DNA from: a virus
Taxonomy: Duplodnaviria > Caudoviricetes
Length of the DNA: 54,170 nt
IMG/VR virus record: IMGVR_UViG_3300030109_000164
Coordinates: 1 to 54,170 of that record
Strand: one strand, 5' to 3'
In this document: positions 1 to 54,170 of the stretch, in pieces
Numbering within the stretch: position 1 is the first letter of the stretch
Layout: each line of letters starts with the position of its first letter
The notes under the pieces: generated by a model
Seen by the model: the letters and a program-made list of their open reading frames with translations, nothing else
Databases searched by the model: none
Told to the model about the DNA's origin: nothing
Position numbers and translations under genes: made by a program

Positions 1-35
1 GTATGTCGCCTGAGTTCTCTGTGTTGTGTGTATCG
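1..35. repeat. Terminal overlap with 54136..54170 (circular genome or assembly overlap)
   Basis: 33/35 nt identical; mismatches at positions 2 and 17. Confidence 0.9.
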
Positions 36-119
36 TATGCTAGTCGTAAGAACCCTGACCTTGCATCACACCAAGCATTCACAGAGTGGGCTGTTAAACA
101 CCAAGATGTTTTATTTTAA
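1..119 (+). CDS. C-terminal end of the AAA+ ATPase that starts at 53262 (spans the circular junction)
   Basis: The frame from position 3 reads MSPEFSVLCVSYASRKNPDLASHQAFTEWAVKHQDVLF, stop TAA 117-119; its first 11 residues equal the last 11 encoded at the window end. Confidence 0.85.
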   Translation, partial: MSPEFSVLCVSYASRKNPDLASHQAFTEWAVKHQDVLF

Positions 120-130
120 AGGAGGTAACT

Positions 131-982
131 ATGAAGTTAAGTGACAAAGCATTACTAGTCCAGTTAAATATCTCGCAATGGACAGCGAGGAAGTACGACA
201 AGAGAGCCACCGAACAAGTGGCTCAGCAGAATGGGAGTGCATCTCAAGCAGGTAGATACAACAAGTCGTTGCTACCTATGAATGATGCATTGAATAACAT
301 TCATCAGAAGTCTACCCTGATTCGTAAGAAGTTCTATACGAACACACTACCTTGGGGTATTGAAGGTACGATGATGTTACCATCAGCTAACTACCTGAAC
401 TTTATGACAGAGTTTAGAAATGAGAAAGCTGATTGGCAATCGCTTGTAGATACATTCTACCACGAGTACCCTAGATTGCATGCAGATGCACAGAGGTTTC
501 TTGGTAACTTGTACAATCAAGCTGACTACCCTGAACTACACGATATACAACGCAAGTTCAATATGGATATGGCTGTGTTTCCCGTACCATCGAATGACTT
601 TCGTGTAAGTATCGGTGACGCAGAGTTGGAAAAGATACAGCAAGATGTTGAGGCAAGGGTTGAGAACTCTGCACAACAAGCAATGAAGGAGGCTTGGCAG
701 AGATTGTATGACAGAGTAAAGCATATGGCTGATAAACTTGCTGACCCAAAGGCTGTGTTCAGAGATACTCTGGTAGAGAATACTAAGGAAGTCTGCTCCA
801 TTTTGAGTAGACTTAACTTTGCTGATGACCCTGACTTGGAGACTATGAGACAACAAGTTGAGGGGAGTCTGGCTAACAACCACCCTGAAAGTTTGCGTAA
901 TGACCCTGACCTTAGAAGGCACAAAGCTGAAGAGGCTAGGGCTATTATGGACAAGATGGGTGCATTTATGGGAGGTAACTAA
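131..982 (+). CDS. Conserved phage protein of AAA/vWA operons (DUF3150-like, tentative)
   Basis: 283 aa, strong SD AAGGAGGT, helical composition; lies between the AAA ATPase and the vWA gene. Family call from recall. Confidence 0.6.
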   Translation: MKLSDKALLVQLNISQWTARKYDKRATEQVAQQNGSASQAGRYNKSLLPMNDALNNIHQKSTLIRKKFYTNTLPWGIEGTMMLPSANYLNFMTEFRNEKADWQSLVDTFYHEYPRLHADAQRFLGNLYNQADYPELHDIQRKFNMDMAVFPVPSNDFRVSIGDAELEKIQQDVEARVENSAQQAMKEAWQRLYDRVKHMADKLADPKAVFRDTLVENTKEVCSILSRLNFADDPDLETMRQQVEGSLANNHPESLRNDPDLRRHKAEEARAIMDKMGAFMGGN

Positions 983-2118
983 TGGATTTAGAAAGAAGAA
1001 TTGCTAAAGCAAAGACGGCACTTATACTTGAGTATCCGTTCTTTGGTAACTTGGCTATGAATATGCCGTTCGAGATTACGAAGGAAGTACCAACGGCGGC
1101 GACCAATGGAGACAGGGTGTTGTTTAACCCTGACTTCTGTGAGCCATTGAGTGATGAGGAACTTTTGTTCCTTGTTGCTCACGAAGTATGTCACCCAATG
1201 TTCGAGCATATCTTTCGTAGAGGTGAGAGAGATAAGTTCAAGTGGAACTATGCAGGTGATGCTGTCATCAATCCAATGCTCGAAGACGAGGGCATTGGTA
1301 AGTTCATCGAGGGTGGTGTTATGGATAGAGACCTACTCAAACGAGGTGGTGGTACAACTGATGGTGTCTACAACTTGTTGCCACCAGAACCCAAAGACAA
1401 GACTGGTGGTGAGGGATTCGGTAATGGAATGAAACCATATGATGACATTGAAGATGCTACTGGTAACTCTTCACCTGCTGAGATTGAGCAGAAGAAAGCA
1501 GAGTGGAAAGTTAAGGTAGCCCAAGCGGCTCAGTCTGCAAAGATGATGGGTAAGCTGTCGGCAGGAGTGGAAAGATTTGTCGGTGATTTACTCAAGCCAA
1601 GAGTCAACTGGAAAGATGTTATGCAGAGGTTTCTTGTCAAGCAACGAACTGACCAACGAACTTGGGCAAGACCAAACAGAAGGTTCTTGTCACAAGGTAT
1701 GTATCTACCAAGTGTATCAGGTGAGGCACTAGGTGAACTATGCTTTGCTATTGATACATCAGGTTCGATTGGACAAAAGGAACTGACACAGTTTGCTAGT
1801 GAGATTGTGAAAGTATATCAAGACCTATCACCTACTAAGATACACATTATATACTTTGATTCTAGTGTGTGTCATTACGATTGTTTTGAAGATGATGAGC
1901 CAGTCATATCTCCACACGGAGGAGGAGGTACTGCATTCAGTCCTATCTTCAAGTATATGCAGGAGAAAGACATTGACCCTGTTGCTTGTGTTGTTCTCAC
2001 AGATTTATGTTGTGATGACTTCGGTGATGAACCTGCGTACCCTGTCTTATGGGTATCTAATATGAAAGGTAAAGCCCCTTGGGGTGAGATTGTTTATATG
2101 GAGGGTGTCAATGGGTAG
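982..2118 (+). CDS. HExxH metallopeptidase-like domain + vWA domain protein (DUF2201-type)
   Basis: PTAATNG, LVAHEVCH zinc motif, C-terminal MIDAS DTSGS, GGGGTAF and LTD motifs. Confidence 0.85.
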   Translation: MDLERRIAKAKTALILEYPFFGNLAMNMPFEITKEVPTAATNGDRVLFNPDFCEPLSDEELLFLVAHEVCHPMFEHIFRRGERDKFKWNYAGDAVINPMLEDEGIGKFIEGGVMDRDLLKRGGGTTDGVYNLLPPEPKDKTGGEGFGNGMKPYDDIEDATGNSSPAEIEQKKAEWKVKVAQAAQSAKMMGKLSAGVERFVGDLLKPRVNWKDVMQRFLVKQRTDQRTWARPNRRFLSQGMYLPSVSGEALGELCFAIDTSGSIGQKELTQFASEIVKVYQDLSPTKIHIIYFDSSVCHYDCFEDDEPVISPHGGGGTAFSPIFKYMQEKDIDPVACVVLTDLCCDDFGDEPAYPVLWVSNMKGKAPWGEIVYMEGVNG

Positions 2119-2320
2119 AGTAAAAGGATTGTTGATGACTGCTGAAACTGTTTTATACGAGTGTCTAAACGATAGAGATATGACAAATGAACAAGCGTTA
2201 GCATTCATCAAGAAGGAACTAGGACAAATGGCACACGACCACGCCAAAAAAGTTCTGGAAGATTGGAATAAATTTGATAACCATAACAATGAAAGGAAGG
2301 TAAGCGATGGCGACAGTTAG
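2111..2320 (+). CDS. Hypothetical protein (69 aa)
   Basis: ATG at 2111 after GGAGGGT; overlaps both neighbours in operon fashion. Confidence 0.6.
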   Translation: MGRVKGLLMTAETVLYECLNDRDMTNEQALAFIKKELGQMAHDHAKKVLEDWNKFDNHNNERKVSDGDS

Positions 2321-3008
2321 ATTTAGCTTAGACTTAACAGATAAGATAATAGACAATGCTAGAAATATGTTTACGGAAGACATAACGAAAGCAAGAATGA
2401 ATATACCATTTGCAAAGTGGGGGCAAAAGTTGTATGACAGTTTGTTCTCAGCAGAGGTACAAGCAAAGATGAATGCATTACCTGATGGGTATATGAATAC
2501 CATAACTGAGTTTGAACTCACTGGTTTCAAAAATGCACCAGATGATGTATGGCAATCAGCAAATACTAAGGTAAAGACTTGGACAGAGGTGAACATTGTA
2601 CTTCACTTGACAACTCCATTGAGGTTTCCAGATAAAGATAAGTGGTTCAATGGTAAAGTAGACAGAGGATACTATGTTAGCTATGGTAGTAAAACTCTGG
2701 ACTTTGGAAGAGATGAGTTCAAGTGGTTGCACGAGCCATTCAAGAACTACACGAAGGGTATCTTTGAGGTTCAAAGAAAACAAGATGACTTTGTAGAGGG
2801 TGTTAAACAAATCATTAATACATATACAACACTAGCACCTGCATTGAAGGCTTGGCAACCACTATGGGATTTACTTCCTGATGAAACTAAAGAAAGACAC
2901 AAGAAGATTACTGAAAGACCTAAACTAAAGACAGCAGAAGACATTGGTGTAGACTTGAACAAGATGACTTCAGCTGTTGCATTTAACAAACTAACTAGAA
3001 AGAGGTAA
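2307..3008 (+). CDS. Hypothetical protein (C-terminus weakly reminiscent of Nmad5-like phage proteins)
   Basis: 233-aa ORF with SD; motif YTTLAPALKAWQPLWDLLP. Family call weak. Confidence 0.6.
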   Translation: MATVRFSLDLTDKIIDNARNMFTEDITKARMNIPFAKWGQKLYDSLFSAEVQAKMNALPDGYMNTITEFELTGFKNAPDDVWQSANTKVKTWTEVNIVLHLTTPLRFPDKDKWFNGKVDRGYYVSYGSKTLDFGRDEFKWLHEPFKNYTKGIFEVQRKQDDFVEGVKQIINTYTTLAPALKAWQPLWDLLPDETKERHKKITERPKLKTAEDIGVDLNKMTSAVAFNKLTRKR

Positions 3009-3011
3009 CAA

Positions 3012-4124
3012 ATGGCTAGAATAAAAACAAAAGAAGAACTAATAGATTACATAGATAATGAGTATGAGAGTGACAGAAATCTCAAGGCTTGGTGTATGGA
3101 TGATAATATGGGAAGGAGAATGGACAACTACCATATGTTTGCAGAACATTTTAGAAGATGTCGTGATAAAGCTAAAGGTAGAAAAGTATCATCAGCCTTT
3201 AGAATGTTCAGCACAGTAGAACAAGGTGTCAAGTGTTATGATTTGCACATCGATGGGTACGGAAGTAATCCCTTTATGCGTATAACACCTGACAACATAG
3301 TGGAGTTTGTTGCTACACCTGATATAATAGTACAACACGCACAGTCTGTGGTGTCTTCTGTTCATCGTTGGATACCATTTTGTTTTGAACGACACAGAAA
3401 AGGTTTGTATCGTGTATGTAGTTCTCAACATTTTAACAAGGAGTATACTCACACCACTAAAACAAACTTCAAACAGATGAAAGAAGATGTTGAAAGCTAT
3501 GAAGGGGAGATGCCTGAACCTGTTATTGCTAAATTTGAAGGAGAGTGTTGGAGGAATGGGTGGAATACTGCATCTAGGATTATGCGTCAAGCCCCTGCAT
3601 ACTTTCAAGGTATCAAGTTTAACATACTAACTGGTGAATGTTTGAATCGTAGACCTGATGATAAGTTCATTGAGAAACCTAAAGAACGAAAGGAGTGGCG
3701 ACAAGCACTAGCCAAGTTCAAACGAGGTATTAGAGCAAGGGCAAAGATTCGTGCCTTTGACTCATTGATTGAAAAGATGTGGGCAGAGAGACAAAAGGAA
3801 AGTCATTACCATTGGAAACAACCTGATTGGTCAAGTGATTCTTGGATGAGTTTGCTTGAACAATCAATACGAGACAACAAGTTTTCAAAAGAATTGTTGC
3901 TAGGTCTTTGTACTACACCACCAACTGGGTACTACCAACAAGACAAACCCACAAGTAATGATGTATACAAGAGTGCTTGTAAAATATTGAGTGACTGTTC
4001 AACAGAATTGCGTAGACGATTTAATGTTTTTGAGAGTGAAGGACACGATGAAAAACGAGAAGAAAAATATTACGCTTATCACGAATCAAGAAACTTAACA
4101 ATAGAGGAGGCAGGTAAGTTATGA
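3012..4124 (+). CDS. Hypothetical protein
   Basis: 370-aa ORF with SD GAGGT, in operon; no motif recognised. Confidence 0.75.
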   Translation: MARIKTKEELIDYIDNEYESDRNLKAWCMDDNMGRRMDNYHMFAEHFRRCRDKAKGRKVSSAFRMFSTVEQGVKCYDLHIDGYGSNPFMRITPDNIVEFVATPDIIVQHAQSVVSSVHRWIPFCFERHRKGLYRVCSSQHFNKEYTHTTKTNFKQMKEDVESYEGEMPEPVIAKFEGECWRNGWNTASRIMRQAPAYFQGIKFNILTGECLNRRPDDKFIEKPKERKEWRQALAKFKRGIRARAKIRAFDSLIEKMWAERQKESHYHWKQPDWSSDSWMSLLEQSIRDNKFSKELLLGLCTTPPTGYYQQDKPTSNDVYKSACKILSDCSTELRRRFNVFESEGHDEKREEKYYAYHESRNLTIEEAGKL

Positions 4125-4597
4125 CAGTAATAGCTTGGGATGGAAAGACCCTTGCTACTGACAGAATGGCTAATGATGGTTCTCAGAAATGGGAATCATC
4201 AAAGGCTTGGTATAGCAAGAGGTATAAAGAAGGACAATGTATAATAACTGGTGTAGGTTTGTTATCACATATAATACAGATGAAAGCGTGGTATATACAA
4301 GGAGGTGATGTAGATTCTTTTAGAGACTTACCTTGTAACAGAGTAGCGTATAGTACATCACAACTTATTGTAGTGAGAAGAGAAGGACTGTATGTATTTG
4401 AAGGACACCACCCTGTCTTACGAAAGGAAGACTTTTGTGCTTTCGGAGATGGGAAAGAAATAGCTATAGGTGCATTAGCTATGGGTGCAACAGCTAAACA
4501 AGCTGTGGTTATTTGTAACGATTTCTCTTTACATTGTGGTAAAGGTGTGGAATTATTTACTTTACAAGGAGGTAACGATGCCGAAGAAGAGTGTTAA
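4121..4597 (+). CDS. Ntn-hydrolase (HslV/proteasome beta-like) peptidase-like protein
   Basis: N-terminal M-T-VIAWDGKTLATD (Thr1 nucleophile pattern) and AFGDG...AIGALAMGATAKQAV resembling the GSG-helix region. Confidence 0.65.
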   Translation: MTVIAWDGKTLATDRMANDGSQKWESSKAWYSKRYKEGQCIITGVGLLSHIIQMKAWYIQGGDVDSFRDLPCNRVAYSTSQLIVVRREGLYVFEGHHPVLRKEDFCAFGDGKEIAIGALAMGATAKQAVVICNDFSLHCGKGVELFTLQGGNDAEEEC

Positions 4598-4913
4598 AAA
4601 TATTGATTATGATAGGAGTGTTATATTAAGTACAGCACAACAACTAGTATCTTCAGATAGAGAGAAAGAACACGGAGATGCTAGGAAAAACTTTGAGATG
4701 GTAGCAGAGTTGTGGAGTGTATACTTGGGGATAGACATTCTACCCCACGAAGTACCTATGATGATGACACTATATAAGATTGCTAGGACTACAGAGAATC
4801 CAACTAATGTTGATAACTATGTAGACATTGCAGGTTATAGTGCATTGGCAGGAGAACAAGTTCCTGAAGTAGATGTTAAAGAACCTAGATTTATTAGGAA
4901 TTTTAGAAGATGA
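4578..4913 (+). CDS. DUF6378-like protein
   Basis: REKEHGDARKNF...WSVYL...KIAR...DNYVDIAGY; start set at ATG 4578 after AAGGAGGT. Confidence 0.7.
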   Translation: MPKKSVKNIDYDRSVILSTAQQLVSSDREKEHGDARKNFEMVAELWSVYLGIDILPHEVPMMMTLYKIARTTENPTNVDNYVDIAGYSALAGEQVPEVDVKEPRFIRNFRR

Positions 4914-6784
4914 GAGTAATCACAATTGACTTTGAAACATATTATAGTCGTGAGTATTCCTTATCAAAAATGACTACCGAATCCTACATCAGAGACCCTA
5001 GATTTGAGGTCATTGGTGTAGGTATAAAAGTAGATGACAACCCACCTGATTGGTATAGTGGAGATGATGTCGGAAGGTTCTTGAACTCGTTGGACTATTC
5101 TAAAGATGCTATCGTTGCACACAACACTGTGTTTGATGGTGCTATACTATCTTGGGTGTATGGTATCAAGCCTAAGTTTTGGTTTGATACTTTGTCTATG
5201 GCTAGACCATTTCATCATTCAACTGTGGGGGGTTCTCTTAAGGCTCTAGCAAACCATTACAATCTAGGGCAGAAAGGAGATGAAGTTATACAAGCACTTG
5301 GTAAAAATCGTAAAGACTTCTCACCACAAGAACTTGACAGGTATGCTGACTATTGTTTGCAAGATGTAAACTTAACTTACAAACTGTATAAAAAACTAAA
5401 GGTTAGAGTACCAGTATCCGAACTTATAGTTATAGACCAGACCATTCGTATGTATACTGAACCTAGTATTGTATTAGACCGAAAGGTTTTAGAACAACAT
5501 CTTCATAAGGTTAAAGAAGACAAGAAGAAGTTGATTGAATCTCTAGCACTTAAAGGTGTGAGTGAGGAGAGAGTTAAGAAGGCTTTGATGTCTAATCAAA
5601 TCTTTGCAAAGATACTAGAAACTGTTGGAGTTGAAGCACCTATGAAGATTAGTCTACGCACTGGTAAAGAAACATATGCCTTTGCTAAAACAGATAAAGA
5701 GTTTACTGCTTTGTTAGAACACCCTGACTCAAAGGTACAAGCTTTAGTCGCAGCACGACTTGGTACGAAGTCTACCATTGAAGAAACTAGAACAGAGAAT
5801 CTAATTAAAGTTTCAGACAGGGGTAGCTTACCTATATTATTAAACTACTATGGCGCACACACTGGTAGATTTAGTGGAGGTGATAAACTAAACTTACAAA
5901 ACTTACCACGCAACGGAGCAATACGAAAAGCTATAACTGTACCTAAAGGAAAGGTATTGGTTGCTTGTGATTCATCACAGATTGAAGCTCGTATGGTTGC
6001 GTACATCGCAGGACAAGATGATTTGGTACAATCATTTCGTGAAGGCAGAGATGTGTATAGTGAGTTTGCTACTGAAGTGTATGGTAAGCGAGTAACTAAA
6101 GCTGATAAGATAGAGAGATTTGTAGGTAAGACTTGTATACTTGGACTAGGTTATGGTATGGGTCATGTAAAGTTTAAAGCCACCCTTGCTCTTGGACAAG
6201 GAGGTATTGCTGTAGACATAGATGAGAACGAGGCAAGAAGAATTGTAAACTTATATAGACAGAAGAACCACAAGATAGTATCGCTATGGCATAGCTGTGG
6301 ACATGCTCTTACAGGTATGATTGCAGGGTCATCAGGTAATATATGTGAACTGTTACCTTATGATAAAGATGGAATAACTTTACCTAATGGACTAAAGATA
6401 AAGTACCACGCTTTACGCAATACATCTAATGGCTTTGAGTATATAGCTGACGCTAGAACTTTTCGTAAACTTGCACAGAAAAGAATACTAACTGGTGAAC
6501 AACAGAAGATTGATTGGACTAGAATTTATGGTGGTAAAGTTACAGAGAATGTGGTTCAAGCATTAGCTAGGATTGTAGTAGCAGAACAGATGGCATCTAT
6601 TGGACAATCATATCGTGTTGCTTTTCAGGTACATGATGAAGTGATTATCACGACCAGGGAAAATGATTTGATTAACGCACGACAACTTGTTGAGAAACAG
6701 ATGTCAACCGCACCACGCTGGGCAAAGGACTTGCCTGTTGCATGTGAATCAGGTGTGGGTTATAATTATGGAGACGCAAAGTAA
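4910..6784 (+). CDS. polA: DNA polymerase family A with 3'-5' exonuclease domain
   Basis: ExoI DFET, ExoII HNTVFD, ExoIII YCLQD, HTGRFSG, NLQNLP, motif A DSSQIEAR, motif B RFVGKTCILGLGYG, motif C VHDE. Confidence 0.95.
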   Translation: MRVITIDFETYYSREYSLSKMTTESYIRDPRFEVIGVGIKVDDNPPDWYSGDDVGRFLNSLDYSKDAIVAHNTVFDGAILSWVYGIKPKFWFDTLSMARPFHHSTVGGSLKALANHYNLGQKGDEVIQALGKNRKDFSPQELDRYADYCLQDVNLTYKLYKKLKVRVPVSELIVIDQTIRMYTEPSIVLDRKVLEQHLHKVKEDKKKLIESLALKGVSEERVKKALMSNQIFAKILETVGVEAPMKISLRTGKETYAFAKTDKEFTALLEHPDSKVQALVAARLGTKSTIEETRTENLIKVSDRGSLPILLNYYGAHTGRFSGGDKLNLQNLPRNGAIRKAITVPKGKVLVACDSSQIEARMVAYIAGQDDLVQSFREGRDVYSEFATEVYGKRVTKADKIERFVGKTCILGLGYGMGHVKFKATLALGQGGIAVDIDENEARRIVNLYRQKNHKIVSLWHSCGHALTGMIAGSSGNICELLPYDKDGITLPNGLKIKYHALRNTSNGFEYIADARTFRKLAQKRILTGEQQKIDWTRIYGGKVTENVVQALARIVVAEQMASIGQSYRVAFQVHDEVIITTRENDLINARQLVEKQMSTAPRWAKDLPVACESGVGYNYGDAK

Positions 6785-6792
6785 AGGATATC

Positions 6793-7455
6793 ATGGAAAA
6801 TATAAACTTAACACATTCGTTCTCATCTATTAAGATGTATGAGAATTGTCCTAAAAGATATTACCATCAAAGAATAACTAAAGAAGTACAAGATACTGGT
6901 AGTGATGCCACTATATATGGTGAACGAGTACACGAGGCACTTGAACACAGACTAGATAAAAAGGTAGAACTACCTACTGAATCTGAAACCTATGAACCTT
7001 TATGCAAAAGCATAGAGGGGTTAGGTGGAACTTTACAAGTAGAACAGAAGCTGACGCTAAGTGAAAACCTTACACCAACAACTTGGTGGGAGAAAGACGC
7101 TTGGCTACGCTCCATACTTGATGTCTTAATTGTATTCGAAGATGAGGCTATCGTTATGGATTGGAAGACTGGCAAACGAAGACCTGACTTCTCACAGTTA
7201 GAGATGTTTGCACTACAAGTATTTAGTCACTATCCAAATATTAAAAAAGTCAAGTCAACTTTTGTATGGTTAAAAGATTTATCATTAGACTCACATACAT
7301 ACAATAGATTAGATGCAGATGACATGTGGGTAAAGTTATTATCAAAGACTGAACGCATTAACCAATCATTAACTAACAACAACTGGCCACCTAAACCTAG
7401 CGGATTATGTAGGTTTTGTCCTGCAAAAAACATTTGTGAATTTTCTTTAAATTAA
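6793..7455 (+). CDS. PD-(D/E)XK Cas4/RecB-like exonuclease
   Basis: SFSSIKMYENCP, DVL...DWKTG, QLEMF and C-terminal CRFCPAKNIC Fe-S-type cysteines. Confidence 0.85.
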   Translation: MENINLTHSFSSIKMYENCPKRYYHQRITKEVQDTGSDATIYGERVHEALEHRLDKKVELPTESETYEPLCKSIEGLGGTLQVEQKLTLSENLTPTTWWEKDAWLRSILDVLIVFEDEAIVMDWKTGKRRPDFSQLEMFALQVFSHYPNIKKVKSTFVWLKDLSLDSHTYNRLDADDMWVKLLSKTERINQSLTNNNWPPKPSGLCRFCPAKNICEFSLN

Positions 7456-7491
7456 AACTTGACAAGGATGTAAACAATCATTATATATAAT
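7456..7491 (+). promoter_or_regulatory. Sigma70-like promoter with operator-like inverted repeat over the -35
   Basis: TTGACA at 7459-7464, TATATA/TATAAT at 7482-7491; AACTTGACAAGGATGTAAA matches 50654-50672 at 18/19. Confidence 0.65.
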
Positions 7492-7505
7492 AGTATGTAT
7501 ATCGA

Positions 7506-7672
7506 GGAGAGTTGTCATGGGTGAGGGGTGTTTATGAGATGTGATAATCTTATAGGTGAACTTGCATGGCACGTTCCTAGAGTAATAAAAGATAAGCCCT
7601 GTGAGTTATGGCGCAGGTGTCTAGGTGGGAACTATAACTTCCTAAAGATTGGTTCGAATCCTTTACTCTCCA
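7506..7672 (+). ncRNA. tRNA-like structured RNA with a long insert in place of the D-arm
   Basis: Acceptor GGAGAGT (7506-12)/ACTCTCC (7665-71) plus A; anticodon-like arm GGGAA-CTATAAC-TTCCT (7627-43); T-loop GGTTCGAATCC (7651-61); intergenic and just downstream of a promoter. Confidence 0.55.
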
Positions 7673-7693
7673 CGCTTTATACTAGGAGATAAG

Positions 7694-7990
7694 ATGAGTA
7701 CCCCTGAAGGGAAAGTAAAACAGAAGTTAGACAAGGCATTGAAACAACTTGGTGTATGGTTTTACAGTCCACAAGCAGGGCCTTTTGGTAAAGCAGGCAT
7801 ACCTGATAGGGTAGCCATAGTGAGAGGAAGATTTGTAGGTATAGAATGCAAGGCTGATAAAAATAAAAAGCCGACTGCATTACAAACCAAAACAATGAAG
7901 GAGATAGAAATGAATGGTGGCAAATGTTTTTTAGTTTACGACAACCAAACTATACAAGAAGTTGTATTATATATTGAGGGCGAACAATGA
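7694..7990 (+). CDS. VRR-NUC domain nuclease (resolvase-like)
   Basis: TPEGKVK, GIPDR, GIECKA, PTALQ motifs; start set at ATG 7694 after AGGAG. Confidence 0.85.
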   Translation: MSTPEGKVKQKLDKALKQLGVWFYSPQAGPFGKAGIPDRVAIVRGRFVGIECKADKNKKPTALQTKTMKEIEMNGGKCFLVYDNQTIQEVVLYIEGEQ

Positions 7991-9537
7991 TTGTTATTGA
8001 ACAAGCAAAGGCTATTGCTCTCAAAGCAAAGCACCCTAATAAAATATTACAAACAATTCCTACGGCCCGCATGCTGAAGTATGACGGAGTAGAACTTGTT
8101 GTAGCACCCCACAAACTTGACGAAGTTAAAGTATTACGGAACTTAGGTTTCGAAGTACCTTCACCAATCTTACATTACTACGACTGGACAGGTCGTTTCA
8201 CACCATACGAACATCAGAGAATGACTTCAGCTTTCCTTACAATGCATAGAAGAGCATTAGTACTTAACGAGATAGGTACTGGTAAAACACAATCAGCATT
8301 GTGGGCATCAGATTATCTAATGCAGATAGGAAAGGTAAAGAAAGTTCTTATCATATCCCCCCTATCTACACTTGAAAGAGTATGGGGTGATAGTATCTTT
8401 ATGAATTTCCCAAACAGAACATCAGTAACTTTACATGGAACAAGTGCAAGAAGAAAGAAGTTACTTAAAACACAAGCAGACTTTTATATTATTAACCACG
8501 ATGGTTTCAATATTATATCTGATGATGCTGTCAATATGTTTGACCTTATTATTGTAGATGAATCTGCTGTGTTAAGAAACCCATCAACAAATAGATTTAG
8601 AACACTGAGGAAGTTTATGGACAAACATCCTACAAGTCGTTTGTGGTTGATGACTGGAACACCAACTCCTAATGACCCTACTGATGCTTGGGCATTAGCA
8701 AAGCTAGTCGATAGTCCATACTGTACTAAAACATATACTGCTTTTAAAGAGGCTGTGATGATGAAGATAGGACAGTGGAAGTGGATACCCAGACCTGAAT
8801 CAATAGCAACAGTAAAGCACATTCTGTATCCTGCTGTTAGGTATACAAGAGATGAATGCTTTGACCTACCTGATACAGTCTATCAAACAAGAAAGATAGA
8901 CCTCACCCCCGAACAGAAAAAACATTACGCAATAATGCTGAAACATTTTGTTACAGAACTTGAACAAGAAGGAACAATTACTGCTGTCAATGAAGCTGTA
9001 AAACTACAGAAGCTTGTACAGATAAGTTGTGGTGTAGTTTATGGAGATGATGGCAGACACATTCAACTTGATTGTTCACCACGAATTAAAGTTATTAAAG
9101 AGATTATAGAACAAGTTGGTAATAAGGTTATAGTTTTTGTTCCTTTAACTGGAACATTAAATATGTTGGAGAAAGAACTGTCAAAGGATTGGAATGTAGC
9201 AGTTGTTAATGGACAAGTATCTTCTTCAAAACGAAATGTTATATTTCACGATTTTCAAAACGAGAAGAATCCGCATGTATTAGTTGCTCACCCTGCAACT
9301 ATGGCACATGGTCTAACTCTTACCGCCGCATCTACTATTGTGTGGTATGGGCCAGTGACAAGCAACGAGCAATACATTCAAGCGAATGGTCGTATAGAAA
9401 GAATAGGTAAGAAACATGTTTCAAACATCATACACATTGAGTCAACAGACTTGGAGTATAGGATGTATGAAAGACTAAAGAATAAACAAAAACTACAAGG
9501 TCTTTTGTTAGACCTTATACAAAAGGAAACGAGGTAA
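7987..9537 (+). CDS. SNF2-like superfamily 2 helicase
   Basis: EIGTGKT, IVDES, MTGTP, AHGLTL, QANGRIERIG motifs. Confidence 0.9.
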   Translation: MIVIEQAKAIALKAKHPNKILQTIPTARMLKYDGVELVVAPHKLDEVKVLRNLGFEVPSPILHYYDWTGRFTPYEHQRMTSAFLTMHRRALVLNEIGTGKTQSALWASDYLMQIGKVKKVLIISPLSTLERVWGDSIFMNFPNRTSVTLHGTSARRKKLLKTQADFYIINHDGFNIISDDAVNMFDLIIVDESAVLRNPSTNRFRTLRKFMDKHPTSRLWLMTGTPTPNDPTDAWALAKLVDSPYCTKTYTAFKEAVMMKIGQWKWIPRPESIATVKHILYPAVRYTRDECFDLPDTVYQTRKIDLTPEQKKHYAIMLKHFVTELEQEGTITAVNEAVKLQKLVQISCGVVYGDDGRHIQLDCSPRIKVIKEIIEQVGNKVIVFVPLTGTLNMLEKELSKDWNVAVVNGQVSSSKRNVIFHDFQNEKNPHVLVAHPATMAHGLTLTAASTIVWYGPVTSNEQYIQANGRIERIGKKHVSNIIHIESTDLEYRMYERLKNKQKLQGLLLDLIQKETR

Positions 9538-9539
9538 CT

Positions 9540-9947
9540 ATGGAACTAACTACAGATAAAGTTATTGCTACATACATTAAGTTGAGAGGACAGAAAGAAG
9601 TTATAGAATCTGAAGCTAAAGAAAAGGTTGCAGGTATCAAAGCTAATCTTCTTAAACTTGAGGCGTGGCTAAAAGACAAGATGGATGCAGAAGGGGAGAC
9701 TTCTAAAAAGACACCCTTTGGTACAGCCTTCATAACAACTACCGACTTTGCCCAAGTGGGAGATTGGGATGCAGTCTTAAACTTCATAAAGAATAATGAA
9801 GCATGGGATATGCTAGAGAAGAGAGTCAGTAAGACAGCAGTGCGTGGATATATAGACCACAACAAAGCTGTTCCCGATGGTGTCAATTATGGTACACGAA
9901 TAGATGTTAATGTTCGTAAACCAGTTAACAAAACGAGTGACAAATGA
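9540..9947 (+). CDS. Conserved phage replication-module protein
   Basis: 135 aa; N-terminal coiled coil, KTPFGTA, DWDA, LEKRVSKTAV, VPDGVN. Confidence 0.7.
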   Translation: MELTTDKVIATYIKLRGQKEVIESEAKEKVAGIKANLLKLEAWLKDKMDAEGETSKKTPFGTAFITTTDFAQVGDWDAVLNFIKNNEAWDMLEKRVSKTAVRGYIDHNKAVPDGVNYGTRIDVNVRKPVNKTSDK

Positions 9948-10630
9948 TTGCACCAAAAATCTCTATTAAAGGTTCACAGTTTCGTGTTGTGAATGGAGAA
10001 GAGGAGACCGTATTAGATAGTAGTATTAATGTGGTTATCGTTGGAGCAAACCCAAAACTTTCTAAGTCTTGGTACGCTGAAGACTGGTCTGAAGATAATC
10101 AATCTTCTACACCTGATTGCTACTCACTAGATGGTATACACCCTAGCAAGAATAGTCATGCTATCCAAAATGATATGTGTGTTTCTTGTCCTCAAAATGC
10201 TTGGGGTTCTAGGACTACACCAACTGGTAATAAAATAAAAGCATGTGTTGACCAAAAAAGATTGGCCGTTGTCTTAACAGAGGGCCCATTTCATCAGGCA
10301 TACTTACTACAAGTTACTCCTGCGTCTTTGAAAAACTTGAATGCTTATCAAAAAGAATTGTCCATGCGAGGTATTGCACCTGAGATAGTAAGGACAAGGG
10401 TAGAGTTTGATACACTATCATCTTTCCCGAAGCTACGATTTAGTTTTCGTGGATTCAATAATGATAAGAATCAAAAACTTATTGATGAACATTTAGGGAC
10501 TAAGAAGACTAGGATTGTCACAGGAGAACTTGCTATTGAAACAGGACAATCCACCCATTCATTTGATGACTTCGGTTTCATCGAAGAGGATGGTTTTATT
10601 AACAACGAACTAGGAGGTTCAAATGAATAA
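9944..10630 (+). CDS. Cys-containing putative ssDNA-binding/annealing protein
   Basis: PKISIKG, PDCYSLDG, CVSCPQNAWGS, KACVDQKRLAV, FPKLRF and an acidic C-terminus; position in the replication module. Confidence 0.55.
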   Translation: MIAPKISIKGSQFRVVNGEEETVLDSSINVVIVGANPKLSKSWYAEDWSEDNQSSTPDCYSLDGIHPSKNSHAIQNDMCVSCPQNAWGSRTTPTGNKIKACVDQKRLAVVLTEGPFHQAYLLQVTPASLKNLNAYQKELSMRGIAPEIVRTRVEFDTLSSFPKLRFSFRGFNNDKNQKLIDEHLGTKKTRIVTGELAIETGQSTHSFDDFGFIEEDGFINNELGGSNE

Positions 10631-11348
10631 AACTTTTACAACCGCAAAAGGGATTGCGTACTACCCTTACATCAGTGCGCCAGACACTAAGTTTGATGAG
10701 CAAGGACACTATAAAGTTAACCTTTGTTTGTCAGAAGAAGATGCTAAACCAGTTATAGAACTTATAAAACAAAGTGTTGTTGAAGGTATCAAAGCTTTGA
10801 AGAAAGACAAACCTAATGCAGAAATCAAACAAGCACCCTTACCATTTAATAAAGAGGTAGATGATGATGGTAACCCTACAGGTAATGTCATTATTAAATT
10901 CAAATCTAAAGCCGCATATAAACCTGCTGTCTTTGATAGTAAAGGTAACATGATGACCAACTCTAATATATATGGTGGGTCAGAACTTAAGGTTAATGGT
11001 TCGTGTGCTTTTTTTCACACAGCTATGATTGGTGCAGGTGTATCAATCAGACTTAGAGCAGTACAAGTTATTCAATATGTAGAAGGTGCGAATGGTGCTA
11101 CTAAGTTTGGCTTCGAAGAAGTAGAAGGATTCACCATAGAGGAAGATGTTTCTATGAGTGAAGCAACTCCTGCTGCAGCTGCAGAGCCTGCTAAACCAAA
11201 GGTAGTACAAGCTATTAAACCTGCACAACAAGTAAAACCTGCGGCAGTACAGAAACCTGTTGAAGAACCAAAGGCGGCAAAGACTGTTAGTGGTGCTGAT
11301 GACTTGGCCGCAGAGATTGCTCAGTTAGTAGGAGATGTAGATGGCTAA
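10623..11348 (+). CDS. T7 gp2.5-like single-stranded DNA-binding protein with a long Ala/Pro/acidic tail
   Basis: KGIAYYPYISAPDTKF, GHYKVNL, KFKSKA, IYGGSELKV, GVSIRLRAVQVIQYVE. Confidence 0.75.
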   Translation: MNKTFTTAKGIAYYPYISAPDTKFDEQGHYKVNLCLSEEDAKPVIELIKQSVVEGIKALKKDKPNAEIKQAPLPFNKEVDDDGNPTGNVIIKFKSKAAYKPAVFDSKGNMMTNSNIYGGSELKVNGSCAFFHTAMIGAGVSIRLRAVQVIQYVEGANGATKFGFEEVEGFTIEEDVSMSEATPAAAAEPAKPKVVQAIKPAQQVKPAAVQKPVEEPKAAKTVSGADDLAAEIAQLVGDVDG

Positions 11349-11625
11349 TATACCACCACTTGATTTTAAAAAAGTGGAAGCCTTACGAAAGCATATGCTT
11401 TTAACTACAAGTAATATGTCAGAACTTCTTGGTGTGTCTCGTATGACTTACTATGGATGGGTTAAAGGAAAACAAATCCGTAAAAATAATGATAAGAAAG
11501 TACGAAGCACACTCAAAGATTTACTTGATATTATGACTGATGGGTGGCCTGCACCTGAAGTCATAGCTATGGAGCAGAGGTATAGATTCGAAAGGCTTCT
11601 TGAAGTTATAAACAAAACAGGGTAA
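11341..11625 (+). CDS. XRE/Cro-like HTH regulator
   Basis: LRKHMLLTTSNMSELLGVSRMTYYGWVKG helix-turn-helix pattern. Confidence 0.8.
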   Translation: MANIPPLDFKKVEALRKHMLLTTSNMSELLGVSRMTYYGWVKGKQIRKNNDKKVRSTLKDLLDIMTDGWPAPEVIAMEQRYRFERLLEVINKTG

Positions 11626-11632
11626 TATAAAT

Positions 11633-11673
11633 TAAGAGGGAGTTCTATCCTTTAGCCGATTGTCTCCCTCTTA
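11633..11673 (+). promoter_or_regulatory. Intergenic stem-loop upstream of the primase gene
   Basis: Perfect 10-bp stem TAAGAGGGAG/CTCCCTCTTA with a 21-nt loop and no U-tract. Confidence 0.6.
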
Positions 11674-11691
11674 CAACATAGGTAGGAGAAT

Positions 11692-14547
11692 ATGGACACG
11701 CTAGAATTTTTGAAGCGAGTCCTACCGATAGAAGGTTTCTATGTAACCACTGTCATTAACAAAGACGGAAGACGACAGGGTTTCTTTGATTCGGTAGAAG
11801 AACTTGCACAAGTATGTGAGAGGTTGGATAGCACAGGTAACAATACTTACTTTGCTATATCTTCTTTCTTACAAAAGGGTAACAGAAAACAAGATAATGT
11901 AAAAGCTACTAAGGTAGTAGCAATAGATGTAGATTGTGGTGAAGGTAAACCATATGCATCTTGGAAAGAAGGACTACAAGAACTAGGTAAATTTGTACAT
12001 ACAATGAGTTTACCTAAACCAATGATTATATATTCAGGTAATGGACTACATGTTTACTGGGTATTAACAGAAGAATTAGAACCACAAGATTGGAAACCGC
12101 TAGCCAATGCTATGAAACAAGCGGCATTAGATAAAGGATTTAAAATAGATGCAGGACTTACAGCTAACAGTGCATTGGTGTTAAGACCAGTTGGTACACA
12201 CAATCCAAAGAATGGTAATGAAGTAAAACTTTTAGTAGATGCAGAGCCAGTAGAAGTTTCTAGTCTAACAAAATCTCTATCATACTTCATTTCTCATACG
12301 GTGGATGATCTAACAAGTCGCACTTCTGACAACACGTTGTTAGAAAACTTAGTATCTAAACAAGAGTTCCCACCTGCTGTTGGTTCTGTTGTAGCTTCTA
12401 AATGTAAACAAATAGAATGGGCAATAGATAATCAAGACAAAGTAGATGAACCATTATGGTATGACCTTATAGGTGTTGCCGCTTTCTGTAATGATGCAGA
12501 GAAGACAGCAGTACAATGGAGTCAACGACACCCCAAGTTTGATTATCATGCTACAGTTAGTAAGTTAAAACACTGGAAAGAATCAGCTAGTGGCCCAACA
12601 ACTTGCGGTAAGTTTGATGTTGATAGGCCGGGCGGGTGTAAAGGATGTATATATAAAGGTAAGATAGGTTCACCTGCTAGGTTAGGTGTTCAATACCAAG
12701 AGGTATCATTATCAGCAGAAGCACCTGATGCTCAAGCTAATCAGATTCCAATACCAAAACCATTTAAAAGAACACAAGATGGTATAAAGATAACCATAGA
12801 TGATACAGATATAGACATTTGTAAGTTCGATATATACCCTGTTAGCTATGGGTTAGATGAATCACTAGGGTATGAAACAGTTAGATACCATTGGAATAGA
12901 CCGCATATGGGGTGGCAAGACCTTATATTAAGACAAGCATATTTAACAGAAGGCAATCGTGAATTTGCTACAGCTATAGCAGACCAAGGGATTGTGTTAT
13001 ATAACAAAAAACAAACGGAGTATTTTCAGCTTATGTTAAGAACTTATATGGATGAGTTAAGACAAATCCGTACCATGACTAACCTCTACTCAACTATGGG
13101 TTGGAAAGAAAAGAACACGGCATTTGTTTTAGGCGATACACTCTTGAAGCGTACAGCAGAAGGGGTAACAGAAGAATCAATTAGTCTTGCATCAGGTATA
13201 CAAAAACAAGGTGCAGACTTATATGGTAAGAAAGGTGATGCAGAACAGTGGGTAAATCTTACATCAGTATTACAGAAAGCTGATTTGAAATCACATATGT
13301 TTGCTTTAGGTGTTGGATTCTCAGCACCACTATATAATTTTACAGGTCTTAAAGGATTGACTGTATCTTTATATGGGCCAACTGGTGGAGGTAAAACACT
13401 AGCACAATACTGGGCGCAGTCTATCTATGGTAATCCTGACAAGCTACACTTTGCGGCTAAGTATACACAGAACAGCTTGTTCTCTAGACTTGGTACATAC
13501 GCTAACCTTCCGTTGACAATAGACGAAGTAACTATGATGAATGATAAAGAGGTAGGTGACTTCTGTTACTGGGTATCACAAGGTAGAGATAAAGCTAGAC
13601 TGAATCGTAATGCTGAAGAAAGAGATGCAAAGACATGGTCAACACCTGTAATGGTATCCACTAATAAATCTTTACAAAGTAAACTGATAGCTTCTGGTCT
13701 GGATACAGATGCACAAATGGCTCGTCTATTAGAACTTACTGTACCATCTGCACCTTTATTTACTAGAGGCTCTGAAGCAGGTCGTAAAATATATGAAGCT
13801 ATACATACTCATTATGGGCATGCAGGTAGACAGTATATTATAAACTTGTTGTCAATGGGTGAAGAAGGTATCCAGTCTGCTATAGCTGAAGCATCAGATA
13901 ACTTTCATAAGAAATATAAATCTAAGTTTAGTGGTGAAGAAAGATACTGGGAACAATCTATTATACTTGCAGACTTAGGTATGAAGCTAGCAGATGAATG
14001 GGGTTTAATTAAATTTGATTATACAAAAGCAACAGAGTGGGTACTAGCACAGATAGGTGCTATCCGTAGAACAGTACAAGAGAATCAAGTTGATTGTTTT
14101 GACCTTGTTGCTGAGTACATGGCTGACTGTGCAGATACTTCTGTAACTGTAATGCACACAGTAGGACAGAAGGCACAGCCTGATTTTGCTAGAATACCAA
14201 GAGGTGATATAAGAATTAGATTAGATGTATTCCGAAAGTCTCCAGCCGAAGTCTTTGATAAAGGTACAATGATGATTGATAGAACTCACTTTCGTAAATG
14301 GTTATCTGTACGAGGGGCCGATTACAAATCATTCAAACAGGAACTTGTTTTAGAGAGTGCGTTAGCTACACCGAGATCAGAGAAAGCGTCATTAGGCAAA
14401 GACACACCAATTAAACTAGCACAAACTTATGTTATAGGTTTTAATTTAACACACCCAAGATTCCAAAGTCTTCTTGAAAACGCAGATGTAGTAGCAGACG
14501 ATATGGCATACGGACAGTTACAGGTAGTGAAAGATAGAGAAGTTTGA
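11692..14547 (+). CDS. Primase (AEP/RepB-like) fused to a DUF927/P-loop helicase
   Basis: IDVDC, YSGNGLHVYW, VLRPVGTHN, a PriCT-like region, CxxC, Walker A GPTGGGKT, LTIDE. Confidence 0.85.
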   Translation: MDTLEFLKRVLPIEGFYVTTVINKDGRRQGFFDSVEELAQVCERLDSTGNNTYFAISSFLQKGNRKQDNVKATKVVAIDVDCGEGKPYASWKEGLQELGKFVHTMSLPKPMIIYSGNGLHVYWVLTEELEPQDWKPLANAMKQAALDKGFKIDAGLTANSALVLRPVGTHNPKNGNEVKLLVDAEPVEVSSLTKSLSYFISHTVDDLTSRTSDNTLLENLVSKQEFPPAVGSVVASKCKQIEWAIDNQDKVDEPLWYDLIGVAAFCNDAEKTAVQWSQRHPKFDYHATVSKLKHWKESASGPTTCGKFDVDRPGGCKGCIYKGKIGSPARLGVQYQEVSLSAEAPDAQANQIPIPKPFKRTQDGIKITIDDTDIDICKFDIYPVSYGLDESLGYETVRYHWNRPHMGWQDLILRQAYLTEGNREFATAIADQGIVLYNKKQTEYFQLMLRTYMDELRQIRTMTNLYSTMGWKEKNTAFVLGDTLLKRTAEGVTEESISLASGIQKQGADLYGKKGDAEQWVNLTSVLQKADLKSHMFALGVGFSAPLYNFTGLKGLTVSLYGPTGGGKTLAQYWAQSIYGNPDKLHFAAKYTQNSLFSRLGTYANLPLTIDEVTMMNDKEVGDFCYWVSQGRDKARLNRNAEERDAKTWSTPVMVSTNKSLQSKLIASGLDTDAQMARLLELTVPSAPLFTRGSEAGRKIYEAIHTHYGHAGRQYIINLLSMGEEGIQSAIAEASDNFHKKYKSKFSGEERYWEQSIILADLGMKLADEWGLIKFDYTKATEWVLAQIGAIRRTVQENQVDCFDLVAEYMADCADTSVTVMHTVGQKAQPDFARIPRGDIRIRLDVFRKSPAEVFDKGTMMIDRTHFRKWLSVRGADYKSFKQELVLESALATPRSEKASLGKDTPIKLAQTYVIGFNLTHPRFQSLLENADVVADDMAYGQLQVVKDREV

Positions 14548-14650
14548 TAAGATAAAAATTAAAGGAGGTAGGTATTTATATCTCAGGTTAGATACTGCTA
14601 GATATATATTTAGAACACCTCAAGAAATAAAACATATTAATAAAAAACTA

Positions 14651-14803
14651 ATGAGCGGTGATAGAGTTATGTCTAAAAGAAAAGCTTATTTAAAACGACA
14701 ACAGGAAATTCATGACTCTTTCATTAAAAAAAGAAACGCTAGGAAGCCCGTACAGAAGCGTAAGCGTAAGTCTAGGAAGGATACTAACCCCTTAATTTAT
14801 TAA
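14651..14803 (+). CDS. Small basic protein (50 aa; frame open from 14531)
   Basis: MSGDRVMSKRKAYLKRQQEIHDSFIKKRNARKPVQKRKRKSRKDTNPLIY fills the gap between the convergent arms; no clear SD. Confidence 0.45.
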   Translation: MSGDRVMSKRKAYLKRQQEIHDSFIKKRNARKPVQKRKRKSRKDTNPLIY

Positions 14804-14811
14804 TAAACTCA

Positions 14812-17800
14812 CTAGTCTAGTTCAATACCCCATATCTCTGCCATCTCATCAATAGCATCACGGGATTGTTTTGGTGCAGTTTTTCTAAACCTTGCTGTTG
14901 CAATTCGTCTTGCGGCTTTATAAGATTTGTTTGCAGATTGTGTGAAGTTTCTAAAATAAAACTCTGAGTCTCTACCTACATTTTTATTATACTCATCTAC
15001 AAACTTTAGTACCCTACGCATCTCACCTCTATTATTTTCTAGTTTAGCTTTTACATAAGCCTGAATGTAATGTGCTTTCATAGATTTTACATACGCTTGA
15101 TTCTGTCTGCTAGCTCTTATAATGTCGTTTTGTATTGATACAGAGTATGGATAAAAACCTAACATTCTCCAGAACACTGTCCACCCACCAACTTCTTTTG
15201 TTAATACTGTGCCGTCTGCTTTAGTTATTCTTCCATCTTCCATATACTGAAGGCTATCGAATATTCCTCGTACAGCAGCTGATGGTGAGTCTCTTAGTAT
15301 AGTTCTAAATTCTGTTGTGTCATCTTTAAGTCCTATAGTCTCAGCTCCATAACGAGCAAGTTGCGTTCCTGTAGCAAACAGTCCTGCCATTCCTGAATAC
15401 ACTGGCCCTAAGAAATTTTTTGCTTCTTGCCAGTATTCACCTGAATTATTCTTAGCTTGAAATATACCAGTCATTGGAATTAAATCACCAAAGCCTAGTC
15501 TTGTAGAAAATGTAGCTCCAAGTGTAGGGTCAAGTCCTCCTCTTAAAACAAATGGTGACGCACCAGGAATGAAAGCATCAATAAGTTTAGCTGCTTCCTG
15601 CTCAACAGTTCCCATTTTAATACCAAACTTCTGTGCTAGTGTTTCAATTAAATCAGATAGGTCGTCAGCAAATGGTAGTCCTGATAAACCTGCAAGGAGA
15701 AACAGTGTAGTTAGCATATAAATTCTACCGCTCTTTGGTAAACCTTTCATTAACTCGACAGTAATAATAGGAAATTGTTTATACATAAAAATATATTGTG
15801 CTAAGTTTCCTCTAGCCATTTCAGGTCTGTTATACATAGCATATTCACCCTGTGATGTGTTTACTGCTTTTGTTGCAAATGTTATTGCGTTTTGTTGTAC
15901 AACCACCTGTTCATCTTTCAGAAGTTTATCGTACGCTTTACCTTCAAAATTAGTAGCTAATATTCTTTCTCGTTCTAATCTGTATGCCGCAAGAAATGTA
16001 GCTCGTCTGTTAAGCTGTTCCGTGTAAGAGAACATATACATCCATCCTTTAATAGCACCATTAAAATTATTACTAGCTCTACCACCTCTTGATGTTCCGA
16101 CTAATGCATTAAACTGTGCAGCTTGTAACACACCTGCACCTGTGGCTTCTAATAGAGCTTCAGCTTCATCTTGCTCAAACCTGGATTGTGCTAGTTCATC
16201 TTGGTTATTAGCTAGTTCATATACAGTATCATAGTTAGATAAACTTCCTCCTTTTACATCATATGTAGCTCGTGCTATTGCTGCAGCAGCAGTGGCTAAA
16301 CCAAATCCTCCGCCATATCCTCTTTCTTTATTATAAGTGCCTAGGTATGGGATTGCATGTGATGGTAAAGATATTAAGTTGATTCCAGCAGTAGCGATTG
16401 AACCACCAAGCTGTAACAACACAGCAGTTAATTTTAGTCTTGAACCTATTTCACCAGACAATGCATCTTCTGTTGAGTCTACAATACTGGCAGAGTCAGA
16501 ATAAAATTGAAGTAGTTTATTAGCTTCTTCTCTATATCTTTCACCTCTACCTTGATTGCGTATATAATCTTTGTTAGTTAAAGTTTCACCTCTTTCTGCT
16601 TTTGCTAAACCTTCCCTAGTCTTTGCTTCGTTAAAACCAGGCTGTCCTATATCAGCGGAATGACTATAAGAATATGCATATTGTTCATACTCTTTTATAG
16701 CAGCTTCTTTTTGTTCTTGAGTACCTTCTCTTGTAGCTTTTTCAAGTTGTTCTAGTCTATCAGGGTTACCTCTAAAAAAACCATCGTTATCTATTATATC
16801 ATTAAGCTGCCAAGTAAAGGTAACTTTTCCTGCAATATGCCCCATAGTTTCTAGATGTTCTGCAACACTTCGTACAACATCCTGATCCCACCCTGGGTTA
16901 CCTGTTTTTTCTAAACTGCTTCTAGCTCTGTCACTAACACCTGATAACGCAGTAATAACTCTAGCTCTTTCATCTATGCTAAGTCCAATATCTAACTTAC
17001 TAACAATAGACATAAACTCTGTAAGATTTAATGTGTTGGCAAGAGGTTGTGACTGTCTAGCTTCTGCTACCTCTGGTCTAATAAACACTGTAACATCTAA
17101 TCCATCTACGTCTTTCATATTATATCTACTTTCTTTACCCTCATCATCTCTTACAAATTTTTGATTTAATTCTGTTTGTATATCTACTGCGTCTTGCTTT
17201 GCTTCAGTTTGAAAATATGGTAATGCTCCAGCAAAGTTTGCTTGTAACTTAACAGCTTTATTAGTTTTTACATTATATGCCTGCATACGAACTTGGTATT
17301 TACCTCGTCTAGTAAATGGAACATAACCTGTCATCATAGTTCGTTTAGCTTGAAACTCTGCATTTACAATCTGTTGGTCATGTGCAAATAAGTTTAAGAT
17401 AGTATCAGTTACTTCAAAAGCTTCATTCTTTTTATATTTTATATTAGCTAAATTTGGTAAAGAATTAATAATGTCAGCAAGTTCAGGTCTTTGAAATTCT
17501 TTAGTTTCTTTAAACGATGGATTACCATTTTCATCTATGCTTCTACCTGCCCAATCGTCTAATTTTTCAGGTTTCCACAATGCTCTGTTTATTTCTTTTA
17601 TAAATCTTTGAGCTTCTTTTATTTGTGCTTTATTAGGAGTTCCGTCAGCGTTAGGTTTTTTTCTCATTATGTTAGTGTACTCTTCAATAATCCTGTTAAA
17701 AATTTGTACATCTTCACTTGTAGGAAGTCCGTTCTGTCCTGATATAGTTTGAATTTTTTGCATAGCTCCGGTTTTTTGTCCTACGGCAGCAAGTAAATTT

Positions 17801-20800
17801 GCTTCAAGCACATCAATTGCAGCTTGGTTTACAGCATTTCTATTTTCTTCATATATTCTATAAGCATTATTAAATTCTTCTTCAGTTATAGCTACACCTT
17901 TTTCATCTACTCTAAATGATTTTGTTAAAGGTTCAGACCCATCGGCTAGTTGATAAGGAACACCTTCTTTAAATTGTTCTTTAGTAAGTTTACCTATCTT
18001 TTCTAATCTGGCACGATCTTTTTTATTCATTACTGGTGCATCACCTGTTTTATCTAACAAGTCTTCTGCTTGTATACTAGCTGGGGTTTCTGACCTAGCT
18101 TTAAACGCAGCACCAAAAGCAAGCATCTCACCTCCTATTTGCAGTTCTCTTGCTGATGGCCCTTTACCAAATCCAAACCAATGTGGAGTATGAGTATATG
18201 CTGTCATTCTTTCGTACTCAGACATTACTCTTCTAGTTTTACCAGCTGACTTCTGAAATATATTAAATATTTTTTGTAGTCCTTCGCTTCTTTGAGATTT
18301 GTTATTTAAAGTTTGTACGGTTTCAGCAACTCTTCCAAGATAATTGCTAGCACTTTCGCCTTTACCTTTAGGAACTTTCTTTAAAAATTCTTGGAACTTA
18401 TCAAAGCTACCAAATGCTCCTGCTTTTTTATTGAGGGCATAAGTATTTGCCCAGTTAGTAGCGTGTGTAGCTGATGTATTTTCCATAGAAAACCTGCCAT
18501 GCTCAGCTTCTGATTCTAATCTTTTTATATTTTCTGCTATTTGTTTTACACCAACAACACCTTGACCACCTGTCATTAAGTTCCTACGAGACTGTCTTAG
18601 GAAGTACCGCGTAATATCTGCATCACCTATGTTTATTAAATCACCCATACCTATTGTATCTAGTACAGCCTGAACTAAATTTTTAATACGATAAATTAAA
18701 CGACTATCAAATGATGCAGCTTTATCAGCAAGAACTTCTTCTACAGCTTCCATCATATCTATACCTGGGCGTGAAGTCATCATCTTGTCAACTTCATTTT
18801 TTACAAACCCGTCTGTTCTGTATATTTCACGGAAGATAGCATCCATTCTACTACGAGGCATAAAAGCACGAAAACCAAAATGCCCTAATGCCTCGTGAGC
18901 AACAACCAATCTTGCTTGTTCTTTTGACTTTATATAATCACTAAAAATTATAATTTGGTCACCAATAGAATACCCAGCTGCTTCTACTGTATCAAAATCT
19001 TTAAGTGGTCTACCAGCTGCTGCGCGTCTGTAAAGCTCTGGATTACTTTCAGCTAACTCTTGTACATTAGCGACTACAGTAACAGTTGGTTTTACTTTTA
19101 ATTTACTAAGAACTTTTTTAATAATAAGTTCTATATCACCTTTAGCAATAGGTTTTACAGGTTTACCATCTGCTCTACGAAATCTTCCTGAGTCATCAGT
19201 CTTTTGGTCAGCAGCATTTACTTGGTCATTAAGAGATTCTGTTGTGTTTGTTGTTGCTTCTTCGTTTCCTCTTCTAAGTCTGTCTCTACCTGTTGCTTCT
19301 CTTGCTGTTGGTTCAGCAGATGAATCAGGTATAAGTCTGCCATCAAACGTTTGTTTAATTTTTAATCTGCCTCCAGTAGTAAAATAATCTTTTAACTTAT
19401 GACCATTAGCCATAGTATAATTTTTTTCTTTAGCCATTAGTTTGGCATACTTCGTTTCCATTTCATTTGTAGCAGGATCAGCTTTACCCGGAAGGTCGCT
19501 CTTTATTGGAAAATTATTATATGCTGTATACGCACCGTTTTTAATAGAAACTTTTTCAAGATGAGAATTAATAAGCGCAGCTAACCCTTCAGCTTGGTCT
19601 TGTCGAAATTGTTTTCCTCTATCTGCTTGTCTTTCTCTACCAGACGCACCAAGTGCTAAATCATATAATCTTCTGAATTCATCTAGAGGTATACTTTCAC
19701 CAAGTAATTGTTTTTTACGCATTATATCTTGTAATCTTTCTGCAGTTTCCTCACCAAAAACTGTACCTTGTTCTTGTTCTTCTGTTGTTATGTTTGATGT
19801 AAGAACTTCTATTTGACTATCAGTCCACCATTTTGGCATGTTTGCAAGCGGAGCTTTAATTGAACTAAGAACATTTCTTTTTAAAGCATACTTTAACCAA
19901 TCTTTTTCTTTACCTTCTGTATTAGTTCCTTCTTGAACTTTAGCTGCACTATTGTTTATCGTTTTAATAAAAGCTGCGTCTAATACTTTTTGTTCTCTAG
20001 AAGTAAAGTTAGTAAAGTTAAGATAATTAATAGCTTGTGCTCTTAATGTATCTTCTGGTATGTTTTCAGCAAAAAATGCAAACTCCATTAGAATTTCACC
20101 AAGCATATAAGCAGCTCCAACATCTTTTTCAAATGCTCCCGGAGTTATACTTATAATATTAAAATCTGCAATAACAGAATTAAGTTCTTCTTGTTGAGTA
20201 AATCCTTGCAAAGAACTTAAACCAGCAGTACCACTGCCAAATTCTGTTTGTTCTTCTTTTTTAACTTCTGGTTTAGGTGGAATTCGTTCTAATACAAATT
20301 TAGCTTCTGCAGCTGTTAGTGCAGCTAAATCTCCGTTGACTGTATCTTCGGCAACTAAATTATTCCAAAGTGTTTTAAAGTTTGGTGGTAATCTGTCATA
20401 GCCTAAAGCACCACCTACAGTTAATGCATTCCACATTTCAATAGGTGTTCTATCTTTAACAGGTACAAAGATATTACTTATGCGAGCTTCTGATTCCTGA
20501 GCTTGTTTACGAATCCTGTCTTGCCTATCTTCCCTAGCTGCTCTTTTTTCTTCTGCGCTAGCAAACGCGATCGAGCGATTTGTCGCTTTTCTGATTTGCT
20601 CCTTAAGCCTATTCTCTTGGGCAGTTGTGAGTTGCTGGGCGTCTCCTCTTCGAATTGCTTGGCCAGCTCCGGTTTGTTCTTGTACAGCCACTTCTTCTGG
20701 GCTTCCGATTTGAATGGCATCTTGACTCCTTTCTATTTCTTCTGGTGTTGTTGGTGGTCTTACTTGTGTTCTTACTGTTGGTTCACTAGTTACTTGTTCC

Positions 20801-23364
20801 ATTTCTGCTATAAGATTATTTTGTTCTGTTAAATTGTTGTTATCTAAAGCATTTTGAAAATCAATAATGTAATCGTTTATTGTATTTTGAGGAACATTCT
20901 GTTGTTGCATTTTTGCTAAAAGCGGTGCAATAGCAATAGCTTTATTAGGAACAGGAATAGGAATTCTTTCTTGTCCTGCATCTTCTAACTGAGTTTGTGT
21001 AGGTTCTGTAGGCTCTGGTGTAACCACAGGTGCTGCTGCAGCTGGGCCTCTTTGTAATCTTCTCATTCCTGGTATCGTTAACTGTCTAGGTTGTCTAGCA
21101 GGTCTTTCTGGTATTGGAATTTGTGCTTGTCTAAGTTTAAATAGTCTTTGTTGTTCAGGAGTTAATTCGCTTTCAGCAATTAAACCTTCTAGTGCTTGGT
21201 TTACTCTTGTTTGATTTTCAAGTTCAACTTGCTGTTCATAATCTCTATATTGAATGTCAGCTATTTCTTCTTCTTGTCTAGCTTGCTCTAATCTTTGTTG
21301 TTCCATCTGTTGGATTTGTTGCTGTTGTGCTTGTTGTTGAGCTTCATTAAACTCTCTTTGTCTTTGTGCTAGCTCAGCTTCTTGTTGGTTAATCTGTCGT
21401 AGTTGTTGAATTTGATTTTGCTGTTGTTGAATTGTATTACTAGCTAGTAAAAGTTGTTGTCCTGCAGGTGTCTGTTGTATTTCCTGTGCACTCTGAGCAG
21501 GTGTATCAAATGGAATTGTTTGCTGTTCTAATGGAAGTGTTTGCTGTCCTGCTCTTTCTAACTCAGCTTGTGTAGGCTCTGGTGTAACTACAGGTGCTGG
21601 TTGCTGTGGTATTTCTGATAATTGATTTAAGTCACGAGCAGTAACTGGTTGTTGAGGTGGAAGTATAACTCCTTGTTGTCCTTCAGTTTGAGCTGGTAGC
21701 ACAGGTTGATTAGCCTGAACTACTGTATCTAATAACTCTCCTTGACGAGTCTGTTCACCTGCTACAAAGTTAGGAGGCCCAGATACTTGAGAGATAGGAG
21801 GAACAGCAGGAGGAATAACTGGAGTACCACCTGGTGGTAATTGATCTGGTGAAGGAGGAGGCTCAGGGCCTAAGACATCACCTTCGATACCAGGACTTGG
21901 TAATAATTTTTGGTCAGCTTTCGGTTCAGTTTTATTTAATATATCAGTAGCTTCGCCTCGTTTAAGAAGATTAGCACCACCACCTAGTGGGCCACCAATA
22001 GCAAAACCTGCTGCAAAAGCATTGATTAATCGTTTACCTACTTCAGCATCACCTAGTTGTCCTGTACCTGCAAGAAGAATACCTTCCTGTCCAACTTCAG
22101 TAAGACCTTCAAGTGTACCACCAACTGCTAAACCTTTACCTGCTCTTACAACTCTATTACCTTTTGTAAGAAGGTCAGGGCCAACACCAAAGATACGACC
22201 CGCTAGAAAAAATTCTGGAAGAGTTTCAAGTGCTGCGTATGGTATAGCACCAAAAGCTGCTGTAGCTCTATTACCTTCACCTGTATCTCGCACTTCACCA
22301 TAGATGTCACCTATACCCATAAGATAACTACCAGCTGTAGAAGTTATAGCAGCACCTCCTGCCATAGCTTGACGTCTACCTTGCTTAAGTGCTCCTCTAG
22401 CACCACCTAGTAATTCATCAGCTTCAAGTTTACGAAGCTGACTAGCAGTAGCTAATGACCCAGGTTTAGGTCTAAGAGCAGCTGCACCATACAGACCTGC
22501 ACCTTCACGAAGTAATTTTCTTTCACCTTTTGTAAGTTTTTGTCCGTTACTATATTTTGTGGCAGCTTTTAATAATTCTTTTTTTACTTTACCTCTACCA
22601 AATGTAGTAAGTACAGCACCACCTACAGCAGTAAAAGGGTTAGCACCACCACCTGCAACTGCACCTGCTCCAGCACCAGCAAGAGCTACCAGTATTGATT
22701 CTATTAAGTTTGGCCCTTGTTGTGCTAAGTTAGCAACAAACCAATCTATTGCACCATGTCCACCTTCGTTTTCAAAATAATCAATGCTAGTAAATTCTCT
22801 TTGAAATGGTTGGTTATAATATAATTCCTGTGCCGCACTGTCTACCCAGCCCTGTCCTAGTTCTTCTGCACCAAGAAACTGTGCAGCTCTACCAGCAAGT
22901 AACTTTAAATTACTACCACCTATCTCAAAATTTCTTGCCATAAGAGTACCCTTACCAGGGTCTTCTATATTTCTCATATAGTTTTTATAAGAATCAGGAG
23001 ATACGCTTTGCCAGTCTGGAGCATCAGGTACAGTAGTAGCTCTAGGCTTATCTAAGAATCCTTTACCTTCTGCATCTAACGCTGACTGTGAATCATCAGC
23101 ATCATACAGTGCACCATTAACAAACATTTTATTTTGAGAAGGACTAAACAATACAAGAGGCCCTGTCTTAGGAGGTTCGTTAGTAGATAACAAAGCAGAT
23201 TCTAGTGATTTAGCTTCTTGTTGTAGTTGTATATAGGGGTCAGCAGCATTTGCTCCAAGTTGTGATTTACCACCGATTGGATCAAAAGGATTACCTGTTC
23301 CAGGAGCACTGGTAGCATCGTAAAAGTTACTTGAAAAAGGTTGTAATCCTGCTTTCTTTACCAT
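14812..23364 (-). CDS. Giant internal virion/ejection protein (polyvalent-like, with zincin HExxGH and PLxRFG-like motifs)
   Basis: 2850 aa; last late gene; Gly/Ala membrane-like segments, Q/E/P low-complexity region, AHEALGH (~18880-18900), YVPFTRRGKY (~17300-17330). Confidence 0.8.
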   Translation of the reverse strand: MVKKAGLQPFSSNFYDATSAPGTGNPFDPIGGKSQLGANAADPYIQLQQEAKSLESALLSTNEPPKTGPLVLFSPSQNKMFVNGALYDADDSQSALDAEGKGFLDKPRATTVPDAPDWQSVSPDSYKNYMRNIEDPGKGTLMARNFEIGGSNLKLLAGRAAQFLGAEELGQGWVDSAAQELYYNQPFQREFTSIDYFENEGGHGAIDWFVANLAQQGPNLIESILVALAGAGAGAVAGGGANPFTAVGGAVLTTFGRGKVKKELLKAATKYSNGQKLTKGERKLLREGAGLYGAAALRPKPGSLATASQLRKLEADELLGGARGALKQGRRQAMAGGAAITSTAGSYLMGIGDIYGEVRDTGEGNRATAAFGAIPYAALETLPEFFLAGRIFGVGPDLLTKGNRVVRAGKGLAVGGTLEGLTEVGQEGILLAGTGQLGDAEVGKRLINAFAAGFAIGGPLGGGANLLKRGEATDILNKTEPKADQKLLPSPGIEGDVLGPEPPPSPDQLPPGGTPVIPPAVPPISQVSGPPNFVAGEQTRQGELLDTVVQANQPVLPAQTEGQQGVILPPQQPVTARDLNQLSEIPQQPAPVVTPEPTQAELERAGQQTLPLEQQTIPFDTPAQSAQEIQQTPAGQQLLLASNTIQQQQNQIQQLRQINQQEAELAQRQREFNEAQQQAQQQQIQQMEQQRLEQARQEEEIADIQYRDYEQQVELENQTRVNQALEGLIAESELTPEQQRLFKLRQAQIPIPERPARQPRQLTIPGMRRLQRGPAAAAPVVTPEPTEPTQTQLEDAGQERIPIPVPNKAIAIAPLLAKMQQQNVPQNTINDYIIDFQNALDNNNLTEQNNLIAEMEQVTSEPTVRTQVRPPTTPEEIERSQDAIQIGSPEEVAVQEQTGAGQAIRRGDAQQLTTAQENRLKEQIRKATNRSIAFASAEEKRAAREDRQDRIRKQAQESEARISNIFVPVKDRTPIEMWNALTVGGALGYDRLPPNFKTLWNNLVAEDTVNGDLAALTAAEAKFVLERIPPKPEVKKEEQTEFGSGTAGLSSLQGFTQQEELNSVIADFNIISITPGAFEKDVGAAYMLGEILMEFAFFAENIPEDTLRAQAINYLNFTNFTSREQKVLDAAFIKTINNSAAKVQEGTNTEGKEKDWLKYALKRNVLSSIKAPLANMPKWWTDSQIEVLTSNITTEEQEQGTVFGEETAERLQDIMRKKQLLGESIPLDEFRRLYDLALGASGRERQADRGKQFRQDQAEGLAALINSHLEKVSIKNGAYTAYNNFPIKSDLPGKADPATNEMETKYAKLMAKEKNYTMANGHKLKDYFTTGGRLKIKQTFDGRLIPDSSAEPTAREATGRDRLRRGNEEATTNTTESLNDQVNAADQKTDDSGRFRRADGKPVKPIAKGDIELIIKKVLSKLKVKPTVTVVANVQELAESNPELYRRAAAGRPLKDFDTVEAAGYSIGDQIIIFSDYIKSKEQARLVVAHEALGHFGFRAFMPRSRMDAIFREIYRTDGFVKNEVDKMMTSRPGIDMMEAVEEVLADKAASFDSRLIYRIKNLVQAVLDTIGMGDLINIGDADITRYFLRQSRRNLMTGGQGVVGVKQIAENIKRLESEAEHGRFSMENTSATHATNWANTYALNKKAGAFGSFDKFQEFLKKVPKGKGESASNYLGRVAETVQTLNNKSQRSEGLQKIFNIFQKSAGKTRRVMSEYERMTAYTHTPHWFGFGKGPSARELQIGGEMLAFGAAFKARSETPASIQAEDLLDKTGDAPVMNKKDRARLEKIGKLTKEQFKEGVPYQLADGSEPLTKSFRVDEKGVAITEEEFNNAYRIYEENRNAVNQAAIDVLEANLLAAVGQKTGAMQKIQTISGQNGLPTSEDVQIFNRIIEEYTNIMRKKPNADGTPNKAQIKEAQRFIKEINRALWKPEKLDDWAGRSIDENGNPSFKETKEFQRPELADIINSLPNLANIKYKKNEAFEVTDTILNLFAHDQQIVNAEFQAKRTMMTGYVPFTRRGKYQVRMQAYNVKTNKAVKLQANFAGALPYFQTEAKQDAVDIQTELNQKFVRDDEGKESRYNMKDVDGLDVTVFIRPEVAEARQSQPLANTLNLTEFMSIVSKLDIGLSIDERARVITALSGVSDRARSSLEKTGNPGWDQDVVRSVAEHLETMGHIAGKVTFTWQLNDIIDNDGFFRGNPDRLEQLEKATREGTQEQKEAAIKEYEQYAYSYSHSADIGQPGFNEAKTREGLAKAERGETLTNKDYIRNQGRGERYREEANKLLQFYSDSASIVDSTEDALSGEIGSRLKLTAVLLQLGGSIATAGINLISLPSHAIPYLGTYNKERGYGGGFGLATAAAAIARATYDVKGGSLSNYDTVYELANNQDELAQSRFEQDEAEALLEATGAGVLQAAQFNALVGTSRGGRASNNFNGAIKGWMYMFSYTEQLNRRATFLAAYRLERERILATNFEGKAYDKLLKDEQVVVQQNAITFATKAVNTSQGEYAMYNRPEMARGNLAQYIFMYKQFPIITVELMKGLPKSGRIYMLTTLFLLAGLSGLPFADDLSDLIETLAQKFGIKMGTVEQEAAKLIDAFIPGASPFVLRGGLDPTLGATFSTRLGFGDLIPMTGIFQAKNNSGEYWQEAKNFLGPVYSGMAGLFATGTQLARYGAETIGLKDDTTEFRTILRDSPSAAVRGIFDSLQYMEDGRITKADGTVLTKEVGGWTVFWRMLGFYPYSVSIQNDIIRASRQNQAYVKSMKAHYIQAYVKAKLENNRGEMRRVLKFVDEYNKNVGRDSEFYFRNFTQSANKSYKAARRIATARFRKTAPKQSRDAIDEMAEIWGIELD
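20478..20720 (-). CDS. Nested basic protein (MPFKS... type) in the +1 frame of the giant gene
   Basis: 80-aa same-strand ORF, SD AAGGAG 5 nt before ATG, protein-like N-terminus MPFKSEAQKKWLYKNKPELAKQFEEETP. Confidence 0.7.
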   Translation of the reverse strand: MPFKSEAQKKWLYKNKPELAKQFEEETPSNSQLPKRIGLRSKSEKRQIARSRLLAQKKKEQLGKIGKTGFVNKLRNQKLA

Positions 23365-23369
23365 ATTTT

Positions 23370-25724
23370 TTACCTTTGATATGGGTTATTATTTGTATTA
23401 CCTAAATTAACAGGTCGTTGTACCTGAACTTCTCCTAGTATTTCTTTTGTACTTCCATCAGGTTGCGGTTGTTCTATATAGTCTATCATAAAAAATTGAT
23501 TTCCTCTTTGTACATAAGGTATTCCATCTACCTTATCCAATTTTACTGTGTTATCAAATTCAAATTTCTTTTTTAGATTTTCATAGTAAGCATTTATTCC
23601 TGCTAGATAAGCAGCGCCTCTGTCTTTTGAAGCTTGTAATTGCATTGCAAGTTGATTCTCAAATGATTTTAAGTTCATATTAGCTGCTAGCGTAGCTTGT
23701 GATGCTCTATATCCTTGGTCAAATGCTAGTCGTAGAGTATCGCTAAGTTGATTATAGTCCATAGTTTTATATGGTTTACCTCCAATAGTAACATCATACT
23801 TATTATCAGAGCGTGTATCAATACGAATATCTAAACCAGAAAACTCTGACCAGACCATAGCAGCTCTGTCTACACTACCTTTCTGTAGGTCAGATAGTGC
23901 CTGCATACCCTGTAGATACATAATTTTAACTTCAGCTTTCTTAGCTTCTAATGCACCTGCATCACGCATTGTCCTAGCTTTTGCCATAAGCTCTGTAGAT
24001 TGATTCATTAAATTAGTATATGAGGTTTCATCTGCACGACTTACTTGTGCTAGTCTTCTAAAATAATCTGCACGCTGTGTTAAAGTTTGTACGTTTCTAT
24101 TAGTATTATTAATTACCACTTCTCTTTCTTCAAGAAAATTTCTTAAATCAAAACCAACCCTACTAGGATCATCTATATAAAAAGCAGGCTTTTCTACTTT
24201 TGTATCTGTTGTAGTAACTTTTTCTTCTGGTGGTTCTTCACCAGTATCAACACCACCTGTTTGGTCTATAACTTGTAGAGAACTTAAGTTTTGATTAGCT
24301 GTAACATTGTTTGCAGTGTTTGTTGCCTGTGCAGTATTATTATTTAAACCAACATTTGTTGTGGTTTGGTTGTTCTGATTAACAGCTGCACTTGTTGTGG
24401 TTTGATTGACTTGATTAGGAGCTACTGGAGTTTGATTAAGTTTACCAGCTATATGGTTGTAAAGACTTACATATGCTTGATTGTAATCACTGTTAGAAAT
24501 GTTTCCGTCATCTATAGGTAGTGGGCCTTTGTTATCTCTTACTTTATTTGCGTTACCTTGATAGCCTGCACCCCATAAATTTTTAGGTAGACCTATAGCT
24601 TTATTATAAATAAGCTGAGCAAGACCAGCTACAAGTTCTCCTTGACTGCCTGCAGGATTAGCCCTAGGGCCTGCTCTTTTCATTTTGGCAATCATACCAA
24701 GAACTTTATCTACCATAGCAGGATTGTTAGGATAGATAGCTTCTACCTGAGCTCTATTCGCTGGGTCAGCAAACCATTTCTGTAGATTGTTAAACTGAGC
24801 ATTGGTAACTTGCATACTACCAAAAGCACCACGACCACTACCTTTGTTTACACGCCCAAAGTCAGACTCGATACCAAAGATAGCTAATGCTGCAACTGGG
24901 TCTATACCCATTTCATTTGCTAGTTCTACAAGTTTTTTAGAATTATTAGTATTAAGAATATCATTAGTATCTATAGAAGTTATACGACCATCTATAAGTT
25001 TTTTAGTTCTCTTAGAAGTTTCAGTTATTACTTCTTGTGTGGCTTGAGGTTTTCTATCGGCTTTATATCTTTCCATAAAACTAAATGGATCATTTTTTAC
25101 ATCTTCTAAATACTTTGGGTTTTGGTATATGAAATTTTTAAACTCATCACTGTTGTAAAAAATATGAGCTTCTCCTTGCTGTTGAGTAACACTTTGAGTT
25201 CCTTGCCCACCTTTACGCTTAATACCATACTGCTTCATAATAGCATTAGTATCATTATCAATAGTTTTTCTTCTTTTTATTTCAGTTGCACGCTCAGAAG
25301 TAGTTTTTTGTCTACCTCTACTATTTCTTTGTGTTGGTAAATCAATTTTATCTGGGTCAACAGTTGGAAATGTTACATCAGGTGTAAGAACTGTAACATT
25401 AGGAGTTGGTTGTAAAGTACCATCATCAGGAAGTAAATCACCAAATCCTATTCTACTAGATACGCTTTCGTCTTTTTCTTCAGATTTATCAGGTTCAATA
25501 GGTATATACTTACCACCAAAATTATCAAGTTTTAAACCTGCAGAACCTTGGTCTAAAGCAGTTACTTCAGGTAACTTAGGTTCCCCGCCAGTTAAGTCTT
25601 GAAATTTAAGTCTATTAAGTCTAGCTTGTTCTTGACGTTGTCTTGCTTGCAACTCCAATTCATCTCGTGCACCTTGTCTAAACGCAGTAGGGTTTAAGTT
25701 ACCAGCTATATTTCTTAATACCAT
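23370..25724 (-). CDS. Internal virion protein with SLT lytic transglycosylase-like domain
   Basis: GIDPVAALAIFGIESDFG...GAFGSMQV (catalytic ES and GxMQ motifs); adjacent to other ejection genes. Confidence 0.75.
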   Translation of the reverse strand: MVLRNIAGNLNPTAFRQGARDELELQARQRQEQARLNRLKFQDLTGGEPKLPEVTALDQGSAGLKLDNFGGKYIPIEPDKSEEKDESVSSRIGFGDLLPDDGTLQPTPNVTVLTPDVTFPTVDPDKIDLPTQRNSRGRQKTTSERATEIKRRKTIDNDTNAIMKQYGIKRKGGQGTQSVTQQQGEAHIFYNSDEFKNFIYQNPKYLEDVKNDPFSFMERYKADRKPQATQEVITETSKRTKKLIDGRITSIDTNDILNTNNSKKLVELANEMGIDPVAALAIFGIESDFGRVNKGSGRGAFGSMQVTNAQFNNLQKWFADPANRAQVEAIYPNNPAMVDKVLGMIAKMKRAGPRANPAGSQGELVAGLAQLIYNKAIGLPKNLWGAGYQGNANKVRDNKGPLPIDDGNISNSDYNQAYVSLYNHIAGKLNQTPVAPNQVNQTTTSAAVNQNNQTTTNVGLNNNTAQATNTANNVTANQNLSSLQVIDQTGGVDTGEEPPEEKVTTTDTKVEKPAFYIDDPSRVGFDLRNFLEEREVVINNTNRNVQTLTQRADYFRRLAQVSRADETSYTNLMNQSTELMAKARTMRDAGALEAKKAEVKIMYLQGMQALSDLQKGSVDRAAMVWSEFSGLDIRIDTRSDNKYDVTIGGKPYKTMDYNQLSDTLRLAFDQGYRASQATLAANMNLKSFENQLAMQLQASKDRGAAYLAGINAYYENLKKKFEFDNTVKLDKVDGIPYVQRGNQFFMIDYIEQPQPDGSTKEILGEVQVQRPVNLGNTNNNPYQR

Positions 25725-25725
25725 A

Positions 25726-27036
25726 CTAAGCTCCTAAAGTAAGTGGTAAACTGTTTCTGTCATCTTTATCAGGATTTATTACACCAAGTTGATTATTAAA
25801 TTCTGCAGCTGATTGTTCAATATCTTCATCTTCTTTATTAGTATTACCAGAACTAGTATTGAGACCACCAAAGAAATTCATAATTCTATCTTTCTGTGCA
25901 GTAGCAGCATTTGAATCTCTTGCACCTTTTGCACTTGCTAACTCTAACAATCCTCCTGCTCGCGTAACACCGCCTGTATTTCCAGTTGGAATAAGATTAG
26001 TAGCTGCAGTTAAAGCTGTATTTTGTAGTCCTACACCCTGTCCAAAACCTTGGTCATACGCAGTTTGTACATTTAAACCACTTTGTAGTGCTGCTCGTCT
26101 ACGTTCACCTTGAGATAAACCTCCGCTACTTAATGCTGATGTACGCTCAAAGTTTCTTAGTTTTTGACCTTGTGAAATAGCTGCTCTATTAGCTGCTTGT
26201 AAACCAAAGTAATTTGGATCATAATACCCAGCTTGAACCATATGTGCTTTAGCCGCATCCATCTTAGCATTAAACGCTGCTTCATCTTTTTGTCTAAGAG
26301 CTTCTAGTTCTGCTTTGTATTCTGCTATAGCTGCTGCTTCCTCAGCATTATCAGGTGTAGGAACTAGAGCTTCAGCAGCTGCAGCTCCACCAACTTGTAA
26401 TACAGTATTAGCTAGTGCATCAGGGCTAGTAATTTTACTTACAACTTTTTGTCCGACATCAGATAAACCTGCTTTCATAGATTGAAAAAAACTTGGCTGA
26501 GCAGTAGTATTTGAAAGTGAGGTATTAACAGCATTAGTAGCAGTTAAACCACCAGTATTAGATGCCAGCATAAAATTAGGATCGCCTCCTCCAAATGTAT
26601 TAGCACCACCATATGTATTAGCATTAGCATTTAGTATATTTGGATCAGAAGTAATATTTGGCGGAGCTGCTTGACCAAAGTTTGCTCTTGCTCCGTATCC
26701 GCCAATACCTCCTGCTATAGCTCCACCAATAGCACCAGCTCTTACACTGCCGCCTGTAACTTTAGCTGTAATAGCACCAAGCCCAGCACCAACAATAGCT
26801 GAACTAATAACAGCTCCAGCTGTAGTAGCCATAGCTCCAGATATTGCAGCACCTAAAACACCTGATGCTGCAATAGAACTTGCAATCGCAGGTGCCGCAA
26901 TAGGGATAGCCACCATAGCTGCAACGGCAAGAACTTTTTTAGTTCCACCCCCATGATGTGTCATAGGAACTGGGGTGATAATAGTTTCGCTAGTAGGTCC
27001 CACCGAAACTACTAAAGGGTTTATGATAGTTTGCAT
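25726..27036 (-). CDS. Internal virion/DNA-ejection protein
   Basis: Long Gly/Ala-rich hydrophobic N-terminal region and position among ejection genes. Confidence 0.65.
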   Translation of the reverse strand: MQTIINPLVVSVGPTSETIITPVPMTHHGGGTKKVLAVAAMVAIPIAAPAIASSIAASGVLGAAISGAMATTAGAVISSAIVGAGLGAITAKVTGGSVRAGAIGGAIAGGIGGYGARANFGQAAPPNITSDPNILNANANTYGGANTFGGGDPNFMLASNTGGLTATNAVNTSLSNTTAQPSFFQSMKAGLSDVGQKVVSKITSPDALANTVLQVGGAAAAEALVPTPDNAEEAAAIAEYKAELEALRQKDEAAFNAKMDAAKAHMVQAGYYDPNYFGLQAANRAAISQGQKLRNFERTSALSSGGLSQGERRRAALQSGLNVQTAYDQGFGQGVGLQNTALTAATNLIPTGNTGGVTRAGGLLELASAKGARDSNAATAQKDRIMNFFGGLNTSSGNTNKEDEDIEQSAAEFNNQLGVINPDKDDRNSLPLTLGA

Positions 27037-27513
27037 TTAGACCTCCTTTGTTAAATCCTGTCTTAGTAGTGAATACTTTCGTTCAAAGCCCTGTGCTTGT
27101 AGTATTTTTTCCATAGCTGGGGCAACTAAACATTCTATTTGAGAAACTCCGCAAATCTGTGCCCAACCACAAACTTGTTTCCAAAACTTTTTCATATTAT
27201 GTCGTAAATTTTTTCCACCTAAAGCTAATACATTCATAGCTGTAAATCGTGGATAATAAACTAATTCTAAAGCTATAGCTAGTTGTATGTCAGGAACTTC
27301 ATCATCATCATTTTTAGCAACAATAATAAAAAGCTGACCTTTTAATCCTCGCTCATATATATCTTCTACAGTCATTTCACCATGCATAGCTTTATCAATA
27401 CATTCCTGAAACAACGGAATACATCCACCCCAGTATCTATCAAGTAATTCTTTTGTAGATAACAACTGAGCATTGTATTGTTTATGTTCTTGTTGTACCA
27501 CTTGTAATGTCAT
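27037..27513 (-). CDS. GNAT-fold-like virion assembly protein (T7 gp13-like position)
   Basis: 158 aa; MNVLALGG...WAQICG...MEKILQAQGF; precedes the ejection proteins. Confidence 0.5.
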   Translation of the reverse strand: MTLQVVQQEHKQYNAQLLSTKELLDRYWGGCIPLFQECIDKAMHGEMTVEDIYERGLKGQLFIIVAKNDDDEVPDIQLAIALELVYYPRFTAMNVLALGGKNLRHNMKKFWKQVCGWAQICGVSQIECLVAPAMEKILQAQGFERKYSLLRQDLTKEV

Positions 27514-28358
27514 GTTGCTTTTGTGTCCTTACCAATCATTTTATCAAAAAACTCTGTGCCTTTACGGGCTACAACATTTTTAGGTATAACATATTCACCG
27601 CCTTCAACTTCAAAATCAACCTGGTCACTACCTTGTACTCTTCCACGGACACCTCCTTGAGCATGAGATTGGCCAACTACCAATCCACCGACTGCCATTT
27701 GAGCTGGTGGTTGAGCTGGTGTTTGTGGCATAGGAGCCATAGGAGCGTCTGCGCCTTCAATCTGTACATCAGCTTCCATAGCTTTTGCCGCCATAATAAT
27801 AGCAGTAATTAATCCTTCATCATATTGTTCTGGAATTTCTTCAGCTGGAAGTATTCCTCTTTGAATAGCCATTTGTCTAATCTGAGGATACATAGCTGGA
27901 TTTTGCTGTACTGTTTTAGCAAGCTGTATAATCATGTTAAGTTCGTTAGCATCAAGTTCACCTGATTGAATACCTGCTTCAATAGCTGCTCGTATTCTAG
28001 CAACAGCTTCTGGATTAGCTGATAGTGTCTGATTAATTTGACCCTCCATCATAGATGAATCCATAGGCCCTTGTGACATTTGAGCAGGAGGAACCATGCC
28101 TCCTTCTTGCATCATCATAGTTGGGTTTTGTCCAGGTTGCCCCATAGGTTGATTTCTAAAATCCATAGCTGCAGCATTAGGATTACCACCTTGTGTTGTA
28201 CCTGTAGGTATTTCACCCAATGCTCCTTGTGTAACAGGAGTTGTAGGCATTGTTATTAATGTTTCAATTGATGCTGGTAAATCCAATGACACAGATGTGG
28301 GTACAGCTGCTGGAACACCTTCTTCCATTGCCATAGGATTAGTTGGTTTCATTACCAT
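27510..28358 (-). CDS. Met/Pro/Gln-rich putative virion protein
   Basis: C-terminal GGLVVGQSHAQGGV...EVEGGEYVIPKNVV...GTEFFDKM motif. Confidence 0.65.
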   Translation of the reverse strand: MVMKPTNPMAMEEGVPAAVPTSVSLDLPASIETLITMPTTPVTQGALGEIPTGTTQGGNPNAAAMDFRNQPMGQPGQNPTMMMQEGGMVPPAQMSQGPMDSSMMEGQINQTLSANPEAVARIRAAIEAGIQSGELDANELNMIIQLAKTVQQNPAMYPQIRQMAIQRGILPAEEIPEQYDEGLITAIIMAAKAMEADVQIEGADAPMAPMPQTPAQPPAQMAVGGLVVGQSHAQGGVRGRVQGSDQVDFEVEGGEYVIPKNVVARKGTEFFDKMIGKDTKAT

Positions 28359-28359
28359 A

Positions 28360-28719
28360 TTATAGCCCTTTCATTTGTTGAATTAGTAAATTAAGTGCAG
28401 CTCTTGTCTCAGCTACATCGGTAGCTAAAGTCTGCACATCAAGTACAAGTTTTTGAAAATCATCTAAAGATGCAACATTTTGACCGCTTATAGCAAAACC
28501 TGTACCTTTTGCAGTTACCTGTACTAATTTTTGTGCACCTAATGGATTTGTTGTAATTTGACCCTGTGTAATAGCTTTACTTGCAGTATCAATTTCACCA
28601 CGTAGTCCAGTTAGTAATTCTACATTTTCTTTAACTGTAGCTATAAGTATAGTTTGGTAGTCTGTAAACCCTCCTTGTGGTACTGCTGGTACAGTTGTAA
28701 ATCTATTGTTAACGCTCAT
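28360..28719 (-). CDS. Hypothetical structural protein (coiled-coil C-terminus)
   Basis: 119 aa; overlaps the stop of the upstream tail gene. Confidence 0.65.
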   Translation of the reverse strand: MSVNNRFTTVPAVPQGGFTDYQTILIATVKENVELLTGLRGEIDTASKAITQGQITTNPLGAQKLVQVTAKGTGFAISGQNVASLDDFQKLVLDVQTLATDVAETRAALNLLIQQMKGL

Positions 28720-31118
28720 GCTGTCCTCAATCCATATGGAGTTTCACCTATATGTATTGCTCGTATTCTTGCCGAACCCGAAACTCCTATTTCAAATGTA
28801 TCACTTCTATATCCGCTTGGCAATCTAAATACATCGCTAGAACTTACTGTCCCTTGAAATATTAACTGTTTATCAACAAACAATTTAAAAGTAACTGGTA
28901 ATACTCCTGAAATTTCTAATTGAAACTGCGTTTGTGCATCTGCATTTATTGCATATGAATTTAATGTACCTGAATTTTCTACTCTACTTCCAGAATCTGT
29001 ATAGTCAGTTGGCCCGTTAACTGTACCAAGTTGTTGGCTTTTAGTCCATATTACAGCATTACTAGTAGGTACACTATTATTGTAAGCTATAATATTTTCT
29101 GTTTCTGTAGCTGATGTATCAAAATCTGCAATGACTCTAGCAGCTCCAAGATTCATAAAATCTTTGGTAATAATAGCTTTTGACTTCCATTCTAATGGAG
29201 AAAGAATTTGGTCTTTATTATCCCATTCATATAAATTACCTAAGTTATCTCCTATATAATACATTACACCAGTTTGATAATCAGTACATGCTGCAGTAAA
29301 AGTATAGTTTATACTTACAAGAAGTCCTCCTACAGTATCATCTCTTTCAAATATAAGCGAAGAAGCTGAATGAGAACCAAAGTATTTACCATTGTAGTAA
29401 TGTCCAATAAGAGTAGCAGGGTCAAGAGCTGCATTCCAAGTATCCCAATCGTGCACTAACTTAGTTACGATGTCTGTACCTTGTGAAGGAGCATGACTAG
29501 CAAGCCCTCCGTGAGTAGCCCATAAAACAGCATACCCCATATTAACTACAGATTTTTTAGAAAGACATGGATATAAACTATCAACACGAGCAGACGACAT
29601 AGTAGCAGGGTCATTACCTGATACCTGATATGGATATTCTTTTGTAAGCACTAATATAAATCCTTGTATAGGTTCTATTGCTACAATGTCTGAATCAAAA
29701 GTCATTCTAAATCGTTCAGGCCATGCATGTGGTTTATCAGGAAATGAAAAACATAATTGATTATCAAAAAATCCAACAAGTATATTATTGTGAGCTGCAC
29801 GAATACCTTTCATACCTGTAGGTGGAGGATCGTTATCTTCAGAATCTAATAATCTAGATAGACCTGACACTAAATAATTATCTGTAAAGTTAAAACTACT
29901 ATCACCCCAATATATTGCTGTTTGACTTAATGACTCAGCTACATCGTGAAACACAGTACCGTTAGTATCAGCAGTTTCAGAAATAGCATTACCACTATCG
30001 CTAAATGTAAACGAATACTTATCAACAATAGAAGCTACAGTAAATGTACCATTCATACTGCCACTATCTGTAGTCATACCAGATAATTTAAATCTATCAT
30101 CTACAATAAAATTATGAGGGTGTGCTAAAGTTAAAGTAACTACACTACCAACTCGTTTTACTTTAGTAGTAGTTGTTGGAAACCATAATGTTCTTAATAA
30201 AAAATACTCTGTAGCTGCTGCAGAAACAACAGTTCTATATAACCTTACACCTCGTACAAAGTTTAAAGTTGGTGAACTAGGTTTTTGTTGTGGTATATTA
30301 CTAACTGTTACAGTTTGTCCTTCTTTAATATACACTTCAGCAGATGGTAAAGATGGTATAGACTCTTCATCCCAAGGTGTAATCCATGTATAGACATATG
30401 TTCTAATCTGTGTGTTACCTGCCATATCAGCACGACCAGTAGTATTTGCTGTTTTTGCAACTTGGTCTCCAGGACTAAAGTATGAAAAGTCAGTAGTGTT
30501 AAGAACAGTAATTTCTACATTAGTAGCATTAAAAGCTTTAGCTTCATCAGATGTACCAAAATCTCTAACAGTAACAATATTACCTGAGCGTAAGTTATGA
30601 GTTGTTCCTCCATAAAATGTTGCAGTATTACCACTATCTCTTTCATAGTGTGTAGCACTTACAACAGAAAATGATACTGCTGCAGTATTTAAAGTAGTTG
30701 TAGGTAAAGGTAATCCAAGGTCATAATATCCGTTTGTTACTGGGTATGGAGCACTTCCATTAGTAGCTAAATCATAGTTAGATACTTTGGGTGTGCCATC
30801 ACCTGTATAATAAAATCTTTGCTCAGTATCTTCTGTTGATGTAGTAGTTGTCCAAGGAGAAGAAGCAGTAGCAATATCTACATCATTGAGATAAGTAAGA
30901 AATACATTAGCATTATTAGTAGGATTAGTAAGTTTATATAATGTTTGAATTGTACCTGTCCTTCCAATGTTTTCAACTAGCTTTGGAGTTCTATAAGGTA
31001 TAAGGTCACCAGAATACAACTTAACATTATAAGCTGTTTGAGCTGCTCCATCAGGTAATAACTCATCAGATATTTTTGGAGCTTCACCTAAAAACTTTTG
31101 TAGTTTTACTGAACCCAT
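28716..31118 (-). CDS. Tail nozzle/stabilisation protein (tubular protein B or P22 gp10-like)
   Basis: 800 aa, beta-rich; FLGEAPK, RTYVYTW, LCFSFPDKPHAWP, PCLSKKSVV; podovirus gene order. Confidence 0.65.
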   Translation of the reverse strand: MGSVKLQKFLGEAPKISDELLPDGAAQTAYNVKLYSGDLIPYRTPKLVENIGRTGTIQTLYKLTNPTNNANVFLTYLNDVDIATASSPWTTTTSTEDTEQRFYYTGDGTPKVSNYDLATNGSAPYPVTNGYYDLGLPLPTTTLNTAAVSFSVVSATHYERDSGNTATFYGGTTHNLRSGNIVTVRDFGTSDEAKAFNATNVEITVLNTTDFSYFSPGDQVAKTANTTGRADMAGNTQIRTYVYTWITPWDEESIPSLPSAEVYIKEGQTVTVSNIPQQKPSSPTLNFVRGVRLYRTVVSAAATEYFLLRTLWFPTTTTKVKRVGSVVTLTLAHPHNFIVDDRFKLSGMTTDSGSMNGTFTVASIVDKYSFTFSDSGNAISETADTNGTVFHDVAESLSQTAIYWGDSSFNFTDNYLVSGLSRLLDSEDNDPPPTGMKGIRAAHNNILVGFFDNQLCFSFPDKPHAWPERFRMTFDSDIVAIEPIQGFILVLTKEYPYQVSGNDPATMSSARVDSLYPCLSKKSVVNMGYAVLWATHGGLASHAPSQGTDIVTKLVHDWDTWNAALDPATLIGHYYNGKYFGSHSASSLIFERDDTVGGLLVSINYTFTAACTDYQTGVMYYIGDNLGNLYEWDNKDQILSPLEWKSKAIITKDFMNLGAARVIADFDTSATETENIIAYNNSVPTSNAVIWTKSQQLGTVNGPTDYTDSGSRVENSGTLNSYAINADAQTQFQLEISGVLPVTFKLFVDKQLIFQGTVSSSDVFRLPSGYRSDTFEIGVSGSARIRAIHIGETPYGLRTA

Positions 31119-31633
31119 TAATCATCTACCATTTCTAAAGCAACTTCTGTTACATCATTATTTCTATTAGTCCAACCATTTCCAAATGTATCAAAAGTAT
31201 CTAGACTTTTATAAAAATCTTGTCTTACTTTTTTAAATTTTTCTACCATATATCTTTTGTTTTGTCCTTCTAGTAACGCCATTGTTTTAGGACCAATCAC
31301 ACCATCAGGTTCTGCTCCACAACATTTTTGTAAACCTTTAGAACTTCTGCTTACTCCACTATTTACTGCCCAATCAAAAACTATATAATCTAAACCAGAA
31401 GGTAAAAAATCACAGTTAGCTTTTATCCAATAGTTTTCTAAATATATTGGAGCAACATCTTCTGGTGTAAGCTTTTTCATATCTTCTTTAGTAACTTCAT
31501 AACCTAACCAATCCTCATAGACTTTTTTAGTAACTCCAAGATTAGTTATACCTCCAGGATCACTAGGGTGATTTACATATCCTCCTTCATGTTTTAATAA
31601 AAGTTCTAATGCTTTATCAAAATTTTCTCTCAT
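31118..31633 (-). CDS. Endolysin, glycoside hydrolase family 108
   Basis: HEGGYVNHPSDPGGITNLGVT, FDWAVNSG, DGVIGPKT, FGNGWTNR. Confidence 0.9.
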   Translation of the reverse strand: MRENFDKALELLLKHEGGYVNHPSDPGGITNLGVTKKVYEDWLGYEVTKEDMKKLTPEDVAPIYLENYWIKANCDFLPSGLDYIVFDWAVNSGVSRSSKGLQKCCGAEPDGVIGPKTMALLEGQNKRYMVEKFKKVRQDFYKSLDTFDTFGNGWTNRNNDVTEVALEMVDD

Positions 31634-32010
31634 TTTTTACTATCCGTTTTTTTATACTTATCAAAACTTCTCAATCCTGAAATTCCTAGCATACCGAATA
31701 AAAGCGGCATCATGACCGTCATGTCAGCTTGTGGGATTACTACTCCAAATCCTGCCATAATCGGTGAGACCATATAGTTAATAGCAAGAGATAGCCCGCA
31801 AATCCAGCCAATGAGGGGCCTCCACGATGATTGAAACCAGTTGCCTTTAGCTTCTGCTTTATTTACTTCTATTTGTTGAAGAGCAAGTTGCTGGGCATGT
31901 TTCTCTGCCATAGTAGCTATGTCATGGCTCAGCTTCTGTTGTAAGTCTTTGTCTTTAACAAACTTTCCAATCAACTTAGTTGCTGGTCCTATTAAACTTA
32001 GTAATGCCAT
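31630..32010 (-). CDS. Holin (GTA 3TM holin-like)
   Basis: QIEVNKAEA...WRPLIGW...GMLGISGLRSFDK; adjacent to the endolysin. Confidence 0.8.
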   Translation of the reverse strand: MALLSLIGPATKLIGKFVKDKDLQQKLSHDIATMAEKHAQQLALQQIEVNKAEAKGNWFQSSWRPLIGWICGLSLAINYMVSPIMAGFGVVIPQADMTVMMPLLFGMLGISGLRSFDKYKKTDSKK

Positions 32011-32201
32011 ATGTCTATCCTTATATCTTCTGACTTAATCAGAATAGGTTTACAAAAACTTTTTACATTTTTAACTGTATTATACTGCACTTGATATGCA
32101 GCGCTTTCACAATCAGTTTTTTTCATAAATAAAGTAGGGCTGAATCTATCTTGTACAGGTTCATTGTTTAATAAAATAATTAACATATATACTTTTATCA
32201 T
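31998..32201 (-). CDS. Hypothetical small protein
   Basis: 67 aa with a hydrophobic N-terminus and two Cys; coupled overlaps with neighbours. Confidence 0.5.
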   Translation of the reverse strand: MIKVYMLIILLNNEPVQDRFSPTLFMKKTDCESAAYQVQYNTVKNVKSFCKPILIKSEDIRIDIWHY

Positions 32202-32503
32202 TTTTTTCTGTTGTTCATAATAGCTGCACTTCCCATATATGCTCCGACTATACCTGCACCACTAATATACATAAGATTACTAATGTCAGCTAGTGCATTA
32301 ACTCTTTCAATATCTACTATAAACATAGATATTGTAAATACACCCATACCAACAAGTGAAGCTGTAGCCATTCTACGTTGTGCTCTTTGTTTTCTTAAAT
32401 CATGTTGTAGTTCAGCTGCTTGCATTTCTTCATCACTTACAACACCATCTTTATTTATATCTAGTTCATTATACATTGATTTTTTCTGTAGTTTTTTTTG
32501 CAT
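32198..32503 (-). CDS. EF-hand-like motif + 2 TM membrane protein (lysis region)
   Basis: DINKDGVVSDEE loop followed by two hydrophobic segments. Confidence 0.65.
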   Translation of the reverse strand: MQKKLQKKSMYNELDINKDGVVSDEEMQAAELQHDLRKQRAQRRMATASLVGMGVFTISMFIVDIERVNALADISNLMYISGAGIVGAYMGSAAIMNNRKK

Positions 32504-32964
32504 TAAGCTAAACTCATTAAATAATTAATATAATAATACCCAGCAAATCCTACAACTATTGCTAAACAGATACAAATAGTTATTTGTTGTTGTAATTTTT
32601 TTCTTTTTATTTCTTCTTCAACTGCATCCATTTGCATTTTTCTTTGTCTAGCTATTTCTGCTTGAAGTCTTTCCCATTGTCCTGCAGTACCATATAACAT
32701 AAACAATTCTCTTAATTCTTTTCTAGCTTGAGCAACTTCTTCTTTTTTAAAAAATTCGTCTATTGCGTTTGCTTCTACTCCGCCAAACTTAGAAAAAAAA
32801 GAATTTTTTTTTGCTTTTGCACCTGCTTGTAATTGAGCTTCTGCTTTTGCATATTTAGATATAGGACCACTTAATGACGCTATATCTTTGCCACTTTTTA
32901 TAGCAGATGATATTGCTCCACTAGCGGCAGATATTGCTGCAAATGCTGATAATGGGTCAATCAT
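32503..32964 (-). CDS. Coiled-coil protein with a C-terminal TM segment (lysis region)
   Basis: 153 aa; MIDPLSAFAA start; C-terminal hydrophobic helix. Confidence 0.65.
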   Translation of the reverse strand: MIDPLSAFAAISAASGAISSAIKSGKDIASLSGPISKYAKAEAQLQAGAKAKKNSFFSKFGGVEANAIDEFFKKEEVAQARKELRELFMLYGTAGQWERLQAEIARQRKMQMDAVEEEIKRKKLQQQITICICLAIVVGFAGYYYINYLMSLA

Positions 32965-32968
32965 TTAC

Positions 32969-33172
32969 TTATCCTGTTTTATTTTTCTTTGATTTAACAA
33001 TCTCAGCTTGTAAATTCTTTGGTAATGTCTGTTGCGCTGCAGTAAGTTTTGGTACTGTCCCACCATCTTTATACATAACTACATTTTTCTTTTTCTTTAT
33101 TTCACCACCATAGCCATACATCTGTGTACCCATCTTCATTTTCTTTTTGTCTTTCATTTTATAACCCGGCAT
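32969..33172 (-). CDS. Small basic protein with xxGGx[IV] motifs
   Basis: SD AAGGAG; MPGYKMKDKKKMKMG...YGYGGEI...YKDGGTV. Confidence 0.65.
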   Translation of the reverse strand: MPGYKMKDKKKMKMGTQMYGYGGEIKKKKNVVMYKDGGTVPKLTAAQQTLPKNLQAEIVKSKKNKTG

Positions 33173-33183
33173 GTAATTCTCCT

Positions 33184-33366
33184 TTAGTTTAATAAGGTTA
33201 ATATTATTGATACTAATCCTGCAATAACAGCTGCAGCTGAACCAATCATAATTCGTTCAAGTCTAGAAATCCGAGATAAAATCATTTTATAACGTTCTGC
33301 ACATATTGCTTCGTGTTGTAAAAGTTCATTATTTATCTCAGCTGTAGTCATACGTTTTCTACTCAT
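33184..33366 (-). CDS. XhlA-hemolysin-like small membrane protein
   Basis: HEAICAERY...RLERIMIG plus C-terminal TM; start set at ATG 33366. Confidence 0.6.
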   Translation of the reverse strand: MSRKRMTTAEINNELLQHEAICAERYKMILSRISRLERIMIGSAAAVIAGLVSIILTLLN

Positions 33367-33526
33367 CTTCACCTTTCACCGCAGTTGTTTGGTTTACGAC
33401 TGCCTGCGGTTTTTCATAAAGAGGTGGCTCATCAACAACCACTCCTTCGCTTACAAATTCATCACCTCGTAAAAATCTACCATCAGGCATCATAACAAGA
33501 GGTGTTCTTTTTATTTCTTTCTGCAT
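33359..33526 (-). CDS. Hypothetical protein (55 aa; not in the ORF track)
   Basis: SD AAGGAG, then MQKEIKRTPLVMMPDGRFLRGDEFVSEGVVVDEPPLYEKPQAVVNQTTAVKGEDE; fills the gap between its neighbours. Confidence 0.65.
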   Translation of the reverse strand: MQKEIKRTPLVMMPDGRFLRGDEFVSEGVVVDEPPLYEKPQAVVNQTTAVKGEDE

Positions 33527-33535
33527 AATTACTCC

Positions 33536-34144
33536 TTATGAAACTGTTGCACCACTGTTTGCAACTACAACCCATCCAATTGTATTAGCATATAATAACA
33601 TTACAGTGTCGTTAACATCAGCAAACGCAACCGTTGTACCATTTGCAAAAGTTGCTGGTGTTAATGTTGCAGTCCCACCACCATCTACTACCATTGAAAT
33701 AATTTTAATTTGACCAGCTGTTCCATTTGCAAGTGATATTGCAATAGCAGAACCACCAGTAGTAACTTCAGTTACAAGATGTGTTAGACTAATTGCACCA
33801 GCGCTACTAACTGCATTTACTTCACCTATGATACCTACTCCATTTGTTATTGATTCAAACAAAGCAGCAACAGGTCTAAGCTCAAACCTATCACCAATAG
33901 AAAAAGACCTAGCTGTAGTATTATCGTGTGCTCGTACTACTGTCATAGAATCACTAGAACGAGCTGTAACTTTTACAATTTCAAGATTATTTGATGTATC
34001 AATAAGAGTAGCAAAAAAGAAATCAGTACCTGTAATAGAAGGAAATTTAGCCCCTTGTCCAGAGTCAAGAGCAATAGTAGTAACGGAACTATTAATACTA
34101 GCTGAAAGAGTTCCAAATGCGTTATTAGTTACTTTAGCTACCAT
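33536..34144 (-). CDS. Tail fibre/spike protein (anchor module paralogous to 37445..38113)
   Basis: FATLIDTSNNLEIVKVTAR...GDRFELR N-terminal module with a beta-rich C-terminus. Confidence 0.7.
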   Translation of the reverse strand: MVAKVTNNAFGTLSASINSSVTTIALDSGQGAKFPSITGTDFFFATLIDTSNNLEIVKVTARSSDSMTVVRAHDNTTARSFSIGDRFELRPVAALFESITNGVGIIGEVNAVSSAGAISLTHLVTEVTTGGSAIAISLANGTAGQIKIISMVVDGGGTATLTPATFANGTTVAFADVNDTVMLLYANTIGWVVVANSGATVS

Positions 34145-34158
34145 ACTATACTCCTTTT

Positions 34159-34785
34159 TTATCGTATATACGTTTTAACATTTGTATCATCTGTCCACCT
34201 ATTAACTCTTGCTACTGTTTTCATAGTGCCATCTGAATTTAACTCATTAGTATGCAATGCTTTAAAAGCATCCATATCACTAGCATTAGTAATTGCTGTT
34301 TCTATATCACCACAATCTTTTCTTATTGCAGTAACATAAGTTTTTACTGCATCAGGTATGGCTTTGCTACTGTCATATATACTTCGTTCTACTAGCCAGC
34401 TAAATCTAGCTATGTAATTGTTGGCTCTTGTCTTTGCTGTTTCTAATGCATAAGTTTTTAAACCTTTTGTTACTAACTGTTCACCTTCAAACATAATAGC
34501 TTTTCCATCACTGTCTACCTCTTTTACATCATCAAGTTTTTTATCTACTTTAGTATAACTTGTAGTCACTTTATCTGTATCAAATTTGTAAATTGGTTGA
34601 GAAGTTATTTCGTATTTATCATCTCCTGTTACTCCAGGTATTACTTCATATATTCCAATTTTGTTTAATTCAGACCAAGACCAAGATGTAAATATAGTTC
34701 TTGGGTGTCGAACATTATTTATAGTAATTGAAGTTGGATATTTTATTATTTGTGTTACCTTTTTATCTTCTACTATTGCATACAT
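34159..34785 (-). CDS. Tail-fibre-associated protein (assembly chaperone-like)
   Basis: Follows the fibre genes; HPRTIF...WSWSEL..IGIY and W.VER...IP..V..Y..AIR motifs. Confidence 0.55.
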   Translation of the reverse strand: MYAIVEDKKVTQIIKYPTSITINNVRHPRTIFTSWSWSELNKIGIYEVIPGVTGDDKYEITSQPIYKFDTDKVTTSYTKVDKKLDDVKEVDSDGKAIMFEGEQLVTKGLKTYALETAKTRANNYIARFSWLVERSIYDSSKAIPDAVKTYVTAIRKDCGDIETAITNASDMDAFKALHTNELNSDGTMKTVARVNRWTDDTNVKTYIR

Positions 34786-34800
34786 TGTTTATCTCCTTAT

Positions 34801-36582
34801 TTAAAATGCGTTACCTGTCTTCAATGGATTATCTCCAAATGCTATATAAGTATAATCATTACCATCACCATTACACCCAGCATTAGTTCCTACTACTTGA
34901 AAACCATTACTATAATACTTTACTCCATCATGGCTGTCTGCACCAGTTTGTTCACCTGCATCTGAATTCCAATAAATCTCTCTGTAAGTAGCATCATTAA
35001 AAGGTCTTGAAGTAGAGTTAGACTGTAACCAAGAACCGTTACCATCAGTTCGTTTCAGCATGACGCATTTGGGTCTGAAGTTGGTAACAATCATTGGACC
35101 TTTTGCCGCACCTGTACCCATGTAATATCCGAACTGACTGTATCCAGGTATTGATGTCCACGCATACAAAAGATAGTTAGTACTAGCTCCACCATTTGTA
35201 TTACCAGAAGTACCTAAAGTAATTAATGTAGAAGATGGATGAGTGTCATTCCATATAGGAGCATAATCACCAAAACCTCCATTACTACTCATATGTATAT
35301 AACCATCTGCTCCTGAACCTCCACCTTGGTCAGCCCTTTTTGTGTAAGTTACATCAGCAGTAGTAGAATTTCTTGGTTCGCATATCATCCATTCAGGAGC
35401 CTTACCTAAACCATGTCCTATAGTTGCACCATTACTTCCGTTTCCTGTATAGGTTATAATCGAAAAACCAGCAGAAACATTGGTTTGTCTGGTACAAGTA
35501 ATACTTCCTGAACTATCCGATACTGTTGTACCTCCATTACACTTCCATCCAAAAGCAGAATATGTAGCACTACTATTATTAACATTAGCTGTATAAGAAC
35601 CTGAAGCACCTACACTAAATCCATCACTATCAAATGAGGTAACATCTGTACTTGTAACCTCTGCATTATCAACAGCTAAAAACATAACTTTGTTTGCACC
35701 TCTTGATGAATCTATTTTTACACCATTAGATGCACTATCTCTTCTTTTTATAAATAATAAATCAGGTTGAAAGCCCATGCCTGATATGCTTTGCGTACCT
35801 CCATTACCAGTGTAGTTTACAACATTATGCTGTGCCGCTGTAGCACCATCATCTCCTGAAGGGTCTACACCAGCTTCAGTAACAAGGTTCCCGGAGCATA
35901 GGGCAAGAAAATTAGTGGGAGGTTGATATTGAAATTCACCGAATCCAGCAGAGTCGCTGTGGCTTGTAGCGGTTTTCTGCCCATTAAAAGTACTGTCCTG
36001 ACCCCAGTTCTGCTCAAAGTTTTCACTATTACTATCATTATAACTACAAGTAATTGGTACCCACCTTCTATAACTATCAGCTAATTGACCACCAGAATAA
36101 CTAGGATTTGTTCCAGCTGAAGGATTACCACTATTATCCCATGTATTATTTTTTCCAAACCATAATTTATTATTATCAAAGTCTACTGCTATTTGCCATA
36201 CATCACCAGCTGCTCCTATACCAAAAGTCATATTAGTTTCTGTACCAGCATTATATCTACTAGCATATGAACCACTATTAGAATAAGCTGTGTAAGCTGG
36301 ACCTTTAGCACTTGTTCCTTGTGGATAATCAAGCATCTGTTTATCTGCATACAAGCCAGGTTCCATATCATAAATACCTATAGGAAAACCATTACCAGAT
36401 AAATTTTCTTTTTGATATGCTTCCCAATACCATTTACCTGATGATGGTATCATCATTGTACCTATAGGCGATCTCCATGCACCATTAGTATGCGTATACA
36501 AAGTATTACCAGCACTAAAAGTACCATTGCTATCATTCATAGCATTAGGATTTAAAGTACAAAAATTTGAATTAGCACCCAT
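34801..36582 (-). CDS. SPRY/concanavalin-like tail fibre/receptor-binding protein
   Basis: SGKWYWE, AVDFDNNKLWFGKN, YTGNG, GFQPDLLFIKRR, GHGLGKAP repeat motifs. Confidence 0.75.
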   Translation of the reverse strand: MGANSNFCTLNPNAMNDSNGTFSAGNTLYTHTNGAWRSPIGTMMIPSSGKWYWEAYQKENLSGNGFPIGIYDMEPGLYADKQMLDYPQGTSAKGPAYTAYSNSGSYASRYNAGTETNMTFGIGAAGDVWQIAVDFDNNKLWFGKNNTWDNSGNPSAGTNPSYSGGQLADSYRRWVPITCSYNDSNSENFEQNWGQDSTFNGQKTATSHSDSAGFGEFQYQPPTNFLALCSGNLVTEAGVDPSGDDGATAAQHNVVNYTGNGGTQSISGMGFQPDLLFIKRRDSASNGVKIDSSRGANKVMFLAVDNAEVTSTDVTSFDSDGFSVGASGSYTANVNNSSATYSAFGWKCNGGTTVSDSSGSITCTRQTNVSAGFSIITYTGNGSNGATIGHGLGKAPEWMICEPRNSTTADVTYTKRADQGGGSGADGYIHMSSNGGFGDYAPIWNDTHPSSTLITLGTSGNTNGGASTNYLLYAWTSIPGYSQFGYYMGTGAAKGPMIVTNFRPKCVMLKRTDGNGSWLQSNSTSRPFNDATYREIYWNSDAGEQTGADSHDGVKYYSNGFQVVGTNAGCNGDGNDYTYIAFGDNPLKTGNAF

Positions 36583-36583
36583 A

Positions 36584-37435
36584 TTAATCTCCTACCTGAT
36601 TTGTTGGTGAGTCTACGACTTGATGGTCTGCAGGCATGTTATTTGCTGTAAAATTATTACCATTACCACTAGAATCCGTACCTAGTGAACTAGCATTTGA
36701 GAATGCAAGTCTGTACCCATTATTTCCAAAACTTCCAGTATACTCTTTTGGAACCCACACACCGTTTTTTAACTCACCTACATCTGTATAAGAACCTCCA
36801 CCATCAACTACTATAACTTCTGCTATAAGACCATCATAATAAGAACCACTATTAGAAGGACTTCTACCAAAATTAATAGTTGCTCCATCTCTTGTAGGTC
36901 CAAAATCTAAACCTGAAGTTATACTTGTAGTTCCATTCTGTCGCCAAAAATCTGTTTCACCAGTACCTGTTCCACTACCTGAAGTAAATGGTGGATATAT
37001 CGATCCATTTATATAAAATTTAAATCTATCACCAGCAGTAGAATCATCAGAGTTAAATTCTATTATAAAATTTGTCCAAGAACTAGTATCACCAAATCTA
37101 GATTTTGTAGTATGTGAAGCACCTGCTCCATTAGTTGTTATTGTTACTGCATCACTAAATCCTGCAGGATTACCTGTATTATATTCAATTCTTAAAGTAG
37201 TAGAACCATTATCTCCTACTATACATTCATTTGTAGTAGAACCAACATTACCACCTCTTTTAAACCAAAATGATAAAAGACCTACATCTTCATTAGTAGC
37301 TGTTCCACTATTAGTACGAGATAAATAACTACTACTCGCATCATCAAACCTTGCACTAAAAGGAATTTGGTGTGAGTAAAAAGCACCACTACCTGCCGGG
37401 GGGGATTGCCATAATTCATTATTATATAGTGCCAT
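36584..37435 (-). CDS. LamG/concanavalin A-like tail protein
   Basis: SARFD...YLSRT, SFWFKR, KFYING, YDGLIAE, WVPKEY, LGTDSSGNGNNFT. Confidence 0.75.
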   Translation of the reverse strand: MALYNNELWQSPPAGSGAFYSHQIPFSARFDDASSSYLSRTNSGTATNEDVGLLSFWFKRGGNVGSTTNECIVGDNGSTTLRIEYNTGNPAGFSDAVTITTNGAGASHTTKSRFGDTSSWTNFIIEFNSDDSTAGDRFKFYINGSIYPPFTSGSGTGTGETDFWRQNGTTSITSGLDFGPTRDGATINFGRSPSNSGSYYDGLIAEVIVVDGGGSYTDVGELKNGVWVPKEYTGSFGNNGYRLAFSNASSLGTDSSGNGNNFTANNMPADHQVVDSPTNQVGD

Positions 37436-37444
37436 ACTTTTACC

Positions 37445-38113
37445 CTATGCAAACGCTAACTGCGGTGCTCCTAATTGAATTGACCCGGAGGCCTTAACAA
37501 AATATGGTATAACATCGACTGCATTAGCAGCTGTTGATATAGTTAAACCAGCAGCAGCAGCTGTTTCATAATCTGTTCCTAAACTTAATGTACGACTTCC
37601 AGTACCATCTTGAATTAATATAATAACTCCAGATTGACCTGCTACCTCTGTTGAAGGATTAGCTAGTGTTACGTTGCCTGTTGCAGTTACTATAAAATTT
37701 TGATATGTAAAATCTAAAGTTGTAGAACCAGTAATATTTCCTGTAAATGTTCTACCTTGTTGAGCTGCAACCCAAGTATTTGCTACATTTTTAAATGCTA
37801 TATCAGAAGGTGTAATTAACTCACCAAGTCCTGCTGCTGTTATACGAAGTTCAATTCTATCTCCAGATGAAAACGATGCAGCTGATGTACTTTCCTGTGC
37901 TCTAGTAACTGTAAGAACATCTGTACTTCTTGCAGTTACTTTTACAATTTCAAGATTATTAGAAGAGTCAATTAGAGTTGCGAAAAAAAATTCAGCACCC
38001 GCTAGAGATGGAAAACGGGCTCCGTGACCACTTGCAACAGTAATACTTGTAGCACTAGTATTTATACCAGAAGCTAAAGTAGAGTGGGCATTGTTTGCAA
38101 ATTTTATACTCAT
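37445..38113 (-). CDS. Tail fibre anchor protein
   Basis: N-terminal module shared with 33536..34144; GQSGVIILIQDGTGSRTL tip motif. Confidence 0.7.
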   Translation of the reverse strand: MSIKFANNAHSTLASGINTSATSITVASGHGARFPSLAGAEFFFATLIDSSNNLEIVKVTARSTDVLTVTRAQESTSAASFSSGDRIELRITAAGLGELITPSDIAFKNVANTWVAAQQGRTFTGNITGSTTLDFTYQNFIVTATGNVTLANPSTEVAGQSGVIILIQDGTGSRTLSLGTDYETAAAAGLTISTAANAVDVIPYFVKASGSIQLGAPQLAFA

Positions 38114-38123
38114 ATTTAACTCC

Positions 38124-38564
38124 TTAGTTTACCGTTACTGTCCAAGTTATACCTAATGTATCTGCAGATGCTTTATTGATAACCGAAAAAACTGTCCTAC
38201 ACAATAGTGTACCACTTGAACTTGCGTTTAATATACCAGCTTCTGTAAGTGCCCCTGTTCCTGTACCAGCAGGAAATGTTGCAACATAAGCTACATTGTT
38301 TGTAGAAACAGTAGTAGAAGTAAGTGCTACTCTACCTGTTTCAGTACCTAAAGCTGTGTTTCCTGCAGCTGCTGCTGTACTACCAGTTCCTACCGCCATA
38401 TGACTCATAGCTGTTGCAGATGCATCTTTCATCCTTGACGCTATGTAATTTTTACCTGTTGTAACAACAAGGTTAGGTATAATTATCTCGTGTTTTACAT
38501 TTCCGTCAGGTTTTGTAAGAGTAAGTTTTAACTCACCCGTAACCTTAATAGAATCATTTATCAT
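38124..38564 (-). CDS. Tail-associated structural protein
   Basis: NLVVTTG, MAVGTG, LTEAGILNA..GTLLCRTVF..INK motifs. Confidence 0.7.
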   Translation of the reverse strand: MINDSIKVTGELKLTLTKPDGNVKHEIIIPNLVVTTGKNYIASRMKDASATAMSHMAVGTGSTAAAAGNTALGTETGRVALTSTTVSTNNVAYVATFPAGTGTGALTEAGILNASSSGTLLCRTVFSVINKASADTLGITWTVTVN

Positions 38565-38582
38565 TTATCCATCTCCTTTATT

Positions 38583-39908
38583 TTAATGTGATCCTGCTCC
38601 CATTGGTGTTTCATTAAAGAAATGCCCGTTCACCGCATGAGAACCTGTTGTTGGTGAATCACTAGTATCAGTATATATAAAATTAACTAATAGTCCAGCA
38701 TTTGTTAATTCACCGTAAGTTATTGTATCAGAGTTTACAATAGGTTGTCCAATATATCCATCACCACCTATTAAACCTGTAAGCTCTTGAACACCATCGC
38801 TATCAAAAGTATCATCTAATATTACTGTGCTATTTAATAAACTATCATCGTTTGAAATCTGTCCAGAAAAATCTAAAACTCTAAGTCTAAATGAATCTTG
38901 ATTAAATACTCTATTATAGTGTCGCACTGTATCTGAAGCACCACCTAAAAACTTTTCGTTAACTGCACTAAAACCCTCATTAATTAAAAATGATAAATCT
39001 GCTACTTTAGATACTTCGTTACTATTTCCTATATGAAACCCTCTAACTTTACCTGTTTCTGCCCCATCAAATACAGAAACTCTATTAAACAATCTTTCTG
39101 TAGACCCTAATGTTAATGTTGTAGCTATACTTTCTACAGCACTAACAGTATCTGTAGGGTTTAATCCTATAGTAAATGGCCCAAACGAATCAGCCATAGT
39201 AAGACTATCTGAAGGAATTTTATTTGGTTGTAATACTGGAGAATCAGAAACAGTTACAGAATCAGTTTTACCTGCTGGTGTTACAGTCATTGCAGGTGTA
39301 TCACTTGCAGCCACAGAACTAGTTTTGTTATTACCTGTGTTTGCTTCGTTAATAAGGTCTGTAACACTAACACTATCTGTTGGGTTTAGCCCTATACTAA
39401 ATGGCCCAAATGAATCAGCCATAGTAATACTATTTGAAAAACCTTTATTTGGTACTATTAATTGAGAATCAGAAGTAGTTACAGAATCAGTTTTACCTGC
39501 TGGTGTTACAGTCATTGCAGGTGCATCAGAAACATTAATAGGGTCAGGATCAACATCAGAATCAGATAAATCAAAATCTATACTAGAATTTACAATTTTA
39601 TTTGGTGTATCTGTTATATTAACTGAATCAGTTTTAACAAGGTCAACAGCCATAACAGGTGAATCAGAAACAGTTATTGAATCACCAGGTACTTTAGTTA
39701 TTTCTAAAACAAAACTAGAATCAGTCATAGATACTGATTCACTTGCTAATGAACTTGTAGGTACAATTTCAGTTGTAAAACTAATACTTATAGCAGGAGC
39801 TGCAGCATATTTTAAATTAGTAAATGTATTAGAAGCCGATATATTGTTTGCTACAGTAGTAAGAGATAATAAAGTTACTGCAGCATATGTAAATTTTATA
39901 TTAGCCAT
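38583..39908 (-). CDS. Ser/Thr/Asp-rich repetitive structural (fibre) protein
   Basis: Short periodic D-S-[VI]-x-x-x-D units and a 75-aa internal duplication. Confidence 0.7.
   Translation of the reverse strand: MANIKFTYAAVTLLSLTTVANNISASNTFTNLKYAAAPAISISFTTEIVPTSSLASESVSMTDSSFVLEITKVPGDSITVSDSPVMAVDLVKTDSVNITDTPNKIVNSSIDFDLSDSDVDPDPINVSDAPAMTVTPAGKTDSVTTSDSQLIVPNKGFSNSITMADSFGPFSIGLNPTDSVSVTDLINEANTGNNKTSSVAASDTPAMTVTPAGKTDSVTVSDSPVLQPNKIPSDSLTMADSFGPFTIGLNPTDTVSAVESIATTLTLGSTERLFNRVSVFDGAETGKVRGFHIGNSNEVSKVADLSFLINEGFSAVNEKFLGGASDTVRHYNRVFNQDSFRLRVLDFSGQISNDDSLLNSTVILDDTFDSDGVQELTGLIGGDGYIGQPIVNSDTITYGELTNAGLLVNFIYTDTSDSPTTGSHAVNGHFFNETPMGAGSH
39252..39523. repeat. 47-bp exact direct repeat (39252-39298 and 39477-39523), period 225 bp
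   Basis: AGTTACAGAATCAGTTTTACCTGCTGGTGTTACAGTCATTGCAGGTG occurs twice. Confidence 0.9.
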
Positions 39909-40585
39909 TAGCTTATTACATTCCCCATACCATTACCATGAGCAGTACAATAATACTGAGTAGGTAAAGTTCCAGTTGCAGGTACAACTATTGTTACTTT
40001 AGCTCCAGCTTGTCCTGCAGTTCCAGTTACTGTAACACCAGTTGTATATTGACTACCTGATGAATCTTTAAAATGCAATGGGTGACCGGAATTAGTTCCG
40101 TCACTTTGATCAAATATGTAGGTATTACCTCTAACAAAATTTAATACTGGATTACTAGAACCATTTAAATAAAATACATTACCTGTTCCACCACCATATA
40201 AATTACCACTAGCAACTGTTACAGTGTAAGTAGTAGTGCTAGGAGTAGTATCAGAAAAATTTTCTCTAACTCTAAATCTTAATACATCATATACTGTTTG
40301 TAACTGTCCATTAAAATCTACAACAATTTCTCCTTCGTATTCACCAGGGTCTACATTAAGTACATTACCAGAAAAATTAAATTGAACTTTACCATCTGTA
40401 CCATCAGTTAAATTAGTACATGTTATAGTGTTTAAAGTAGAAGTTCCTCCTACTGCTTTAAATTTTACTTTTACTGTTGTTGTGCCAGCAGATACATTTA
40501 AAACTGTATTAGCAACATCATCTGTAAGTGTAACAATAATATTTGGAAGTTCGTCTCCTTTTACTAATCTAATAATATCAGCCAT
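39908..40585 (-). CDS. Structural protein: BppU-like N-terminus + cupredoxin-like C-terminus
   Basis: DGTDGKVQF...GEYEGEI; GNTYIFDQSD..NSGHPL...YYCTAHGNGMG. Confidence 0.6.
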   Translation of the reverse strand: MADIIRLVKGDELPNIIVTLTDDVANTVLNVSAGTTTVKVKFKAVGGTSTLNTITCTNLTDGTDGKVQFNFSGNVLNVDPGEYEGEIVVDFNGQLQTVYDVLRFRVRENFSDTTPSTTTYTVTVASGNLYGGGTGNVFYLNGSSNPVLNFVRGNTYIFDQSDGTNSGHPLHFKDSSGSQYTTGVTVTGTAGQAGAKVTIVVPATGTLPTQYYCTAHGNGMGNVIS

Positions 40586-40593
40586 AAATCACC

Positions 40594-41256
40594 TCACGCA
40601 AATTTCTGTGCTTGTACCCTCATAGACGCTTTTGCTGCACCTAAGTTTGTTCTGGCTCTACGCTCAGATAACTTAAATGCAAACTGTTTAGCGTGGTATG
40701 AAGCTAGTTCTCTATCACTCCATGTTCTATCAGGCAACACTAAAAGATGTTGTAACGCTCCATGCATTATAACATTTTCTAATTCATCTAAAAACTTTTT
40801 ATCCATCTTTGTTGCTGTTCGTAATGGTTTTAAACACACAATCATTCTTATATCATATGTTTTACTATCATCTGGAATAGGAGCAACAGAAAAATTATCA
40901 GGGTCTAACTGTGTTATATATCTTGGCTCAGCTCTTTCATTAGCATCTTGATTAGGCCATTTTGGATATATATCATATAGTTGTTCTATAGTAAGTGGTT
41001 TTAATGAATTACCATTTACTGTAGCAGTTAGAAACGCATGTACCTCGGAATCATCTGGTGCTTCATATGCATAGTCATGTGCACCGGGAACTAACCTTAT
41101 TCTAGGTTGTTCATAACGCCAAGCTAAAGTACGTTCACATGCCTCTATAGCAGCATCACGAACGTACTGCTCTATAACAGGAGTAGGACATCCGGGCACA
41201 CTAGGAGAAAGCCTATTAACAATATCGAGAAAAGTTCTGGTTGTATATGTGGGCAT
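40594..41256 (-). CDS. Head-tail adaptor / tail tubular protein A-like
   Basis: VPGCP..VIEQYVRDAAIEACERT; position after the capsid genes. Confidence 0.6.
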   Translation of the reverse strand: MPTYTTRTFLDIVNRLSPSVPGCPTPVIEQYVRDAAIEACERTLAWRYEQPRIRLVPGAHDYAYEAPDDSEVHAFLTATVNGNSLKPLTIEQLYDIYPKWPNQDANERAEPRYITQLDPDNFSVAPIPDDSKTYDIRMIVCLKPLRTATKMDKKFLDELENVIMHGALQHLLVLPDRTWSDRELASYHAKQFAFKLSERRARTNLGAAKASMRVQAQKFA

Positions 41257-41900
41257 TACGCAACATCCTCCTCATCTAATCCGCCTCGTTCTGTATCAGT
41301 AATAGCTCTGCTTTGTGCAGCTACCCCTAGAGCTTGGGTAAACGAAGTTTGGAATAATTGTGCTCTATTAGAATTAACATGTTCGTTATCTACTGACTCT
41401 GCTATAAATATAGTTGCATCTATAACAACAGGAAAATAACCATCAGGTAGTAAAGCTACAGTTGCATCTCCAGCATAAACAGGAGGAGTTTGTGCATACT
41501 CACCTATTAATGTTTGGTTAGCAGGAGCTTTTGGATATATAAAAAATTTGTTTGCATTTCTAACATGACGCATAAAATTAATAGCAGGACCTGCTGCAGT
41601 ATTCATCCAGGTTGGTAATGATTGGTCTAGTATTTCTCTGTTAGTTTCAATAACACCATCTCCGTTTTTTACAGAATAAATTTCTAACAAACGAATTGAA
41701 TCAGCAGGCATTGACTGCACTACAGCATTTTCTGTAGTAGGTATATCTGCAATAATTGCAAACAAATCAGGTCGCAAAACAGCAATGCGTTTTAACGCTT
41801 GATTTGCAAAACCTAACATTACACTATCACTATATCTTTGTGGTGATACAGTATCTTGTAATATTCGTCTTGCTTCTGTTATTACATCATTTAATATCAT
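41256..41900 (-). CDS. Head-tail adaptor protein (DUF6682-like)
   Basis: ARRILQD...RYSD...IAVLRPD, FFIYP motifs. Confidence 0.6.
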   Translation of the reverse strand: MILNDVITEARRILQDTVSPQRYSDSVMLGFANQALKRIAVLRPDLFAIIADIPTTENAVVQSMPADSIRLLEIYSVKNGDGVIETNREILDQSLPTWMNTAAGPAINFMRHVRNANKFFIYPKAPANQTLIGEYAQTPPVYAGDATVALLPDGYFPVVIDATIFIAESVDNEHVNSNRAQLFQTSFTQALGVAAQSRAITDTERGGLDEEDVA

Positions 41901-42144
41901 TTTCCAAACCTTTGCTAGCTTCTTCAGCTAATTCTGGTGGAGTTTCACCTTTTGGATTAGGTATATTTTCTGTTTCCAAATTTACTTTAGGTGGTCTACC
42001 ACGTTGTTTTTTTGGCATAAACTTTTCAGGAAATGCTTCTTCTTCAGTAACTTCTTCAGTTATTGGATTCTCAGCTAGAATTTCATTCCATCCGTAAATC
42101 TCACCATCTTTAATATTTCTTAACCATCTTTTTTTCTCTACCAT
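41887..42144 (-). CDS. Hypothetical protein
   Basis: 85 aa with SD AAGGAG; contains KQRGRPPK (AT-hook-like). Confidence 0.65.
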   Translation of the reverse strand: MVEKKRWLRNIKDGEIYGWNEILAENPITEEVTEEEAFPEKFMPKKQRGRPPKVNLETENIPNPKGETPPELAEEASKGLENDIK

Positions 42145-42155
42145 CTTTTTCTCCT

Positions 42156-42395
42156 TTATGATTTCCAGTTTACACGACTGGATGAATTTTTCTTTCTCAT
42201 TGCTGTTCTTGCTGCTGCGGTTTTACACTGCGCCATAGTAGGGCGGCAAGCAGGATATCCTCTTTTACTATCTTTTTTTGCTCCGCTTCGCCCACAAGGT
42301 TTACCTGTTTTACAGTCTACCCATCCTTTACCTTTATTCTGGGAAAACCATTTGCGAAGTGATGCACCTTTTTTAGTTTTTCTTACTGCTCCCAT
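42156..42395 (-). CDS. Small basic Cys-containing protein
   Basis: Start set at ATG 42395, 1 nt after the upstream stop; LRKWF...WVDCKTGKPCGR...YPACRP. Confidence 0.7.
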   Translation of the reverse strand: MGAVRKTKKGASLRKWFSQNKGKGWVDCKTGKPCGRSGAKKDSKRGYPACRPTMAQCKTAAARTAMRKKNSSSRVNWKS

Positions 42396-42396
42396 A

Positions 42397-42561
42397 CTAC
42401 GCTTTCTTTTTCTTTTTGCTCTTATTACCCCAGTTAGCTGCACCAACTTTTCTACATTTAGCTAAAGCGCCTGATGCATATGCACTAGGCCAAACTGAAT
42501 AACGAGCTTTTACTTTATGGTAACAAGCATCTTTTTTAGATTTTACTTTTGGTGCTCCCAT
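42397..42561 (-). CDS. Small basic protein (54 aa; not in the ORF track)
   Basis: MGAPKVKSKKDACYHKVKARYSVWPSAYASGALAKCRKVGAANWGNKSKKKKKA; fills the gap. Confidence 0.75.
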   Translation of the reverse strand: MGAPKVKSKKDACYHKVKARYSVWPSAYASGALAKCRKVGAANWGNKSKKKKKA

Positions 42562-42565
42562 AATA

Positions 42566-42814
42566 CTACCATTTTTTGCACGACCAATATCGTGCTGTTA
42601 ATTTACTTGGAGGAGACGTATCACATTTATGTCTCGCTCTAAAACTTTTACGTCTGCCTGGTTGGTCTTTTTTAATTTTCATATTAGCATCTCCAAATCT
42701 AATAATTTTTTCTTTGCCATTTGCGCATGCTTTTACAACAAATTTTTTACCGCCAGAAATCTGACGTCTTGGTTTGTTACATGCCATTTTAGCTTTGTTA
42801 ATTTTTGGTGCCAT
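42566..42814 (-). CDS. Small basic protein (DUF6321-like)
   Basis: KIIRFGD...RRKSFRARHKC...ARYWSCKKW. Confidence 0.75.
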   Translation of the reverse strand: MAPKINKAKMACNKPRRQISGGKKFVVKACANGKEKIIRFGDANMKIKKDQPGRRKSFRARHKCDTSPPSKLTARYWSCKKW

Positions 42815-42984
42815 TATCCTCTAGCCTTTTTTTGAGCTGTAGCACTCAACTCTTTAAAATGAAATAAACGCTTACTAGTTTTAGTATGTGTTTTTCCAGA
42901 ATGTAACTGACCATTTGGCATTTTATGTGTTCCGCCTTTGTGTTCAGTTCCATCACGGAAATAATGTTTCATACCTTTACCCAT
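42814..42984 (-). CDS. Small basic His-rich protein (56 aa; not in the ORF track)
   Basis: SD AAGGAG; MGKGMKHYFRDGTEHKGGTHKMPNGQLHSGKTHTKTSKRLFHFKELSATAQKKARG; TAATG coupling to the next gene. Confidence 0.75.
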   Translation of the reverse strand: MGKGMKHYFRDGTEHKGGTHKMPNGQLHSGKTHTKTSKRLFHFKELSATAQKKARG

Positions 42985-43002
42985 ACTTACTCCTTTGTAA
43001 GC

Positions 43003-43020
43003 GGGGGGCCGAAGCCCCCC
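43003..43020 (-). terminator. cUUCGg-capped hairpin after the capsid genes (attenuator or stabiliser)
   Basis: GGGGGGC-TTCG-GCCCCCC on the - strand; poor U-tract. Confidence 0.65.
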
Positions 43021-43029
43021 TAGTTAGTT

Positions 43030-43488
43030 TTACTCTGAACAATCAACCATTACGGCAGTTAAAGTCATAACTGCTGCATCAGCTGCGTTGTTTATTTTAA
43101 CATCAATAGTATCTGCTGCTGTGTAAAACTTACCGGCTTCAAAAGCATCCGTTCCGGCAACAGTAAGGTAAGCTGCTGTAGCATTACCATTTACTCCGTC
43201 AATATAGCCGTCTGGATTATCACCGTCACCAACGTCAATTGTTAATGTACCACCCTCAGCGGTTGTTACATTTAAAGCAACATTAGTAACTAAAGTATTA
43301 GCGGGAACTCTTATTACTTCAAGAATATCAGAACTTGTAAGTGCAGTCAGACTAGCTGCTGCTCTCTCAGTAGTAATAGTCGCGAAGTTTAAATCCACGC
43401 TTATGGTTGAAACTTTGTTTATGCCTTTAGCAACATGTGCCCCAGCAGTACCAAGTTTATAACCTTTTCCATCATTGTATGTAGCCAT
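43030..43488 (-). CDS. Minor capsid/decoration protein
   Basis: Follows the MCP with SD AAGGAGG; TIDVGDG...YTAADTIDV beta-rich pattern. Confidence 0.65.
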   Translation of the reverse strand: MATYNDGKGYKLGTAGAHVAKGINKVSTISVDLNFATITTERAAASLTALTSSDILEVIRVPANTLVTNVALNVTTAEGGTLTIDVGDGDNPDGYIDGVNGNATAAYLTVAGTDAFEAGKFYTAADTIDVKINNAADAAVMTLTAVMVDCSE

Positions 43489-43498
43489 TTCGCCCTCC

Positions 43499-44404
43499 TT
43501 ATACTGTTACAATCATTGTGGCAAGAGCTTCAGGTTTAACGACTTTATAACCGTAAACTTGAAGACCACGAATGATGTTACCAAAAGTTGTTTCAGAACG
43601 AATAGTTTCCATATTTGTCATCTGTGATGCAAATGTGAATCCCATTGTATGTCCACCAATAACACTGAACTCAGTACCACTTTTTACAAGGTTGTGAGAA
43701 ACAAAAACAGTGAAACGGTCAATCATACCAAGTCTACCATTTCTCAATGGTGTACTTCCGTCACCAGTGATAGATGCATCTTTAAGGTCTGATTGTTTGA
43801 TTAGACCAGCCATCTTAGCAGGAATCACAAGAAAACGATTCTGCTCAGGACAGTTAGCTTCGTCAAGGACTGTACCCATATCTATAATTTTACCAATGAC
43901 ATTAGTTGCGTCAAGAGCTTCAGGAGTACCTGCTACACCAAGGTCAATGTTACCAGAGATTGCTCCAGCTGTTTGACCTTTGTTGTTTGCGGATACACCA
44001 GGTAAAATATCAGCCAAAACTCTTTGGTCAATTTTAATCTTCATACGCTCGGAAGCGTCTTTAGACCACATGTCCATTAAGTTCATGTCTGTTTGTACTT
44101 GGTCAACGTCATCTTCAACGCAAGCAAAATATTCACCTTTATCAATTATGAGTTGTAGTTTAGCTTTGTCAGGGTTCTCTACTGATAGAGTTTGTCCCTT
44201 AACATAGGTTTGAATGGTAATCTCAGGAGTGGTTCGGATATTAACCGTATCACCCATGTTTCTAATTTCACCTTCATAGTCAGTGTTTGAGATTGCTGCG
44301 AGCACTGTGGCATCGTAGAAATTCTCGATGAGTTTCCCCGACCATATTTCAGGAATAAAATTTCCTGTATACTGGGGATTCCCTGATGATGTTGCATAAG
44401 CCAT
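43499..44404 (-). CDS. Major capsid protein
   Basis: FIPEIWSGKL, NTDYEGEI..MGDTVNI, GRLGMIDRFTV, RGLQVYGYKVVKPE; SD AAGGAGGT. Confidence 0.9.
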   Translation of the reverse strand: MAYATSSGNPQYTGNFIPEIWSGKLIENFYDATVLAAISNTDYEGEIRNMGDTVNIRTTPEITIQTYVKGQTLSVENPDKAKLQLIIDKGEYFACVEDDVDQVQTDMNLMDMWSKDASERMKIKIDQRVLADILPGVSANNKGQTAGAISGNIDLGVAGTPEALDATNVIGKIIDMGTVLDEANCPEQNRFLVIPAKMAGLIKQSDLKDASITGDGSTPLRNGRLGMIDRFTVFVSHNLVKSGTEFSVIGGHTMGFTFASQMTNMETIRSETTFGNIIRGLQVYGYKVVKPEALATMIVTV

Positions 44405-44427
44405 ATATGACCTCCTTTATTTGTTAA

Positions 44428-45435
44428 TTAAGCAACGATAATGCGACCTTCTTGCTGTGCGGCAAAAATGTCACGTTCAATACGACCTCGCTCTTCATCT
44501 CTCCCTTTATATTTACCTTTCCTGACATTAGCAAAAAATTCTTTAATATCATTCTGGGTATATGTTTTGGTTTGTCCAGAAGCTTTTACTCCATTGTTTC
44601 TACTTTTACCTGGAGAAACTTGTTTCTGTAACTGAGATTGTTGAGCACTACGGTCAACCTGAGCAGTATTTGTCTTACCAGTTGCCCCTTCCCAAGTTCT
44701 AAAGAACTGAATAACCCTATTTGCATCTAGCTGCTTTTGTGCATCTTCTAAATACGTTTGTCGGCTAATACCAGTTAAAGGATCAATTTCTAATAACCAA
44801 GACTTAAATGCTTCGTCATTATTAATTTCATTCCAATTTGGTACTTCATTAGAAATAGTAGTCCAAAATGTTTGCTCACCGGATTTCTTCTGTTGTGCTT
44901 GTACCTGTTGTACTTGAGGTAAAACACCTTGAAGCTGTCCTAGTTGTTGTTTCAACTGTGCAATCTCTTGAGAAACTTCCTCACGAGCTGCTTTCTTCAT
45001 AACAGTAATTGAATCGCCGTACTCTTTAACATCGTCATCTGTAATTAATTTAGCAGTTTGAACTGGTGTTTGTTGAGCAGGTTCATTCTTTACTGTACTT
45101 AGCAGTTGTTCTAGTTGAGACACACGGGAAGTAAGGTCTCTGTTCTGCGAGTTTAAACGCGGAACATCAGAATTGTACATCCCTTGCAAAGACTTATATT
45201 TCTGTTGCCAGTTATCTTTCGGTTCTTGGTCGCCTGACTCCGTTTGCTCTTGCGGTTCAGACTGAGGTGCTTGTTCTTCCACACTGTCGGAAGGTATAGG
45301 TTCTTCTACATTATTAACAACAGGCTCAGTAGTAGCCTCGGCTTTTGCCTGTGCTTCTTCTGGTTCTGGGTTAATTTGTTTATACAACTCTTGTACTTCC
45401 TCTGATTGTTTTTGAACTTGCTTTGGTATTGACAT
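44428..45435 (-). CDS. Scaffolding protein
   Basis: Acidic, Q-rich coiled coil between portal and MCP; C-terminal AQQEGRI. Confidence 0.75.
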   Translation of the reverse strand: MSIPKQVQKQSEEVQELYKQINPEPEEAQAKAEATTEPVVNNVEEPIPSDSVEEQAPQSEPQEQTESGDQEPKDNWQQKYKSLQGMYNSDVPRLNSQNRDLTSRVSQLEQLLSTVKNEPAQQTPVQTAKLITDDDVKEYGDSITVMKKAAREEVSQEIAQLKQQLGQLQGVLPQVQQVQAQQKKSGEQTFWTTISNEVPNWNEINNDEAFKSWLLEIDPLTGISRQTYLEDAQKQLDANRVIQFFRTWEGATGKTNTAQVDRSAQQSQLQKQVSPGKSRNNGVKASGQTKTYTQNDIKEFFANVRKGKYKGRDEERGRIERDIFAAQQEGRIIVA

Positions 45436-45469
45436 AATCGCTCCTATCGGTATGCGTAATTAACAGCTG

Positions 45470-45691
45470 TCATTTTGACTTTGCTGAAAACGTTTCAGGG
45501 GACTGTTCTATTAATCTAGTAATTTCTGACAAAACTTGGCACCGCCCCTGTGCAAGTGCTGTGTTTTGCAAGACACTTGGTAGCGTCTGTAGCTCGTGAT
45601 CACGCCATTCCTTTAGCCATTCTAAGACTTCAGGATATTGACGACACACTACTGCTATAGATTGAACAACCTCTGGTTTTGGATTAATCAT
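45470..45691 (-). CDS. Small portal-adjacent protein
   Basis: 73 aa; ATGA overlap with the portal stop; AQGRCQVL. Confidence 0.7.
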   Translation of the reverse strand: MINPKPEVVQSIAVVCRQYPEVLEWLKEWRDHELQTLPSVLQNTALAQGRCQVLSEITRLIEQSPETFSAKSK

Positions 45692-47730
45692 CCAGCACCT
45701 CCAGTGTCGCGGTTGCTCACTGTATTACCATCCATTCCTCCTTTAGGAGAACCATCAGGTTGAGTAGGTGTAGGCTGTGCTTGCTGTGTTTTTTCTTGCA
45801 TAGCTTGCATTTGTGCTTTCACTTTGTCCTCAAACTTTTCTTTCTCTCTAGATGGAATAATGTCATCTACAGGCATTTGCAAACTCTTAGCCACTTCACG
45901 AAGAATCGCTGCACGGCCATCCTTACCAACGATTGCCATATCGGTTTCGTTGGCGGTTGCATTAAGAAATTCTAAACGGCGAACATTTACAGTTTCTTTA
46001 ACTGCAAGGTTAACTGCACCTTTTGGTACAATGTTAACATCGCCTTTAATTGATTCATCTTCATCATAACGCATATTATACACAAACTGTCTGTGTACTA
46101 TTGGTTTAATAATCTCGTTATCTATGTGCATAACTACTTGTCGTATACCTTTACCAGCTGCACCCATTAACATAGATAATCCAGAAGATGTTCTGCCAGC
46201 GCCTTTGACATCCAGGTCACCATACACATATGCTGGTATACCTGAATGGTCATCGGCTAGCTTGGAGAATTTATCATAAACACCTAACAATGTATTTGCA
46301 TTGTCATCTGGTTGTGTAAATCTAACAGCAGGTGAACTAGAACCCAATGGGTCATTTGTTACTTGCCAGATTTTCCACGGGTGGAGTTGCGTGATGTCTT
46401 CGTTCGGCGGGATTCTTTCGAGGTTGACTTCGACTTGGGGGCCTGACGAAATGCCCATATTGTTGACCAAAGCTCTCGCAGCCGCGTTACACACATTTTG
46501 TAAATCTTCAATAATTTCTGGTATACCTTTACCCCAAAACGCACCGGGGCATTTAATAAACGAACTTTTCGCATAAGGTTTTTCTCCTAAAGGGTCATAG
46601 TTTAAAACTGCTTTAATGATATAATTACCTACAGCCCAAACATTAGCATCATATTCTTTTGATTCATCGGGTACTTCTTCTTCAGTAAGTCCCCACTCTT
46701 TTAACATCTTACCACTTACTTTACCCCAGAACTCTAAAGCATCATAAGTTGTAGTAGGTTTGTTATGTGTATGAAACTTTCTTTCTTCATTTTCTTTAGT
46801 AAGTTCTACGTCTTCACTAAACCAAGATGTACCATTACCAATGTCAAGCACTTCTTTAATAGCATCATCATCGTAACCTGGAACACCAACTAAGTCTGAT
46901 AATTCCGAACGGCTCAAAGGATGATGTTGAAATAAATAACCTTCATTAAGATTAGTTATACCCGGTTCAGGATATATTCTAAATGGATCGACCCTTTCAA
47001 ACTCTGGAGCAATAACTTCAGCTGCTTCTACAGTAGTTCTACCATTTTCATATTTCCAACCAAGTTTTCTTTGTCTACGAACCACAGGACCTTTGACAAA
47101 ACCACAGGGGTAAGTAACCAAATCTGTTATAAAATCATTAAAGGATTCGCCCCAGCCACCTTGTGTAAACTGATCTCGAATCTTAATATCCATTTTTTGT
47201 GCACGATTATCTGCAGCTTGCAATAATTTAAAACGATAATTTTGTGTTACCATTTCTTTTAACTCAATCATTTCTTCTTGGGTTGGTGCTTGTCCGTTCA
47301 TCTCAACAACTTTTACAACTTGTTCAGCAAACGAATTTTCTATCTCTGCAGTTTGTTGTGGTGATAAATCTGGAATAGGTGTAGGTTCTAAACCCCACGG
47401 AGGTGAACCTTGGTCAAGTAAAATATCTCGTAGCCAACTTTCAGCCGCACGACATTTTACTTCTGTAATCATCATATAAACATCAGACCCACCTTGTTGA
47501 TTAATCTGTGCTAATTTATCTGCTTCATATTCTCCGTTTCTTTGGCGAAGTCCTTTTAACATAATGTTTTCAATAGGTTTCTTTGCCATTCTTGCAGCAT
47601 CCCAACATGTTCGTAAGTGAGAAGCTAAGCCAATGATAAGAGGATCATTTTGTCTTTCAGCAATATCTTTTTTTATAGCAGCTTCTTCTTGCTTTACTAA
47701 ATCTTCATTGCCTATGACTTTTAATACCAT
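45688..47730 (-). CDS. Portal protein
   Basis: 680 aa after terL; ERVDPFRIYP, ALEFWG, FWGKGIPE, RTSSGLSML. Confidence 0.85.
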   Translation of the reverse strand: MVLKVIGNEDLVKQEEAAIKKDIAERQNDPLIIGLASHLRTCWDAARMAKKPIENIMLKGLRQRNGEYEADKLAQINQQGGSDVYMMITEVKCRAAESWLRDILLDQGSPPWGLEPTPIPDLSPQQTAEIENSFAEQVVKVVEMNGQAPTQEEMIELKEMVTQNYRFKLLQAADNRAQKMDIKIRDQFTQGGWGESFNDFITDLVTYPCGFVKGPVVRRQRKLGWKYENGRTTVEAAEVIAPEFERVDPFRIYPEPGITNLNEGYLFQHHPLSRSELSDLVGVPGYDDDAIKEVLDIGNGTSWFSEDVELTKENEERKFHTHNKPTTTYDALEFWGKVSGKMLKEWGLTEEEVPDESKEYDANVWAVGNYIIKAVLNYDPLGEKPYAKSSFIKCPGAFWGKGIPEIIEDLQNVCNAAARALVNNMGISSGPQVEVNLERIPPNEDITQLHPWKIWQVTNDPLGSSSPAVRFTQPDDNANTLLGVYDKFSKLADDHSGIPAYVYGDLDVKGAGRTSSGLSMLMGAAGKGIRQVVMHIDNEIIKPIVHRQFVYNMRYDEDESIKGDVNIVPKGAVNLAVKETVNVRRLEFLNATANETDMAIVGKDGRAAILREVAKSLQMPVDDIIPSREKEKFEDKVKAQMQAMQEKTQQAQPTPTQPDGSPKGGMDGNTVSNRDTGGAG
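46359..46574 (-). CDS. Candidate nested basic protein in the +1 frame of the portal gene
   Basis: 71-aa ORF with SD AGGAG 9 nt upstream; portal codons here are abnormally C/G-ending. Confidence 0.45.
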   Translation of the reverse strand: MRKVRLLNAPVRFGVKVYQKLLKIYKMCVTRLRELWSTIWAFRQAPKSKSTSKESRRTKTSRNSTRGKSGK

Positions 47731-47731
47731 A

Positions 47732-47956
47732 TTAAGTGTCCAAATCCTTCATACTCATTTCTGTATCTTTGTCATTTTTATCTGTATAAACCTTACCACC
47801 TTTACCATACTTAACAACTGCACCCATATCTTTTACTTCAATTTCTCCACCTTCTTCCATCATTTGTATAGTCATTTCATTAGACATTCCGCTTGTATCC
47901 ATCTTTGGATTATCTGAATATATAATAGATTTTTTGTGTCCACACTTACCTTTCAT
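47732..47956 (-). CDS. Small protein with xxGGx[IV] motifs
   Basis: Start set at ATG 47956 after AGGAGG; MEEGGEI, YGKGGKV. Confidence 0.7.
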   Translation of the reverse strand: MKGKCGHKKSIIYSDNPKMDTSGMSNEMTIQMMEEGGEIEVKDMGAVVKYGKGGKVYTDKNDKDTEMSMKDLDT

Positions 47957-47983
47957 TAGCACCCTCCTAAAAGTTTACAATTA

Positions 47984-48012
47984 AATATACATACAAACAA
48001 GTATATGTGCAA
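47984..48012 (-). promoter_or_regulatory. Sigma70-like promoter for the head operon
   Basis: TTGCAC-N17-TATATT on the - strand, between the terL terminator and the next gene. Confidence 0.55.
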
Positions 48013-48030
48013 GTTTTTAAATTGCAAGGA

Positions 48031-48067
48031 AAACCCACCTGCCGAATGGAGAAGAGCAGATGGGTTT
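48031..48067 (-). terminator. Stem-loop after terL
   Basis: AAACCCATCTGC-(13 nt)-GCAGGTGGGTTT followed by T. Confidence 0.55.
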
Positions 48068-48107
48068 AGAGGTAACATAGTTAGTAGGTAACTATAAAAC
48101 AATTGTA

Positions 48108-49487
48108 TCAAGTCCAGCCTCCTGCTGCAACCTTTTTTATTTCACGCCTTTGTATAACAAATCCCCCTTCACCTGCAATACCAACGTGTAACATAAAATA
48201 CTGTAATGCTTCTGCTACATGAGAGTGTTTGTTTTTATCAACATTACCATTCTTATAATGAAATCTATATCCTCCCATCATTGCTGCTTTAAGCTGTGTA
48301 CATCTAGGGTCAACTAAAAAAGCTGAATCACCGTCAACTTGTCTCATAAGAAAGTCATCTACAGCAGACAGTCTTGCAGATACATTGTTAGTTTTAGCAG
48401 GAAGCACTTTAAAACCTTCTGCTTTAATTATATCTACTGCAGACCTTTCATCAGTCTGTGCTCTTTGCACTCCTGCTGGATCAGTAACAATTAAAACTGG
48501 TGCGCCCGCGAACCTTTCGGTCAGCAACGGGCGCAGAATGGTGCGGATAAATCTTTGTATTCCCATATCAAAGCTAACAGCTTCGTCAAGAATTAAGACT
48601 CGCCCGCGAGGGTCTTGTTGTCCTATAACAGCAGCTGGTGTTAAACCTAAGTCTATCCCAACTACAACTGGTCGTACTCCATTTATAATAGGTTTTAATT
48701 TTTCATTAGCCATATGATAGTCTGGTCTAAAGTATTTATATACAGGCTGACCTGCAGAACTCATTCCATATTCGCCATCTATATATACACGAATATATTC
48801 GTCTGACCTACCTTGCGTATCATAATAACCTTCGGGTAAGTTATCTACATTTTCTGCCAAGGAGCTTCTACCCGAAGGTTGTTTGAATACATCCCATCCA
48901 TTATCATTAAGACTTACACCATCTGAAATGTCTAAACCTTCCATTTGGTAGTACCACCATGTATCCATTGTAGGAGGGTTAGTGTCCCCCCACATTCCAA
49001 ACCATGAAGGGCCACCATCTTTAGATGATGGAAATCGCCCTATACGTTTTGACATAGCGTCAACAATATCAGGATTAATATCCCTACACTCGTTGAACCA
49101 TGCAAACGTTAATTCTAATGAGTTCAAGTTTGCTACATCGTCAGAGTCATCAAGAGCACGAAACATAATCTCACACTCTACATCTCCGACTTTAAAAAAA
49201 TAAGTTTTAGTAGTACGCATATAGTCTCCACATATTCCAGGTGGAAACCAATCGTGAAAAGTTTTAATTGTTGTATCCTGTAACTGTCTAGCAGTTTCAC
49301 GAACAATAGCTACTCGTGATTTGCGGATACCTTGTTTATTTGGTTTCTGAGTTGATGCTCGTCTAATAACTTCGAAACAACTAGCTACTGATTTACCAGA
49401 GCCAACTGGCCCCATAAGCACACGCATCTTTGCATTTGACATCATAAAGTTCTTACAAGTTTGAGATGGTGTGTAATCTATATCCAT
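48108..49487 (-). CDS. terL: Terminase large subunit
   Basis: Walker A GPVGSGKS, Walker B AWFNE, DTNPP, nuclease GIDLG, DPAG, HVAEALQY. Confidence 0.92.
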   Translation of the reverse strand: MDIDYTPSQTCKNFMMSNAKMRVLMGPVGSGKSVASCFEVIRRASTQKPNKQGIRKSRVAIVRETARQLQDTTIKTFHDWFPPGICGDYMRTTKTYFFKVGDVECEIMFRALDDSDDVANLNSLELTFAWFNECRDINPDIVDAMSKRIGRFPSSKDGGPSWFGMWGDTNPPTMDTWWYYQMEGLDISDGVSLNDNGWDVFKQPSGRSSLAENVDNLPEGYYDTQGRSDEYIRVYIDGEYGMSSAGQPVYKYFRPDYHMANEKLKPIINGVRPVVVGIDLGLTPAAVIGQQDPRGRVLILDEAVSFDMGIQRFIRTILRPLLTERFAGAPVLIVTDPAGVQRAQTDERSAVDIIKAEGFKVLPAKTNNVSARLSAVDDFLMRQVDGDSAFLVDPRCTQLKAAMMGGYRFHYKNGNVDKNKHSHVAEALQYFMLHVGIAGEGGFVIQRREIKKVAAGGWT

Positions 49488-49556
49488 TTATATAATACCT
49501 GCATTATGCAAACCTATAATAGTCTGTATAATTGTATATGCTATAATAAGTTCCAT
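49488..49556 (-). CDS. Candidate 22-aa hydrophobic microprotein
   Basis: MELIIAYTIIQTIIGLHNAGII; TAATG-coupled upstream, stop abuts the terL ATG. Confidence 0.4.
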   Translation of the reverse strand: MELIIAYTIIQTIIGLHNAGII

Positions 49557-49696
49557 TATGTTTCTTTCTTCTTCTTTTTCTTTATTGAGTATTTTAAATC
49601 TTTATCTCGTATTCTGCAAAAGAAAAAATCATGTAGCTCATCTAAACTAGGTTTACGATTAGCTTCTAATTTTATTGTTATTTCATATATTTTCAT
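49556..49696 (-). CDS. Hypothetical protein (46 aa)
   Basis: MKIYEITIKLEANRKPSLDELHDFFF...; start 1 nt after the upstream stop. Confidence 0.5.
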   Translation of the reverse strand: MKIYEITIKLEANRKPSLDELHDFFFCRIRDKDLKYSIKKKKKKET

Positions 49697-49697
49697 C

Positions 49698-50081
49698 TTA
49701 CCCCCAAAATCCTTGATAGCTTGATTCATCAACCCAACCCATATCTCCACAATGTTTACACCAAGAAATATCCACAAGCTTAGCACCGCATCTGTCGCAG
49801 TTTCCGTAATCTGTCCTCAAGTTATCCACAAGTAGTATGTAGTACATTGTGAATGGTTTTCTTAAAATTTTTGTTTTGTATGGTATTTCTAATCTGGCAA
49901 GTTCTGTTGTTATTATATCATGCTCTGCTATATCAGTTAGCTTACATGCTTTTGTACCTTCGTAAAACGTATTGAACTTATTAAGAATTACTAATGGCGG
50001 TTTTTTCGTTGTCGGGTTCTGCGTCAATGATAGTTGCTCGGTGTTCTTGGTCTCCGAGGTTAATTGTAATTTTAACTCCAC
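49698..50081 (-). CDS. Hypothetical protein with C-terminal CxxC..CxxC (start uncertain; overlaps terS)
   Basis: CDRC...CKHC zinc ribbon; the true start is probably downstream of 50081. Confidence 0.55.
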   Translation of the reverse strand: MELKLQLTSETKNTEQLSLTQNPTTKKPPLVILNKFNTFYEGTKACKLTDIAEHDIITTELARLEIPYKTKILRKPFTMYYILLVDNLRTDYGNCDRCGAKLVDISWCKHCGDMGWVDESSYQGFWG

Positions 50082-50457
50082 CTGATCCTCCTTCCGTTAA
50101 GACATCATTCTTTGGTTCAAGTCCACCCCACTTAACTGTTGATTTAATAAGGTCTGCCTTTACTGCAGCTGATACATCAGGACTGTGTATTAAAGTCCAA
50201 GAAGTTGTCAGGAGTTCTTCTGCTTGTGCCCGGGCCTTAACTTTGAATGTCATTCCCTTATCACGGATTTCATTCCTGTAAGACTCAACCTTCTTTAAAA
50301 AAACCTGATCCTTATTATAAGTGATTATATCTTCCGCTTTGATTTTGTGTCTTTCAATAACTTCATCTAAAGATTCACCGCTGCCCTCTAACATAAGAGC
50401 AACATCAAAAGCTAAACGGTCAGACCACTTAGTATGTTTCAATGGTAACGTGTCCAT
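49981..50457 (-). CDS. Terminase small subunit (putative)
   Basis: First late-strand gene upstream of terL; helical, with C-terminal GGVKITINLG. Confidence 0.65.
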   Translation of the reverse strand: MDTLPLKHTKWSDRLAFDVALMLEGSGESLDEVIERHKIKAEDIITYNKDQVFLKKVESYRNEIRDKGMTFKVKARAQAEELLTTSWTLIHSPDVSAAVKADLIKSTVKWGGLEPKNDVLTEGGSGGVKITINLGDQEHRATIIDAEPDNEKTAISNS

Positions 50458-50463
50458 AAAGTC

Positions 50464-50491
50464 ATCATACGCAAAACTAAAGCTATGTCAA
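50464..50491 (-). promoter_or_regulatory. Promoter for terS, probably leaderless
   Basis: TTGACA-N16-TATGAT ending 6 nt before the ATG; no SD. Confidence 0.55.
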
Positions 50492-50653
50492 GCAGTAAAC
50501 TTTACACCTCTGTTTTTTGGGTCTTGTTATATGAGGTTTACTTATATGGGGGGGTGGCTCGCGTACGCAGTCCAAGTGCCCCCCCTTTTGCCCTATTTAT
50601 TGTCTTGTTTGGTGCTTTGGTTATCGTACTCCAGAAAGCCTAGTTTTCAGCTT

Positions 50654-50685
50654 AACTTGACAAGTATGTAAAGTTTTGATAGTGT
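50654..50685 (+). promoter_or_regulatory. Early promoter with palindromic operator
   Basis: TTGACA-N17-TAGTGT with TGn extension; AACTTGACA-agta-TGTAAAGTT inverted repeat. Confidence 0.65.
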
Positions 50686-50760
50686 TTAATCATCAGCGAA
50701 ATTGTTGATTGGCTTAACGAAGTAACTAGCCACTACTTCACATTTGAAAGGAATGACTTT

Positions 50761-51117
50761 ATGTCAAAACTTTTTAAAGGAAATGTATCTATCGTTGACG
50801 GTAAACGCAAAGATGGTACTCTGGACATCCGCCTTGAAGGTGATGCCAATGGAGCTTTCAACTCAGAAAATGCTTCTGATTTGTTAGTTAAAGCAATCGA
50901 ATTAAGCAAAGCTGAAAAGCTACCGCTTAATACTTGGCACTTTTATGTACCGCCAGAAAAGCGTGTCATAAAAGCTTCTGACTTGAAGCTAGTTGCTGAC
51001 GGCAAATACAATGCCGTACTGCAGGCTGACTTCTATGGTAAGCCAAAGATTAATCTTTTACCACCACAAGCTGGTAAAACTTCTTCTAACGGCTGGAAGA
51101 AACGCAAACTTGCGTAA
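50761..51117 (+). CDS. Early protein, paralogue A
   Basis: 118 aa with SD AAAGGA; visibly similar to 51988..52296. Confidence 0.8.
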   Translation: MSKLFKGNVSIVDGKRKDGTLDIRLEGDANGAFNSENASDLLVKAIELSKAEKLPLNTWHFYVPPEKRVIKASDLKLVADGKYNAVLQADFYGKPKINLLPPQAGKTSSNGWKKRKLA

Positions 51118-51126
51118 CCATCAATC

Positions 51127-51148
51127 GAGTGGAGCTTCGGCTCCACTC
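51127..51148 (+). promoter_or_regulatory. cUUCGg hairpin after paralogue A
   Basis: GAGTGGAGC-TTCG-GCTCCACTC; no U-tract. Confidence 0.7.
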
Positions 51149-51169
51149 ATAACTAAAAAGGATTTAACT

Positions 51170-51367
51170 ATGATGAAAACAATTGGAACAATACTTATTC
51201 TCTTAGGCTTGATTGGTGCAAGCGGATCAGCTGGAGACTGTGACGGACATTGTATGGAGTATGCTAATGACTTAAATACATTCGTATTCTTATTAAGTAT
51301 ATCATTATTAGCTATGGCACTTGGTGCATACATGATATATCTAGACCATAAGTATAACAGCAGATAA
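51170..51367 (+). CDS. Small 2-TM membrane protein
   Basis: SD AAAGGA; two hydrophobic helices around a GDCDGHCME loop; start set at ATG 51170. Confidence 0.7.
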   Translation: MMKTIGTILILLGLIGASGSAGDCDGHCMEYANDLNTFVFLLSISLLAMALGAYMIYLDHKYNSR

Positions 51368-51372
51368 AGATT

Positions 51373-51397
51373 AGGGCTTCGGCCCTTTTCTTTTTTT
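51373..51397 (+). terminator. Rho-independent terminator
   Basis: AGGGC-TTCG-GCCCT followed by TTTCTTTTTTT. Confidence 0.85.
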
Positions 51398-51492
51398 ATT
51401 TTTTAAATTTTATATATATCCCATAGCTCGGGGGGTTATCGTACTGCGTTACAAAGCGAGATAATGTCAGCGTTACTATGTAAAGTTACAAC

Positions 51493-51833
51493 TATCTAAC
51501 TATCTAAACGTAACTATACACAAGTTGTAGTGTTTTAGATACCTAAAGTTTACATTGTTTGTACCATACAGCGTTGATTTCTCTGGGTTATAGTAATATG
51601 GTAAGCGAAATACTATCTAAACTATCTAAATTATCTACTAAATTAACATATACCCTTTGTCTGCAAGATAATACTAGCGATATATCAATAGCGAGAGTAA
51701 CATAACATTACTTAAAACCACCTAGATAGTTTAGATAGTAAGTTGTAACCTGTTGTTTTAACAGAAGTTATAACTAGTTAGGTAAATTATCTAACACCTA
51801 ACATTACACATATAACTTGTTACAACTTAGATA
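51493..51833. repeat. Iteron-like TATCTA/TAGATA array; putative replication origin
   Basis: Ten copies in a non-coding AT-rich gap; perfect 18-bp inverted repeat 51611-51628/51723-51740. Confidence 0.65.
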
Positions 51834-51874
51834 AATTACTAACGTGTCTTCTAGTATTAATAACTTGCCCAAAC

Positions 51875-51903
51875 TTTACAGCACAAAATTTTTGTGATAA
51901 CTT
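51875..51903 (+). promoter_or_regulatory. Early promoter for the paralogue B operon
   Basis: TTTACA-N17-TAACTT with TGn; two AACTTTACA boxes; 5' hairpin at 51907-51948. Confidence 0.5.
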
Positions 51904-51987
51904 TACAAAATCGGCAGGAAATTTTTTGAGTTTCTTGATGTCGGTTTTATTAACAACCTATGAATTAACATAACAAGGAGGTTTATT

Positions 51988-52296
51988 ATGGGTAAATTAT
52001 ATGAAGGTAATGTAGAAGTATATTGCAACCACGAAACTAAGAAGGTTAATCTAAGAGCCAATCCAAAGGGAGCATTCAACAAGGAGAATGTATCTGAGTT
52101 GTATAAGACAATGAAGAAACACGCTGATAAGCTAGGGTATACTATGGTTATGTATATACCAGATGCTAGTAAAGCTGAAGTACCATTGCTACTAGCAAGT
52201 TACAGATTTGGTGGTAAACCTTACTTAGCGATGTTGGATAAGAAAGATGGTAACTCTACTGTTGCTAAGAAGTCTAACATTGAAGTGTTGGCTTAA
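51988..52296 (+). CDS. Early protein, paralogue B
   Basis: 102 aa with SD AAGGAGGT; similar to 50761..51117. Confidence 0.8.
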   Translation: MGKLYEGNVEVYCNHETKKVNLRANPKGAFNKENVSELYKTMKKHADKLGYTMVMYIPDASKAEVPLLLASYRFGGKPYLAMLDKKDGNSTVAKKSNIEVLA

Positions 52297-52312
52297 CACT
52301 TTGTTCAATCAT

Positions 52313-52348
52313 ACCCAGAGTAGTAGCATAGCCTACGCTACTCTGGGT
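52313..52348 (+). promoter_or_regulatory. Stem-loop after paralogue B
   Basis: Perfect 11-bp stem ACCCAGAGTAG/CTACTCTGGGT. Confidence 0.65.
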
Positions 52349-52355
52349 TCTAACT

Positions 52356-52562
52356 ATGGAGATTATTATGCAAGAAGTTTATTTAGGTACTACCCAGAGT
52401 GGGAAGTGTGGTTACTTTACTGACGGATTCCTAGCCTTGAGTATTCCAGACAGAGCATTCAAGACTTGGTCTACTGAGGAGCATAGAGAGTATTGTAAGA
52501 GGTTCAATTTCAAGTATGTTACTAGGGATTATACTAGTTGGATACAATCTTATGACTGCTAA
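52356..52562 (+). CDS. Hypothetical early protein (start may be 52368)
   Basis: 68-aa ORF; GGAG precedes the second ATG. Confidence 0.55.
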   Translation: MEIIMQEVYLGTTQSGKCGYFTDGFLALSIPDRAFKTWSTEEHREYCKRFNFKYVTRDYTSWIQSYDC

Positions 52563-52764
52563 GTATCTATGTACAGTCTGTTGTAATGAGTGGGTTAATC
52601 CTGCTCGTTACAATCTTGGTTACAATACTTGTTTGAAATGTGGGGAGGTCTCGGCAGGTAAGCGTAAGTTTACAGTAGTACCTATGCACAAGTCGAACTA
52701 TGTTGTAGTATCTAACAAGGAAGAACTCAAAGGAATCAATAACAAGGGAGGTAAGTATGGATAA
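52552..52764 (+). CDS. C4 zinc-finger protein (TraR/DksA-like cysteine spacing)
   Basis: CTVC...RYNLGYNTCLKCG...VPMHKSNY; start set at ATG 52552. Confidence 0.6.
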   Translation: MTAKYLCTVCCNEWVNPARYNLGYNTCLKCGEVSAGKRKFTVVPMHKSNYVVVSNKEELKGINNKGGKYG

Positions 52765-52858
52765 GAGTTTGTTCTGGTGGGTAGTTTATGGTGGTATAGT
52801 TAGTGCTATTGTATCGCTACTAGATATGTACTTTGAATGGGGTATATTCCCAATGTAA
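52757..52858 (+). CDS. 33-aa single-TM microprotein
   Basis: SD GGGAGGT; MDKSLFWWVVYGGIVSAIVSLLDMYFEWGIFPM. Confidence 0.6.
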   Translation: MDKSLFWWVVYGGIVSAIVSLLDMYFEWGIFPM

Positions 52859-52883
52859 TTAACATAACACGAAAGGTTATCGA

Positions 52884-53081
52884 ATGATAGAAAACTTATA
52901 CGAAGTAAGCAGAGTATTATCCAAGCTAGATAGAGCATATAATATGGCAGAGGATAAGAGGTTTAAGAAACTATGGCTAGGTAAGTGGAATGAATATGCA
53001 AAGAAGAATGCAAGTAAACATTTCAAGCCTAGAGATTTTGAATACGAATACTTTTTAGAGAGAGGAGGTAACGATGACTAA
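52884..53081 (+). CDS. Hypothetical early protein
   Basis: 65 aa with SD AAAGGT. Confidence 0.6.
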   Translation: MIENLYEVSRVLSKLDRAYNMAEDKRFKKLWLGKWNEYAKKNASKHFKPRDFEYEYFLERGGNDD

Positions 53082-53262
53082 GAATACTTTGAAACTATTT
53101 ATGCTACGACAGCATCAAGGTGGAGTACCAGTAAGAGATGAGAAGGGCGACATCATCTATTACTCAGACAAGAAGGTTGCTAAGAAGGATAGGGTAGGCA
53201 ATCAAGTCGTATCCTATGGTATAGACCATCGCAAATATACAAACAGAAAGGAAGGTGCGTAA
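53074..53262 (+). CDS. Hypothetical early protein
   Basis: 62 aa with SD GGAGGT; TAATG coupling to the AAA gene. Confidence 0.65.
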   Translation: MTKNTLKLFMLRQHQGGVPVRDEKGDIIYYSDKKVAKKDRVGNQVVSYGIDHRKYTNRKEGA

Positions 53263-54170
53263 TGCGAGCCACATTATTGAAAGAGACTATTAAGAAACTA
53301 TTCCCTACCAAGAGGACAATATCTATCGAGGGTAGTCCAGGGGGTGGTAAGACTACCATTGTACAACAAGTTGCTAAAGAACTTGGGATTGGGTACATCG
53401 AAAAACATATGCCGACTATGTTGGTAGAAGACTTCGGTATTCTCTATCCGAATGGTGACGAGATGTTACACTACAAACTACCTGATTGGTTTCCATCGGA
53501 GGATAGAACAGACATAGCTGATGAAGGTATACTGTGCTTTGATGACAGAAACCAAGCCAACGCAGACTTGCAGAAGGTACTAGCAAACATCTGTCAAGCT
53601 AGGAATCTACACGGCAAGACTCTGAAGAAAGGTTGGATGGTAGTATCCACTGGTAACAGACAGTCGGACAGAGCAGGTGCTAACAGAGTGCTATCTCATC
53701 TGCGTAATCGTGAGACTGTGTATGAACTTGAGACACACCTAGATGATTGGACTAGTTGGGCAATCGACAATGGAGTGAAACCTGTTGTCATATCATTCAT
53801 TAGGTTTCGTTCTGGATTGTTACACGACTTCGACCCACAGAGAGATGTGAACCCATCTCCTCGTAGTTGGGTAGAGGGTGTGTCTGATACCATTGGTGTT
53901 GTACCATCGGAGGCAGAGTACGAAACATTCAAGGGTGCTGTTGGTGAAGGGTGTGCCGCTGAGTTTACAGGCTTTCTAAAGATTGAGAGGAAGTTGCCTA
54001 ACCCTGACACAATCATTCAACGACCAATGGATGTAGCTGTACCTGATGACCCTGCCACTTGCTATGCACTTACTGGTGCATTGGGTGATAGGGCAACCAC
54101 TGAAAACTTTGGGAATATCGTGAAGTTTGCAGAGAGAATGTCGCCTGAGTTTTCTGTGTTGTGTGTATCG
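53262..54170 (+). CDS. MoxR-like AAA+ ATPase (continues into 1..119)
   Basis: My translation: MRATLLKETI...EGSPGGGKTT (Walker A), ILCFDD (Walker B), STGNRQSDRAGA, LRNR, PSPRSW; open to the window end. Confidence 0.88.
   Translation, partial: MRATLLKETIKKLFPTKRTISIEGSPGGGKTTIVQQVAKELGIGYIEKHMPTMLVEDFGILYPNGDEMLHYKLPDWFPSEDRTDIADEGILCFDDRNQANADLQKVLANICQARNLHGKTLKKGWMVVSTGNRQSDRAGANRVLSHLRNRETVYELETHLDDWTSWAIDNGVKPVVISFIRFRSGLLHDFDPQRDVNPSPRSWVEGVSDTIGVVPSEAEYETFKGAVGEGCAAEFTGFLKIERKLPNPDTIIQRPMDVAVPDDPATCYALTGALGDRATTENFGNIVKFAERMSPEFSVLCVS

What the first reader, a model, noticed from the sequence alone, without database searches (positions are those of the whole stretch)
20478..20720. Basic microprotein gene nested in the +1 frame of the 2850-aa ejection protein
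Seen: a same-strand 80-codon ORF inside the giant gene, with AGAAAGGAG-TCAAG-ATG (SD 5 nt from the start). It encodes MPFKSEAQKKWLYKNKPELAKQFEEETP...LPKRIG, about 22 K/R in 80 aa. The outer frame reads DAIQIGSPEEVAVQEQTGAGQAIRRGDAQ in a low-complexity linker, with unusual codons (CGA TCG ATC GCG) and one of the genome's rare GATC sites, as expected under dual coding. Unverified recall: MPFKS.AQ..W...N.P..AK..E.ETP is a recurrent small phage protein, and DAIQ...EEV..Q strings recur in giant phage proteins. Inference: a conserved overprinted gene producing a basic partner (DNA-condensing, chaperone or packaging factor) from the ejection-protein mRNA, missed by gene callers. Caveat: +1 frames of E/Q-rich genes are Lys-rich by default.
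Basis: partly seen in the sequence, partly recalled or inferred. Interest (0 to 1): 0.85.

Follow-up and report, generated by a model that had tools for sequence, protein, structure and literature searches.

The report
Conserved microgene nested in giant phage gene
A small, very basic protein gene really is hidden in a second reading frame of a giant phage virion-protein gene, it is kept intact across dozens of related marine phages, and its family of uncharacterised phage microproteins also turns up nested inside other virion genes.

Summary
On the minus strand, window 20720-20478 is an 80-codon ATG ORF preceded by AAGGAG. It lies in the +1 frame of the 2850-codon gene 23364-14812.

It is a real gene, not a composition artefact. 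It is intact, in the same frame and place, in 31 of 32 assessable related contigs; only one very distant giant-gene relative lacks it. Within the overlap, substitutions follow the inner frame's codon phase. The inner protein is more conserved than the outer one (54% against 37% mean identity; 104 of 105 pairs). Its first ~40 residues match a large, unnamed family (3490 cluster representatives) of stand-alone phage microproteins and N-terminal modules.

It therefore did not arise by overprinting. An older small gene became embedded, and the giant protein reads through it as a low-confidence linker.

The same microgene is also nested in the +1 frame of a 1710-aa gene and in 76 of 80 copies of a ~400-aa gene lying between portal and a virion structural protein gene.

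Translation and function are unproven. My best guess is a head-morphogenesis or virion-associated basic protein made from an internal ribosome-binding site. The arrangement resembles Rz/Rz1, but this is not a spanin.

The parts
20478..20720 (-). Nested microgene: 80 codons plus stop, +1 frame of the giant gene; basic protein P0001, pI 10.6
   Evidence: Intact in 31 of 32 assessable related contigs. Codon-phase signature of the inner frame.
20726..20731 (-). Shine-Dalgarno AAGGAG, 5 nt upstream of the nested ATG
   Evidence: It is one of only two strong-SD+ATG sites in the 8553-nt gene. An SD-like GGAG/GAGG is printed upstream of the start in the related loci. Other genes of this genome start the same way.
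20613..20720 (-). Codons 1-36: conserved 'MPFKS' module, predicted helical hairpin (helices 6-15 and 17-26) followed by the TP...LP stretch
   Evidence: Alignments A1 and A3. Profile hit E 2.7e-28. 3490 family representatives. AlphaFold2 pLDDT 87-95 over residues 1-40.
20496..20597 (-). Codons 42-75: long basic helix specific to the giant-gene-nested form (SEKRQ.AR ... NKLRNQ)
   Evidence: Conserved among nested copies. The inner-frame phase pattern persists here (0.395/0.345/0.544 and 0.423/0.350/0.522 at inner positions 1/2/3).
14812..23364 (-). Container: 2850-codon giant virion-protein gene (P0002)
   Evidence: phrog_11358 E 3.5e-43. Homologues of 2470-3059 codons in related contigs.
20476..20721 (-). 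Outer codons 882-963: the giant protein's reading of the overlap, a low-confidence linker just before a folded domain
   Evidence: pLDDT below 50 for segment residues 1-91 (outer 822-912), about 48-61 up to about residue 142, and 73-89 from about 145 on. The region upstream of the overlap cannot be aligned between homologues.
14929..16452 (-). PLxRFG domain (NF032893 'tail-700') of the giant protein, residues 2305-2812
   Evidence: E 1.5e-48, 165.8 bits against a cut-off of 100. tblastn to giant proteins of F116-like phages, about 26% identity.

Best explanation
Window 20720-20478 (minus strand) is a genuine protein-coding gene embedded out of frame (+1) in the giant PLxRFG-domain virion-protein gene of a complete ~54-kb marine podovirus-like phage.

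Shown: the ORF, its ATG and an SD-like motif are conserved; purifying selection acts mainly on the inner frame; and its N-terminal ~40 residues belong to a very large family of phage microproteins and N-terminal modules.

Inferred: ribosomes initiate independently at the internal AAGGAG-N5-ATG on the late giant-gene mRNA and make an 80-aa protein of pI 10.6. That protein has a small helical-hairpin module and a long basic helix. The giant protein reads the same DNA as a flexible linker.

Evolutionary inference: a pre-existing free-standing microgene was captured into the giant gene, by insertion or by read-through fusion. It was not born there de novo.

Functional inference, at roughly 0.3: the microprotein acts in head morphogenesis, packaging or the virion interior. 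The hairpin would dock onto a conserved partner and the basic tail would bind nucleic acid.
For: Conservation of the ORF:
- 11 of 11 loci found with the peptide carry an intact 80-90-codon ORF inside the giant ORF.
- Of 27 loci found with the giant protein's N-terminus, 21 of 21 that reach the site carry it in the +1 frame; the other 6 are cut short by contig ends.
- Of 14 further loci, 9 carry it, 4 are cut, and 1 very distant relative lacks it.
- This holds down to 34-35% identity in the giant protein's best-conserved domain.

Selection on the inner frame:
- Across 6 non-redundant genes, diversity at outer codon positions 1/2/3 in the overlap is 0.476/0.302/0.277. Position 3 is the most variable everywhere else (0.41-0.52).
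- The lowest outer third-position diversity among 241 sliding windows lies at codons 878-917 (0.129).
- Across 15 genes, diversity at inner positions 1/2/3 is 0.360/0.283/0.478. Mean amino-acid identity is 0.544 for the inner protein and 0.368 for the outer on the same nucleotides. The inner is higher in 104 of 105 pairs.

Openness of the frame:
- Resampling synonymous codons gives P(+1 frame open) of 0.001-0.28 per gene, yet it is open in 15 of 15. It is the longest alternative-frame run in 13 of 15.

Protein homology:
- A profile of the first 45 residues finds 3490 representatives at E<=1e-3 and 463 at E<=1e-10.
- By my count from that table, the match starts at residues 1-3 in about 129 of the 150 listed.
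- 726 proteins of 24-79 aa match at E<=1e-5.
- Free-standing copies include L016 (45 aa) and an unannotated 36-aa ORF in Synechococcus phage S-CBS2.

Other points:
- AlphaFold2 gives a confident small fold, mean pLDDT 83.7.
- The nested copy is the only copy of the module in this complete genome.
- The start context matches other genes of the genome.

Context behind the functional guess:
- Free-standing and nested copies sit beside or inside head and virion genes. These include TerL, portal, virion structural proteins, phrog_32588 giants and PLxRFG giants.
Against: There is no direct evidence of translation: no ribosome profiling and no peptides.

Two seawater RNA-library contig sets cover only other parts of the giant gene (21503-22287 and 18217-18338), not the nested ORF. 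They cannot show transcription in any case.

Function is unsupported by any database. Pfam gave 0 hits for P0001, and no consistent family for the 68 members scanned. NCBIfam gave none. Foldseek found no PDB match. PHROGs gave only weak matches to phrog_1375, a family of unknown function.

Neighbours of free-standing copies are heterogeneous: 239 proteins fall into 176 clusters. The head-gene association therefore rests on the annotated minority.

The related contigs are not phylogenetically independent, so counts overstate the number of independent observations.

One distant giant-gene relative (L081) and 4 of 80 scaffold-position genes lack the microgene, so it is not indispensable everywhere.
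Confidence: 0.85

Rival explanations
1. Chance ORF. The +1 frame of an E/Q/A-rich linker is Lys-rich and poor in stops, so an 80-codon ORF with a fortuitous SD appears without being a gene.
For: In some homologues the frame has a fair chance of being open given the outer protein (P up to 0.28 in L040 and 0.16 in L042). Other long +1 runs of 83-133 codons occur elsewhere in some homologues. In free-standing module genes both alternative frames are often stop-free (25 and 32 of 65).
Against: The ORF is open in 15 of 15 genes, with per-gene P as low as 0.001. ATG and an SD-like motif are retained in every assessable close or moderately distant relative. The codon-phase pattern is that of the inner frame, and the inner protein is more conserved than the outer in 104 of 105 pairs. 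There is strong profile homology to thousands of free-standing proteins.
Confidence: 0.02
2. The inner frame is decoded, but by programmed +1 ribosomal frameshifting rather than as a separate gene. That would give a truncated ~960-aa giant-protein isoform ending in the basic peptide.
For: The ORF is on the same strand and in the +1 frame. The inner frame is open for a few codons upstream of the ATG (84 stop-free codons against an 80-codon ORF). Phage structural genes are known to use frameshifting (general knowledge, recalled).
Against: The ATG at module position 1 or 2 and an SD-like motif 5-13 nt upstream are conserved, while the upstream outer sequence cannot be aligned. Free-standing homologues start exactly at this Met-Pro-Phe. 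The upstream extension of the inner frame is short and variable, with stops 3-41 codons upstream. I did not look for a slippery site.
Confidence: 0.05
3. The conservation reflects a nucleic-acid element, such as an RNA structure, a packaging signal or a regulatory site, rather than a second protein.
For: There is a local GC peak (0.50 against about 0.33 around it) and strong suppression of outer-frame third-position change. A consensus-level terminator-like hairpin was found on the opposite strand at 20573-20588.
Against: The substitutions have three-base periodicity in the inner frame (inner position 3 > 1 > 2) along the whole 80 codons. Amino-acid-level homology persists where nucleotide identity is gone, and extends to proteins in unrelated genomes. 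A confident protein fold is predicted.
Confidence: 0.03
4. A real gene whose role is host takeover or counter-defence rather than virion assembly. The module would be a portable host-factor-binding or nucleic-acid-binding tag, which is why it is also fused to SAM lyase, NUDIX and cupin domains.
For: Family members carry the module in front of a cupin (E 3.5e-15), a NUDIX domain (1.1e-7) and an S-adenosylmethionine lyase domain (7.3e-8). In Prochlorococcus phage P-RSP2 the weak match lies among small genes near the left end of the genome.
Against: Nested copies all sit in late virion genes. Free-standing copies whose neighbours could be annotated lie next to TerL, portal, tail-fibre-like or virion structural genes.
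Confidence: 0.2

Closest known systems
Lambda Rz/Rz1 two-component spanin genes (embedded, overlapped and separated architectures)
   Same: A small gene lies wholly embedded in the +1 frame of a larger same-strand phage gene and has its own start. Gene callers often miss it. The same gene pair or family also occurs in non-embedded arrangements in other phages, which argues that embedding evolved from separate genes. (PMC6139136, passages read: 182 embedded, 228 overlapped and 118 separated of 528 systems; 196 o-spanins not identified.)
   Different: This is not a spanin. P0001 has no Cys, so no lipobox, and no signal peptide (sequence). The container is a 2850-aa PLxRFG virion protein in the structural module, not a lysis-cassette membrane protein. 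The microgene is found in at least three unrelated containers. No physical interaction between inner and outer products is shown.
Classical overprinted genes of small phages and viruses (for example phiX174 E in D and B in A)
   Same: Two proteins are read from one DNA stretch in different frames. One reading is ordered and the other tolerant or disordered. (phiX174 examples recalled; review PMC8227390 seen as abstract only.)
   Different: Overprinting creates the inner gene de novo. Here the inner gene belongs to a family of 3490 cluster representatives that mostly stand alone, and it is the more constrained frame. The outer linker is therefore the newcomer.
phrog_1375 (PHROGs family of unknown function, 70-position profile)
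   Same: Family members match it over the module (E 5e-5 to 2e-3 for P0009, P0010, P0026, P0043, P0047 and P0088). P0001 matches weakly (E 0.086).
   Different: The matches are weak, the PHROG has no function, and there is no Pfam or NCBIfam model. The 80-aa nested form has an extra conserved basic helix.
PLxRFG-domain giant proteins of podoviruses (NF032893; F116-like Pseudomonas phages; the 'polyvalent protein' class)
   Same: The container's C-terminal ~500 residues match NF032893 above its cut-off, match phrog_11358, and match giant proteins of F116-like phages. A DarB-like PHROG hits the related L123 giant.
   Different: Nothing I saw reports an embedded gene in these proteins. My searches of the paper library for 'PLxRFG' (5 papers) and for overlapping or nested phage genes gave no such report. 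The polyvalent-protein paper PMC5512222 was seen only as a listing.
Capsid-targeting sequences and internal proteins of T4-like phages (functional analogy only, recalled)
   Same: A short N-terminal tag on otherwise unrelated small basic proteins and enzymes, encoded among head genes.
   Different: There is no sequence or structural relationship and no evidence of packaging or cleavage here. This is purely a hypothesis for the module's role.

Membership tests
Out-of-frame embedded phage gene (Rz1-in-Rz type architecture) | Inner ORF wholly inside a longer same-strand ORF, in a different frame | tested here: met
   20720-20478 lies inside 23364-14812, offset 2644 nt, +1 frame.
Out-of-frame embedded phage gene (Rz1-in-Rz type architecture) | Both frames kept open across homologues, and the inner frame under purifying selection | tested here: met
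   31 of 32 assessable contigs. Inner-frame codon-phase pattern, and inner identity above outer in 104 of 105 pairs. Shuffle test.
Out-of-frame embedded phage gene (Rz1-in-Rz type architecture) | Own translation initiation site that is actually used | not testable with these tools
   SD plus ATG are present and conserved. No ribosome-profiling or peptide data were available. RNA contigs do not cover the site.
Two-component spanin (o-spanin / i-spanin) | Inner product is an outer-membrane lipoprotein (signal peptide plus lipobox Cys); outer product has an N-terminal transmembrane domain; the pair sits in the lysis cassette | tested here: not met
   P0001 contains no Cys and starts MPFKSEAQKK. 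The container is a PLxRFG giant in the structural module.
'MPFKS' N-terminal module family (unnamed; overlaps phrog_1375) | M-P-[FY]-K-S-x-x-Q ... N15, P17, A20, T27-P28, L33-P34 at the extreme N-terminus; a two-helix hairpin | tested here: met
   Invariant and near-invariant columns in A1 and A3. Profile E 2.7e-28 on the window. Helices 6-15 and 17-26 at pLDDT above 87.
Pfam PF11450 DUF3008 | Match to the Pfam model | tested here: not met
   The lead came only from a weak Atlas row (score 0.82, 14% of members). None of the 68 family members scanned hit it, even at E<=10.
PLxRFG domain-containing giant protein (NF032893), for the container | Match to NF032893 above its curated cut-off | tested here: met
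   165.8 bits against a cut-off of 100, E 1.5e-48, residues 2305-2812.
Internal virion / ejection protein, for the container | Presence in the virion and ejection into the host | not testable with these tools
   Only position and annotation by analogy are available. It lies two genes downstream of a phrog_511 'internal virion protein' gene (28716-31118). F116-like homologues are labelled 'structural protein' in some records.
Programmed ribosomal frameshift product | Slippery site and stimulatory element at the frame junction; no independent start needed | not tested
   I did not scan for slippery sequences. The conserved ATG and SD, and free-standing homologues that start at this Met, argue against it.
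De novo overprinted gene | Inner ORF restricted to the clade of its container, with no free-standing homologues | tested here: not met
   3490 representatives. In a sample of 78 viral loci, 70 module ORFs were 60 codons or shorter, and most were not inside another gene.

The most novel reading that the evidence does not exclude
The 'MPFKS' microgene is a portable head- or packaging-associated module that has repeatedly become embedded in disordered linkers of virion genes: PLxRFG giants, phrog_32588 giants, and the gene between portal and a virion structural protein gene. Embedding would happen either because the microgene behaves as an insertable coding cassette whose alternative frames are intrinsically stop-free, or because embedding couples its synthesis to that of its virion partner. 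The same ~40-residue hairpin, placed at the N-terminus of enzymes such as SAM lyase, NUDIX and cupin proteins, would then be a general tag that loads cargo into capsids for co-injection. That would make it a widespread and so far unrecognised capsid-targeting system of environmental phages.
Probability: 0.15. Interest if true: 0.85.

Novelty: new variant of a known kind. Interest (0 to 1): 0.68.

Why it matters
Embedded out-of-frame genes are known in phages, but few are documented beyond lysis cassettes and tiny genomes. This one sits in the largest gene of an abundant group of marine phages and is missed by gene callers.

It also belongs to one of the larger uncharacterised phage microprotein families: 3490 representatives of 50%-identity clusters, with no Pfam or NCBIfam model.

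The direction of evolution is unusual and can be tested. An older small gene was captured, and the big protein's linker is the derived reading.

The same microgene is nested in at least three unrelated virion genes and has natural presence/absence variants (76 of 80 in one gene family). That offers a ready comparative system for studying how dual coding arises and what it costs. It also gives a concrete candidate for a new head-associated factor or targeting tag.

On the practical side, annotation pipelines and metaproteomic databases for marine viromes are missing this protein.

Tried and rejected
Family and structure searches:
- Pfam and NCBIfam on the peptide and on family members gave nothing usable.
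- The DUF3008 lead from the protein Atlas was not supported. The first Atlas call gave only weak rows for unnamed viral proteins of about 60 aa.
- A PDB sequence search with the family profile gave only two chance-level hits, E 0.17-0.21.
- Foldseek against PDB gave 0 hits. BFVD returned only uncharacterised small phage proteins.

Searches of isolated phages:
- blastn of the region found nothing.
- tblastn with the peptide gave 5 weak hits at E of 0.03 or worse. These nevertheless led to real small ORFs.
- tblastn with a typical free-standing member (P0023) found nothing at E<=1e-3. The family is therefore essentially unsampled among cultured phages.

Complex prediction:
- Window portal (21-row alignment) with the nested protein (68-row alignment): 'no answer', score 0.00 against a mark of 0.32; controls were not run. 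This is neither for nor against binding. I chose the portal on context alone.

Expression:
- One study's two seawater RNA libraries (contigs only) hold about 5% of the sampled words of the giant gene.
- Laid on the gene, their contigs cover 21503-22287 and 18217-18338 at mostly 99% identity or more, and do not cover the nested ORF.
- Contigs cannot show transcription, starts or levels, so I draw no conclusion from them.

Promoters and neighbours:
- The promoter scan found one weak minus-strand match (9 of 12) at 20843-20815, about 95 nt upstream of the nested ATG. The region held 4 sites against 1.6 +/- 1.3 expected. I do not claim an internal promoter.
- Neighbour clustering of 67 free-standing loci showed no dominant partner gene (176 clusters from 239 proteins).
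- I tested whether the recurrent +1 nesting reflects a frame-specific absence of stops in the module. It does not: the +1-type frame is open in 25 of 65 and the +2-type in 32 of 65.

Apparent containers I rejected:
- In GC-rich loci (L093, L104/L105, L152 and others) and on the antisense strand, the apparent containers look like spurious long ORFs or adjacent genes.
- In L104/L105 the microgene lies just upstream of, and overlaps the start of, TerL.

Literature:
- 'MPFKS' gave nothing relevant; the one phage hit is a chance C-terminal string.
- 'PLxRFG' gave 5 papers, none about overlaps.
- The overlapping, nested and embedded gene searches gave no report of this gene pair.

Rows dropped before counts:
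- One search used 6 of 8 full-length genes (L011 is identical to L009, and L015 is 98% identical to L014).
- Searches used the window plus 14 loci. They left out contigs fetched twice under other locus ids, loci cut by contig ends, and the loci, which were fetched later.
- One search used 78 of the 80 loci (L084 and L085 belong to the window's own clade).
- One search used 67 of those 78 (the nested ones were left out).
- One search used 65 of 68 (one non-ATG start or ORFs over 70 codons excluded).
Full report
**What is there.** The finding's coordinates hold an 80-codon ORF on the minus strand, from the ATG at 20720 to the stop ending at 20478. It lies inside a 2850-codon minus-strand ORF, 23364-14812. 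The inner ATG is 2644 nt into the outer ORF, so the inner gene is in the +1 frame and covers outer codons 882-963. AAGGAG ends 5 nt before the ATG. The product has 16 K and 6 R, no D, and a pI of 10.6. It is the only other ORF of at least 60 aa on that strand within the giant gene. GC rises to 0.48-0.50 over the ORF, against 0.37 for the gene and the genome. GATC is depleted genome-wide (29 sites against 126 +/- 12 expected), and one site falls in the ORF.

**The genome and the container.** The window is a whole virus record of 54,170 bp, rated 100% complete. It has a DNA polymerase, a helicase and a primase-helicase on the plus strand. On the minus strand it has a late block with TerL, portal, a tail-fibre-like protein and a phrog_511 internal virion protein, followed by the giant gene. 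The giant protein's C-terminal ~500 residues match NF032893, 'PLxRFG domain-containing protein', above its cut-off (E 1.5e-48). They also match phrog_11358 and, at about 26% identity, giant proteins of F116-like Pseudomonas phages. 'Ejection protein' is a reasonable label by analogy but was not tested.

**Is the nested ORF a gene? Conservation.** I collected relatives of the giant gene from viral contigs in three ways.
- With the peptide itself, 11 of 11 full-length matches are intact 80-90-codon ORFs with ATG and an SD-like motif, inside the giant ORF.
- With an alignment of the giant protein's N-terminal 480 residues, I got 27 loci. Six are cut by contig ends before the site. The other 21 of 21 carry the ORF in the +1 frame, at 79-98 codons.
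- With a broader alignment I got 14 further loci. Nine carry it and 4 are cut. One (L081) lacks it; this is a very distant 2124-codon relative that shares only an N-terminal motif and the C-terminal domain.

In distinct contigs that makes 31 of 32 assessable, plus the window. The relatives reach down to 34-35% identity in the giant protein's best-conserved domain. An ATG stands at module position 1 or 2 in every case.

A still more distant GC-rich giant (L123, 58% GC) is collinear with the window's protein in weak BLASTP segments. It carries a 53-codon copy at the equivalent place, just before the shared 'RTP.E.W.AL' motif.

**Is it a gene? Selection.** In a codon alignment of 6 non-redundant full-length genes, the third codon position of the outer frame is the most variable everywhere (0.41-0.52) except in the overlap. 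There, outer positions 1/2/3 show 0.476/0.302/0.277. The lowest outer third-position diversity among 241 sliding windows of the whole gene falls at codons 878-917 (0.129).

Re-phased to the inner frame in 15 genes, diversity is 0.360/0.283/0.478. That is the classical position 3 > 1 > 2 coding signature, and it holds in all three sections of the ORF. On the very same nucleotides the inner protein is 54.4% identical on average and the outer 36.8%. The inner is the better conserved in 104 of 105 pairs.

Holding each outer protein fixed and resampling synonymous codons leaves the +1 frame open with probability 0.001-0.28, yet it is open in 15 of 15. It is the longest alternative-frame run in 13 of 15. 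These sequences share ancestry, so the counts are not independent trials. Even so, the periodicity and the inner-over-outer asymmetry are hard to obtain without selection on the inner protein.

**Is it a gene? Homology.** A profile of the first 45 residues, searched against 1.84 billion cluster representatives, finds 3490 proteins at E<=1e-3 and 463 at E<=1e-10. Among the 150 listed, the match begins at residues 1-3 in about 129 by my count. Lengths range from 50 to 707 aa: 71 are 100 aa or shorter, 41 are 101-200 aa, and 38 are longer. A second database holds 726 proteins of 24-79 aa at E<=1e-5. All are unnamed or 'hypothetical', and none has a Pfam domain.

Free-standing copies include a 45-aa gene in L016 among tail-fibre-like genes. 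There is also an unannotated 36-aa ORF between gp045 and gp046 of Synechococcus phage S-CBS2 and an annotated 39-aa CDS in phage 023Pt_psg01.

Longer members carry the module in front of a cupin, a NUDIX domain, an S-adenosylmethionine-lyase domain and other tails. No Pfam or NCBIfam model covers the module. PHROGs offers only weak matches to phrog_1375, of unknown function.

AlphaFold2 with a 68-row alignment gives a confident small fold (mean pLDDT 83.7). It has helices 6-15 and 17-26, an extended TP...LP stretch, and a long basic helix at 42-75. Foldseek finds nothing in the PDB and only uncharacterised small phage proteins in BFVD.

The nested gene is the only copy of the module in this complete genome. 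Gene callers have not recorded it. A search of 5.8 billion predicted proteins returned two relatives of similar length, and neither was the window's copy or that of a close relative.

**What the giant protein does with this DNA.** Upstream of the overlap the homologues cannot be aligned. The only conserved island is the block (D/N)A(V/I)Q..S.E.V, which is simply the outer reading of ATG-CCx-TTC-AAA-TCx.... An AlphaFold2 model of outer residues 822-1160 has pLDDT below 50 up to residue 912 and about 48-61 through the rest of the overlap. It rises to 73-89 directly after the overlap ends. The microgene thus sits at the end of a long low-complexity linker, immediately before a folded domain.

**How it most likely works.**
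- Shown: a conserved ORF with ATG and an SD-like motif, under purifying selection in its own frame, homologous to free-standing proteins.
- Inferred: independent initiation on the late giant-gene mRNA. The start context (aaaggagtcaagATG) looks like other gene starts in this genome, for example aaaggaggtctaaATG and taaggagttaaatATG. It is one of only two strong-SD+ATG sites in 8553 nt.
- Inferred: the evolutionary direction. The family is far wider than the giant-gene clade and mostly free-standing, a distant giant lacks it, and the inner frame is the more constrained. So the small gene is the older one and was captured, with the giant protein reading through it. This is the reverse of overprinting.

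**Function.** I can offer only a ranked guess. Nested copies lie in late virion genes. Free-standing copies with annotatable neighbours lie next to TerL, portal, tail-fibre-like genes, virion structural genes or phrog_32588 giants. The minimal proteins are a hairpin plus a Lys/Arg tail. I therefore favour a head-morphogenesis or virion-interior role, in which the hairpin docks on a conserved partner and the basic tail binds nucleic acid (about 0.3). A host-directed role comes second (about 0.2).

The neighbours are otherwise heterogeneous (176 clusters from 239 proteins). A portal-microprotein complex prediction gave no answer (see Tried and rejected).

**An unexpected extension.** The same microgene is nested elsewhere. 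I examined 78 further viral loci carrying the module, the best 80 of 360 confirmed with 2 from the window's own clade removed. In 70 of them the module ORF is 60 codons or shorter. Real-looking same-strand containers are of three kinds.
- L087: a 1710-aa protein matching phrog_32588 (E 4e-250), with the module at codon 539.
- L123: the GC-rich PLxRFG-type giant described above.
- Seven loci with a 374-408-aa gene carrying the module at codons 37-60.

All are in the +1 frame, and the outer reading is again (D/N)AVQE.S.E.V.

The ~400-aa gene lies between portal (phrog_6547) and a virion structural protein (phrog_13704), downstream of TerL. That is the position where scaffolding genes usually sit. 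Its conserved C-terminal part matches a 'structural protein' of Flavobacterium 'elemo' phages.

I then examined 80 homologues of this gene, the best 80 of 523. A +1-frame ORF of at least 30 codons starting MPF... is present in 76 of them. Of these, 55 are canonical and 21 belong to two divergent variants. Three genes lack the segment altogether and are about 15-20 codons shorter. One holds a decayed remnant. Their upstream regions are A-rich rather than SD-like (2 of 76).

In another lineage the module gene lies directly after a phrog_32588 giant instead of inside it (L115). The family thus shows embedded and separate architectures, as spanins do.

I found no frame-specific reason for the constant +1 nesting. 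In free-standing genes both alternative frames are stop-free over the module at similar rates, 25 and 32 of 65.

**Comparison with what is known.** The architecture is that of lambda Rz/Rz1. There too, embedded, overlapped and separated forms coexist and many inner genes go unannotated (PMC6139136, passages). But this is not a spanin: it has no Cys or lipobox, no signal peptide, a different container and a different module. It is also not an overprinted de novo gene. I found no paper describing this gene pair or this family.

**Verdict.** The gene is real by comparative criteria (about 0.9), and internal initiation is likely. The 'overprinted' origin is rejected in favour of capture of an older microgene, and the function remains open. 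It is a new variant of a known kind (embedded phage genes). Two things give it added interest: the microgene belongs to a very large uncharacterised family, and it is repeatedly embedded in virion genes of abundant marine phages.

Noticed in passing
L087:4001-4186; L123:4001-4159; L139, L148, L149, L151, L154, L159, L161; L164-L243: The same MPFKS microgene is nested in the +1 frame of other virion genes. These are a 1710-aa phrog_32588 protein, a GC-rich PLxRFG-type giant, and a ~400-aa gene between portal and a phrog_13704 virion structural protein gene. In that last family 76 of 80 homologues carry it, 3 lack it and 1 holds a decayed remnant.
   Followed up: partly
L167-L238 (for example L169, L173, L191): Two divergent variants of the nested microprotein occur in the scaffold-position gene: an 'MPFKHKRQMIAMLLSK...' type (15 loci) and an '...AACYAQNNPKW.CKKW...' type (6 loci). 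Both escaped the module HMM at E<=1e-3.
   Followed up: partly
window 18124-18126 (minus strand; giant-gene nt 5238, codon 1747): This is the only other strong SD (AGGAGG, 4-nt spacing) followed by ATG inside the giant gene, and it is in frame. It could give an internally initiated 1104-aa C-terminal product.
   Followed up: no
window 20503-20832 (plus strand): A 109-codon TTG-initiated ORF lies antisense to the nested gene region. It is probably a by-product of the stop-poor, dual-coded sequence.
   Followed up: no
whole window: GATC is about four-fold depleted: 29 sites against 126 +/- 12 expected from dinucleotide-preserving shuffles. This suggests avoidance of a GATC-targeting host system.
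   Followed up: no
L023 nt ~6709, L027 ~6634, L029 ~6529, L039 ~6586 of the giant gene; L040 and L042 nt ~319: Further long stop-free +1 runs (83-133 codons) occur at shared positions within sub-clades of the giant gene. They are absent from the window (its next-longest runs are 57 and 52 codons).
   Followed up: no
L001:6001-6111 (Synechococcus phage S-CBS2, record 34225-34335): An unannotated 36-aa member of the family lies between gp045 and gp046, in a run of small, very basic proteins. Its ATG overlaps the stop of gp045.
   Followed up: partly
L104:3472-3603 and L105:4001-4132: In a 63%-GC phage, a 43-aa family member lies immediately upstream of the terminase large subunit gene and overlaps its start.
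   Followed up: partly
P0015, P0047, P0048, P0009 (family members from the representative library): The ~40-aa module is fused N-terminally to a cupin, an S-adenosylmethionine-lyase domain, a NUDIX domain and a weak P-loop kinase-like region. In P0074 and P0095 it lies internally, at residues 133-172.
   Followed up: partly
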